From contig CP158635.1 in assembly GCA_050273025.1 (NCBI GenBank), positions 14,198,001-14,262,000 on the forward strand: a DNA stretch of 64,000 nucleotides, given 5' to 3'. The stretch comes from Cenococcum geophilum. Its lineage: Eukaryota. The position numbers and the translations under genes were made by a program. The notes under the pieces are model-generated. The model saw only the letters and a program-made list of their open reading frames with translations, did not search any database and was not told the origin of the DNA. This document shows positions 1 to 64,000 of the stretch, one piece after another; position 1 is the first letter of the stretch, and each line of letters opens with the position of its first letter.

Positions 1-1354
1 CCGTAATATAGTTATAATAGAATATTGCTACCCGTCCCTTTAATATAATAGAGAAAACATAGTGGTACTAGTGGCATTAAATTTTAACCTTATTATAATA
101 GTTATAGAAGACCTATAGTTTTGCTCTAAGTATATCATATAGTTCTCCTCTAAACTTCTTCTCTTCGTCTAAATATACCTTTATTAAATTCGTGACTTCT
201 TATAATAGAGGCTTACCGGTTAGCTAAAGTAGAGGAGCTAGAGGTGGCGGAGGTAGAGGATAAGTACCTTTAGGTAGGAGAGTATCTTTAGGTAGAAGAG
301 TAGCGTTCTAGGGGTTTTATTCCGAATTAAAGTTACCTTTTAAAAAATATAGGTTGGTTCTAGGTTTCTATAGTTAACGTATAATCTTAGCTTCCGTCTA
401 TACTAGTTCTTCTATACTAGTAATAACGGCCTAAATATTACTAGTAATTAGGTTACCGTTCTTAGTAACGTATACACCGTTTCTATAGAGGAAGTCTTAA
501 AAATCCTAAACAATATTAATATTGCTAAGTACCTAGGTGTTAGCGGTCTATCCTACGAAATCTTCCCTAAAATATTCCTATAGCTATATATCGGCGTAGT
601 ATCTACTTTAGTAGAATATAATATGGTGTAGGAGAAAGCTATTAACTTATTTTACGGTATAAGTTATTATATTAAAGGTAAATTCGTTCTAATTTTTATT
701 AATAAGTTTCGCGTATAAAGCTACCCCTAGTAGTAAGGAGTTTTCCCAGTCGTTTAAAGTAGGCGTAGCTATGTTTTTAGAGGGAGGGGAGTGTTATTAG
801 CGTAGGGATTGTCGTTTAGTACGCGTTCGTGATATATATTTGTCGTTTAGTACGCGTTTATAACGTATATTTGCGATTATAGGGCTTAGGACTAGTTCTA
901 GCCTTAAATTACAAAGACTTATAAAGCGTATTGTTCTGCGTAATAAACGTAAGAATCTATAATTTTAAAAAGGCTTAGGACTAGTTCTAGCCTTTAGATC
1001 CTTAGATTTATAGAAGAGTTCTATTTAAGGTTTAGGACCAGTTCTAACCTTAAAAGACAGCTTCCTTTAGTACAAGTAGCACTAGTATAGTGGCTTGTCT
1101 CTTCTTGGTGAAATACCTAGCTATTCTATAGTATAATAGTAAAGTTAACCACTAATTAGTGTTGGACTTATAAGGGGATATTACGTAGCTACGGTTTGTA
1201 GATAGTATAATAACTATTATTCTTGTTATTTAATTCTTAAAGAAAGGGGTAAGGAACTTAAGGTTCCTTACCACGCTAGTGCCGCGGCGGCACGTGACGG
1301 CAACTTGCCGCTCGTAATGGCAACTTGTTATACGTGGTGGCAATATGCCTTATA
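1..1354 (-). mobile_element. 5' part of a RIP-degraded LTR retrotransposon (probably Copia-like): LTR ~1169-1354, 5' UTR and gag start; continues off the window; nested in Gypsy E
   Basis: 1169-1354 is bounded by tataagg...ccttata (RIPped TGTAAGG...CCTTACA). The minus strand from ~775 de-RIPs to a gag-like 'LWEHFREDFAGWT...FRDFLHRNGVYV', a pattern I associate with fungal Copia gag. Gypsy E protease-region sequence resumes after 1354. The second LTR and TSD are not visible. Confidence 0.55.
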
Positions 1355-2438
1355 TAGTGACCACTTGCCTTTATTCCTAACAGTTTTACCCTAACCCCCC
1401 TTAACCGGCATATTAACGTATTTAAATTTAATGGCAAATGCACTATCTTAGGCTATATTACCTATGTAGTATTCCTAAAACTCTAATATCTAAACTATAA
1501 AGAATTAATAATAATTCATTGCTTAACGTCCGATTTAGATCCCTATTAGGCCTACGTAGACTACTCCTTATTTATATATAGGGAGAAAACTCAACTTAAA
1601 AAAGACTTAACTTAAGAAAACCCCGTAATCCATCTCCCTGCCTCTTAGGACTCGCCTATAAGGCGCCTATAAGGCGCCTATAAGTCACCTATAGTGCTCC
1701 TACTACCTTACTTTTTAACCTCCTTAGGAACCACTACTGCCGTAACTAGCCTACGGACGCGCTAGTATTGTATACTTTACTCTACTACTATAAAGTCATT
1801 AAGGGGCGCCCGTTACTCACCCCCCTACCCTCTATTATTATTTCCTTTATAATCTAGAACTAGTTTAGTATATTTTAGCTAATAAGCCACTAGGTAACCG
1901 CCTTAAGGCCTTTTTATATTAAGAGTAGTGTTTTATAGTTCTCTATACCAGCTACTAAAAGTATTACTTTTTAGTTAGTACGTAAGGGGCATAACAGTAT
2001 TACATGTTTTGGTGTCTATCTTAGCCAGCTATATTTGCATCTTAGGCTACCTACTAGGACACCCACCTAGTAGAGCCAGGTTTTTAGTCCTATTATTCCT
2101 ATTCTTAAAAGCGTTACTATTATATTTTCTGCCTTTATTAGGCCTTCTTAGAGCCCTAGGGTGTTTACTCCCTATAGCGTTAACCATGCTATAGCTTAGG
2201 TTCCTCTTACCTTAGTTAGCCTCTATACCTTTAATTCCTATACGCCTCTCTAGCGTTAGTCTAGCCAGTATTATATTGCGGTAAATAGTTTCCTAGCATT
2301 CTTTTATGCTCTACTTTAGCTCCTTTCTCTCTCTTACTATTGTCCTTACTAGCCTCTTATACGTCTTTCTTTTTTCTCTATATAGGCCTAGGCCCTAAAG
2401 CAGCACCATTTTTCTTCTACTTTCTTTACCTGTTTCTC

Positions 2439-5400
2439 TATCACGGGACAGGGCAGTGGCTACAAGACGTATATATTTAAGGAGTCTACAAGACATTGCG
2501 CGATCAATCATAAGGGTCGAGGGCGTAAAGAGGTGATATACCTACGCGTAGCTGACATAAGCTATACGCGAGGTGTACGCGAGAGCACGGGGCTCTCCTA
2601 TAGAGGCCCCTGCGGTAGGGTTCCGTAACACTACCCCCCCTCCTATAAAGGCGGAGCTCCGGCGACGCTGTGGTTACTATATATATATAGAAGGGACACT
2701 TAGGGTATAGAAAAGAAGAAAAGGGGGTATCGCTAAAGGCTTAAAACAACGTTATATAATAAGGCTTGGCATCTAAGAATCCAACCAATTAGATAACTTT
2801 AACCGCTAGTCAAAGTTCCTAAACATCTTAACGATATTCCGGTCACGTAATTATACTTTACCGCAATCTAACGGCAATCTAACGGCAATTTGCCCCTACG
2901 TGGTAATGTACAACGGTTTAACTCTATAAGGGCTCCTATAGAGGATTAGGTATAAAATCTCTGCTTAGGCCCAGTTTCTGTGGGTTTACGTAGTAAAAGT
3001 CGCTAATTAGATCCTTTACATTTTTAAAGTTTTCCTATAGTTGCCATTCTGGCTAATTTATGTCGAATCCTGTGTATATAGCTCTGTAGTAGAGCCGTTA
3101 TCCTCTACCTTTGCTAAAGTATTTAGAGTCAATAATTTATTTAACGGTCCACTCCTTATAGTTCTTATCTTTGTTCTTATCTTAGATTAGTACTAATAGG
3201 GGTTTAGGCTGTGTCTGCCCCGGTAAGGGGTTAGGCTAGTAAAGGTATAGTAGCTATAGGTAAAATATAGGCCATATCCCGCGGGTAGCTAGGGCAGGCG
3301 GGAGCTCTAGCTCGTATACGGCTCCCCTATTAATGACTTGTTTAATTAGGTAGGGGCCGAGGTTCTTATAATTAAGTGACTTTATAGGCCTCTGCGTAGA
3401 GATATTATATACATTTAGCCATACCTAGTCGCCAACACGCATCTCCGGTGGTGGCGTTTTATAATAGTCGGCGAAGTAGGCCTGCTTTACTTAAGCCTAG
3501 GCCATTTCTCCCTTACAGTAATTAAGTAGATTTTTTATGCGGTCTATATACTGGTTGGCAAATAGCATCTTAAGGCGTTTTCCATATAGCAGTTTCTTAT
3601 TAATAGGTTCTGGTGGTTCTATACTAGATTAAGGGTAATATCCCTTATTTGCGAAGAACGGGGTAAGTCCTATAGTAGTTAAGACGTAGTTATTCGCTGC
3701 GAATTTACCTAGTAGGAGGTAATCTACCTAGTTATCTTAACTATAGGCGACTACCTATCGTAGGTACGCTTTTATACTAGCATTAGCGTTTTCCAGTTAC
3801 CTAGTAGTTTTGTAGTAAAAGGATATAGACATCTTAATAGAGATGCCAAGGCGTTGGCAGATTTGTCTCTATATATTAGAGCCGAACTATATACCTCAGT
3901 CGGACGTAATTAAGTTAGGTAACCCATATAATCGGTAGATTTTGCGAAAAAAGGCATTAGTAACGTTGCTAACGGCTACGCCTTTGGTTAGGACGTAGTG
4001 GCGCTCTTTTATAAGTTGGTATATTATTATAAGGATGTTCTTATAGGTACGGCTATATCGCTTATAGGGTGGTAGGTTAATAACGAAATCTATAGCGATA
4101 TCTGCCTATCGTTGTATAGGTACTAGTAGAGGGTATAGTAGTCCTTAGTACTTTATATTAAAGGCCTTAGCGCGCTTATAACCGTAGCAGGCGCCTATAA
4201 AGCGTTTAACTAAGTCTATTATTTTAGGCCAAAAGTAGTATCGGCTAAGAAGCTTATAGGTTCCTCCTCTACCTAGGTGGCCGCTTAATTAGAGGTTATA
4301 GGCCATTTAGATTAGTTACCATTGTAGATTTTCTAAGTTAGGGATAAATAGACGGCCTCTATAATAGAGCCTATTCTCTTTTACTTCTAAGGCTGCCATA
4401 TTAATCTAGCCTAAGCTTTAGAGTTTAGTCAGCAGCGTACGGGCGCTAGTGGTCTTTGCGGTAATAAGTTAATATAGTAATAGGTTAACAGAGGTGTTAT
4501 ATGCCGTAGTAATAAGCTCGTTAATTTCGGGAGGTAATTTTAGTTCTGTGGTGTGGAGCTAAGGTATAGTTAACTCTATCGTAGGTAGCATACCTAGGGC
4601 CAAATTCCGTGCTTTTAGGATTGTCTATTGTTGGAACTAGTTACAGGGGTTATCTTTAGACTAAGGAAGGTCTTATAAGCGGTGTGTTAGGCTATTAGGC
4701 TTAGTACCTTATACTCCTAACCTATATACAATTTTAAAGTTAAAACTAGAAAGGAACTCGTTCCAGCGTGCTTGGCGTTAGTTTAGCTATTTTATAGTTA
4801 TAAAGTACTTAAGGTTGCGATAATCCGTAAGGACTTTAGTTGGCTAGTTAGGTTCTGCTAAGGAGAGTTCCGGTTAGAATTTCTTAAACGCTTATATAAT
4901 TACGAGAAGTTCCTTATTATAGATCTTATAGTTATATTCTTGTAGTATAAGCTTAGACGAATAGAATATAACTAAGTAGAGAAGACCGTTGTCACCTATC
5001 TGGGAGAGGACGCCTACATTAACGTGGTCTAAGGAGTTAGTCTTAAAATAGAGTTGTCGTCCTAGTATAAAGTAAGCTAGGATAGGTGCTTTAGTAAAAG
5101 TATCTTTAAGGTCTTAGAACGCCTTCTTATATTTAGGCGTCCAGATAAAACATAGATATATTTTTCTTTCTTTTACGGAAAAGCCCTTCGTTTATATTAT
5201 TGCTATAAGTGGTGCTATAACACCTAAGAAGTTATATATAAATTTTTAATAGAAGTTGGCAAAACTAAGGAAAGCTTATACGTCTTTAATGCAGTTAGGG
5301 GTTTACCATTCGGTAATTATACGTACCTTCTTAGGGTCTATACGGACACCCTTAGTAGTAACGATTAGTCTAAGGTATTTTACTTCTATAACTAAGAATT

Positions 5401-8400
5401 CGCACTTCTTTAAATTAATATAAAGTCCTACGTCCCTAAGGCGCTATAGGACCTTTTAAACATGCTCGGTATACTTAGAAGGGTTATTGCTATAAATAAG
5501 TATATTATCTAGGTACGCAGAGCAGAAGTTATTAAGGTAGTCCCATAAGGCGTTATTAATATAGCTTTAGAAGCTGCCTGGGCCGTTATATACGCCAAAG
5601 GGCATAATAGTATATTTGAATTGGCCGAAGCGCGATATAAATGCGGTTTTCTATTTGTTACCTTCTCGTATTTAAAGGCGGTTAAAGGCAGCGATAATAT
5701 CAAGCTTAGTATAGATTTTGGCTTAGCTAAGCCGCTTAAGAGTCTTATATATAAGCGGTATGGGGTATCGGTTCTTAATTATAATAGCGTTAAGTCCTCT
5801 ATAGTTAACGCAGAATTAAATACCTTCTTCTAGCTTCTTAGTAAGGAGGATAGGGGCGGCTGCTAGGGATATGCTAGGGCAAATAAACCCTTTATTAAGG
5901 TGTTCGTCGATATACTTTTTAATAACTAGAAGTTTGTCTTTTAACATTAAGTAGGGTCTCTTATAGGGTAGCGTTTTTCCTTATTTAATATTAATGGCAT
6001 AGTTATTAGGTTAATATAGGGGGAGTATATCTACGCTCTTTTATAAGCACACGTTAATAAAGTTATAGTACCTCTTAGGGAGGAGCTTACGGAGTTCCTT
6101 ATTAGTAAGTCCTTTTTTAAGCTTTATAAACTTCTTAAAGTCTAAAGGTAAAAGTCCGTAGAGTTCTGCGGGGGCATCGTTTTCTAAAAGGTTAACTATA
6201 TCTATCCTATTACTGTAGAGGATATAGTCCTATTCTTTATTAAGCTTATATAGTCGTGATCGGGAGGCTATAGTAACGGTCCAGCCTTTCCTACGTGCTA
6301 TATAGTAGAAGGCCGCGGCACTTATATAGTGGTAGTTGGTTGTAGGTAAAGTAATAAGGGGTTCCTTAGGTTAGTATCCTAGGGAGTAGATAGAGGCGGC
6401 TAGGCTATATCCTAGGCAGGTCTCTCTATAGTATTTAAAGTTAAAGGTTACTTCTCTCTTTTTCTAGTTAATAATAGGGTTATATTATTTAAGCTAGTTT
6501 ATTTTAAGGATAATAGGGTAGTTAGCAAGTAGTATAATATAGGCCCAGAGTTCTTCCTAGTGCCCATTTATATCTAGGTAGAGTTGTGCCATATAGGTAA
6601 TCTTCTATGCGGTATAACTACCGTTAGCGAGTTATAGGGCGCGGGCTTTAGTAAGGGGTAAGGTAGGTAGGTTATAAGTACACACGAATTAAGTATCTAT
6701 AAATTTATTAGTAGCTCCGCAATTAATTATAGAACGGCTTTTATATTGTTTTTTGGCAGTAGTTCCTATTATAGGTAAAACTATCTATTTCCGTCTATTT
6801 ATCTTTACTAAATTATCTATTAAGTAGGCCGATATATAGATCCCCTTATTATTAAGGCGTCCTAACCTACAACTTAGGGCTAGGACTTGGCGTTTTCTAT
6901 TTCCGTATCCAACTCTACCGCTATTACTGCGTTTTCGTCTTATACGGTAGTGGCATATAGCAACGTATTTGGTGTTTAAGGTACTAGGTTAGGTATTAGG
7001 CGGCAGCTGCTAAACCTAGCTATTAGGCAGTTTGGGCTATAGCTATAATAGCCTTCTTAATAACATCTATAGCAACGCTTTAGCTTCTAGAGTAGCTTGT
7101 GTTCTCCATCTAGTAGCTTCTATAGGAAGGTTAGTATAGAAAGGTCGATATTAGGACTAGTAGTATTACTTAGGGTAGTAGGCGTTGGTGGTTTAGTAGG
7201 TCCGGAGGGCTTCTATAGGGAGGTCTTCGGGTAGGGGTTTATAGTAGCGATTTAATTTAGTCGTCGTTTAATCTTCCATATAGCTGCTACCATATTATAA
7301 ACATTATTATAGTTATAGCTAGCGGCTGCGTGACTAAGGCGATAAGTGACTTTTTTAAGGAGATCTTTTTGGTCTTTAGTATCGTCTCGGGCGAGGGCTC
7401 CAGTATATTCCTAGAATTTAACATAGAACTCGTTAAATAATTTAGTAGGGCTTATCTTTAGGGCATATAGTTTAGCTCGGTTGGTGGCTAGTAGGTTGTG
7501 GTCGCGGTATATTAGGTTAAGATTATTAAGGACTTTTTAGTGGGACTACCACTTTTAGGGGCTATTGGTCTCCTATTAGGCGAAGAGTCTATTAAACGGT
7601 GTACCCTTTATTCGCCCGATAATATAGCCAATCTTAGTATCTTCCGTAGGAAAAAGGCAGGCGCTCTAAGTTAGTTTCTTACGGATTTATATCTTCTAGT
7701 AGCTATATTCTTTACGGTTTCCCTAAAAAACTAGGGGATTAGGGTAACGTGCATTAGACCCTACAGTAGCAGCTTAGGTTCAGTTATTATAGCTTTCGTT
7801 ATTACTTTAGTAGGGGTTCCCGTTAGGTAAGGCTGCTTAGCGCTAACCCTCCGTTAAGCGTTAAGTAGGTGAAATTGCCGGGGGCGTAGAGACTTAAGTG
7901 GCGTTATATACAGTAGAGAGGTGTCTAGCGTTATTACAAATATGCTTATTAAGCTAAGATTATAAGTATTTAATTATGCCTTCTCTTTTAGTAACTGTAG
8001 CAATAAGTATAATCTCAGCCTTCTTTAACTGTTAGATGTCGCGTTTAAACACGCGGAGGTTATCTTCAGTTTCTTAACGCGTGTTATTGGCGAGCGCCTC
8101 ACAAGCTTATAGGTCTTAGATAATATCGCGATCTTAGGCAGTATACATCTCGGCTTATATAAGCTTTAGGTAATAGTTCTATAGAAGGCGGTAGTATTTA
8201 TTAGGTTCTCGTGCTACCATTTTTATAAACGTCTTGGCGTCTTATATTTCAATTTTAATAGGTAGTAGCCCTTCCGCTTACTTGTCTATAGTTATATAAT
8301 TAATAAAAGATAAGATATTATCAGTGTCTATCTCCTTAGGGGTTAAGGCTAAGGCTAATAAATCAAATTCTCCTGGGATTAATTGGCGTCGTAGGTTAAG

Positions 8401-8782
8401 TATAGGTATTAGATTATTCTTTGGGTTTAATATAGTGGCTAGTAAGGAATATTATCTTACTATTATGGGTTCCTTAGAAGTATAAAGTAAGGTAACTCGT
8501 AGGCACGCTGCTTCTGGCAGCGCCTATAGTATTATAAAGACGTAGAATTGGTCGTAGGCTGGGTGTTGGTAGTAAAAAGGCGTAACGTAATGTCACGGGA
8601 CGGGGTAGTGGCTACAAGACGTATGTATTCGAGGAGTCTACAAGACGTTGCGCGATCGATCGTAAGGGTCAAGGGCGTAAGGAGGTGATATACCTACGCG
8701 TAGCTGATATAAGCTATACGCGAGGTGTACGCGAGAGCACGGGGCTCTCCTATAGAGGCCCCTGCGGTAGGGTTCTGTGACA
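2439..8782 (-). mobile_element. Gypsy G copy 1, structurally complete and RIP-degraded (gag-PR-RT-RH-IN-chromodomain), 192-bp LTRs
   Basis: LTRs 2439-2630 and 8591-8782 (TGTCAC...GTGACA); 5-bp TSD ttctc at 2434-2438 and 8783-8787; PPT complement ctaccccccc at 2631-2640. Minus-strand RT 'ALWDYLNNFCSAYLDNILIYS' ~5490-5555; chromodomain remnant ~3030-3160. Confidence 0.93.
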
Positions 8783-10571
8783 TTCTCTAATATATCTTCC
8801 CTACTTTAGGGTTATTAGTTTATCCTCCTATAAGGCGCCCTAGGGTCCCTCTATAGTTTATTTAGGCGTGTCTTAATATACTTTATAACATTAGAATTAC
8901 GTTCCTTTTACGCCCTTTATATTACAGCGGCTTTAATATATAGTTATAGGGGGGAAATATTAGCTTCCTTCTTAAGCAGAGCTATGGCTGTTCGCTTATA
9001 TCCGCCTATTATACTCTAAAGGCAGACTATTTAGACCTTTTAGAGTAGTTTAAGGAGCAATTTAGGGAGGCCTTTCTTAGATTCTCTAATAGCCTAGATA
9101 CTAGACCTATACGTTATAGTTAGCCGGATAACTGCTATATATAGTAGGCGTAACCTTTAGAAGTATAGACCCTATATAGAATTAACGATTCTAGATAATG
9201 CGATGTACTATACTTAGCCCTTATAGGCCGCTTATACTATATATACGCTCTATTAGAGCTTACTATCTACCTATACTCCTAATACTCTTAGGCCCTAAAC
9301 TAGTTAACCCCTAAAGCCTTAGATGCAAATTATATACTAGAGATCTATAGATTAGTTACGTTTTCTTATAAAATAGATTAGCTAGTATTTCTCTAGTAAA
9401 AATTGGACTTTATATTGTCTTGCCCATTTTATATAGGTATTATATACTTTCTCTAGTATTCTGCAATTCTTTACGGCTATTAGCCCGTATATAATTAGGT
9501 TTGTATTATTAACGAAGCCTATTCCCTAGGTCACCCCTTTCTTAAAGGAGTTAAGTAGGTTACTTATAAAAAAAAGGAAGAGTATAGGCGAGAGGGGTAA
9601 TCCTTATAGTATTCCTGTTGCAACTATAATAGGGGGGCTTTAGTATCCGCTAAAGACTAGTAATATTTCTTTTTAACCTATAAACCCTTAAATAAATTAT
9701 ATAATCCATTTTAGGAAGCCTTTTACCCTAAAGATATATAGGAGACGCTTGTGGGGTATATTATCGTAGGCGCTACTAATATTTAGGCTGAGCATTAATA
9801 CTACAAAGTCCCTTTACATCGCCTATATAGATTTAATGGTAGCAGCGAGTAGCGTAAGTACTAATAGTGTTAAGCGGTTCTTTCTTACCCCTATTTAGCT
9901 TTATAGTAGTAGGGCGTATTTCTTAGCTATATCTACTATACGGTCCGCTATTACCCTTTTTAAGATCTTATTAAGGGTATTCTCTAAGGCAATAGGGCGG
10001 TAGCTTCCTAGGAGTAAGTAATTTACTTTACCTTCTTTATGTAGGATAAACATTATTATAGCTCTTCTAAGTCTTAGGTAGTAGCCTATTATAAAGTATA
10101 CTTTAGCTATATCCGTAAGCTAAGGTGCTATTAGTGGTCTATAGGTCTTTAGGGCTTTATTTAGGATCCTATCTAGTTCTAGTACTATATTATTTAAAAG
10201 GCGGCTAATAGTTCTAGCTATTTCTTTAGTTATTATATCACTATTAACCCTTAGGCGAGTTACCGGTGCTTTACCCGTAATATTGCTAAGGTCTACTAAA
10301 GCTAGTTAAGGGAAAAATCTTTCTATAAGGATCTTTGCCTTCTTATTATTGTCGCTTATAGCTAGTAATTTACCTAGTCTTTATAGGGGCGGAAGGTGTA
10401 GATCTTCTACTAGACGTCCCGCCTTTTTCTTTACCTATTTTACTATCCTTTAAAGACCTTTATTATAGGGGAGGCTTAGGTTAATAGTATACTTATTTAT
10501 AAACTATCTCTAGCTATTCCTTACTTCTTTTTTTAGGGTATTCTTTAGCTGGTTTCTTATATCTTTATATT

Positions 10572-13500
10572 AAATTCTATCTTAAAAGGAGCTCTTGCTA
10601 CACCCGGCCCAAAAAGACTAAAACTAACTAAAAGAACCCTGAAAAACACCTAGAGAATTCCCCTAAGATGCATGCATTGCAGGGAAGGCACACGTCAAAC
10701 GACGGTGGCTCGCATTCGCGCGCGACCGCTAGAACTACGCCTAGCAATAGCCCTCTATAATAAAGACGGGCGAATACTATACTATAAAGTGGAAATATCT
10801 CTATTAAGAAGGCATTTAATAAAATATAAAGCCTATTAAACGCGTCTAGTATCTAGAATTATAGGGGAGTAACTATTAGCTATAACGAACTAATATAGCT
10901 AGCAGAATAGCTCCGCTAGTTTAGTAAACCTTAGGCACCCCTCTAGTAAACCCTTAATTAAATCCTCTAACGGCTAAGTAAAATTAAAAATAAGTATAAC
11001 TCCCCCCTACCGGTAAACCGCACCTAGGCCGCTATAGCTGCGCTTTTATAGTATAGGGAACCTACCCCCCTTAAGTTAATAACCGGGTATTTAATTATAA
11101 TATAACCAAATATAGAATAAGTAGAGGGGCTTAGGGGATAATTAGAAATAGAAGTCCTTATAAAGATACGCAAAGAGGTCTATAACGCTATTATAGTCCA
11201 ATACCTTAAGAGCGGAGATATTAGAGTTACCCTAAAGGACTAATAGGCAAAGGAACGAGCTATAAGGGTAGGGGATAGGCTAGGAGAACGTATTAGTATA
11301 AAAGTACTCTATAAGGATTACCTAGTTAAAGTCCTAGCGGTTTTTATAAGCCTTAGGGTAGAAAAGGGACGCTAGGTAAACAATATAGCAATTATATAGG
11401 AGATAGTAAGATAAACGGAACGCCTTATACTAGGACTTAAAATTACCTAAATCTAATAGCTTTAATAGGAAAATATAAACTAAGTATATAATAAGAATAA
11501 TAAGAGGATATAAGGGTTATTAGAGACTTGCTAGGAAGACGCCGGACAAATACATAGCTCCCTTATTATTAGTATATATATACTAGGAATATAAAAACTC
11601 CTTATCTAAAAAGGAATAATTATAAATAGCCTTATATATAATATAAGGCTCTATAACTATAGACTACGCCTAGAATAATGCTATTGCTATATATAATAGG
11701 GATATACCTAATCTATATGCGTAGTATAGGTGTGCTACGGCTACTGTGCAGGCCCCTATAATACGAGATATTGCTTAAATTAAGACTAAATAAAATATAT
11801 AAACTGCTACCGAAGTATATATAAGGCGTAGGAAAAAAAAGCTTGTATTAAATATAGAAGACGGAAGGTAAGGGCTTAACAGCTACGGGAATAACTATAC
11901 GCTAGGTTATATAAATAGAAATAATAGGCGATAAGCTAGGGGGACACAGGCGCCTTCCTAGCGTTTCTTACCTTTAACACTAGAGGGCTAGGCTAGCCAT
12001 CCCAAGCCTTAATAGGCTAGAAGCGACGCCGCGTAATATTACTAGACTAATTAGGGATATAAGGGTTACAGGGGATATAAGGGAGAGGACACCCTATAGG
12101 AAGACCCCTATAGACAGCAATAGTAGGCTTAAGACTAGGATAATTAAGAATTAGACTTAATACGGTAAATATAATATTCGCAGCCGACCTATAAAGGGTA
12201 TATAGCCGACTAGTAAGAATAGGGGAAGAACTAGTAATAATAATAGATTTAAATATAGAAGCGCTAATAGGAACATAAGATATAGGAATAGAAAGCTCTA
12301 TATAAAATAAGTAGTAACTAGGGTATAGATATAAGAGATAGAAGCTCTAAATATTCTAAAGAAAGTGGAAATAAAAAAAGCGAGAAATAAAGGAAAGTTA
12401 AAGGACCCTTGCCGGGGGTCCGCTACCTATCTATTATATAGTATAACTATAGCAATATAAACTACCGCCTTGTAAGGCCCCTACTAGATAGTCTAGACCT
12501 AGAGAAATATTATATCCTTACTATATAAGAACCGTATTATAATACCTTTATATAATTAATATACTACCCTTAAGGATTTTAGCTCCTATATAAACTAAAA
12601 GCAGCTATACGCGTATACTTTATAATTAGTAAGGCTATTAGCCTATCCTTATAGTTATAGTAGGCAGTTAACCTAAATATTATAGTTATAATAATCTAAA
12701 TATATAGGGGACTGGTATAAATTATTAATATATATAACCCTAGGGTTAAAGGGGTCCTATAAATAGAGAATATTATATTAGTAATAAGCTTACTAGAAAC
12801 TAAAGGTATAGAGTTTATCCTATTAGGAGATATAAACCTCTACTACTTACGGTAGGGGGGTATCTATATTGCTATAGATTAATAGTTAGAGTGCCTACTA
12901 AGAGCTATAGATATCTAGGGCCTTAAGTTAGCTACCCCCCTAGGAGCAATTATATAGCAATAAGGCACCGCTAGAAGTATAATTAACCTTATATTTATAA
13001 ATAAAGGCCTATACTAGAGACTTAAAAGGTACAAACCTAAAGAAGAATAAGTACTTACCCTAGACTATATCCCTATTTAGATATAGCTAGACCTAGATAC
13101 TAAAGCGTAACTAAATAAAAAAGATACGTAATAAGGAAGCTTAAGATAAACAGTTTCCTTAATATAGTTAAATAATAACTCTAAGACCTAGAAGAAATCC
13201 ACCTAATACTAAACAAGTGAGGCTTATTGGCTACCATTAAGGAAATTAACCAAAGACTAAAAAGGATCTAGGCAGCAATTAAAAATAGGCTAAAAGAGCA
13301 CTACCCAATCTTAAAACCGGGCCCCTATGCGCGACACGCATAGTCTATATAATGCGCAGTTCTGGTTACCAGCTAATAACGAGCAAAAAGGAAATATATA
13401 AGTAGCTATAACCCTAAAGATAAGAGATAATATAAAGACACAAAAAACCAGCTAAAGAATACCCTAAAAAAAGAAGTAAGGAATAACTAGAGACGGTTTA

Positions 13501-16140
13501 TAAACGAGCATACTTTTAACCCGAGCCTCCCCTATAATAAGGGCCTTTAGACTATAGCGAAATAGGTAATAAAAAAAAAGGCAAAGTGCCTAATAGAAGA
13601 CCTATACCTATTACCCCTACGAAGAGTAGGAGAATTATAGGCTATAAATAATAACGATAAGAAGGTAAAGATCCTTATAGAAAGGTTCTTCCCCTAACTA
13701 GCTCTAGTAGACCTTAGTAATATTACGGGCGAAACACTAGTGACTTGCCTATAGGTTAACAGCGACATAATAATAAAGGAAATGGCTAGAACTATTAGCC
13801 GCCTTTTAAATAATATAGTACTAGGATTAGATGGGATTCTAAATAAGGCCCTAAAAACCTATAGGCTACTTATAGCACCTTAGCTTATAGATATAGCTAA
13901 AGCATGCTTTACTATAGGCTACTACCCGCAACTTAGAAGATCTATAATAACGGTTGTCCTACAAAAAGAAAGTAAAGTAGATTACTTAATCCCAGGAAGC
14001 TACCGCCCTATTGCCTTAGAAAACACCCTTAGTAAGATCTTAGAAAGGGTAATAGCGGAATATATAGTAGATACGGCAGAGAAATACACCCTACTACTAT
14101 AAAGCTAAATAGGGGTAAGAAAGAACCGCTTAACACTATTAGCACTTACGCTACTCGCTGCTACTATTAAATCTATATAGGCGATGCGAAAGGACTTTAT
14201 AGTATTAATACTTAGCCTAGATATTAGTGGTGCCTATAATAATATACCCCATAAGCGTCTCCTATATATCCTTAGGGTAAAGGGCTTCCTAAAATAGATT
14301 ATATAATTTATCTAAGGGTTTATAGGCCAGAAAGAAACATTACTAGTCTTTAGCGGATACTAGAGCCCCCCTATTATAGTTACAACAGGAATACCATAAG
14401 AATTACCCCTCTCGCCTATACTCTTCCTTTTCTTTATAAGCAACCTACTTAACTTCTTTAAGGAAGGGGCGACCTAGGGGATAGGCTTTATTAATAATAT
14501 AAACCTAATTATATACGGGCTAATAGCCGCAGAGAATTACAGAACACTAGAGAAAGCTTATAACACTTATATAAAATAGGCAAAACGTTATAAAGTCTAA
14601 TTCTTACTAAAGAAATACTAGCTAATCTATTTTATAAGAAAACGTAACTAATCTATAGATCTCTAGTATATAATTCGCATCTAAGGCTTTAGGGGTTAAC
14701 TAGTTTAGGGCCTAAGGGTATTAGGAGTATGGGTAGATAGTAAGCTCTGGTAGAGCGTATATACGGCATAAGCGGCCTATAAAGGCCAAGTATAGTTTAT
14801 TACTTTATCTAGGATTGTTAATTTTATATAGGGTCTATACTTCTAGAGGTCACGCCTACTATATATAGCAGTTGTCCGGCTAACCATAATATATAGATCT
14901 AGTATTTAGGCCATTAGAGAAACTAAGAAGGGCTCCCCTAAATTACTCCTTAAACTACTTTAAAAGGTCTAAATAGCCTGCCTTTAGAGTATTATAGGTG
15001 GGTATAAGTAAACGGCCACAGTACTGCTTGAGAAGGAATCCAATATTCCCCCCCTATAGTTATATATTAAAGCCGCTATAATATAAAGGACGTAAAATAA
15101 ACGTAACTTTAATATTATAAAGTATATTAAGACACGCCTAAGTAAACTATAGAGGGACCTTAGGGTGCCCTATAGGAGAACAAACCAATAACCCTAAAGT
15201 AGGGAAGAAATATTAGAGAAACAGGTAAAGAAAGCAGAAGAAGAATGGTGCCGCTTTAGGGCCTAAGCCTATATAAAGGAGGAAGGGAAACGCGTAAGAG
15301 GTTAGTAAAGATAACAGTAAGATAGAGAAAGGACCTAAAGTAGAACATATAAGAACGCCGGAAAACCATCTACCGTAATATAATACTGGTTGGACTAACG
15401 CTAAAGAGGCGAATAGGAGTTAAAGGTATAGAGGCTAATTTAGGCAAGACAAACCTAAGCTATAGTATAGTTAATACTATAGGGGGTAAATACCTAAGGG
15501 CTCTAAGAAGGCCTAATAAAGGTAGAAAATATAATAGCAATACTTTTAAGAACAGGAATAATAGGACTAAAAGATTGGCTTTACTAGGTGGGTATCCTAG
15601 TAGGTAGCCTAAGATGTAAATATGGCTAGCTAAGACAGACACTAAAATATATAATACTGCTATACCCCCTACGCACTAATTAAGAAATAATGCTCTTAGT
15701 AGCTAGCACAGAGAACTATAATACACTGCTCTTAATATAAAAAGGCCTTAAGGCGGTCACCTAGTGGCTTATTAGTTAAAATATGCTAAATTAGTTCTGG
15801 GTTGTAAGGGAAATAGTAATAAAAGGCAAGGGGGTAAGTAGTAGGTACCCCCTAGTAACTCTATAGTAGCAGAATAATAGTTTGTAATACTAGCGCGTCC
15901 GTAGGCTTATTACGGCAGCAGTGGTTCCTAAGGAGGTTAAATAGTAAGGTAGTAGAGCACTATAGGCGACTTGTAGGCGCTAAGTAGGCGCTAAGTAGGC
16001 GAGTCCTAAAAGGCGGGGAGATAGATTACGGGGTTTTCTCATTTTTCTTAAATAGAGTTTTCTCCCTATATGTAAATAAGGAGTAGTCCGCGTGGGCCTA
16101 ATAGGGATCCGAATCGGACGTTAAGTAATAAATTATTATT
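10572..16140 (+). mobile_element. Tad1-like LINE copy B, RIP-degraded (ORF1 with three CCHC knuckles; ORF2 APE endonuclease-RT-C-terminal Cys/His motif)
   Basis: ORF1 knuckles ~11675-11850 (de-RIP CYRCMQWGHTQSVC, CGHCAGPHDTRHC). ORF2 from ~12430 with 'GDINLYY' (GDxNxHH), 'YRPIALENTLSKILERVIA' at ~14000 and 'LDISGAYNN' at ~14217; ATT tail. TSD (tt)atatctttatatt at 10557-10571 and 16139-16153. Confidence 0.92.
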
Positions 16141-19100
16141 ATATCTTTATATTATCTCTTATCTTTAGAATTATAGCTACTTATATATTTTCTTCTTACT
16201 TATTATTAGCTAGTAATAAGAATTGCGTATTATACGGACTATATATATTGCGTATAGGGGCCTAGTTTTAAAACCGGGTAGTACTCTTTTAGCCTATTTT
16301 TAATTACTGCCTAGATCTTTTCTAGTCTTTAGTTAATTTCCTTAGGGGTAGCTAATAAGCCTTACTTATTTAGTATTAGGTAAATTTCTTCTAGGTCTTA
16401 AAGTTATTATTTAACTATATTAAGGAAGCTGTCTATCTTAAGCTTTCTTATTATATATCTTTTATTATTTAGTTACGCCTTAATATCTAGATCTAGCTAT
16501 ATCTAAATAGGGATATAATCTAAGGCAAGTGCCTATTTTTCTTTAGGTTTATATCTTTTAAGTCTCTAGTATAGGCCTTTATCTATAAATATAAGGTTAA
16601 TTATACTTTTAGCGGTGCCTTATTGCTATATAATTGCTCCTAGGGGGGTGGCTAGCTTAAGGCCCCCGGTGTCTATAGCTCTTAGTAGGCACTCTACCTA
16701 TCGTTTAGCAGTAATATAAATACCCCCCTACTACGGGTGGTAGAGGTTTATATCTCCTAATAGGATAGACTCTATACCTTTGGTTTTTAGTAAGCTTATT
16801 ACTAATATAATATTCTCTATTTATAGGACCCCTTTAACCCTAGGGTTATATATATTAATAATCTATACCAGTCCCCTATATATCTAGATTATTATTACTA
16901 TAATATCTAGGTTAACTACCTACTATAATTATAAGGACAGGCTAATAGCCTTGCTAATTATAAAGTATATATATATAGCTGCTTTTAGTTTATATAGGAG
17001 CTAAAATCCTCGGGGGCAGTATATTAATTATATATAGGCATTATAATACGGCTCTTATATAGTAAGGATATAGTATTTCCCTAGGTCTAAACTGTTTAGT
17101 AAGGGCCTTATAAGACGGTGGTTTATATTGCCGCAGTTATACTATATAATGGATAAGTAGCGGACCCCTAATAAGGGTCCTTTACCTTTCCTTTATTCCT
17201 TACTTCTTCTATTTCCACTTTCTTTAGAATATTTAGAACTTCTATCTCTTATATCTACACCCTAGTTACTACTTATTTTATATAAAGCTTTTCATTTCCA
17301 TATCTTATGTTCCTACTAGCGCTTCTATATCTAAATCTATTATTATCTCTAGTTCTTCCCCTATTTTTACTAGTTAGCTATATACCCTTTAAGAGTTAGC
17401 TATAAATATTATATTTGCCGCATTAAGTCTAATTCTTAATTATCCTAGTCTTAAGCTTACTATAGCTGTCCATAAGGGTCTTCCTATAGGGCGTCCTCTC
17501 CCTTATATTCCCTATAACCCTTATATCCTTATATAGTTTAGTAATATCGCGCGGCGTCGCTTCTAGCTCGTTAAGGCTTAGGATAGCTAGCTTAGCCCCC
17601 TAGTATTAAAGGTAGGAAACGCTAGAAAGGCACCTACGCCCCCCTAGCTTATTGCCTATTATTTTCATTTATATAACCTAGTATACAGTTATTCCCGCAG
17701 CTATTAAGCCCTTACCTTCTATCTCCTATATTTAATACAGTCTTCTCTCTCCTACGCCTTATATATACTTTAGTGGCAGTTTATACATTTTATTTAGTCT
17801 TAATTTAAGCAATATCTTATATTATAGGGGCCTATATAGTAGCCGCAGCACACCTATACTACGTATGTAGATTAGGTATATCCCTATTATATATAGTAAT
17901 AGTATTATTCTAGGCGGAGTCTATAGTTATAGAGCCTTATATTGTATATAAGGCCATTTATAATAATACCTTTTTAGATAAGGAGTTTTTACATTCCTAG
18001 TATATATATACTAATAATAAGGGAGCTATACGTTTAACTAGCGCCTCCCTAGCAAGTCTCTAGCAACCCTTATATTCTTTTATTATTTTATTATATACTT
18101 AGTTTGCATTTTCCTATTATAGCCATTAAATTTAGGTAATCTTAAGTCCTGGTATAAGGCGTTCCGTTTATTTTACTATCATATATATAGTTACTATATT
18201 ATCCGCCTAGCGTCCCTTTTCTACCCTAAGGCTTAGGGAAACCGCTAAGACTTTAACTAGGTAATCTTCGCGGAGTACTTTTATACTAATATATTCTCTT
18301 AGCCTATCTCTTACCCTTATAGCTTATTCCTTTACCTATTAGTCCCTTAGGATAACTCTAATATCTCCGCTCCTAAGGTATTAGACTATAATAGCGTTAT
18401 AAACCTCTTTATAAATCTTTATAAGGATTTCTATTTCTAATTATCCCCTAAGCCCCTCTGCTTTTTCTATATTTAGTTATATTATAATTATATACCCAAA
18501 TATTGTCTTTAGGGGGGTAGGTTCCCTATATTATAGAAGCGTAGCTACAGCGGCCTAGGTGCAGTTTACTGGTAAAAAAGGGTTTTATTTATTTTTAATT
18601 TTACTTAGCTATTAGAGGATTTAATTAAGGGTTTACTAGAGGGGCGCTTAAGGTTCGCTAAACTAGCGGAGCTATTCTACTAGCTATATTAGTTTATTAT
18701 AGCTAACGGTTACTCCCCTATAACTATAGATACTAAACGCGTCTAATAGGCTTTATATTTTATTAGATGCCTTCTTAATAGAGGTCTTTCCGCTTTATAG
18801 TGTAGTATTCGCCCATTCTTATTATAGAGGGCTATTGCTAGGCGTGGTTCTAGTGGACGCACATAAGTGCGAACCACCGTCATTTGATATATATTTCCCC
18901 TGTAATACGTGCATCTTAGGGGGATTCTCTAGGTGTTTTTTTAGGGTTCTTTTGGTTGGTTTTGGTCTTTTTTGGGCCGGGTGCAGCAAGAGCTCTAGGC
19001 AGGTAGTTATACCATAAAGAATTAATTAAACTTTTCGTTACTACCCTAGGTCACTTAATAATCCTTAAATAACCCTAAATAAAGCTATATAAGGTAACTA

Positions 19101-22100
19101 TTAATTAAGATAACCTTAAGCTTCTATTTACTACCTCCCATTATAAGCAGAAGTGCCTTATAATTTACTACTTAGACCTAAAACTAAAATCTAAAAAATC
19201 TACTAGGATCCACTAGTCTAAAATTTCTATAACTATTTACCCTATACCTAAGGAATTCTACTAAATTCTACTAACGTAAGATTTCTACTAATACCCACTC
19301 TACGCCTAAGAATTCCACTAATACCCACTCTACGCCTAAGAATTCTACTAACATCCACTAAGAATCTAAAAACTCTACTAAATTCCATAAGTTATTACTA
19401 AGTACTACACCACCCTAAGCTAAGTAAAAGCTTAAGCTCTATATATAAAAATACTAAAAGGACTAGTATTCTACTATAAAAAGGATTCTTAAAGAACCTA
19501 AACCTAAATTTAATACTAACTTTATACCTAATACTAAACCTAAACCTAAATAAGAAACTATAGACAATATAAGCAAGCTTGGTACCCTAGATATCCGCAT
19601 AATTAGAGCTACCCTACTAGCGTAACTTGCTAAGAAACCCAAGTATATAATCTTCGCTATTACAATAGCCGATATTAAAAAGGCCTTAGTACTAAAGAAG
19701 TATACTAACCCTGCTATAAAGGTACTAATAAAGTATTATTATCGCCTAGATATATTCTTATAAAAAGAAGCCGATAAGCTACTAAAATACTAACTATATA
19801 ACTATAAGATTATACTTAAAGAAGAAAAGCAGCCTAGATTTAAACCCTTATACGGGATATCCTAAAATAAACTCTAAGTGCTATAAAAATATTTAGACGA
19901 GAACCTAAGTAAAGGATTTATTAGAGTAAGCTTATTGCCTATAGCTATACTAATAATCTTTGTTAAGAAACCTAGCGGCGGTCTACGCTTCTATATAGAC
20001 TACTAAGCTCTTAATACCATTACCGTTAAGAACTAATATCCGATCCCGTTAATATAAGAGACGCTAAACTAACTAAGGCTTGTTACTATATAAAGCTTAA
20101 TATTATCTCTATATTTAACCGTCTTTATATTATAAAAGGGGATAAATAGCTTACTACATTTCGTACCCGATATAGACTATTTAAGTACTTAATAATACCC
20201 TTTAGCCTTATAAACGCTCTAAGCTTGTTTTAACATTATATAAATAATACCCTACGCCCCTACCTAGACATCTTTTATACTACTTATATTAACGATATCC
20301 TAATATATAGTAATAACCTAACCGAATATTAGAAATACGTTAACCTTATCCTATAAGCCCTATACGGAGCTAGTCTATAATTAGATATAGATAAATACAA
20401 GTTTTATAAAACGGAAGTTCTATACCTTAAACTCTTTATTTTTATAAATAGTATATAAATAGACCTAAAGAAAGTTAAAGTAATTGTAAACTAGTAAGAA
20501 CCTAAGAACGTTAAGGATGTAAGAGCCTTTATAGGATTTGCTAATTTCTATTAATAGTTTATTAATAACTTCTCCACCCTGGTTTTACCCCTTATAGCTT
20601 TAACCTAAAAGGATAAAGTCTTTATCTTTAATAAGGAATATAAGAAGGCCTTTACCTATCTAAAGGTTATATTTACTACTACGCCTATACTCTAATACTT
20701 TAACCTAAACTAAATAAGTATTATAAAAGCTGACTTATCTAACTACGTTACTAAAGGTATCCTATCTTAATATAACGAGGATAGAGTATTACACCCTATA
20801 GCATACTTCTTAAAATAACTAAGCCTAGCCAAATATAACTACGAGATCTACGATAAGGAATTATTAGCTATTATTAAATATTTTAAATAATAGCGACCTA
20901 AACTAGAAGGCGCTAAATTTCTAATTAAGGTCTTTAGCGACTATAAGAACCTATAGTACTTTAAAACTATAAAATAGCTAAGTTATTATTAGGCCCGCTG
21001 GTTAGAATATTTATCTTATTTCTAATTCTTAATTATATACCGCCTAGGCGTTTAAGGTTAAAAGCCTAATACCCTAACCCAATACTCGTAAGACGCGCCA
21101 GCCCTAGAAAAAGCGCGCTCTTACTAAAATCAGACCCTACTTTGCCTTAAACTATTTAACCCTCCTACTAAAGATCTTATAGTATACGTCCTTATAATAA
21201 CTAATTAATTAATTAATTAAATTATAGTTAATAAATACCCAAATAATAAGTTTATCTAAGAGATGCTTAAGCTAATATAAGATAGCATTAAACGCTTTAA
21301 AAAGATTTCTTTAAGTAAATATAAAGCCCGCGGAAACCGCTTATATTACTAGAACCGTCTAGTTATCCCTAATTATAATAAGCTTAAGCTTAAACTCCTT
21401 AAACACGTATATAATCTACCTATCGCCGGCTACCTAGGCTAAGGAAAGACCCTAAAACTACTCTAACGGGAGTATTATTAGCTAAATATGCATAATATAA
21501 TATAAAGGTACGTCTCTAGCTACCACACCTGCCGACGAGCTAAAGCCTCGCATAAGACGTATAACGGTCTTTTAAAGCCGCTGCCTATTCTAAACCGAAG
21601 ATGGAAGAATATTTTAATTAACTTTATTATTAACCTTCTTAAGAGTAAAGGCTGCACGAATATTATAGTAGTTATAGACCGACTATCTAAAATAAGATAC
21701 TTAATTGCCTGCCCCAATATATTAACGCCTACTATCGCCTAACTATTCCTAGATTATATATAGAAACTCTATAGACTCCCTAAAACAATTATTTCCAATA
21801 AAGGCAGCTAGTTAATTTTAGCATTATAAAAAGAACTAACTACCTAACTCCATATTAAAGTACTATTATCTACTATATATTACCTAGAAATAGATAGCCA
21901 AATAAAATATATAAATGCTATAATAGAACAGTATATTCGGATATATACGTTATATTTACAGAATAACTAGATTAATTAGCTCGTATTTACTAAGTTTACC
22001 ATAAATAATTCCATCTTAGAAACTATAAAAGTCTCCCTATTCCTAGCTAATTACGGCTAGCACCTATAAATAGGGTTTAAACCCTTTAGTAATGTTCCTT

Positions 22101-23519
22101 ACCCCGCTTATTACGCCTTATAAGTTATAGAAGCAAATAAATTTATAGAGAAGATAGAGGAACTATAATAGTTCTTTACTAATAAAATCATATAGGCTTA
22201 ATCTATCTATAAAGCCGTAGCAAATAAGAAACGAACCCTAGCACCAGCTTACTAAATTAGTAATTTTGTCTAGCTAGATATAAGAAATCTAAATATAAAA
22301 CAACCTACTAAGAAACTTAATTAAAAAACGCTGGCCCTTATAAGGTTGAAAAGGTTATCTTTCCTTATGCCTACTAACTAAAGCTCCCTAATACGGTTAA
22401 AATCCACCCTATATTCTATACGTTAGTCCTCTACCCTACTACCCCTATATTAGACGCCCTACCTAAATAAATATAAGACCCTCCCCTACTAGTTAAAGTA
22501 GATAGTAAGAATAAGTACTTTATTAAAAGAATTAATAATATTAAGTATAATAAACGGAAACGCTAATATATATATCTTACGAAATAGAGAGGCTTTATTA
22601 AGTCCTTATGGGAACCCGTTAACTCTATAGGACTTATATAAGCCATAAAAGACTTTCACGAACTCTACCTAGAACTACTATAGCCCTATCTCGCAGAAGC
22701 TTAAGTTTAAAGGGGGGGTACTATTATGGGATACCCCTATAACACCTTATACACATCTACCTATTTCCACCAACTTAGCAATTAGAGACTAACCGTAAAA
22801 TAGTAATTTAACGGCAATCTAATAGCAATCTAACGGCAATCTATAGTATTCTGCTATATTCTACTAAGTTCTGCTAGGACTATAACCTAAACCCTATTCT
22901 ACTTATATACGTATTAACTAAGCAACTAAGTTAACAATATATGCCCTTTCTTCCCGTTTTCCTACCTTCTTCCCTTATATAACGTCTTAACCTCCCCATA
23001 TAGTCTATATATATAGCTTAATAATATCTACCTTACTATATATTATTATCGCTTATACTTACTCTGTAACACTTTTAAATCTAATTTTATAAATATTTTT
23101 ATACTTAACAGCCTATTAATAAGCTCCCCTATTAAGGGTAACGGGTAGTAATTTTTTATAGTAATCTTATTTAGCGCCTAATAGTTAATATAGAGGTAAA
23201 GGGTCTTGTCCTTTTTAGGTATAAATATAATTAGTGCCCCTACTATATCGGCAAAATATTGTCCCTTGTAAATGACCTTAGCTGCTAGAAGTTGGCGTCG
23301 TTGGCGGGCCATTAAGGGTATTAACCAACTTGACAAACCAGCCTATATTGAGTTCATTTAATACGCAGCCTGCGCGTAGCCTATATATAGCCTATATAAC
23401 CTACGCAACCTACATAACCTGCGCAACCTATATAACTTATAATTTTAGATAATAAAGGCTACTTTAAAGCCGTTTATAAAGCTATTAAGATAAATTGTAT
23501 ACACTTCTTTATATAATCT

Positions 23520-23935
23520 ATTATGTCTATATCTACTACCTATCTGCATTATCTACCTATCTATATTACCTACCTATCTATATTACCTACCTATCTGCAT
23601 TACCTACCTATTTATATCGCCTATCTGTCTATATTATCTACCTGTCTATATTATCTACCTATCTATATTACCTACCTATTTATATTGTCTACCTATCTAT
23701 ATCGTCTACCTATCTGCATCGCCTACCTATCTACATCGTCTACCGGTCTGTATTGTCTACCTATTTATATTACCTACCTATCTATATTACCTACCTATCT
23801 ATATTACCTACCTATCTATATTACCTACCTATCTATATTACCTACCTATCTATATCGCCTACCTATCTATATTATCTACCTATTTGTATTATCTACCTGT
23901 CTATATTGCCTACCTGTTTATATCTGCCTATAGTG
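23520..23935. repeat. Minisatellite, ~17-bp unit (tatctatattacctacc and less-RIPped variants such as tatctgcatcgcctacc)
   Basis: Direct tandem repetition; it generates the Tyr/Leu-rich spurious ORFs. Confidence 0.9.
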
Positions 23936-24149
23936 TCTAATTTAATTTAGGGGAGAGGTCGGCCCGATTAAAGGCTCTAATTAATTTGAATCGTTCTCCA
24001 TAGCCGTTCGCTGGCTATATATTTAAACAGTAGTTATTTAAGGTGCCTCCCTAGAAGGCCTTAATTCAATTTAATTTGGTAATAGGCTCTAAATTAATTT
24101 AATTAATTAATTAAATTGTTTGTGGTGTTCGCTAGCTAGTTATTTAAAC

Positions 24150-24555
24150 GGTTATTATCTAGTTCTAATAACGGTCGTCTGCTAGTTCTAGCGACAGTTA
24201 TCTAGTTCTAGTGACGGTTATCTAGTTCTAGTAACGGTTATCTAGTTCTAGCGACGGTTATCTAGTTTTGGCGACGGTCGTCTAGTTCTGGCAACAGTTG
24301 TCTAGTTTTGGTAACAGTTATCTGGTTTTGGCGACGGTTATTTAGTTCTAGCGACGTTCGTCTAGTTCTAGCGACGGTCGTAGTTCTAGCGACGGTCGTT
24401 TAGTTCTAGCGATGGTTGTCTAGTTCTGGCGACGGTCGTCTAGTTCTAGCGACGGTCGTCTAGTTTTGGCAACGGTCGTAGTTCTAGCGACGGTTATTTA
24501 GTTCTAGCGACGGTTATCTAGTTCTGGTAACAGTCGTCTAGTTTTAGTAATGGTC
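24150..24555. repeat. Minisatellite, 20-bp unit tctagttctagcgacggtcg (about 20 copies; a shorter array recurs at ~24890-24980)
   Basis: Direct tandem repetition; variants are mostly C/T and G/A. Confidence 0.92.
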
Positions 24556-24559
24556 CTCT

Positions 24560-24660
24560 CCTACCTACCTACCTGCCTGCCTACCTACTTATCTGCCTAC
24601 CTACTTATTTATCTACTTACTTATCTACCTACCTACCTACCTACCTACCTACCTACCTGC
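24560..24660. repeat. (CTAC)n microsatellite
   Basis: ctacctacctac... with RIP-type variants. Confidence 0.9.
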
Positions 24661-25089
24661 GTTAGTATCTAGTTTAATTCGGGGGAGGAGTTAGCCTAAT
24701 TAAAGGCTCTTATTAATTCGAATTGTTCTCTATAGCCGTTTGCTGGCTATATATTTAAATAGTAGTCGTCTAAGGTGCCTCCCTAGGAAGTCTTAATTTA
24801 ATTTAGTAATAGGCCGATATTAAAGCTCTAGTTTAATTTAATTAATTAATTGATTGAATTGTTTATGGTGTTTGCTAGCTAGTTATTTAAACGGTTATTA
24901 TCTGGTTCTAGCGACGGTCATCTGGTCCTGGCGACGGTCGTCTAGTTCTGGCGACGGTTATCTAGTTCTGGCGACGGTCCTCTACTGGCTGCCGTTCCAG
25001 TGCCTCCTAAGGTAGGGAGGATGTAAGGAAGGGTAAAAAATAAGGTGGCTGCAAAGGGGGTAACTTGGCAGAGGCACGTGCGGGGACCC

Positions 25090-25332
25090 GATGTAGAGCT
25101 TCATGTAGAGCCTCCGTACGCAGAGCTTCGCGCAGAGCCTCGTGCAGAGCCTCTGTACGTAGAGCTTCGTGTAGAGCTTCGTGTAGAGCTTCATGCAGAG
25201 CCTCGTGCAGAGCATCTGTACGCAGAGCTTCGTGCAGAGCCTCTGTCGCAGAGCTTCGTGCAGAGCTTCGTGCAGAGCCTCGTGCAGAGCCTCTGTCGCA
25301 GAGCTTCGTGTAGAGCTTCGTGTAGAGCCTCT
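25090..25332. repeat. Minisatellite built on a 12-bp gcagagcttcgt unit with 14/15-bp variants
   Basis: Direct tandem repetition, only partly RIPped (gcagagc vs gtagagc). Confidence 0.9.
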
Positions 25333-25928
25333 TGAGCATATAACTTAAAAATAATATATTATATTACCTTAATTGTATATTAAGGAATATATAAGTTGGT
25401 TAACTGCGTGTTATTTAACTTTTAAATATGTCAAGTTGGTTAATTGCAGGTCAATTGCAGGTTAATTGCGTGTTATTTGACTTTTAAATATGTTAAGTTG
25501 GTCGCGAAACGCGCTTAACAAAGTCGACTTGAAACCCAGCCTGCGAATATTTTCCCGATGTAGGCTTATAGAGGGCCAAATCTATCCTTAAGATTGTCTA
25601 CTATATATTAATATAATACTACTAGCTTATTTTCTAATAAGTTATATAATGGTCTAAAAGGAGGTTATTTATCCCCTATATTTATCTTATACTTAACTAA
25701 TATAGGGTTAGGTAAGGTTTATATAGCCTCTTTATTAAAAATATCCTCTAAGTCTATATATTCCTATAGAATCTCTAGTTCCTTAACTATATATAGCTAA
25801 ATATCCAAAAATAAATATCCTATATCCCCGTTCTTAGTGTTAAGAGTAGTATATATAATATATGCCCACCATTTTTCTTATATATGGTTTAAGAAAGTCT
25901 TTTAATCTTTAACTATAATACGCGGTTA

Positions 25929-28900
25929 GCCCGCAAAGCCCTACTACACGCGTCTACGTCGCCGCGGGTGGAAACATTATCTGGAATCCTATTCTTCTTA
26001 ATGGCCAAGTGCAGAGGCAATGGTAGAGAGCCGTCGCAGCGTGTGTAGCGCTGTTGTTTAACTCTGTAGTAATAAGCCCGCGACGCGTATAAAGCATTAC
26101 CCTTAATAACACTAGGAGCCTTACTGCCTCCGCTTAAAGCTCCTATTCTACCATCTAGGGAGGCCTATTAAGGGAAACTAGGATATAAAAACCGCCTAAT
26201 ATATAACTACCTAGCTCGCAGCTAGGCCCAAAACTAGCCTTATCCAGCTAGTTAATATAAATGTGTCCTAGGCGTATAACAGGACACCCTTAGGCTTATA
26301 CTAGCTCTAAGATTATAAAATATACGCGATAAGGGCATAGGGATCCTTTTTTTTATAAGAACTTATTAAGGTTAACGCGTTATAGATACTTTATATAAAA
26401 CTTATTAAGGCCCTAAGGCCACTATAAAGAACTTATTAAGGCCCTACCTAGAGAACTTATTAAGGCCCCTCTATAAGGGTCTATCTAGTATCCGGTTACA
26501 CCTAAGTGACTTAAAAGAGGGTCTTAATAGGCGTAGTATGCGCGACCTAGTATAGTAATAGTGACGCGATAGCGATATAATGGCAACGCGATGGCGACTA
26601 GACAGCTTAACGAGGTAGAAATACAGGCAAAGCTCTAGGTAGCGGAAACATAGGCTAGCTTCGACGGCCCTATGGCGTACAACTTAGTTAACTCACAGTT
26701 AGCTTATAGTTAACTTATAGGCGACTTATAGAAGGGTCTTAATAGGCGTAGTGTACGTAACCTAATACGTATATATATAAGGCGACTTATAGGAGGGTCT
26801 TAATAGGCGTAGTATATGCGACCTAATATATATATATAGGGGAGGCTATAGGGGAAACATAGGCCAGTTAAATAAGGACTTAATAGTTAGAGACATAGGT
26901 ATAGCTTATAAAAAGAGGGGATATAAGCTTAGTTAGTAGGAGGGGGGGGAGTAGGTCGCCTAGTGCGGGACCTAGCGTCTCTATAGCCCCCCTCCTATAA
27001 GATACGGTCGGCCTATTATAAAAAGACTCCTATAGGTAACGCGAAACGAGAACTGGTAGTAATATAGGGTGTTACACCCCTATACTTCTACTAGCCTCCT
27101 ATAGGGCGTAGTATATAGTAGCTACTGCTAGCTCTAGGGACCTTACCCCTTAGCTAGGCTCTAACTCCTAGTGCACCTAGTAGGCAGGTAGGATTACGCC
27201 CTAGCTAGAGAGATTATTATATAGCTTAAGAGAACGGATACGCGTATTAGTATATTAATAGATAGAACCGTTCACCTCTAGGGCGGTATACTAGTAAGAT
27301 ACGCTTAAGAAGCAAATAGGAGTTACTTAGGTAGGGGAGGCTTTTTTAGTCTAGGCTTTAATTATAGAAGGTACCTAAGGCTTCTATATTATAGGATGTA
27401 GCTATAATACCTTTACAGGATTACGCTAATAGGCACGTAAGACGGGAGTTATAACCCCTAGAAAAGGCAGCTTATGCCTATACTAGCGGAAATAATAAAA
27501 AAGATATAAAACTAGAGGCTATAGAAGGCTTCTAAGCCATATAAAAGCGTACCAACTTTAGGAGGAGACTCTTATATAGACTGCGGGGGGGTAGACTAGT
27601 ACTTAGGCTAACCTATTATAAGATATCCAAAAGAACTAGTAAAACCCCCTATTAAGGTAGTGGCAGCTAACTGCTTATAGAAAGCCCCTAGGCCTTTAGG
27701 CCTAGGTTTAGGATAAATACTAGAAAACTAGGGTAGAGGCCTAAATAAGTAGGTACGTTAAACTCTACTATATAACCACCTACCGGCCTAAAAAGACCAA
27801 AACTAACCAAAAGAACCTTAAAAAACACCTAGAGAATCCCCCTAAGATGTATGCATCGCAGGGGAGGCATATATCAAATAACGGTGGCTTGCACTTACGC
27901 GTGACCGCTAGAACTACGCCTAGTAATAGCCCTCCACAATAAAGACGGGCGAATACTATACTATAAAGCGGAAATACCTCTATTAAGAAGGCATCTAATA
28001 AAATATAAAGCCTATTAGACGCGTTTAGTATCTAGAATTATAGGGGAGTAACTATTAGCTATAATAAACTAATATAGCTAGCAGAATAGCTCCGCTAGTC
28101 TAGTAAACCTTAGGCGCCCCTCTAGCAAACCCTTAATTAAATCCTCTAACGGCTAAGCAAAATTAAAAATAAGTATAACCCCCCCTTACCGGCGAACTGC
28201 ACCTAGGCCGCTATAGCTGCGCTTTTATAGCATAGGGAACCCACCCCCCTTAAGTTAATAAATGGGTATATAATTATAATATAACCAAACATAGAATAAG
28301 TAGAGGGGCTTAGGGGATAATTAGAAACAAAAGTCCTTATAAAGATATATAAAGAGGTTTATAACGCTGTTATAGTCTAACACCTTAAGAGTGGAGATAT
28401 TAGAGTTACTCTAAAGGACTAATAGGCAAAGAAATAAGCTATAAGGGTAGGAGATAGGCTAGGAGAACGTATTAGCATAAAAGTACTCTATAAGGATTAC
28501 CTAGTTAAAGTCCCAGCGGTTTCTATAAGCCTTAGGGTAGAAAAGGGACACTAGGTAGATAATATAGCAATTATATAGGAGATAGTAAGACAAACGGAAC
28601 GCCTTATACTAGGACTTAAAATCACCTAAATTTAATAGCTTTAATAGGAAAATATAAACTAAGTATATAATAAGAACAATAAGAGGATATAAGGGTTACT
28701 AGAGACTCGCTAGGGAGACGCTAGACGAATATATAGCTCCTTTATTATTAGCATATATACACTAGGAATGCAAAAACTCCTTATTTAAAAAGAAATAATT
28801 ATAAATGGCCTTATATATAATATAAGGCTCTATAACTATAGACTACGCCTAAAATAATGCTATCGCTATATATAATAGGGACACACCTAATCTATATACG

Positions 28901-31900
28901 CAGTATAGGTATGCTGCGGCCACTATATAGGCCCCTATAATACGAGACACTGCTTAAATTAAGACTAAATAAAATGTATAAACTGCTACCGAAGTATATA
29001 TAAGGCATAGGAAAAAGAAAACTATATTAAATATAGGAGATAAAAGGTAAGGGCTTAATAGCTACGGGAATAACTATACGCTAGGTTATATAAATGGAAA
29101 TAATAGGTAATAAGCTAAGGGGACGTAGGCGCCTTCCTAGTGTTTCTTACCTTTAATACTAGAGGGCTAGGCTGGCTATCCCAAGCCTTAACGGGCCAGA
29201 AGCGACGCCGCGCGATATTATTAGACTAATTAGGGATATAAGGGTTATAGGGGATATAAAGGAGAGAACGCCCTATAGGAAGACCCCTATAGACAGCGAC
29301 AGTAGGCTTAAAACTAGGATAATTAAGAATTAGACTTAATACGGCAAATATAATATTTATAGCTAACCTATAAAGGGTATATAGCTAACTAGTAAGAACA
29401 GGGGAAGAACTGGTAATAATAATAGATTTAGATATAGAAGCGCTAATAGGAATATAAAATACGGGAATAAAAAGCTCTATATAAAATAAGTAGTAACTAG
29501 GGTGTAGATATAAGAGATAGAAGCTCTAAATATCTTAAAGAAAGTAGAAATAGAAGAAGTAAGGAACGAAGAAGAGTTAAAGGACTTTTGCTAGGGGTCC
29601 GCTACCTATCTATTATATAGTATAACTGTAGTAATATAAACTACTGCCTTATAAGGCCCCTACTAGACAGTTTAGACCTAAAGAAATACTATATCCTTGC
29701 TATATAAGAACTGTATTATAATACCTTTATATAATTAATATACTACCCCTAAGAATTCTAGCTTCTATATAAACTAAAAGCAGCTATACGCGTATGCTTT
29801 ATAATTAGTAAGGCTATTAGCCTATCCTTATAGTTATAGTAGGCAGTTAACCCAGATATTATAGTTATAATAATCTAAATATATAGGGGACTGGTATAAA
29901 TTATTAATATATATAACCCTAGGGTTAAAGGGGTCCTATAAACAGAGAATATTATATTAGTAATAAGCTTATTAGAAACTAAAGGTATAGAGTTTATTCT
30001 ACTAGGAGATATAAACCTCTACTACCTATAGTAGGGGGGTATCTATATTGCTGTAGATTAACAGTTAGAGTGCCTACTAAGAGCTATAAATATCTAGGGC
30101 CTTAAGCTAGCCACCCCCCTAGGAGTAATTATATAGCAATAAGGCACCGCTAGAAGTATAATTAACCTTATATTTATAGACGAAGGCCTATACTAAAGAC
30201 TTAAAAGGTGCAACCCTAAAGAAGAATAGGCACTTACTCTAAACTATATCCTTATTTAGATATAGCTAGACCTAAATACTAAAGCGTAACTAAATAGAAA
30301 AAGATACGCAATAAGGAAGCTTAAAATAGATAGTTTCCTTAATATAGTTAAATAATAACTCTAAGACCTAGAAGAAATCCACCTAATACCAAACAAGCGA
30401 GGCTTATTGGCTACCCCTAAGGAAATTAACCGAAGACTAGAAAGGATCTAGGCAGCGATTAAAAATAGGCTAGAAGAGCACTGCCTAATCTTAAAACTGG
30501 GCCCCTACGCGTAATATATATGGTCTATATAATGCGCAGTTCTAGTTACTAGCTAATAATAAGTAAGAAGGAAATATATAAGCAGCCATGACCCTAAAGA
30601 TAAGAGATAATATAAAGATATAAGAACCTAGCTAAAGAATACCCTAAAAAAAGAAGTAAGGAATAACTAGAGACGGTTTATAAATAAGTATACTTTTAAC
30701 CCGAGCCTCCCCTATAATAAGGGCCTTTAGGCTATAGTAAAATAGGTAAAGAAAAAGGTAAGGCGCCTAGCAGAAGACTTATACCTATTACCCCTATAAA
30801 GAGCAGGAGAATTATAGGCTATAAACAATAATAATAAGAAGGCAAAGATCCTTATAGAAAGGTTCTTCCCCTAACTAGCTCTAGCAGACCTTAGTAATAT
30901 TATAGGCGAAATACCGGTAACTCGCCTACGGGTTAACAGCGATATAATAATAGAGGAAATGGCTAGAACTATTAGCCGCCTTTTAAATAATATAGCACTA
31001 GGACTAAATAGGATTCTAAATAAGGCCCTAAAAACCTATGGGCCACTTATAGCACCTTAGCTTATAGATATAGCTAAAGTATGCTTTACTATAGGCTACT
31101 ACCCACGACTTAGAAGATCTATAACGACGGTTATCCTATAAAAAGAAAGTAAAGCAGATTACTTAATTCTAGAAAGCTACTGCCCTATTGCCTTAAAAAA
31201 CACCCTTAATAAGATCTTAGAAAGGGTAATAGTAGAATGTATAGTAGATATGGTAGAGGAACACGCCCTACTACCACAAAGCTAAATAGGGGCAAGAAAG
31301 AACCACTTAACACTATTAGCACTTACGCTACTCGCTACCACTATTAAATCTGTATAGGCGATGCGAAAGAACTTTATAGGATTAATACTTAGCCTAGATA
31401 TTAGTGGTGCCTACAACAATATACCCTATAAGCGTCTCCTATATATCCTTAGGGCAAAGGGCTTCCTAGAATAGATTATATAATTTATTTAAGGGTTTAT
31501 AGGCCAGAAAGAAATATTACTGGTCTTTAGTAGATACTAGAGCCCCCCTATTATAGTTATAATAGGAATACCACAAGAATTACCCCTCTCGCCTATACTC
31601 TTCCTTTTATTTATAAGCAAACTACTTAACTCCTTTAAGGAAGGGGCGACCTAGAGGATAGGCTTTATTAATAATATAAACCTAATTATATACGGGCTAA
31701 TAGCCGCAAAGAATTATAGAATACTAGAGAAAGCCTATAACACTTATATAGAATAGGCAAAACGTTATAGAGTCCAATTCTTACTAGAGAAATACTAGCT
31801 AATCCATTTTATAAGAAAACGTAACTAATCTATAGATCTTTAGCATATAATTCGCATCTAAGGCTTTAGGGGTTAACTAGTTTATGGCCTAAGGGTATTA

Positions 31901-33324
31901 GGAGTATAGGTAGATAGTAAGCTCCGGTGGAGCGTATATATGGCGCAAGCGGCCTATAAAGGCTAAGCATAGTTTATCGCTTTATTTAGGATTGTTAATT
32001 CTATATAGGGTCTATGCTTCTAGAGGTTACGCCTACTATATATAGCAGTCGTCTGGCCAACTATAATATATAGATCCAGTATTTAGGCTATTAGAGAAAC
32101 TAAGAAGGGCCCCCCTAAATTACTCCTTAAACTACTTTAAAAGGTCTAAACAGCCTACCTCTAGAGTATTATAGGCGGGTATAAGTAAACGGCTATAGTA
32201 CTGCTTAAGAAGGAATCTAATATTCCCCCCCTATAGTTATATATTAAAGCCGCTGTAATATAAAGAATGCAAAATAAATATAACTCTAATATTATAAAGT
32301 ACATTAAGACACGCCTAAGTAAACTATAGAGGGACTCTAGGGTGCCCTATAGGAGAATAAACTAACAACCCTAAAGTAGGGAAGAGATATTAGAGAAATA
32401 GGTAAAAAAAAGTAAAAGAAGAATAGTGCCGCTTTAGAGCCTAGGCCTATATAGAGGAGAAAGGGAGACGTGTAAGAGGTTAATAAAGATAATAGTAAGA
32501 TAGAGAAAGGAGCTAAAGTAGAATATATAAGAATGCTAGGAAACCATCTACTGCAATATAATACTAGTTGGACTAACGCTAGAGAGGTAAATAGGAGTTA
32601 AAGGTATAGAGGCTAACTTAGGTAAGATAAACCTAAGCTATAGCATAGTTAACGCTATAGGGGGTAAATACCTAAGGGCTCTAAGAAGGCCTAACAAAGG
32701 CAGAAAATATAATAGCAATACTCTTAAGAACAGGAATAATAGAACTAAAAGATTAGCTTTACTAGGTAGGTATCCTAGTAGGTAGCCTAAGATATAAATA
32801 TAGCTAGCCAAGACAGACACTAAAACACGTAATATTACTATGCCCCCTACGCACTAATTAAGAAACAATACTCTTAGCAGCTGGCATAGAGAACTATAAT
32901 ACACTACTCTTAATATAAAAAGGCCTTAAGGCGGTTACCTAGTGGCTTATTAGTTAAAATATGCTAAATTAGTTCTGGGTTGCAAGGGAAATAGTAATAA
33001 AAGGCAAGGGGGCAAGCAGTAGGTGCCCCCTAGTAACTCTATAGTAGTAGAGTAATAGTTTATAATACTAGCGCGTCCGTAGGCTTATTACGGCAGCAGT
33101 AGTTCCTAAAAAGGTTAAACAGTAAGGTAGTAAAGCACTATAGGCGACTTATAGGCGCTAATTAGGCGAGTCCTAAAAGGCAGGGAGATGGATTACGGGG
33201 TTTTCTTATTTTTCTTAAATAGAGTTTTCTCCCTATATGTAAATAAGGAGTAGTCCGTGTAGGCCCAATAGGGATCCAAATCGGACGTTAAGCAATGAAT
33301 TATTATTATTATTATTATTATTAT
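25929..33324 (+). mobile_element. Tad1-like LINE copy C (27772-33324) with an additional 1.84-kb 5' segment (25929-27771) inside the same TSD
   Basis: 27772-33324 is colinear with copy B and ends in a long (ATT)n tail. 15-bp TSD tataatacgcggtta at 25914-25928 and 33325-33339. Confidence 0.9.
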
Positions 33325-35282
33325 TATAATACGCGGTTAAGACTTCCGATATTAATACGAGGCTAAAGGCTAATTAATATATAGATTAACTTAGTAAAGC
33401 TATAGGTATCCTAAAATAAGGTTATATCCCTTAATTTCTACGGTATAGAAGCGCATCTCCTACGTATCCTATAGACTATCGCAGTCTTAGCTAGCTATAG
33501 AAAAAGCCTATTTCCTATAGTATAGAATCTAGTAGCCTCTAATGCTTTAAATAGTGCGTACTTATAAGCCGCTAAGGTTTAAATCTAATTCTTTTACTAG
33601 TAATTAAAAAATAAACCCTATAGCCGCGCCGCTATCTATAAAGCAGTCTTATATTACCTATTTATTATTAACTTAAATAGAGATAGGAATAACTATATGG
33701 TAGCTTACTCTCTCCTTCTTTTACTAGCCTAGTATAAGGGAGTAAAGATCTACTAGGCTTTCTCTTTTCCTAATTAATCTAACTCTTATTTCTTTTACTA
33801 GCAGAAGCGCTTTATATAGCCCTTTTTGCCGCAGTTATAATAAACGCGTAACTCTTAGTATTACTTATTTGGATTAGGTTTTTGCCTATTATTATTCTAG
33901 GGCTAACTAGTATTGCTCTAGGGCTTTAAAGCCTACTCGCGTTATTCTTCCGCAGAGTAGTTAGGTTAGAATCTACCCTTATTATTAAAGCTAGGTCTAG
34001 TTCTACGCTCTTTATTATTAGTATCTTATTCCTTTTACTTACCTAAATCGTCTCTTTTAGCATTTTTAATCTAAGTAGCTTTAGAGATAAGCTTTTCTTA
34101 AGAGGTAGGAATTTCGCCCTTCTCCTATATAGCCTATTAAATCTTAGGTTATAGCTTAGTAAGTAGCTAGTAAAGTTATATAGTGTTATCCTATAGGTTT
34201 AAGTAGGGTATATTATCTTCTAGTTCTTCTAAGTAGTTTATAAACTAGACTATACTCTAGCCTTCTCGCTATTTAGCGTTATAGTATTGCTAGTTATAAT
34301 CTATCCCTTAATTAGTAGGGTCTTAGACCTAATTAACCAACTAGGACTTAAGTTTGCTAAATTTAAGGGATATAGTAAGTTTCTTCTTATACCATATCTA
34401 TAAACTCTTAACGGTGCTACGTAGGAAGGTAAAAGCAATTAGTGTCTAATTATACTTATTAAAGTAATATTTTAGATCTAACCAAAACTTAATTTTATAT
34501 TAATGGATAAAACAATTACAGTTCCGGAGACTATTACTATAGTACTTATTAGGTTCCTTTATGCGGAATTTAGGTTTTTTTAACATTATAGCGTTGTATA
34601 GCGTTGCCCCTTTAAGTCTACTTTATATCTAGGGTGTCTATACTTCCCCTAATTGTCCTTATAATTATTCTTAGTAGTTTTAATATACTTATCTCTAACT
34701 CCTTTGTTTTTTTATAAAGTCTTATATAGTAATTTCTCTAATAACTTTCTAATAGTAATCGTTTCTAAGGGTCTTATAAGGTTAGACAGATTAGCCGTAG
34801 CTTCTTTATAGGAAGAGGGAATACGCTCCTCTAGGGAGACGCTCTAAGCCTCTTATAGTAGGGGCGTTGTTTTAGGGGGTAAGGAGGTATAGCCCGTTAT
34901 CGTTAATTAATAGCCGTGCGTTCCTTCCGTAAAGGATTATAAGCAATTAAAATTATAAGAGGCTAGTTTAACCGGAACGTATAATTATTTAATTAATAGT
35001 ATAGAATAAAAGTTATAGGTAAGTAGAAGATAAGTTAAGGTAGAATAATCTTTATATATAAAGAATAAATACTTTCTAACCTCTTTTATTTAGAGACTAA
35101 TTGCTAGTTCTTCTCTATAGGAGAACCAGCTCCCTATATAATCCTTTTAAGACGCTAGTAAAACCCTTCGCCCCTTATCTATCTAACTGTATCTCCTAGG
35201 ACGTAGATAAAATATAAATATGATATAGATAAAACCTCTTACTATCTTATCTAATATATACCTTCTGGGGGATTTCGTTATA

Positions 35283-38200
35283 ATTATATTCTTATAACTA
35301 AGGTATACCTAATACTGCCTTATCCCTTCCTAATAGTAGGATATTTGTAACGGAGCCTTATAGCAGGAACTACGGTGGACTTGTTAATAGGCTAGGTATG
35401 TAAGTACCGCAGGTAAGTTAATAACGTAATAATAACTAGTGGAGTGGTTGCCTAATAAATTAACTCTAATTGTATTCTGAGAATTACTATAAGGAAGGAA
35501 CTATCTAGGTAGGGACTAAGGGTCCTTAAATACACAACCGTACTCCTATGAAATCCTTCTTATATATAATGTACGTGTTATATATAAGGTACGTAAGTTC
35601 CTTTTATTTCTTGCGTTTAATACATAGCACGTTATATAACCTTAGTTACTATTCTTCGTTATATAGTTCCACGGGTTCCATCTTAGACCGTGCTTATATT
35701 AACTAACTAGCTTCTTCCAACTCTTCTCTAAGTAGTTATAACATCGTACTTAAAGCGTTCGTAATACCATCTCCCTCCTCTCTATCTTCGTCCTTAAAGA
35801 TACCTAATATCTCCAAGTCGTTTACTAGAGGTATAATATCCGTTTAATTAATTTAGTTAATATTGTTACTTATAATGCCTAAAGCCTCTTCCTCTTTATA
35901 CGCGCAACGTCGTGCCCGCACTATTACTATAATATTATCGCTTAGTAAAATAATACTATCTTTATATTCTCGTTGTTTGAAAAAGGGGTTAATTTATATT
36001 GCGTTAGCGAGTCCTTTATCTTAATAACCCTCTTCTTATTTAGAGTGCACTAAAGCAAACGTTTAATTGTCTTGCGATATTCGCTCTATTTCTAACGCTA
36101 AGTATACGCGCCCTATAACTCTTAATAGTCTCTAAGTTCCCTAAGTAATTTATTATAGGGTCTTATATTTAATTTACTGCTATAAAGCTTAATAGTAACC
36201 TGGTATAGGCCCTTGTAAAGCTTAAGTATTCTTAAGATACGGAATAGAAGGCCCTAGATGCTCGTATTGCGGCGTCTACCTATCTACTTTGTCTTAAGAA
36301 AGTTTGCGAAAAGGTTTATTTTAAGAAGTAGAAACTTATAGAATAAGGTCTGCAGGAACTTAGTAATAAAAGAACGGATTCTCTTCTAATAGAGAAGGAA
36401 ACAACTCTAAGTAGTTCAGCAGTCGCTCTTTTTAGGTCCCCCTTAGGTAACTTATTCTTTAGCAATTCCTTTTTATTAATATTACCTGACCTTTTCTCTT
36501 CTAATACTCCTATACCTTTCCTATAGCGTTTTTTAGGTTCTCTAGTAGTTCCTAGGTAGTCTTATTATAGCCTATCCACTTTACTTCGTACTATATTTTA
36601 TTGTCTACGTTCTTATAACTAATAATCCTTAAAACTTACTATTTATCTTCCTCTTATCCTCTATATGTGTCTACTTTATAAACCGGTGGCTTAATATTCC
36701 TATATACTAGCTCTAGTATTGCGATATACTATATAGGGTAGATCTTTATCCTAGCTAGTAGGTTTAACTTAAATATAACTAATAAAATTTTCTACACAAT
36801 TTTAAAAGGTCCTAGTCTGACGTGGTCTAACTTCTTACTTAGTTAACTCTTAAAATTTTTATATAGTAGCTATACTTTATCTCCCTCTTTAAGATCTAGT
36901 CCCTTAGATCTCTTAGCATCGTAGTACTTTTTTATTCTTTACTATACCGTCTTAGCTGTTTCTGTAAGGTCTATATAAAGATTTATTAAACTCTTTATTC
37001 TTTACTTAGCTATACTACTTATCTTCTTTACCTAACGTAGCGATAATGAGGTCCTTAGCTTATATCCATAGTTCGCCTTAAATAGCAACGTGCCTATTCC
37101 TTCTTATAGTGTTATATTATATATAAACTATATAACTAGTAATAGCGATACCTAATTATTCTATACGTGATTAATATAATGCCTTAGATACTATTCTAGT
37201 GTCTAATTTAATCTTTCCGTTTAACCGTCTGTTTATAGATAATATATAGTAGAAGTTACTGCTTAAACTCCTTACTCTACTAAAAACACTTCCTAAAATG
37301 CTACTATAAATCTTAGATCTCTATCTAATATAATCTTATTTAGTACTCCGTATCTTATAAATACTTCTTTAATATAGATTCTAGTAATATCTTTCGCTGA
37401 TATTTCTTCTAAATATGCTATAAAGTATCCCCATTTTATAAGCTTATCTATTATTACTAAGATCGCGTTATAATCTTATCCGGTAATAGGATCTCTTAAT
37501 TTTAGTAACTTAATAATAAAGTCCTATAATATGACTTCCTATAGTCTTTTTAGTATTTTAATAGGTTATAGCTCTCTATATAGCTTATACCTTATTAGTT
37601 TATTCCTTTAGCAATCTAAATATTCTTTTATAACTTACCTAGTTAGTCCCTAGATTCTATTAATAATATATTCCTCTTAAAGTCTTAATACTAAGCTTAT
37701 AGCTCCGTTATATCCTTAAGTTAGTCCTTTATAAAATAACTTAATAAACTCCTTTGCGATAGATCTTAGTATATATATTACTTTTTAATTTTCGTACTGC
37801 TCTAAGTTTAGATCCTCTATTTATACGTCTAAGATCTTTTATATCCAATTACTTTCCGGTAATTTATAGATCTTCTTCTCTTATATTGCTGCGATCTTCG
37901 GATAATTATACCTAATTAATCTATCTATATCCTTTCGCAACAAAGCCCCTAATGGCTTTTCATTATTTTATAGTTTAGCCTTTCTGCTTAGAGCGTCTGC
38001 TCGTGTATTCTTTGTTCCCTTAGTATACTAAATCTTAAAATGGTATTCTGTAAGTATTTCCACCTATTTAACCTATCTATAATTAAGTTCTTTTATTATT
38101 AGGAACCCCATTAGGTTCTTATAATCCGTCTTAACTATAAATAGTTTTTCTATACCTTATAAAAATAATCTCTATTTTTTTAGTGCTGTAACTATACCTA

Positions 38201-41200
38201 ATAACTCCTTATTATAGATGTTATAGTTTAGTTCTAGTAGTATTATCTTTTAACTATAGTATACCACTAAGTGCTATCCATCTTTATATTTTTATAGAAA
38301 GTACGCTCCTAGCGTATAGTCTAATGCATTTGTTTTAACTACTATCTCTAACTATAGTTAATAGATCTTAAGAACTAGCTCCTGGGTAAACAACTATTTA
38401 ATTTTCTTAAATAGTTCCTTTTATTCCTTTCCCTATACCTATAGTTTTTCCTTCTTTATTAATCTTATAAGTGGCTTAATATCCTTTAACTATTAAGCTA
38501 TAAACCTTCTATAGTAGTTACAAAACCCTAGAAATAACCTTAACTGTATTATGTTTTCTAGTTCTTGCCAATTTACTATAGCCTTAATCTTCTTTAGATC
38601 TATACTAAGTTAGCCTAGTTTAATAATAAATTCTACAAAATCTGTCTTCCTGGTAAAGAATTTGTATTTCTTAATTACTACTAGCATCTATTCTTTCTAT
38701 AGTCTCTTTAAGACCTATTTAACGTGTTCTCTATATTCTTCCTTACTTATTAAGTAGATAATAATAATATTAAGGTATACTATAATAAATTTATCTAAGT
38801 ATTCTCTTAATATATTATTAATACGCTTCTAAAATATTACTAGTGCGTTTATAAGCCCAACTTATATAACTAGTAATTTATATAGTCCTTCCTTTAACCT
38901 AAAGGCTGCCTTCTATTTATCGCCTTCCTTAATTCTAATCTAATAGTACGCCTATCTTAGATCTATCTTTATAAAAATTTACGCGTTACCAATCCTATCT
39001 TAGATTTCGCTAATTAAGGGTAAAGGATACCTATTCTTCCTAGTAATGCTATTTAACTGCCTATAGTTAATACATAGCCTAAGTTTTTTATTCTTCTTTG
39101 GTACGAATAGTACTAGATATCCTACTAATAACTGCGATGGTCTAATATATCCTTTTTAAAGATTTTCCTAGACAAACTCCTTAAGTGCCTATAACTCTTT
39201 TTCTGTTAATTTATAAGTTAGGTAGAACCTTAAACTTATTCCTAGTTCTAGCTTTATTTTATAGTTCTATACTATATAATTTAATAGCTTTTACTTTCTA
39301 GTAACTATAGCTTCTTACTATACTTATAGTATCTTTTTGGTATATGGCTTAATCTTTAATTGGTCTCCTTATATATTACTCCGACTTAGTACTATACTAA
39401 CTTAGTTTATTATTACATTTTATATTATTATATATCTCTAATATTAACCTAACCTATAACCTAATTAATCTTTAGATTATATTTCTATAACTAAGGCATT
39501 CCTAATACTGCCTTATTATTCCCTAATAGTAATATATTAAAAGATATCTTAACTTATCTCCCTTTAATAGTTATCTAAATTGGTCCTATTTTAAGATTAA
39601 TAATGCCTCCTCTATAGGCTATTAGATCTCCTAAAATTATTACTAATAGATAAAGGTACTCTTTTTGCCTATATAGTAGCCCTATTCTTTTAACTACTGC
39701 TAATAAGATATGGTTTTATATTACTCCACTATCTACTAACGCTTTAAACTGTTAATCTTGCTAATTAATTCTTAGGTTTAAGTGTTATCCTTAAATTCCT
39801 TTAAGGGTCTAAGGCTCTACTACTAGCTCCCTTTAGTCCTATAGGCCTCTTCTTTTCCTAACTATTAGCTGCTTAATCCTATTATACTTAGCTTATTCTT
39901 TAGCTAATACCTAGTTCGCTTTTTATCTTTAATATACTATAGATAGGTATTTTCTAGATATTTCTACTATTATTATCCATCTAAGCATCCTTCCGTAAGG
40001 AATTTTCCTAGTTAAAGTATTAAATTTCCTTCCTCTTAGACTTCTGCTGGATGCCAGCCGTATATATACTTAGCATTCCTATACTATTATTTATCTGTTA
40101 TCCAGTATATCCTTATAGAGTATTTCCGGTTTTTCTCTTTTAGATTCTTGTGCATCTTATATATATCGTCTATATATATAATCCATAATAGCATATAGTA
40201 TACTAGGTGCTTTAGGTTAACTCTTAACTTATCTTTATTCTTAAGTTTAAACCTCTATTACACTAATCTAAACATTATAACTTTATTCGTAGGTACTAAG
40301 ACGCGCCTCTTACTTCTCTCTCTAATCGTTCCTCTAAATCCTTTAATATTATAATTAAGGCTCCCTTAATATAATTTATCGCCTTTTCCGTAATTAGGTG
40401 GTCTTAGATAACTTTTTCGTCCAACTATATATAGAAATCTTCCCACTTATTATTATATTGTTGCCTATACTACTTTTAGTATAGCTGCTAGAGTATATAC
40501 GGTTTATCCGTAAAGAAGTATCTTCTTATTACTGTGTTATAACAGCCTTTTATATATCGTTCTTTAAACCTAGTAGGAATCCCTAGATCTTCTTTATTTT
40601 CTAGTTTAGTAAGCTACTTAGCTCTTAGTATACCTATTCTTAGCCTATTAGTAATTCTTTATATAAGTGCTTTATCCCTTATATGACCTAGTGTGCTAGA
40701 TCTTATATCTAGTTTTTTTTCTTACTATATGATAATTCTTGCTCTAAATTCGTCTATAGTTTCTTTTTATTTACGTCTTATAATTAGATCCTTAAAGTTC
40801 TCTTACTTCTTAATCGCTATATTAACTTTTTAATCTTTAGGCCGAATACTATATTTCCCTAGTAAGTCTTCTAAGTCTATATATCTGTCTCTTAATCTAA
40901 CTGCTATTTCTACTACCGATTCTCTAATCTATAGCAAAGTCTCTTACTTCTTTCTTATGGGTGTCCTTATTTATACTCCAAATTCTTAACCCCTTAAATT
41001 CTTTAATCCTAAGCTTGCTTCTTTCTTAAGCTGCGCTCTAGCCTTAGTCTAACTAGGCTTTACTAGTGTCCTCATCTTATCTTAAGAGTCCTAGATCTCA
41101 TTTATCTCGTCTTAAAAGTCTTATACCTTTAGGAAACTTCGTCCTAAGCTTATTCGTATATTACTAAACTAAGCTATTACTCTATCCCATTAGTTTTTAT

Positions 41201-43826
41201 CTATTATAGGTCCTTAAGCGTACCTTATCTTATCTTAAGAATCTTAGTCATCTCTTATCTTATCTTAAGAATCTTAAGCCTTTGGCCTTTTGCCTTTATT
41301 AAGTAGTAAGCTAGCACTAGCAGTTATCTACTTACTTAATCGTCTCTAGATATTGCTCCTTCCGTCTTATAAAGCAATAGATGCCATATCTAATGGTATT
41401 ATAATACCCGTTACTAAACCTTACTTTATAGCGGTCTTAGTTTCTACTTCTATTGCATTATTAAGGTTTAGATACCCCCAGTTAGTTCCTTTACTATCCT
41501 CGTTGCTATTAATTAATAAGTACTCTAACTCCATTATTATTATTACTAATCTTTATCCGTATATTACTATAATATCCTAATCCAGCTTATAGAGTTAATC
41601 TTATTCTTTATCTAACTCTTTAGTTCCTTTAAGTCCTCTTAACTCTAGCTTTTATAGCTAATAGCTTGCACTATACTTAGCGTCTTTATAAATTTAGCAT
41701 GCGTTATTATAATAAAACGCAAAACTTTTAATTAAACATTCTTTTGTTTCTTATAGTACACTATTATCCCTCTATACATTTATATTATATACTGCTAGTC
41801 TAGTTCCCTTTACTACGTAATAACTCTAACCACTTTTATAGTCTTTAGTAAAATAACCCTATTTTCCGTAATTTATATAAGCTCCCTCTTTAAACTATTG
41901 CTTTTATTATAGAGTCCGCTTAAATATCTTCTACTACTAAGATCCTTAGTTTGGCCTATACTCTCTAGTCCTATAATTACTTAATCCTTAACCTTTAGGT
42001 TTCTATAGTTTCTTACTCCATCTTTTATAGATTTCTTTAGTACTACTTAGGTCTATTAGCTCTGCGCTATACTATATTTTCTAATTTAGCTTAGGTTGTT
42101 GCGTACTCTATGTCTTATATAACTATAGAACTCTATCCTAACCTCTCTTAGTCTGTTCCCTTTAGTAGATCCTATTATTAATTTTTATTACTTAATCTAT
42201 TAGTTCCCTTAGGGTGTCCACGTCTTCTATTAGAATAATTATATTCTAGACTTTAGCCTTAAGTCCCTATTTATACTATACCATAAGCGCCTTATTATTT
42301 TACTTAACTTATATAGCTAGCGTTTAGAACTATATTATATACTTAATTACTAAGGTTTGTTATATAATGTCTTAGAGTTTTCTTTCCGCTATAGTTATTG
42401 CCTTTAGATCTTTAAACATTTGTATAAGTTGCTCTGCGAATCCACTTTAGCTTAAGAATATAAACCGTACCTCTTAGTTCGTAGTTATTATTCTATTTAC
42501 TTATATCTCTATAAGGTAAGGCTTAAACTATTTAAGTGCTCTTCCTAATAAGAATAATCCTACATATGCTACTTAATCTATAGTTATTACTAGCTTTGCT
42601 CCCTTTTACGCAACCTTAAAGTATATTTGCGTAAGGAATCCTTTAAGCTTCGATCTCTCTCCTAAGAATCTTTTAATTAATAGTAACTTAACCTTTACTA
42701 CTCCTATTCCATTAATCCTATTTTTAAGTGCTACATTATCTCCCATTAACTAGTCGACTATTGCTTATAACTGTCCTACCGTTATAGGTTGTTAGGAATT
42801 AGTATCTGCTATACTAGTATCGTTACCTAATCCTAACGTAGTTACCGCCGTCAATGGCGTCGTGGTGGCTGCTTTTAGTAGCATATTATTTAACTTACTA
42901 AGACCGTAACGGTGGTAGTGATTATGTAACGGAGCCTTATAGCAGGAACTACGGTAGACTTGTTAATGGGCTAGGTATATAGGTACCGTAGGTAAGTTAA
43001 TAATATAATAATAACTAGTGGAGTAGTTGCCTAATAGATTAACTCTAATTGTATTCTAAGAATTACTATAAGGAAGGAACTATCTAGGTAGGGATTGAGG
43101 GTCCTTAAATACATAACCGTACTTCTATAAAATCCTTCTTATACGTAATATACGTGTTATATATAAGGTACGTAAGTTCCTCTTATTCCTCGCGTTTAAT
43201 ACATAGCACGTTATATAACCTCGGTTACTATTCTTTATTATATAGTTCTACGGGTTCCATCCTGGACCGTACTTGTATTAACCAACTAGCTTCTTCTAAC
43301 TCTTCTCCAAGTAGTCGTAACATCGTACTTAAAGCGTTCGTAACAATATTAAAAAATATCTTAATTCGTCTTCCTTTAATGGTTATCTAAATAGGTCCTA
43401 TTTTAAGATTAATAATACCTCCTCTATAAGCTATTGGATTTTTTAAAATTGTAATAAATAGATAGAAGTACTCCTTCTATCTATAAAGTAGTTTTATCCA
43501 CTTAACTACTACTAGTAATATATAGTTTCTTATTACTCTACTATCTATTAGTACTTTAAACTATTAATCTTACTAATTAACTTATAAATTTAGGTATTGT
43601 CCTTAAATTCCTTTAAGGGGTTAAGGCTTTACTACTAGCTCCCTTTAGTTCTATAGGCTTCTACTTTTCCTAACTATTAGCTGCTTAATCCTTATATACT
43701 TAGCTCGTTCTTTAGCTAATACCTAGTTTACTTTTTATCCTTAATATACTATAAATATATATTCTCTAGGCATTCCCACTACTATTATCCGTTTAAGTAT
43801 TCTTCTATAAAAAATCTTTTTAGTTA
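35283..43826 (-). mobile_element. Gypsy H remnant (protease region only: 35283-35345 plus 43346-~43826), a diverged relative of Gypsy I and host to Gypsy I and D
   Basis: 35283-35345 joined to 43351-43826 aligns by eye with the protease region of Gypsy I (~39476-40013), with indels and transversions as well as RIP changes. Similarity ends abruptly at ~43826. Confidence 0.75.
35346..43345 (-). mobile_element. Gypsy I, structurally complete (8.0 kb), RIP-degraded, 421-bp LTRs
   Basis: LTRs 35346-35766 and 42925-43345 (TGTAAC...GTAACA); TSD atatt at 35341-35345 and 43346-43350; PPT complement ccatctccctcctctct at 35767. Minus-strand RT '[18 protein letters not shown]' ~39050-39105, protease ~39730, gag knuckle ~41840-41880. 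Confidence 0.93.
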
Positions 43827-43829
43827 GCG

Positions 43830-45750
43830 GATGGAGACTGTTTCTTATAGTTCTCCAATATAATCTTTTATAAGTAGCCCTTTTCCTTATTTATAAGAGC
43901 ATAGATATAATAGAAGAGCTCTACTCTTTTCTTAGCCTTAGTCTTTAGATACCGCGCTAGCTTCCTTAGTAGGATATCTATAGATAAAACTATAGATGTT
44001 CTACCTAGACTAAGCTTTTACCCTATATTAAATACGGATAGATTAGAATCTACATTACTATATATAGACACTCTTAAAGATATATTACTAGCAAAATTAG
44101 TAGCTTTGTCTTCTTGTAATACCTCTTATAATACCTCTTACTTAACACGATATTTATAGCTAAGTTAACTTAGCTAGGATTAGAAAGCTCTACCTATATA
44201 ACTATAACCTTTAGCTAGCCTAGTAATATCCTTACGCGGACCTTTATATCAATTCTTAATTAGGAATATTACTACACTTATTTAACTACTACTGTAAGCA
44301 GCGCGCCCAAATTGTTGCTATATTATGTTAATTAACTTTATTCTAGGTATATAATACTGCACAATATAATTAATATTAGGAATATCGCCTCGTAGGCGCC
44401 TCGTAGGCGAGTCCTAAGAGGCGGGGAGATGGATCACGGGGTTTTCTCAAGTTGAGTCTTTCTTAAGTTGAGTTTTCTCCCCACATATAAATAAGGAGTA
44501 GTCCGCGTAGGCCCAATAGGGATCCGAATCGGACGTTAAGCAAAGAATTATTATTATTAATATTAGGAATATTAGTGCTATAGGTAAGCGTATTAGAAGA
44601 GACTAGAATGTGGATTTTAGAGTTAGGCTTTCTAAACTCCTTATATAGTCTATCCTTATCCGCGGTAGCTAATGATGTATAATAAAGCTAAACTACTTTT
44701 TTAGCCTGCGCTTTTTAGTACCTATAATATATTAACCACAAACAAATTATATCTTTGCATTGTAATATTATATCCTTTAAATTAAAGAAGATAATTGTCT
44801 TTAGGATTTAGTAAGGAGTTGGCGTATATTTAACCCTCTAATAGGCAGATATAGCGGATATCTAACTAGATACCCTTCCGATCAGTATAAATAATAGATT
44901 CCCTTTTAGAGCTTTTTTATACGTGCGGTCTATAATAAAGTATAAGCTCTTAAAAAACTTCTTACTTCCTTACTTAACATATTTTCTAATAATTAATAGA
45001 TCTAGCCGGTTAATTAACGTCCGTACTATATTTATATTATCTTAAAAGCCCGCTAACTCTTATATAATCTTAAACGTTATATTATTAAGCGTTACAGTAT
45101 AAGTAAACTAAGGCCTTCGCCCTAATAATAATTATACTTTCTATAGCTATATATACGAACTCCGGAATAAACCCCCCTAATTAGCTATAAGGTGCACTTT
45201 ATTAATTACCACTAAGCTAATGTACATGCGGAAAGTAGGGTAGGTAAGAGTTTTATAGAGCTTTTTCCTAGCTAATAGCTCCGGCGATATTAAAATATAG
45301 ATATATACTCTAATGCGGATTTCCCCTAAAAGATATTTAGATATTATTTTCTTATATATATAAACCGGCCTTATTCTAGGAAGCTCCTTAATCTTTACCT
45401 TTTACTCCGCACTAATTATATTAAGTGGTAAGATAATAATTACCACTAAGGCCCGAAGAAGATATAGTATTGCTTATATTATTATACTCTTACTAAATAA
45501 GGTTCTTATAATAAGTATTATATCTTTTTCCTTAAACAGCAACTATTTAAGAACTTTAAGCTGCTCCATATATCCGTGGTACGGATATAAAAATGCAATA
45601 GCCTTATTAATCTTACTTAGCTGCTAGGCCTCGCTCTTCCTGCGAAGCGTAAGAAGCTAATCTTAAAGGTCCTATAGCCGTCGTGCCCGCTCTATTATAT
45701 AACCTCTCTAAGTTTAAGTATCCGGCACCTAATACGGTAGCAGCTGTTGT
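43830..45750 (-). pseudogene. RIP-inactivated RecQ-type SF2 helicase gene (boundaries approximate), interrupted by a LINE stub
   Basis: Minus-strand motifs in order: I 'DIILIIRTLFSKSI' (de-RIP DMILIARTSFGKSM, ~45483-45524); II 'LVVINKVHLIAN*G' (LVVIDEVHLVANWG, ~45175-45215); V 'ILVSSNTLTYSTNIPNI' (~44560-44610); VI 'QQFGRAA' (~44297-44318). Many TAA/TAG stops. Confidence 0.8.
44386..44555 (+). mobile_element. 170-bp 5'-truncated stub of the same LINE family (3' UTR plus ATT tail), largely un-RIPped
   Basis: Matches the 3' ends of copies A, B and C (gggatccgaatcggacgttaagca...attattatt); 17-bp TSD attaatattaggaatat at 44369-44385 and 44556-44572. Confidence 0.93.
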
Positions 45751-46871
45751 AGTATCTTATTTAACCTTCTATCTTTCCTTTTAATAGGTTTTTGTGGCGG
45801 CATACTATAGGTTAACTTAAATATCCGTGACTTAGTAGCCGGCTTATAGTAGGGTTTAGAGTAAGATTATCCAGTATAACGCGGATGCTGTATATCCACC
45901 TAGCTATAGTAGGTGCCTTAAGGTACCTATTATAGATCTATATAGGTTTTATGCACATTAGCTAGCGTTTAATAAAATTATATATAGTTCTACAATCCCT
46001 AAGAACGCGTTTTTTTTTTATATGAAAATAAGCATAAGACCTAAAAATACCTAAGTAATAAAAATGATATATTCTAAAAGCCTAGGCTCTGTTGTATAAT
46101 CGATGAACTTTGGGAAGTAATATAAAATATTAGTGTTAAGTTATTTGAATATCCGCAACCTCCGCAACGCGGATATCGTCGGAGCGCGTAAGAAACATTG
46201 GAAATGTCCCTTAGACGTGATTCCGGTGGTTTCGCACAAACGTAGTTAGTCAGGTTGCGGGCCGATTGAAAATCCGCACCAACGGAATCACGTCTGAGCT
46301 TGCTGAGGTAAAGGTGATGGAGCCCCTGGAACTCTGGGCCTTTATGGGAAGTAGCCACTAGTCCCAAAAAGGAAGGGTAAGTCTATTTTCGCGCGGTCCT
46401 CCGTACCAACCTTGCATGCATTCGTGGCTGAGAGACATCATCGATAAAGCTTCGGCCAAGAACCGTCTGACGTTCAGGTCGCCCACAAATGGCAAGCTGG
46501 AACTATCGAGTCACACGTCAGCAAAGTTCAATTGCCAGGAAGCCTTTTATTATTCCATATGTCGACTCCGATTGCATCGAGAAAATATCTACCCGAGTCA
46601 GCGACTTGGCTGAAACCGAAACCCGACAGCGATTAAGCCGACCGAGCATCTGCGTCGTTGGCCGCGGCGCTGTCCAGCCGCGTTCCCACTCTCTCTCTTC
46701 GATGATTCCACCCTGTCCATAGCTTCACTAAGAGGGTTTAGATGGAAATGAAGAAGCGAAACTCTGAATTACCTGTCAGGTAGACATCAACCCGCTTTTT
46801 CCGGACGAACAACCGGACGACCACTTGAGGGCGCACACACTGAAGTTTAACCCTCTCAATATTTCTACATA

Positions 46872-48776
46872 ATGGAGAACGACGCGGTTTTTGCTACCGA
46901 AGCTGATGTTGATGTTGGGTTTCACCCCGCCCATTCCAGCAAGCCTCCAAACCGATACTCTGGAAATGACTATGTGAGAAAGGGTAGCAAAGCAGAGTCC
47001 GGCCCGAGTGCGCGGCAGCACCCTGCCCATGAGGAGACACCGCTACTAAGAAGGGAAGACGGTGGGTACTCGGATAGGCATTGGGGAGAGGAAGGCAATA
47101 ATGAACTATCTTCGTGGCCAGGAATGACGGAATTCGAAGGGCTGCCATGGTGGAAAAAACCTTCGGTATGAGCTGCAATTCATCAACCTTTCGTGGGTTT
47201 GCTAACTCCTTTGAACCAGATCTTCTGGCTTCTACCAGCATTCCTCCTCTTTGCACTTGCCTTCGGAGGCATTGTTGTCCCAAAACTTAACCTCATACTC
47301 ACTTTAATATGCCGCGAGTACATCGCCGATCGATCCGCCGATGACCCAAACTTTACAGTGCTCCCTGTGGTCTTTGGGGGGGAGAATCCACAATGCCGAA
47401 TTCCTGAGGTCCAATCCCGTGTTGCACAGTTCACGCTATATGGGAATTTGATCTCGGGAATTCTGTCTGCAATTACGAGTCCAAAGCTTGGAGCCCTTTC
47501 GGATCGATATGGACGCAAGAAACTACTGTTAGTATCAGCAGCAGGAATGCTTACTGGAGAAATCATCACAATATTTGCTGCAAAATACCCAGAATCATTC
47601 CCATTTAACTGGATCCTTGTCGGATATGCCATGGATGGCTTGTGTGGGTCGTTTATTGTTGGAATGGTTCTCGCCCATTCGTACGCAACAGACTGTACTC
47701 CTCCGCAGGAGAGGAACGTAGCATTTGGTTACTTCCACGGCTGTCTCTTTACTGGCATCGCTTTAGGACCAATCGTTGCTGGATATATTATTAAAGGCAC
47801 GAACTCCGTCTTATCAGTTTTCTACGTTGCACTTGGTTGCCACTTACTTTTTATCGTGTTTTTGATATTTTTCATACCCGAATCGCTCTCGAAAACTCGT
47901 CAAGCCGCAGCACGTGAAAAGCATCGGCTTGAAGTGATCCGGCTTGGACCTGCAGCAGACTGGATCAACCAAATAAGAGCATTTAACTTGCTAGCGCCGC
48001 TCAAGATCCTTTATCCAACGGGGGAAGGCTCTAGCAGCGCTGTCCGTCGAAATTTGCTACTCTTAGCGTCCGTCGATACCATCGTATTCAGTGTAGCGAT
48101 GGGTGCCATGACCGTTATAGTTATATACACGAACATCCAGTTCGGTTGGGGAGATTTTCAATCCAGCGAATTCGTTTCTATTGTTAACAGCTCCCGGGTC
48201 TTCTGTCTCATTATACTTCTCCCGATCGTCAATCGACTTGTCCGTGGTCCCAGCGGCACGTCTCGTCAGAAAAATTCTGGTTCGGATAACTTCGACCTTT
48301 CCGTTATTCGTATTGCGATATTTTTCGACACATTGGGATACTTGGGCTATGCTCTTTCACGTTCGGGCACGCTGTTTATCGTCTCTGGTGTCGTGGCATC
48401 TGTTGGTGGAATTGGATCTCCTACTCTCGGATCTGCACTTACAAAGCATGTACCTCCCGACAGGACTGGACAGCTTCTTGGCGCGACAGGACTTTTACAT
48501 GCATTAGCACGGATTATCGGACCAACCATCTTTAATGCGATATACAGTGCAACAGTAGGGAAGTTCAGGCAGACTGTTTTTGTCTGCTTAGCGGCTACTT
48601 TCGGGTTGGCCTTCTTGTGTAGTTGGTTTATTAGACCACATGGTGAGTCGAAACCAAGTTTTCCGAATGATAATCACTGAGACGACATTGCTACAGTATA
48701 CCTTGACGAACAGGACGTTCCGGATTCCTCTACGCTAGATGAAGAACTCATTAATGGGGAAGGTATGGTACACTAA
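46872..48776 (+). CDS. Major facilitator superfamily transporter (tetracycline-efflux/SLC46-like fungal family), 3 exons: 46872-47165, 47220-48642, 48697-48776; 598 aa
   Basis: MFS motif A 'GALSDRYGRK' and many hydrophobic helices; GT-AG introns (gtatga...gctaac...cag; gtgagt...cag) keep the frame. Confidence 0.92.
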
Positions 48777-49572
48777 ATTCAGACCAAGAGATCTCAGCTT
48801 GAGATTAGTTTGAAGTAGAATGTCTAGAAATAGATGTTTGGAATTATTTATCTTGCCCCAAAACTTTTTCCTAGCCAAAATAACATAGAAATTCTTTTAT
48901 GGGATCAAAATTCTGAAGTTACGTTGTTTGTTTGTTCAAATCCAGCTCAGGAAAAGTCTGTCTCTCCTCTGCTCATTTAAACGACCCTCGATGCCTTCGT
49001 CCATGTATATAACGCCTTGTCTTGTGGGACACGAGATGTTAGGCTGATTTGCGGGCCAAGGAGTGGCCGTAGGTGAGAGTTGTTATGCTAACCGGGGTTA
49101 GAAAAGACTAGGCCTAAACCGTTGTTCAGTGGTGCAGTAATCAAGCTAATCTCATCTTTTAAGGTTTTTGGCGTATGAAATGGCAGATTCTAGTACCCAT
49201 AAGAGTTAGTACTGTTGTTTTTCCTCCGCTCCATGCATCCACTCCATAGACACAGCCAGTTACAAATGGTTCGTTCAAGTAAGTAAGGCGAAAGGCGGTT
49301 GCCTAGTAGTGTTAGCACTCGTTCGCAATCGTGCGAAACGTCCCCATCTTTAAAAGAGCCTCACAGCATGCTACATGTACGGTGCTTTTGCACCTCCAAC
49401 AGAAAAACACCCTCGGGCCCTTAGCTCTTTTAAAATTTTGTATAATGCTGTGCTCTGCCAGCCACTTGAGCTTTATCAACTACGTACTTGAGCCTCAATC
49501 ATAGCCGACCTTAAATGGTTGAATCCAGGCCTGTGGTACTTCTTCTCGCTGCCTTCCCCTTCCTAGCCAATT

Positions 49573-49983
49573 ATGACGGTTATTTTCAGCCGCGCTTTGT
49601 CCAGCGAGGATCAGATCAACGTGATTGGCGTGGTTCTCGCTTTCGCTATCGGTTCTCTTGCCCTTCTTGTTGGCTTTGCGACATGGAGGTTGCAGCGCCG
49701 TCGTCATTTCGCCATGCCCACCAGAAGCGGATGTCCTCACACTCCTTTACCATTCTATCGGTATGCGCTTATTGGCTCTCTATCCACTATACCAAGAAAC
49801 CTACAAAAAAGTCAATGAGCTAAATTATATATCAGATCAGGCCAACATTCACCAACTCGGCTCCAGGCTCTCGCGCCTTCCAGGGCACAAGCTACTCGGT
49901 CCATATCCCCTCCGAATCTGCGTTTGGAACGATGCCGATACTACACCGAGATCGTAGTGGAAGAATGGAGAGGGGCAAGTTGA
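49573..49983 (+). CDS. Small single-TM protein, paralog 1; exons 49573-49760 and 49836-49983; 111 aa; function unknown
   Basis: Hydrophobic helix 'INVIGVVLAFAIGSLALLVGFATW' followed by RLQRRR; phase-2 intron gtatgc...atcag; the spliced C-terminus 'ERCRYYTEIVVEEWRGAS*' matches paralog 2. Confidence 0.7.
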
Positions 49984-51394
49984 CAGTCTCGGGGAATGTC
50001 AATTCCAGTCTATCACTGCCAAACTAGTGGATCAATGAAGCCATATTTTCCTCGGTAAAAAGCAGCCCTTGCTGGTACACCATGGTTGAACAGCCTCAAA
50101 CTAACTACATAAAGCACTTATGAACCGACGCAAAGATGGCCGCGGCTGCCACTGGCAACGGCTTTGCCAGCATCTTCCTCGTAGATTCTCGGGGGCTAAG
50201 GCGAACCCACGATGAGCGTAAAGCAACCTCTCCGGCGAGGTGACCGCGCACCCTATTAACGAGAGCACCTAGATGAAAACAGCGCTTAATTTAGGAAGTG
50301 CTCTATATATTTGATATGGAAGAATCTATATCGTCTGGATCCTGGCTGAAGTGGTGGTTTGTCTCCCTGACGCAGTGCGTTGGTAGCAAGCCGTTTTAGA
50401 AGTGGAATTTTGATTCCAGTTAGGATACGGATGAACGCATCCAGTACCTCAACATGGCTTGCGGAGGAGCTCTCAGGAGCAGCTTACCTAGGAGGTACGA
50501 TCTATGCAGGCTATCTTTATCGAGCGTTCGTTGAAATTAATACATCCTTTGGGGATAGGGCCAAGCTTTACGGACCCGAAGAGAGGGGCTGTAAGCTAGG
50601 TGCTGAATAGCCACTAGCACGCTCTGAATGCTCTACATAGTGCTCTGGTACACGAACATCTGGTTCCTTGCACCGTCCGATTACACTCCTCTCACTCCAG
50701 TTTGAGGCCTAGTCACTGGACTCCAAATTAATGTCGCTTCATAGTTTTCACTGCTGTTTCTATTGGGATCCTTGGGGCCAATGTTTCCGAGTGATGTAGC
50801 AGCAAATATCCTTTGCCTGCTCGAATCCAGCGACTGGGCGCTACCTATCCGACGCCAACCGCTCCTTTTCGACCACTTCAGCGCTTACCTCTTTTAAAAT
50901 TGTCAAATTGATTTGGTCAAAGAAGAGTCGTCACTGCTGACCCCTATGGAGATCGTGTACCCCTGTCTGTGCAAATGACATCGTCAGCACGTTGTGCTAG
51001 TGTGGTTGACGCGAGCGCCATTGCTTTTTGGAAACATGACTCTATTATTACTCTCGCCTACCATACAGATGGAGATTATCAGTCCATAGGACTGAAGTGA
51101 TAGGAATACCATTTTCTCTTTGATCGTTCTATATGCCATCAACAGAACTCGTTTTACGGGAAAGGTGTATAGAACCAACTCGCTTGCCTTGACAATGCAG
51201 CTAATATCTTAATTTCAACTCATTGTTCCCTAGTGGGGTGGTGACGGCAATTGGCCAAGCCCTAGCTGTTATTGGACGAAGATGTTTGCTGAGCCAATGT
51301 GAATTAAGATGGTCCCGGCAGCACATCAGCTAGCTAAATGGCCAGCTCTCTGTTATCGTCTCCAACTAAACATACAATTGAAATCTGTCTCCTA

Positions 51395-51872
51395 TCCGTG
51401 GCCTTTGTAGCTACACCTTGACCACCCACCCTTTGGGTGGGTGGTGGACAGCTTAATCGCTAGGACATCTTAATCGCCACCCTAAAACCCACCAAAAATT
51501 AGAAAATTTATACCTTAATATCTTAACAACCACTGAATAATAGATTCTAATAATTTGGATTTAGGCTTTTATATATACTCTATAGCTTCTATTAAAATTA
51601 CATAATAAACAGTTTAGTGGTTTTAAAGATATAGTATTTTGGCCTCATTTTGACCTTATTTTAGCCCCCAAATTTTAACATCTTAAAAACTACTAAACTA
51701 TTTATTTTATAATTTTAATAGAAGCTATAGAGTATATATAAAAGCCTAAATCTAAATTATTTAAAATTTATTATTTAGTGGTTGTTAAGATATTAAAGTG
51801 TGAATTTTCTAATTTTTGGTGGGTTTTAGGGTGGCGATTGAGTTGTCTACCACCCTTTGGGTGGGCCACGGA
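51395..51872. mobile_element. Fold-back MITE with TA TSD (Tc1/mariner-type target)
   Basis: TA|tccgtggcc ... ggccacgga|TA. Internal arms ~51470-51630 and ~51680-51840 are near-perfect reverse complements; the AT-rich core looks RIPped. Confidence 0.88.
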
Positions 51873-52335
51873 TAACTGTAACTTCGAAATCTTGGCTATC
51901 GTATACTAACCTCGCGTGTAAAAACCCGAAATCACGGGAAGGCAACCAACGCCTCCTGTTGATTGGTTCATATTCTTGCGAATGTCAGATAGTTTTCCCA
52001 TTAGAACCCCAATGCTCTTCTTTAATTAAGCCTCAAAGTTCGTAAGCTGTGATTGGCATGCAAGTCACGAGAAGGCAAAGCAGTTGCCTAGTAGCGGTTC
52101 GCCAACTTGCGAATGTTCCGTTCTTTTAAGAGCCAAGAGCCTCATTCTCACCTTGCAGCATGATATATATACGCCTCTGGACCTCAAAATGCATTCCTTC
52201 GCTCATACCACATCCTACCTAAATCCGGATTCACCACCCCGAGCGTTGATAGGTACCAGTCGAAAATTAGGCACATCATGATCTCAACTTACAATTTTTA
52301 GGACGCCATAGAAAATAGTTACCACCCTGCGCAAT

Positions 52336-52739
52336 ATGATATTATCCCGCAGCGATAGCATCAATATCACTGGGGTAGTCCTCACATTTGCCATTGGATT
52401 CCTCGCCCTCATTGTCGGCTTTGCTACTTGGCAATTGCAACGGCGTTTGCAACGTCGCTCCACTAGGTCCCAGAGGTGCGTTTCGCCATTATTATTATAC
52501 AGGTTAGATAGTCCCGGCTTCCCTTTCCCCTCCTTGCTACTAGGCCAATGTTCTGCAGAAAGCACTGGGTTGATTGATTTAGACCCAGCAGCCATTCCCA
52601 ACACCTAACTGCTCAGGCACAACCTCTGCCTCTCGAAACACAAATACCGCGCTCGAATGGTATATTTGATGATTGTCTATCCAGGTATCGGTATCGGTAC
52701 CTAGAAGTCATGGTGGAAGAAAGAAGAATCTCGTCGTGA
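52336..52739 (+). CDS. Small single-TM protein, paralog 2; exons 52336-52502 and 52583-52739; 107 aa; function unknown
   Basis: 'INITGVVLTFAIGFLALIVGFATWQLQRR'; phase-2 intron gttaga...tttag at the homologous Tyr-Arg codon; spliced C-terminus 'SRYRYRYLEVMVEERRISS*'. Confidence 0.7.
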
Positions 52740-53420
52740 CTTATCTCATTTCGTGGCAGAATGTTGGTGGGGGGGGGGCACGTGCGTACTGCTCCCTATA
52801 CCCCCTTGAATTCTTCAGCGAAGCGTCTGATTTTATGAGATAAGTCGTGACTGGTTGACGCTGTTTTGAAGACGCATTTAGGAGCGGGGACCTTCATTCC
52901 TGCTTGAATTGCGTTTCTGGGAAGCTACATTGTGAAAGATTTCACGCAAAGAAACCTCAAAAGTCCAGATGGCACCTTAAATTTCTTGCATATCTCATTA
53001 GCGGCGCGCAGGAATTACTTTAAAACCTTTCCTCTCATAGGAGCAATTGCCGCCTCCGGGTGGCCTTTCACGTAACTTAAATAAGAAATCCTGTCTACCC
53101 CTGCAAGAAGGACGCAAAGAAACCGGTTTCTTCAAAGCCTCTTAAGTGATATTGGTTTGTCCTCTGGTCTCGTTAAAGCAGCTTGACTATCTCCGCCCCG
53201 TTCGAGAGATTTCAAGAACGCCAAAGCTAAGATACACATGAATCTTACCAATGGAGATACATGCTACTTGTACCGGAGGCCATAATTCAAGAGGCGCCGA
53301 TTAATAGCTTATTTTCGGCATATAAACTCTGAAACCTGGACACCGACACCAACCGACCCGTTCCTACTAAGCTTATTTGCAAAAAGCCTGGGCAGTGTTG
53401 GCTAAGAAGATTTGGGATTA

Positions 53421-55915
53421 TCATTTGTCGAAATACTTCTGTATACGATCAACGAGGTCGGCTTTCTTTCCCGAAGTCGGAAGCCGTCTTGCACCTAGCC
53501 ATTCTTTTAGGACTGGCATTGTGAGCTATAATCCGTCACTCCGTCAGTAAAAATTACATTCAGCAGCTCGGCAAATTGATATTCTTACCTTACTGATATT
53601 ACCTCTCTCATTTTGTTCCATCATTTCCGCATCCGTCATGCCTCTATCAGACGTACTGGCCGGAGGGGCGCCGGATTCGGTTTTGACGCGTTTGGCTAGC
53701 GATGTAGCGTGTGCAGCGGCGGTATCTGCACTACGTTTGGTGAGAGCTGATGAAGACTTCCGGCTCTTGGATGCCCAGTGGCGGTACTCATTCTCGAGTT
53801 CTTCGCCCCATTCAATTACATATTGACCAGCCCGCTGGAATCTTTGGTGTTAGAAGTATATTAACGGATAGACAGAGGATAGAAATGGTAATCTAAGATG
53901 TGACAGATATGAGAACTGTTGAATATGGGGATGACCGAAGAAAAAGATGGAATTCATTTTCCATCCTGTTGTGCATTTACTGTTCGCTGCTAGGCTTCTG
54001 CACAAGGGAGCGGCCAATGCTGGACCAGTCGAAAAGGTGAGGATGGAACAAATGATGAGCTTGAGAAGTGAAAGTGAAGAGGTTTGGAATTGCATTCGTC
54101 CTAATTGGAGGGAAATGATGCGTACCTTGTCAATTTGCTTGTACTTTGGGATCGTCTTGTCCTCAGGGCGTTCTGGGAGATCCTCCTCAAGCGCGATAGC
54201 CTGAAGGATGCGATAGAACCACTGAAGAGCTAGAAACCAACATCAGCCATCCACACCTGAATACCGCCATCTCTTCCTTAGAGAATCTGCTCACATGGAT
54301 TTGGATACCTAACGGGATCATAAATCGCTTTAGGTAACTGAAGCTGTTGGATCACAGATCTCATCAAATCCGTTAGTGTGTCTGTCGTCTGTACAAGTGT
54401 CGTCTCTGGATTTTGTCGTATATCGTCTGCAAACGGCAGTGGCACAATCCATATACCCGGAGGCATGAGTTGTTCGTCATTGTCACCCAGTTGTTCCGCT
54501 CCAGGGATAAGGGCTGCAATGACAGGAGCCGCATTCTTACGTGCGATGAACCATGCTATACCCATTTTCTTGTCTTTCAGTAGCTTTTGCTGCAAGGCAG
54601 AGAAGACGCGTGTAGAGCCAACATAGTCAGTTTCAGAGGGATAGATGAAGGTTGGGGTCCGTAAGTTAGCCCAGATTGGGAGCATAGACATCGGCTTGAA
54701 GCCAATGATCCTAATCACAGGCTCGCCAAAGCAGTTTCGCATGTCCTTGATTTGGTCAGGCGTGAAAGATACCGCTTCCCCTCCAAACTTATACGCCTTG
54801 CGAATCTCTGTCTTCTCAACCGTGCGTGCGGTATCTTCCGCCATCTGCGTAGTAGAGCCAGTGGCAATCTGCGCTTTTTCGCCACCGAGCCAGACATAGC
54901 AAGATCTCACTTTCTCTTGTCGCTTGATCATAATGTAACCCTTAACACCAATTCTAACTTCGGGACCGATTTCCAAGGGAAGATTAAAAAGAGCGCGACG
55001 AGGAGCGGCTTTTGAGTTTATGGAAGAAAGGAGAGACTGCAAGAGAGTGATGCCATCTCCACTTGATGAGTTCTTTGCTGCCGAGGAGATAGGAGCAGGT
55101 GAATCAGGATCTGAGAGGGATGTTCGGTAGATGATGTCCTGGAATTGTAAGTGGGGTGTTGGATGAATATAGATCCTGCTCTTACATCGTAGAACTTGGC
55201 ACGATCAAAGCCATACCCAGGCTTTGAGATAGGGAAGAGCTCAATTATTACGCCGAGATCATATAGATCCTTTGCTCGGACTGCTGCTGCAGACCTTAGA
55301 GACCTATCGTCCGCATGAGGATTGTCATTATCTGTAACTAGAAACAATCGCCTTGAAGAGAAGTTCGGTGCATTGGTGGTGAAAACCTGATTGGCACAGA
55401 ATAGCAGGTTCGACATGTTGACGCCCTCTTTAGATGGGACCAACAATTCCTCGGACTCTGCCTCATCCTCAACCAGATTCCTCAATCGTTTAACGTCTCC
55501 GGCAGCAGGAACATCAAGGTCCGCTAAGAGATAACAGTGAGGATATGCCATATCACTAGCACTTGTCTCGTCAAATTTAGTCTCTTTGGTGCCGAAGAGC
55601 AGTATGCCCATCATGTCGTTTGGGTTGGATATTATGCGCTGCTGCATCAGTTGGTAGGCACATTTTAGGGCTGCGGAAGTTGGAGAATCTCTATCTGCTT
55701 TCTTATTATCGGAGGGAGGAGGGCGTTTGAGCATTGAAGGGCTGACGTCAATTGCGAAGAGCACGGCATCTTTGACGGTTTTGTAGCCCTGAAGAATGAT
55801 GAGCAAGAGTCATTATTTAGACAAGTATAGTTCCTACAGTATCATCGATTTCCTCCTCTTCCTCTTCTTCGTCCTTTTCTCCCTCGTGTCGATTGTATTC
55901 TAAAGCATCCGCCAT
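53421..55915 (-). CDS. ku70: Ku70 NHEJ DNA end-binding subunit; exons 55838-55915, 55186-55788, 54295-55138, 54126-54229, 53589-53834, 53421-53525; 659 aa
   Basis: vWA '[11 protein letters not shown]', Ku core '[16 protein letters not shown]' and '[20 protein letters not shown]', C-terminal SAP '[10 protein letters not shown]...SGKKADLV'. All five GT-AG introns are frame-consistent. Confidence 0.96.
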
Positions 55916-56187
55916 TACTAGTCGATTTAGGTGAGGATGTGAGGATGTGAGGATGTGGTTGGCGGGGTTGATTAGGATAGTGGTGGTGTTGAGGCGCTCG
56001 AGGCAGACGCCGACGACGCGAAAGGTCGCGCAGTCACATGTTTCCGGTCTTCGATTGGGTAATAACGATCGAAAAGTAGACTTGCTGACGATATGAAAAC
56101 TTCCGGACTCCAGCTTCGCCGCCCAACATCATGCTCCCAGTACCAATTACATCCCTTCTCAATCGCTTGACCTAAAACCCTTCGACA
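55916..56187. promoter_or_regulatory. 272-bp divergent intergenic region (putative bidirectional promoter) between ku70 and hem15; contains (gtgaggat)x3 at 55931-55954
   Basis: The start codons point away from each other only 272 bp apart. Confidence 0.75.
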
Positions 56188-57526
56188 ATGGCCCTTCGCA
56201 CTCCCCTTACACAATTCTCGAAGCGCGCCCCAACCGCTCAAATCGCTAAATGTACTGGTACTCCAGTATCTTCGTTATGGAATCTGCACTTGAGAGAACC
56301 ATTCCAGAGAGGAAAGACAGACATCGTGCCACCAGTTACTCAAGATGCCACAGGCTCGAAAGGGCCAACGGCGATTGTCTTTATGAACATGGGTGGGCCC
56401 TCTACGACGGACGAAGTCGGCAGCTTTCTAAGTAGATTATTTGTAACACTTTCTAAACATAGTCATATGTCACAGCGAACTAATATTTCTACAGGCTGAT
56501 GGTGATCTTATCCCTCTTGGCCGTCTCCAGAACTACATTGGTCCCCTCATTGCTCGGCGACGCACTCCAAAAATTCAAAAGCAGTATGCAGACATCGGCG
56601 GCGGTTCGCCCATCCGCAAATGGTCTGAATATCAATCCTCCGAGATGTGTAGGATTCTTGACCAAATATCGCCCGAGACCGCACCGCATAAACCATACGT
56701 CGCTTTCCGCTATGCAGACCCGCTAACCGAGGAAATGTATATGAGGCTTATAGAAGATGGGTTTGGCGCTGGAAAAGGAGGGAGAGCAGTTGCATTTACG
56801 CAATATCCGCAATACTCATGTTCAACGACTGGATCCTCACTAAATGAACTATGGAAATGGCGGAACAGGCTCGAAGGGAAGAGGGCATCTGGAGAGGTGG
56901 ATCCTGAAGGTGCTATCAAATGGAGCGTGATCGACCGGTGGCCCATTCACACAGGCCTTGTGGAAGCATTTGCTCGCAATATCGAGGACACTCTCGCAAC
57001 CTATCCGGAGGAGAGAAGAGACAATGTCGTTCTGTTGTTCTCCGCGCACAGCCTTCCCATGTCTGTAGTTAATCGTGGCGACCCGTACCCTGCCGAAGTT
57101 GGCGCCACTGTTCATGCGGTCATGCGTCGTCTCGGGATGAAATACCCGTATCGCCTAGTCTGGCAGTCACAGGTTGGGCCACAACCATGGCTGGGTGCTC
57201 AAACGAGTGAAACCGTGGAACAGTACGTCAAGAAAGGGCAGACGGACATCATTCTTATCCCAATCGCCTTCACCAGCGACCATATTGAGACGTTATATGA
57301 GCTTGATAAGGAAATCATTGGCGAAGCAGGGCAAGAGGGAATTAAAAGAGTGGAGAGCCTCAACGGCAACCCAATCTTTATTAAGGCGTTAGCAGATATC
57401 GCAAAAGACCATTTAGGCAGCGGGAGCGCCTGCAGTCCGCAGATGATATTAAGGTGTCCTGGCTGCAATAGTGAGAGATGTCTCGAACAGAAAAGGTTTT
57501 TTGCGGGGCAGATAAAGAATTTGTGA
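56188..57526 (+). CDS. hem15: Mitochondrial ferrochelatase; exons 56188-56442 and 56495-57526; 428 aa
   Basis: Motifs 'MNMGGP', 'FTQYPQYSCSTTGSS', 'FSAHSLP', 'WQSQVGP' and 'PIAFTSDHIETLYELD'; basic N-terminal presequence; C-terminal Cys cluster. Confidence 0.97.
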
Positions 57527-58252
57527 GGGCTGCAAAAAAGCGTGGCTTTCCGCTTCCGGGTATTATATAGGTTGTATCATGGATGGGGTATGAAATCCAT
57601 GCTGAAAATATCTGAATGGGCTTGCGTGCTCGGAAATTCTCTGATCATTCCAGGTTCCGAACTTCTTAGCCAAAGAGACTGGTTAGATCCGGCATAACAG
57701 TGGAGAATTTGTTGAAAGGATAGTATTTTCTTATATGGGCAGTGCTTGTCCTGGCTTCGTTGACGCAAGGTGCGACAGGTGATTTCTTTCTGCATTTCAC
57801 TCCGTCAACTTAAATTGTCCTTGAGCACTGATCCTTTATAGAATCCATAGGTGAGTTCATAAATTGGCTATCGACACTGGAAAGACTGCGACAAGTGTAA
57901 CTACCTTTGACCAGTGACGTTGTACTCGGTGCCTATCAAAAGCTGGGCAGGAACTTCAGTCTCCATATGTGAGTATACGTTCTCCCATTCACCGCTTGAC
58001 GCCCATGCGTAACAGCCATCTGACACCATATGAAAAGGAAAAGGAAAAGGAGGAGCTCTCGATCGTTCTCTGCCTTCGGCACTAATCAGAACTCGAAATG
58101 CAGGCACCAGGCTCAAGAAAAAATCAAGCGCACATGAATCCATCAAGCTAGAAACTGACCAGAAAACATGTGCTATTCGGCCAAAAAAAAAAGACTAGAA
58201 GGGAGAGCAAGCAGCTACAAATGAGAGGAGCGCTCAGAGGTGTCCCCGAAAC

Positions 58253-58780
58253 CTAGTCGCTGATTGACAATGTTGAGTTGTCACAGATGAAGGTAACATA
58301 GCCGACTACCACATAAGTTTAGCATCTGGCAAAAATTTCCCAGCCAGAAAGAAGTATTGTCAGTCACTTACGAGCATAGTTATCTCCAGAACCCCCGCAT
58401 TGAGCGTTCATGAACTGATTGAAATACTGCTGACACAATGCCGCCGTAAATGTGGTTTTGCCCATAACACACTGGTCCCCAATGTGCACCTTCGCAAACA
58501 AGTTGCCCGCCGTGCCACTGGAATTTACGAACGGCCCCTCGAGTGGCATACAGGCCGTAATAGCGGAGCAGGCTTGCGCAATAGCAAGGTTTGCTGTCAA
58601 GGCGGGAACGAGGCGTTGCGAGCAAGTGAATTTGGTTGCGTAATTGTACTTGAAGCAGGCGTCTGGGTCCCGGGCGGCAAGATAGTTGCCAGTAGAATCG
58701 GCTATAGAATTGACCATAGGGCCAGCGATTGTTTTAGGTGTAAGGGTCACGAAGGCTATGAGGACGGTAAATAAATACAT
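58253..58780 (-). CDS. Small secreted cysteine-rich protein (candidate effector); exons 58372-58780 and 58253-58305; 153 aa, 8 Cys
   Basis: Hydrophobic N-terminus 'MYLFTVLIAFVTLTPKTIA'; pro-region ending LAAR; intron gtaagt...gctaaac...tag adds 'LGYVTFICDNSTLSISD*', which supplies the eighth Cys. Confidence 0.78.
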
Positions 58781-58976
58781 GCTAGATGAGTTGAGCAGGC
58801 TTTATTGGACGACAGGATGTTCCGATGAGAAGAAATGGTCTGTTGGAGGCAGGGTGTAAAAGCGTAAGGAAGGAGGATGACAAGGGAACAGAGAAACTTC
58901 ATGTGCAATACAAACGGAAGAAAGAGATTTTTCTTGGGAGACTTTTCCGTGAATTTGAAACTCTAACACCGTTGGG

Positions 58977-59058
58977 TATATCTGGCCTTAATATATCTGG
59001 CCTTTATATCTGGCCTTTATATCTGGCCTTGAATATCTGCCTTCAGTATATCTGGTCT
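58977..59058. repeat. Six tandem copies of an atatctggcctt-type unit ~200 bp upstream of the secreted-protein gene
   Basis: Directly visible, with 13-15-bp spacing. Confidence 0.85.
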
Positions 59059-59760
59059 CACGCAATTTTTAATTTAGCAGAGACGAAATGCTGTCAGGAA
59101 ATCAGGTACTATCTGCCGATGGCGATGAATCGAATAATAATGTTCATTGCAGGTCGAAATTCTTTGCATTTATGGACCGAATGTGTTACCGAGGGGTGTG
59201 GCCGACAAACCAACTCAACGTCTCACCTGTTTGAGGATACACCTGACCGGCTGGATTACATGAACGGATTGATACTCTTAATTTGGGCTGATTAAACATC
59301 CTTATCGTTTTGTGATGACTTTTGATGGTATATCTTACCAGATAGCCTACTTAGTTACTAGCCAACAGGGTTTTCACTTGAACCGGTTAAGCCGATCTGG
59401 CTGTTTAACGACCCGTGGATTGTGTGTCAACATTTCGTTCAGGTTGATCCACGGTAATTCAGATTGCAAGCTAATTGGTTTGGGGTGTTATTTGGCTTTT
59501 CTCCAAACCATTGGGAATAGGCTTCGTGGGTCTTATCCCAGCCGAATGTAGGCCGACCTGGAGTTATGTGGACAACTTACGAGCAAGACATTAGCCATTG
59601 GTATATCAATATTCCTTTAGATATACTTCTGTCTTCACGAAGGGTATTTGAACCACTGGCAGGCAAATCGTCAAGGCAAATTAAATCTAATAGAACGTTG
59701 TGCGTGTCGACGCTTAGACGGTCGAGTTTCTGCTATATTGCCTGTTATCAGGGCTTCCAT

Positions 59761-60887
59761 CAGTATTGAATATTGCTTATTAATATTAAATATTAAATAT
59801 TAAACGTTCAATATCAATATTAATACAAAATGTTTAATACTAAAAGATATTAAATATTAAAGATTTTTAGAGTTAAGGTGGTAAAAATATCGGTAAATGG
59901 CTCTTAGGCCTCCTTATAATATATACATATTTTAAATTTATTAGGTAAACCTATAGAAAGTAGAAATTATTAAATATTAAATTAAGTCTTATAAGGCATC
60001 GCGTATAATATCGTTAATTTTAATAATTTTTATCCCCCCCTATACTCTACCCTTAATTAACGCTATACCTCCCTTATCTACTATTATAATTAATAATAAT
60101 AATATATCCTTTTATGCCATTTCCGAGCTTAATTCTAATTAGTTTATCTACTTTAGCGGCAATAATAACGCGTTAAGCAACTCTACACTAAATATACTAA
60201 CTATAGCCACCCTAAAGTTGTCTTATAAAAGGCATAGGTTAGCTACTTTTATATAAAAGCTTACCCGCAATCCTCTCCCTTATAAAGCTATTCGCGATAG
60301 TAAGAATTAGATATAGTACTGCTTAATATATAAATAAAATTCTGTCTCCTTAATATCTATTCGCGCCTACCTAGCTAAAAAGTATAGTATAAAGATTTAA
60401 GCTAGAGAGGTTTAAGCAAAGCAATTATAAGAGAAGCGCCTCTTAAATATACTAAACAGCTTATAAGCCTCTAGATAGGTTAAACGCAAAGTTTAAAAAG
60501 AGTAAGTTCTTTAAGCTACTATTAATCGCGACGCCTTTAATAAAGCTCTTATATAGCTTATTACTATATAAAATCTACTATATAATATAGCTACCTAGCT
60601 AAAGCTATACGCGTTACTTATAACAGTTAATTATACTATAGAGAAAGTTATAATTAATGCAAAATTAACTATACTAAAGCTAATTAAGTAATCGTATATA
60701 GTATACCGCTATATTCTAAAGTTAAAGCTTTAAAGCTCTCTTTTAAAAATCCACTTCTTAATTAATATATAAACGTTACTAAACCACTATTCCTTTTAAG
60801 CAATTATTGTTTATTTTATTAAAGTAGAAATAGGGCAGTTATAGAAGGCTTTACTTACTCTACTAGAACTTCCTTTATATAGTAGTA
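59761..60887 (+). mobile_element. hAT DNA transposon 5' half, RIP-degraded, interrupted by Gypsy G copy 2
   Basis: Starts cagtattg with subterminal aatatt repeats. BED-finger remnant ~60310-60390 (de-RIP WYCSMC...IRAHLAKKHGI) and 'KIHFLINI*T' (KIHFSIDMWT, first catalytic Asp region) ~60746-60777. The right TIR is outside the window. Confidence 0.75.
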
Positions 60888-63800
60888 TGTCACGAGACGG
60901 GGGCAGTAGCTACAAGACGTATATATTTGAGGAGTCTATAAGACGTTGCGCGATTGATCGTAAGGGTCGAGGGCGTAAGGAGGTGATATACCTACGCGTA
61001 GCTGACATAAGCTGTACGCGAGGTATATGCGAGAGCACGGGGCTCTCCTATGGAGGCCCCTGCGGTAGGGTTCCGTAACACTACCCCCCCTTCTATAGAG
61101 GCGGAGCTCCGGCGACGCTGTGGTTACTATATATATATAGAAGGGACACTTAGGGTATAGAAAAGAAGAAAGGGGGGTATTGCTAAAGGCTTAAAACAAC
61201 GTTATATAATAAGGCTTGGTATCTAAAAATCCAACTAATTAGATAACTTTAACTGCTGGTTAAAGTTCCTAGACATCTTAATGATATTCTAGTTATATAA
61301 TCGCACTTTACCGCAATCTAACGGCAATCTAACGGTAATTTACCCTTATGTGGTAATATATAACGGTTTAACTCTATAAGGGCTCCTATAGAGGATTAGG
61401 TATAAAATCTCTACTTAGGCCCAGTTTCTATAGGTTTATATAGTAAAAGTCGCTAATTAGATCCTTTGCATTTTTAAAGTTTTCCTATAGTTGCCATTCT
61501 GGCTAATTTATGTTAAATCCTATATATATAGCTCTATAGTAAAGCCGTTGTCCTCTACCTTTGCCAAAGTATTTAGAGTTAATAATTCGTTTAATGGTCC
61601 ACTCTTTATAGTTCTCGTCTTCGTTCTTATCTTAAATTAGTACTAGTAGGGGTTTAGGCTATATCTACCTCGGTAAGGGGTTAGGCTAGTAAAGGTATAG
61701 TAGCTATAGGTAAAATATAGGCTATATCCCGCGGGTAGCTAGGGTAGGCGGGAGCTCTAGCTTATATACGGCTCCCCTATTAATAACTCGTTTAATTAGG
61801 TAGGGGCTAAGGTTTTTATAATTAAGTGACTTTATAGGCCTCTATATAGAGATATTATATACATCTAGCTATACCTAGTCGCTAACACGCATCTCCAGTG
61901 GTAGCGTTTTATAATAGTCGGCGAAGTAGGCCTACTTTGCTTAAGCCCAGGCCATTTCTCCCTTATAGTAGTTAAGTAGATTTTTTATACGGTCTATATA
62001 CTAGTTAGTAAGTAGTATCTTAAGGCGTTTTCTATATAGCAGTTTCTTATTAATAGGTTCTAGTAGTTCTATACCGGATTAGGGGTAATATTCCTTATTT
62101 ACAAAAAATAAGGTAAGTCCTATAGTAGTTAAGACGTAGTTATTCGCTACAAATTTACCTAGTAGGAGGTAATCCACCTAGTTATCTTAACTATAGGCGA
62201 CTACCTATTATAGGTACGCTTTTATACTAGCATTAGCGTTTTCTAGTTGCCTAGTAGTTTTATAGTAAAAGAATATAGACATCTTAACGGAGATGCTAAG
62301 GCGTTAGCAGATTCGTCTTTATATATTAGAGCCGAACTATATACCTTAGTCGGACGTAATTAAGTTAGGTAACCTATATAATTAGTAGATTTCGCAGAGG
62401 AAGGCGTTAGTAACGTTAGTAACAGCTACGCCTTTAGTTAGGACGTAGTGGCGCTCTTTTATAAGTTGGTATATTATTATAAGAATATTCTTATAGGTAC
62501 AGCCATGTCGCTTATAGGGTGGTAGGTTAATAATAAAATCTATAGCAATATCTGCCTATCGTTGTATAGGTACTAGTAGAGGGTGTAGTAGTCCTTAGTA
62601 CTTTATATTAAAGGCCTTAGCGCGCTTACAACTATAGCAGGCGCCTATAAAGCGTTTAACTAAGTCTATTATTTTAGGCTAGAAGTAGTATCGGCTAAGA
62701 AGCTTATAGGTTCCTCCCCTACCTAGGTGGCCGCTTAATTAGAGGTTATAGGCCATTTAGATTAGTTACTGTTATAGATTTTCTAAGTTAGGGATAAATA
62801 GACGGCCTTTATAATAGAGCCTATTCTCTTTTACTTCTAAGGCTGCTATATTAATCTAGCCTAAGCTTTAGAGTTTAGTCGGTAGCGTATAGGCGCTAAT
62901 AGTCTTTGCGGCAATAAGTTAATATAATAATAGGTTAATAGAGGTGTTATATGCCGTGGTAATAAGCTTATTAATTTTAGGAGGTAATTCTAGTTCTATA
63001 GTATAGAGCTAAGGTATAGTTAGCTCTATTATAGGTAGTATACCTAGGGCTAAATTCTATGCTTTTAGGATTGTCTATTATTAAAACTGGTTATAAGGGT
63101 TATCTTTAGACTAAGGAAGGTCTTATAAGCGGCGTATTAGGCTATTAGGCTTAGTACCTTATACTCTTAGCCTATATGCAATTTTAAAGTTAAAACTAGA
63201 GAGGAACTTATTCTAGCGTACTTAGCGTTAGTTTAGCTGTTTTATAGTTATAAAGTACTTAAGGTTACGATAATCTGTAAGGACTTTAGTTAGCTAGTTA
63301 GGTTTTGTTAAGAAGAGTTCTAGTTAGAATTCCTTAAACGCTTATATAATCGCGAGAAGTTCCTTATTATAGATCTTGTAGTTATATTCTTATAGTATAA
63401 GCTTAGACAAATAGAATACGACTAAGTAGAGGAGACTGTTATTACCTATTTAGGAAAGGACGCCTACGTTAACGTGGTCTAAGGAGTTAGTTTTAAAATA
63501 GAGTTATTGTCCTGGTATAAAGTGAGCTAGGATAGATGCTTTGGTAAAAGCATTTTTAAGGTCTTAAAACGCCTTCTTGTATTTAGGCGTTTAGATAAAA
63601 TATAGATATGTTTTTCTTCCTTTTACAGAAAGGCCCTTTATTCGCATTATTGCTATAAGTGGTACTATAACACCTAAGAAGTTATATATAAATTTTTAAT
63701 AGAAGTTAGCGAAACCAAGGAAAGCTTATACGTCTTTAATATAGTTAGGGGTTTGCTATTTAGTAATTATATGTACCTTCTTAGGGTCCATACGGACACC

Positions 63801-64000
63801 CTTAATAGTGATAATTAGTTTAAGGTATTTTACTTCTATAACTGAGAATTCGCACTTCTTTAAATTAATATAAAGTCCTACATCCCTAAGGCGCTGTAGG
63901 ACCTTTTAAACGTGCTTAGTATACTTAGAAGGGTTATTGTTATAAATAAGTATATCGTCTAGGTACGTAGAGCAGAAGTCGTTAAGGTAGTCCCATAAGG
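60888..64000 (-). mobile_element. Gypsy G copy 2: 3' LTR 60888-61080, chromodomain, integrase, RNase H and part of RT; runs off the window
   Basis: Colinear with 2439-5550, differing essentially by C/T and G/A transitions. Confidence 0.95.

Follow-up and report, generated by a model that had tools for sequence, protein, structure and literature searches.

Two spliced genes in tandem

The window, the 64,000-nt stretch of Cenococcum geophilum DNA that was analysed, contains two small genes, A and B, in tandem on the plus strand. The coordinates, splice sites and products of both copies agree with the original prediction. Gene A has a 5′ leader (49392..49572, +) that begins at the start of the RNA contig, a first coding exon (49573..49760, +; start codon at 49573) for an N-terminal motif, a membrane helix and a basic patch, an intron of 75 nt (49761..49835, +; phase 2, GTATGC..CAG), and a second coding exon (49836..49983, +; stop codon at 49981-49983) for a conserved C-terminal motif. 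After splicing, the product has 111 aa. Gene B has the same organization, with a first coding exon (52336..52502, +; start codon at 52336) for the N-terminal motif, membrane helix and basic patch, an intron of 80 nt (52503..52582, +; phase 2, with the weak donor GTTAGA and the acceptor TAG) that is partly retained, and a second coding exon (52583..52739, +; stop codon at 52737-52739) for the C-terminal motif; its spliced product has 107 aa. In both genes, the intron lies within an Arg codon that is directly preceded by a Tyr codon. The 5′ leader of gene B is itself interrupted by an intron of 49 nt (52253..52301, +; GT..AG), which is seen as the joint 52249>52299 in X1, X2, and X20, and the donor of which is GC in the related metagenome contig L001.

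RNA contigs of the runs X1, X2, and X20, which match the window without a mismatch, lack both of the proposed GT-AG coding introns. The joints are 49759>49835 (skipping 75 nt) and 52500>52581 (skipping 80 nt); the shorter side of the latter comprises just 28 letters. The window-identical RNA contigs contain six GT..AG joints, all of them on the plus strand. For gene A, the bin depth of 140.6 at the intron is consistent with the spliced contig only, and its splice sites are conserved in two related metagenome contigs (L001 and L002). In addition, two proteins of 111 aa from run assemblies (P0002 and P0009) are encoded by uninterrupted reading frames that have the exact spliced junction of A. 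Two further proteins, P0008 and P0035, were rejected as read-through calls of the unspliced gene, with a W at the site at which the A frame stops in the window and in L001. Stranded reads of a relative (X21) were confined to one strand; none of the raw reads contained a joint at either coding intron, where the depth was 2-11, and the depth was 2-3 over the coding exons of A versus 13-56 downstream. A and B are transcribed plus-strand genes with one coding intron each, and they are conserved separately.

Unspliced sequence also spans the coding intron of gene B. The word depth at position 52508 was 147, 75, and 21 in X1, X2, and X20, respectively, and the corresponding depths of the contigs with the joint were 312, 165, and 49, so that the intron is retained in about one-third of the word depth. 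Retention would lead to a product of 90 aa that lacks the C-terminal motif.

The transcript of gene A has some additional features. Its leader contains two upstream ATGs, one at 49445 that opens a uORF of 19 codons and one at 49515 that opens an overlapping ORF in another frame, and one of the two has an A at −3 and a G at +4. Transcription extends 3′ of the stop codon (49984..51501, +; RNA joints and contig pieces), and three more introns are spliced there (50055-50114, 50218-50272, and 50495-50558). A scan of this stretch for ORFs revealed none longer than 42 aa. The upstream ATGs together with the three introns 3′ of the stop codon make decay of the transcript, or a mainly non-coding RNA, possible. 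At 49480, there is a loose end with a 30-letter consensus that is absent from the window. Between the two genes, and outside both, lies a MITE-like palindromic insertion (51395..51872, no strand assigned) with inverted arms of 87 and 94 nt that are 88-91% complementary; it is present in L002 and absent from L001.

Coding constraint and age of the duplication

A metagenome scan with P0001 yielded four loci (L001-L004), while a scan with P0002 did not find a relative. Genes A and B are both intact in L001 and L002. The two other loci were rejected: L003 is a high-GC contig in which the match lies inside a hydrophobic-rich ORF of 410 aa and has only the stretch L-L-V-G-F-A-T-W-R-L in common, and the match in L004 covers just 22 residues of the helix.

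The window and L001 were compared to estimate the selection on the two reading frames. Gene B has eight non-synonymous and nine synonymous changes (ratio 0.27, p 0.008). Gene A has nine and six, respectively, and its ratio of 0.49 is not on its own significantly <1 (p 0.22). Pooling both genes yields an odds ratio of 0.35 (p 0.005). In gene B, L001 has 1 nt inserted in the intron, whereas the exon insertion has 3 nt and is in frame. The overall divergence of the coding parts from L001, 4.3-6.0%, is not below that of the untranslated parts (4-6%). The length of 111 aa is kept in all five A-type sequences compared. Among these five, two of the 30 sites of the helix block vary and one of the 24 sites of the C-terminal block, versus eight of the 44 sites of the linker. 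An alternative overlapping frame of 145 aa is shortened to 108 aa in L001, where the main frame is intact.

The similarity between A and B is higher than expected by chance as judged by BLASTP, with 32 of 54 residues identical for exon 1 (E 1e-18) and 19 of 48 for exon 2 (E 1e-4). The DNA, in contrast, is alignable over 105 nt only, with 67.6% identity. Synonymous differences between the two genes have reached saturation (pS 0.77-0.80), and in the block formed by the N-terminus and the helix, pS is 0.77 and pN 0.17. The differences in this block are distributed over codon positions 1, 2, and 3 as 7, 5, and 22. The pooled p value, the small numbers of variable sites, and the low pN bear out the claim that two separate blocks are under purifying selection.

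Saturation of the synonymous sites, together with an identity of 68% over 105 nt, shows on sequence grounds that A and B are old tandem duplicates. This age bears on another point of the original prediction, namely the apparent lack of RIP damage in linked duplicates of a RIP-active genome. The flanks of the genes indeed have a strong RIP-like composition, and the two copies are undamaged. Nevertheless, there is no puzzle, because RIP requires long, highly similar repeats, and the copies are only 68% identical over 105 bases.

An unnamed family of small fungal proteins

A profile search over 1.84 billion representative proteins retrieved 25 proteins with E<=1e-3. The N-terminal motif, the helix, and the basic patch are found in 23 of them, two of which are rows of the query profile itself. 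P0014 and P0027 were rejected, as they are long repeat proteins that score by summing weak stretches. One of the profiles (A5) took in only the last 24 residues of exon 2 of gene B. Sequence comparison places A and B in an unnamed family of Pezizomycotina proteins of small size (about 60-150 aa). Members with a named source come from Mytilinidion, Cenococcum, Acephala, and Lachnellula, genera of Dothideomycetes and Leotiomycetes, and are annotated in NCBI as hypothetical or uncharacterized. The proposal of a real family is therefore upheld, but it is wider than the tandem pair, with homologs in at least two classes of ascomycetes.

The members have, in this order, the motif R-x-L-S-x-x-D-x-I-N, a helix (about 24 residues) in which small residues recur at heptad spacing, an aromatic and basic stop of the type A-T-W-R-L-Q-R-R, and often the C-terminal motif. 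L-S-x-x-D-x-I-N is present in both A and B, and the leading R in A. In an alignment of 24 rows including A and B, the columns of the N-terminal motif have R in 21, L in 19, S in 20, D or N in 20, I in 23, and N in 22 rows. Within the helix, position 27 is G in 20 of the 24 rows and position 34 is A, G, or S in all of them, and at its end position 38 is W, Y, or F in 23 and position 39 R or K in 21 rows; A and B fit at all four positions. A profile of the N-terminal domain matched A and B (E 1e-25 and 9e-22), both of which are part of that profile, and no other place in the window.

The C-terminal motif, Y-(x)-E-[IVLM]-x-[VFL]-[ER]-x-[WGR]-R a few residues from the end, was found in A, B, P0002, P0009, P0011, P0024, P0026, P0036-P0038, and P0040. 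It is absent or altered in members with E-L-E-A tails, some of which may be calls of unspliced genes that are cut short. The motif is thus not universal in the family. One member, P0013, bears two N-domains, and duplication is recurrent in the family.

Among the closest known proteins is an uncharacterized one from Mytilinidion resinicola (P0011, XP_033575751.1), which is 42% identical to P0002 and has a profile E-value of 2.6e-10. Like A, it has 111 aa, and it shares the D-x-I-N motif, the helix, the basic patch, and a C-terminal block (F-P-P-N-L-x-L-E-R-C-R-Y-Y-T-E ...) that is nearly that of A, whereas the linker differs and the species belongs to another order of Dothideomycetes. Proteins of Lachnellula spp. 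and Acephala macrosclerotiorum, which are Leotiomycetes, and of the Dothideomycete Cenococcum geophilum (P0026, P0036-P0038, P0013, P0024, and P0030) share R-x-L-S-x-D-x-x-I-N, a helix with a conserved Gly, the W-R-L stop, and the basic patch with A and B, and their endings of the type G-Y-E-V-A-F-R-I-G-R-S can be aligned with those of A and B. In contrast, they are just 24-32% identical to P0002, their linkers are Ser/Pro-rich and contain an I-E-L motif, and one of them has two N-domains.

Database searches agreed with the earlier failure to recognize a described family. The best scores of a Pfam-A scan were <=16 bits versus cut-offs of 23-34, so that none passed. When the family alignment (A8, 25 rows) was scanned row by row, there was no Pfam match at E<=0.001, and only three scattered single matches reached E<=0.01. 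A profile search of the PDB gave no match below E 0.5. The Protein Atlas contained only unnamed Ascomycota clusters, with a recognition score under the usual level. In the protein collection, the only records of copy A are gene calls made on metagenomes or on run assemblies, and nothing was found for copy B in the range of 49-158 aa, including a query with the unspliced ORF. The description of the genes as “cryptic” is plausible. A literature search with the locus tags of four family members did not retrieve a paper, and the titles and abstracts of the literature matched contain no such fungal family.

Predicted membrane topology and possible function

A predicted helix and conserved columns of the alignment support the proposed anchoring of the N-terminal part in the membrane, with a basic patch after it. 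AlphaFold predicts a helix for residues 4-51, with pLDDT values of 96-97 over residues 21-40; the remainder has low confidence, including a predicted helix at the C-terminal block with a pLDDT of about 50. The hydrophobic span comprises about 24 residues (I15-W38), with a mean Kyte-Doolittle value of 2.36 over 19 residues. Small residues (G, A, S, or T) predominate at positions 20, 23, 27, 30, 34, and 37, and basic ones at positions 39-47. From these properties, we infer that the helix is a signal anchor. According to the positive-inside rule, the N-terminus of about 15 residues would be outward or luminal, and the tail of about 70 mostly disordered residues would be cytosolic. The best overall explanation, to which we assign a probability of about 60%, is that A and B are translated, conserved single-pass membrane proteins with a signal anchor and a cytosolic tail, belonging to an unnamed family.

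Anchoring and action in the mitochondrial outer membrane or the peroxisomal membrane, and not in the secretory pathway, is unlikely. Outer-membrane signal anchors, e.g. those of Tom20 and Tom70, combine a moderately hydrophobic N-terminal helix with a basic cluster directly after it, and the G/A/S/T-rich helix of the family with its adjoining basic patch has this pattern. However, spans of about 24 residues fit late secretory or plasma membranes, and thus the observed length suits these at least equally, and the sole mitochondrial hint nearby is an unrelated ferrochelatase gene.

The ORFs could also be barely translated, the locus giving rise mainly to spliced long non-coding RNAs in which they are relics or weakly expressed. 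The long multi-intron region 3′ of the A stop, with its lack of larger ORFs, the upstream ATGs, the peak of X21 depth downstream of the A ORF, and a conservation of the coding exons that is no better than that of the untranslated parts when compared with L001 are in line with this explanation. It is made improbable by the protein-level homologs in two fungal classes, by a pN of only 0.17 in the helix block of A and B despite synonymous saturation, by the pooled test of non-synonymous and synonymous changes, by the in-frame indel in the exon of B, and by the invariant length of the A-type proteins.

Another explanation would be proteins for death or signalling, in which a membrane-inserting helix is combined with a C-terminal strand-forming motif, as in the effectors of fungal amyloid signalling. 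The order of helix, disordered linker, and a conserved ending of about 15-20 residues, in which hydrophobic and charged residues alternate, would be compatible with such a role, as would the recurrent duplication in the family and the two N-domains of P0013. We regard it as very unlikely for several reasons. The genes adjoining A and B encode an MFS transporter, Ku70, and ferrochelatase, and none of them is of the NLR type. The low-confidence structure at the motif is a helix and not a strand. The tail motif does not show the G/N/Q pattern of the known fungal amyloid motifs, and the domains of fungal amyloid signalling (HeLo, HELL, and SesA) had no Pfam match in A, B, or the rows of A8. Small secreted proteins with a cleaved signal peptide are highly improbable, because, notwithstanding the small size and the N-terminal hydrophobic segment, the run of about 24 residues is preceded by conserved acidic residues and followed by the conserved W-R-L-Q-R-R stop, the helix is the most conserved part, and the product has only two to three cysteines.

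The family of A and B is well supported. Small membrane proteins are frequently missed by fungal annotation, and a family that spans two classes and has two conserved blocks offers a profile for annotators as well as residues to mutate. The conserved face of small residues would pack against another membrane helix, either of its own kind or of a partner protein, and the conserved tail motif may be a short docking or regulatory site. The most likely mechanism, although its odds are below even, is that A and B assist or regulate another membrane protein as one of its small subunits, by analogy with known single-pass proteins. The terminus of B contains a site of the R-R-x-S type.

In the FXYD proteins of animals, a short conserved motif outside the membrane precedes the helix, which contains conserved glycines and is followed by a cluster of basic residues, and the tail can be phosphorylated. 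In a specific form of the subunit role, which we consider improbable, the family would be the fungal equivalent of FXYD proteins and regulins and would dock on a transporter or a P-type pump via the helix face, with tuning by phosphorylation of the tail. A candidate for the partner is the MFS transporter whose gene lies immediately upstream. In this scheme, A and B would be isoforms that have diverged, and retention of the intron, which removes the tail motif, would be an additional switch for B. If the proteins do serve transporters as regulatory subunits, they would point to a kind of membrane regulation that has been little explored in filamentous fungi. There is no sequence relation: the FXYD family (ATP1G1/PLM/MAT8) was absent from the Pfam scans even at E values up to 10, and the PDB search returned no FXYD chain. 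FXYD proteins and regulins, such as phospholemman, phospholamban, and sarcolipin, regulate P-type ATPases of animals, whereas A and B are fungal. Two publications (PMC12433444, PMC8626070) describe these proteins as single-pass regulatory microproteins. It is the architecture alone that is alike, a likeness in the possible mode of action and not in ancestry.

Transcription and splicing of the A and B genes

The two neighbouring small-protein genes A (49573-49983) and B (52336-52739), both on the + strand, are real spliced genes that are under constraint; their family is conserved and has two conserved blocks. The sequence at 49573-52739 agrees with the original prediction, i.e. a tandem pair of spliced, single-pass microproteins, and most of its interpretation is upheld. 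Both predicted frames were reproduced: excision of 49761-49835 (75 nt, GTATGC...CAG, + strand) opens a frame of 111 aa in A, and excision of 52503-52582 (80 nt, GTTAGA...TAG, + strand) one of 107 aa in B. Each intron is in phase 2 and interrupts an Arg codon that follows a Tyr.

RNA contigs from three studies (runs X1, X2, and X20) have no other letters than the window and contain six GT..AG joints, every one on the + strand. Two are the coding introns, 49759>49835 in A (75 nt skipped) and 52500>52581 in B (80 nt skipped, the shorter side being just 28 letters), and contigs from all three runs contain both of them. One joint lies in the B leader (52249>52299, 49 nt skipped), and three lie 3′ of the A stop, i.e. 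50053>50114 (60 nt), 50217>50273 (55 nt), and 50492>50557 (64 nt). The second of these three is also present in 4 raw reads of X21, a stranded library of a relative. Splicing of A is backed independently by the protein records P0002 and P0009, 111-aa gene calls from run-assembly contigs, which are continuous ORFs with the exact spliced junction.

An unspliced A contig is absent, because the X1 bin depth (140.6) matches the contribution of the spliced contig alone. The B coding intron is covered by unspliced sequence, with depths at 52508 of 147, 75, and 21 in X1, X2, and X20, and the corresponding depths of the joint are 312, 165, and 49. Word depth, a poor measure, puts retention at about one third. 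It would yield a 90-aa product without the C-terminal motif.

The X21 reads are 90-95% alike to the window, and their first mates are nearly all on the - strand. A single strand is therefore transcribed, and in most stranded libraries this pattern denotes the + strand, in agreement with the GT..AG joints. No X21 read spans the A or B coding joint, at depths of 2-11 there. Depth is about zero (≤1.8) across 51205-52093, and A and B are therefore separate transcription units in that relative.

The A leader (49445-49572) contains two upstream ATGs, which may limit translation of A. The first, at 49445, begins a uORF of 19 codons; the second, at 49515, has A at -3 and G at +4 and begins an overlapping ORF that is read in another frame and is 145 aa long once spliced. 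This frame is open across the splice in both the window and L002, but in L001 (L001 and L002 are related metagenome contigs) it is shortened to 108 aa, and thus is not the conserved one. At ~49300-49480, an abundant set of contigs and reads in all four runs matches the window up to 49480, with T for C at 49465, and continues into sequence absent from the window (X1 depth 793 of 1019). It may derive from another locus sharing the stretch, or from a distant joint.

RNA extends ~1.5 kb beyond the A stop (49984-51501); three introns are spliced out of this stretch, and none of its ORFs exceeds 42 aa. X21 depth peaks here (13-56, as against 2-3 across the coding exons of A), and eight X21 molecules end at 49891; the stretch may represent either an RNA of its own or a 3′ region prone to decay. 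Two 3-nt indels in X21, at 50141 and 50176, fall in a small ORF whose start, at 50136, is a run of alanines. At 51395-51872 lies an AT-rich, MITE-like insertion that forms an almost perfect palindrome (arms 51464-51550/51761-51847, 91% complementary; 51549-51642/51668-51761, 88%). L001 lacks this insertion and L002 has it, and the RNA contigs break within it. The contig with B exon 2 (from 52581) measures 2870-2883 nt and extends ~2.4 kb beyond 53100, reaching the opposite-strand Ku-family gene, most likely because two convergent transcripts were merged via their overlap.

Divergence, selection and genomic setting

A metagenome scan with the protein record P0001 yielded L002, 98.7% identical across 6.2 kb, and L001, about 91% identical. 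Both genes are whole and undisrupted in these contigs, splice sites included. Between the window and L001, A differs by nine non-synonymous and six synonymous changes (ratio 0.49, Fisher p 0.22) and B by eight and nine (ratio 0.27, p 0.008). Pooled, 17 and 15 changes give an odds ratio of 0.35 (p 0.005). The predicted purifying selection is supported; the ratio for A alone is not significantly below 1. The single exon indel is of 3 nt (in B) and the single coding-intron indel of 1 nt. Two comparisons with L001 count against a coding reading: coding divergence (4.3-6.0%) is not below that of the untranslated parts (4-6%), and the introns diverge by 8.0% (A) and 3.8% (B). At the B leader intron, the donor (52253 in the window) is GC in L001, vs GT in the window.

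All five A-type sequences (window, L002, L001, P0002, and P0009) retain 111 aa. Among them, the helix block varies at 2 of its 30 sites and the C-terminal block at 1 of 24; the linker varies at 8 of 44 and the N-tail at 4 of 13. The exon 1 products of A and B share 32 of 54 residues (BLASTP, E 1e-18) and exon 2 products 19 of 48 (E 1e-4), and the DNA is alignable over 105 nt only, at 67.6% identity. Synonymous sites between A and B are saturated (pS 0.80 over 103 codons). In the 35-codon N-block, pS is 0.77 and pN 0.17, with 7, 5, and 22 differences by codon position, so that the duplication must be old, and what has been preserved is the protein rather than the DNA. The A-to-B direction has a weak surplus of G>A and C>T changes (46 vs 24 in the reverse direction). 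Upstream of the genes, 49292-49309, 49354-49363, and 49359-49381 match 52077-52094, 52135-52144, and 52151-52173 collinearly. Each match is weak singly (E 0.1-9); jointly, these alignments hint that the duplicated unit may have included the promoter.

A and B lie in a 14-kb gene island (46001-60000) amid RIP-like repeat deserts, as is evident from the dinucleotide ratios. TpA/ApT is 0.62-1.02 and (CpA+TpG)/(ApC+GpT) 1.09-1.44 in the island, whereas the flanks (1-46000 and 60001-64000; G+C 27-41%) have a strong RIP-like bias, with values of 1.5-2.1 and 0.26-0.56. The island also contains an MFS transporter gene (+), a Ku70/Ku80-family gene (-), and a ferrochelatase gene (+). The absence of RIP damage from both copies had been noted in view of their being linked duplicates in a RIP-active genome. 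The copies are indeed intact, but RIP requires similarity far above 68% over 105 nt, and their intactness needs no special explanation.

A family of small hypothetical proteins

A profile built from A, B, P0002, and P0003 was used to search a set of 1.84 billion representatives. All 25 matches at E≤1e-3 were inspected, and two, long repeat proteins, were dropped. The other 23, two of them already profile rows, are small proteins with an N-terminal R-x-L-S-x-x-D-x-I-N motif, a helix, and W-R-L followed by a basic stop. A further search, with an alignment of 22 rows, found 16 proteins. Named members occur in Dothideomycetes (Mytilinidion resinicola, Cenococcum geophilum) and Leotiomycetes (Acephala macrosclerotiorum, four Lachnellula species), and the window holds only two copies, A and B. 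The Mytilinidion protein (P0011, 111 aa) shares the C-terminal block of A, and the Leotiomycete members have G-Y-E-V-A-F-R-I-G-R-S-T-like ends alignable with those of A and B. Another subgroup has tails with E-L-E-A motifs instead; these tails may be wrong, since many records stem from non-splicing gene callers. One Acephala protein (P0013, 151 aa) contains the N-terminal motif and helix twice in tandem, followed by a G-Y-E-L-A-F-R-I-G-R ending. Either unit duplication recurs in the family or the annotation fused two adjacent genes.

Pfam placed A, B, and all 25 rows of the family alignment below every family's cut-off, a PDB profile search gave nothing below E 0.5, and the Protein Atlas returned unnamed Ascomycota clusters only. 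The family, not recognised in the original prediction, is already in the databases, with all named members annotated as "hypothetical" or "uncharacterized"; A and B are a new pair in a family that lacks both a described function and a Pfam entry.

Predicted topology and function

Given the alignment of 25 rows, AlphaFold predicts a single long helix at residues 4-51 (pLDDT 96-97 at 21-40); outside it, pLDDT is ~50, also over a doubtful helix at 89-110. Column counts show R7, L9, S10, D13, I15, and N16 conserved ahead of the hydrophobic run. An a/d-like heptad face is made up of small residues at 20, 23, 27, 30, 34, and 37, with Gly27 in 20 of 24 rows and A, G, or S at position 34 in all 24. 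Position 38 is aromatic, and 39-47 are mainly basic. The model and the column counts support the predicted N-terminal membrane anchor and basic juxtamembrane patch. The positive-inside rule would place the N-terminus outside and the tail in the cytosol. A cleaved signal peptide is improbable, as the hydrophobic run appears too long and too conserved. B terminates in a site of the R-R-x-S type, and Y-x-x-[IV] is present in both proteins.

The proteins would be single-pass signal anchors whose small-residue face may pack onto another membrane helix, and the tail end might provide a short docking or regulatory site. Their most likely function, albeit tentatively (probability about 0.3), is as a small subunit, accessory or regulatory, of a membrane protein. 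An organelle signal anchor ranks next and is rather unlikely. That the ORFs are not translated to a useful extent, in line with coding divergence no lower than that of the untranslated parts, is more doubtful still, given the pooled deficit of non-synonymous changes. Small single-pass membrane proteins such as A and B are an already known sort of thing. Tests for membership in the FXYD proteins or the regulins failed (Pfam scans, PDB profile search), and the resemblance to both is one of architecture only.
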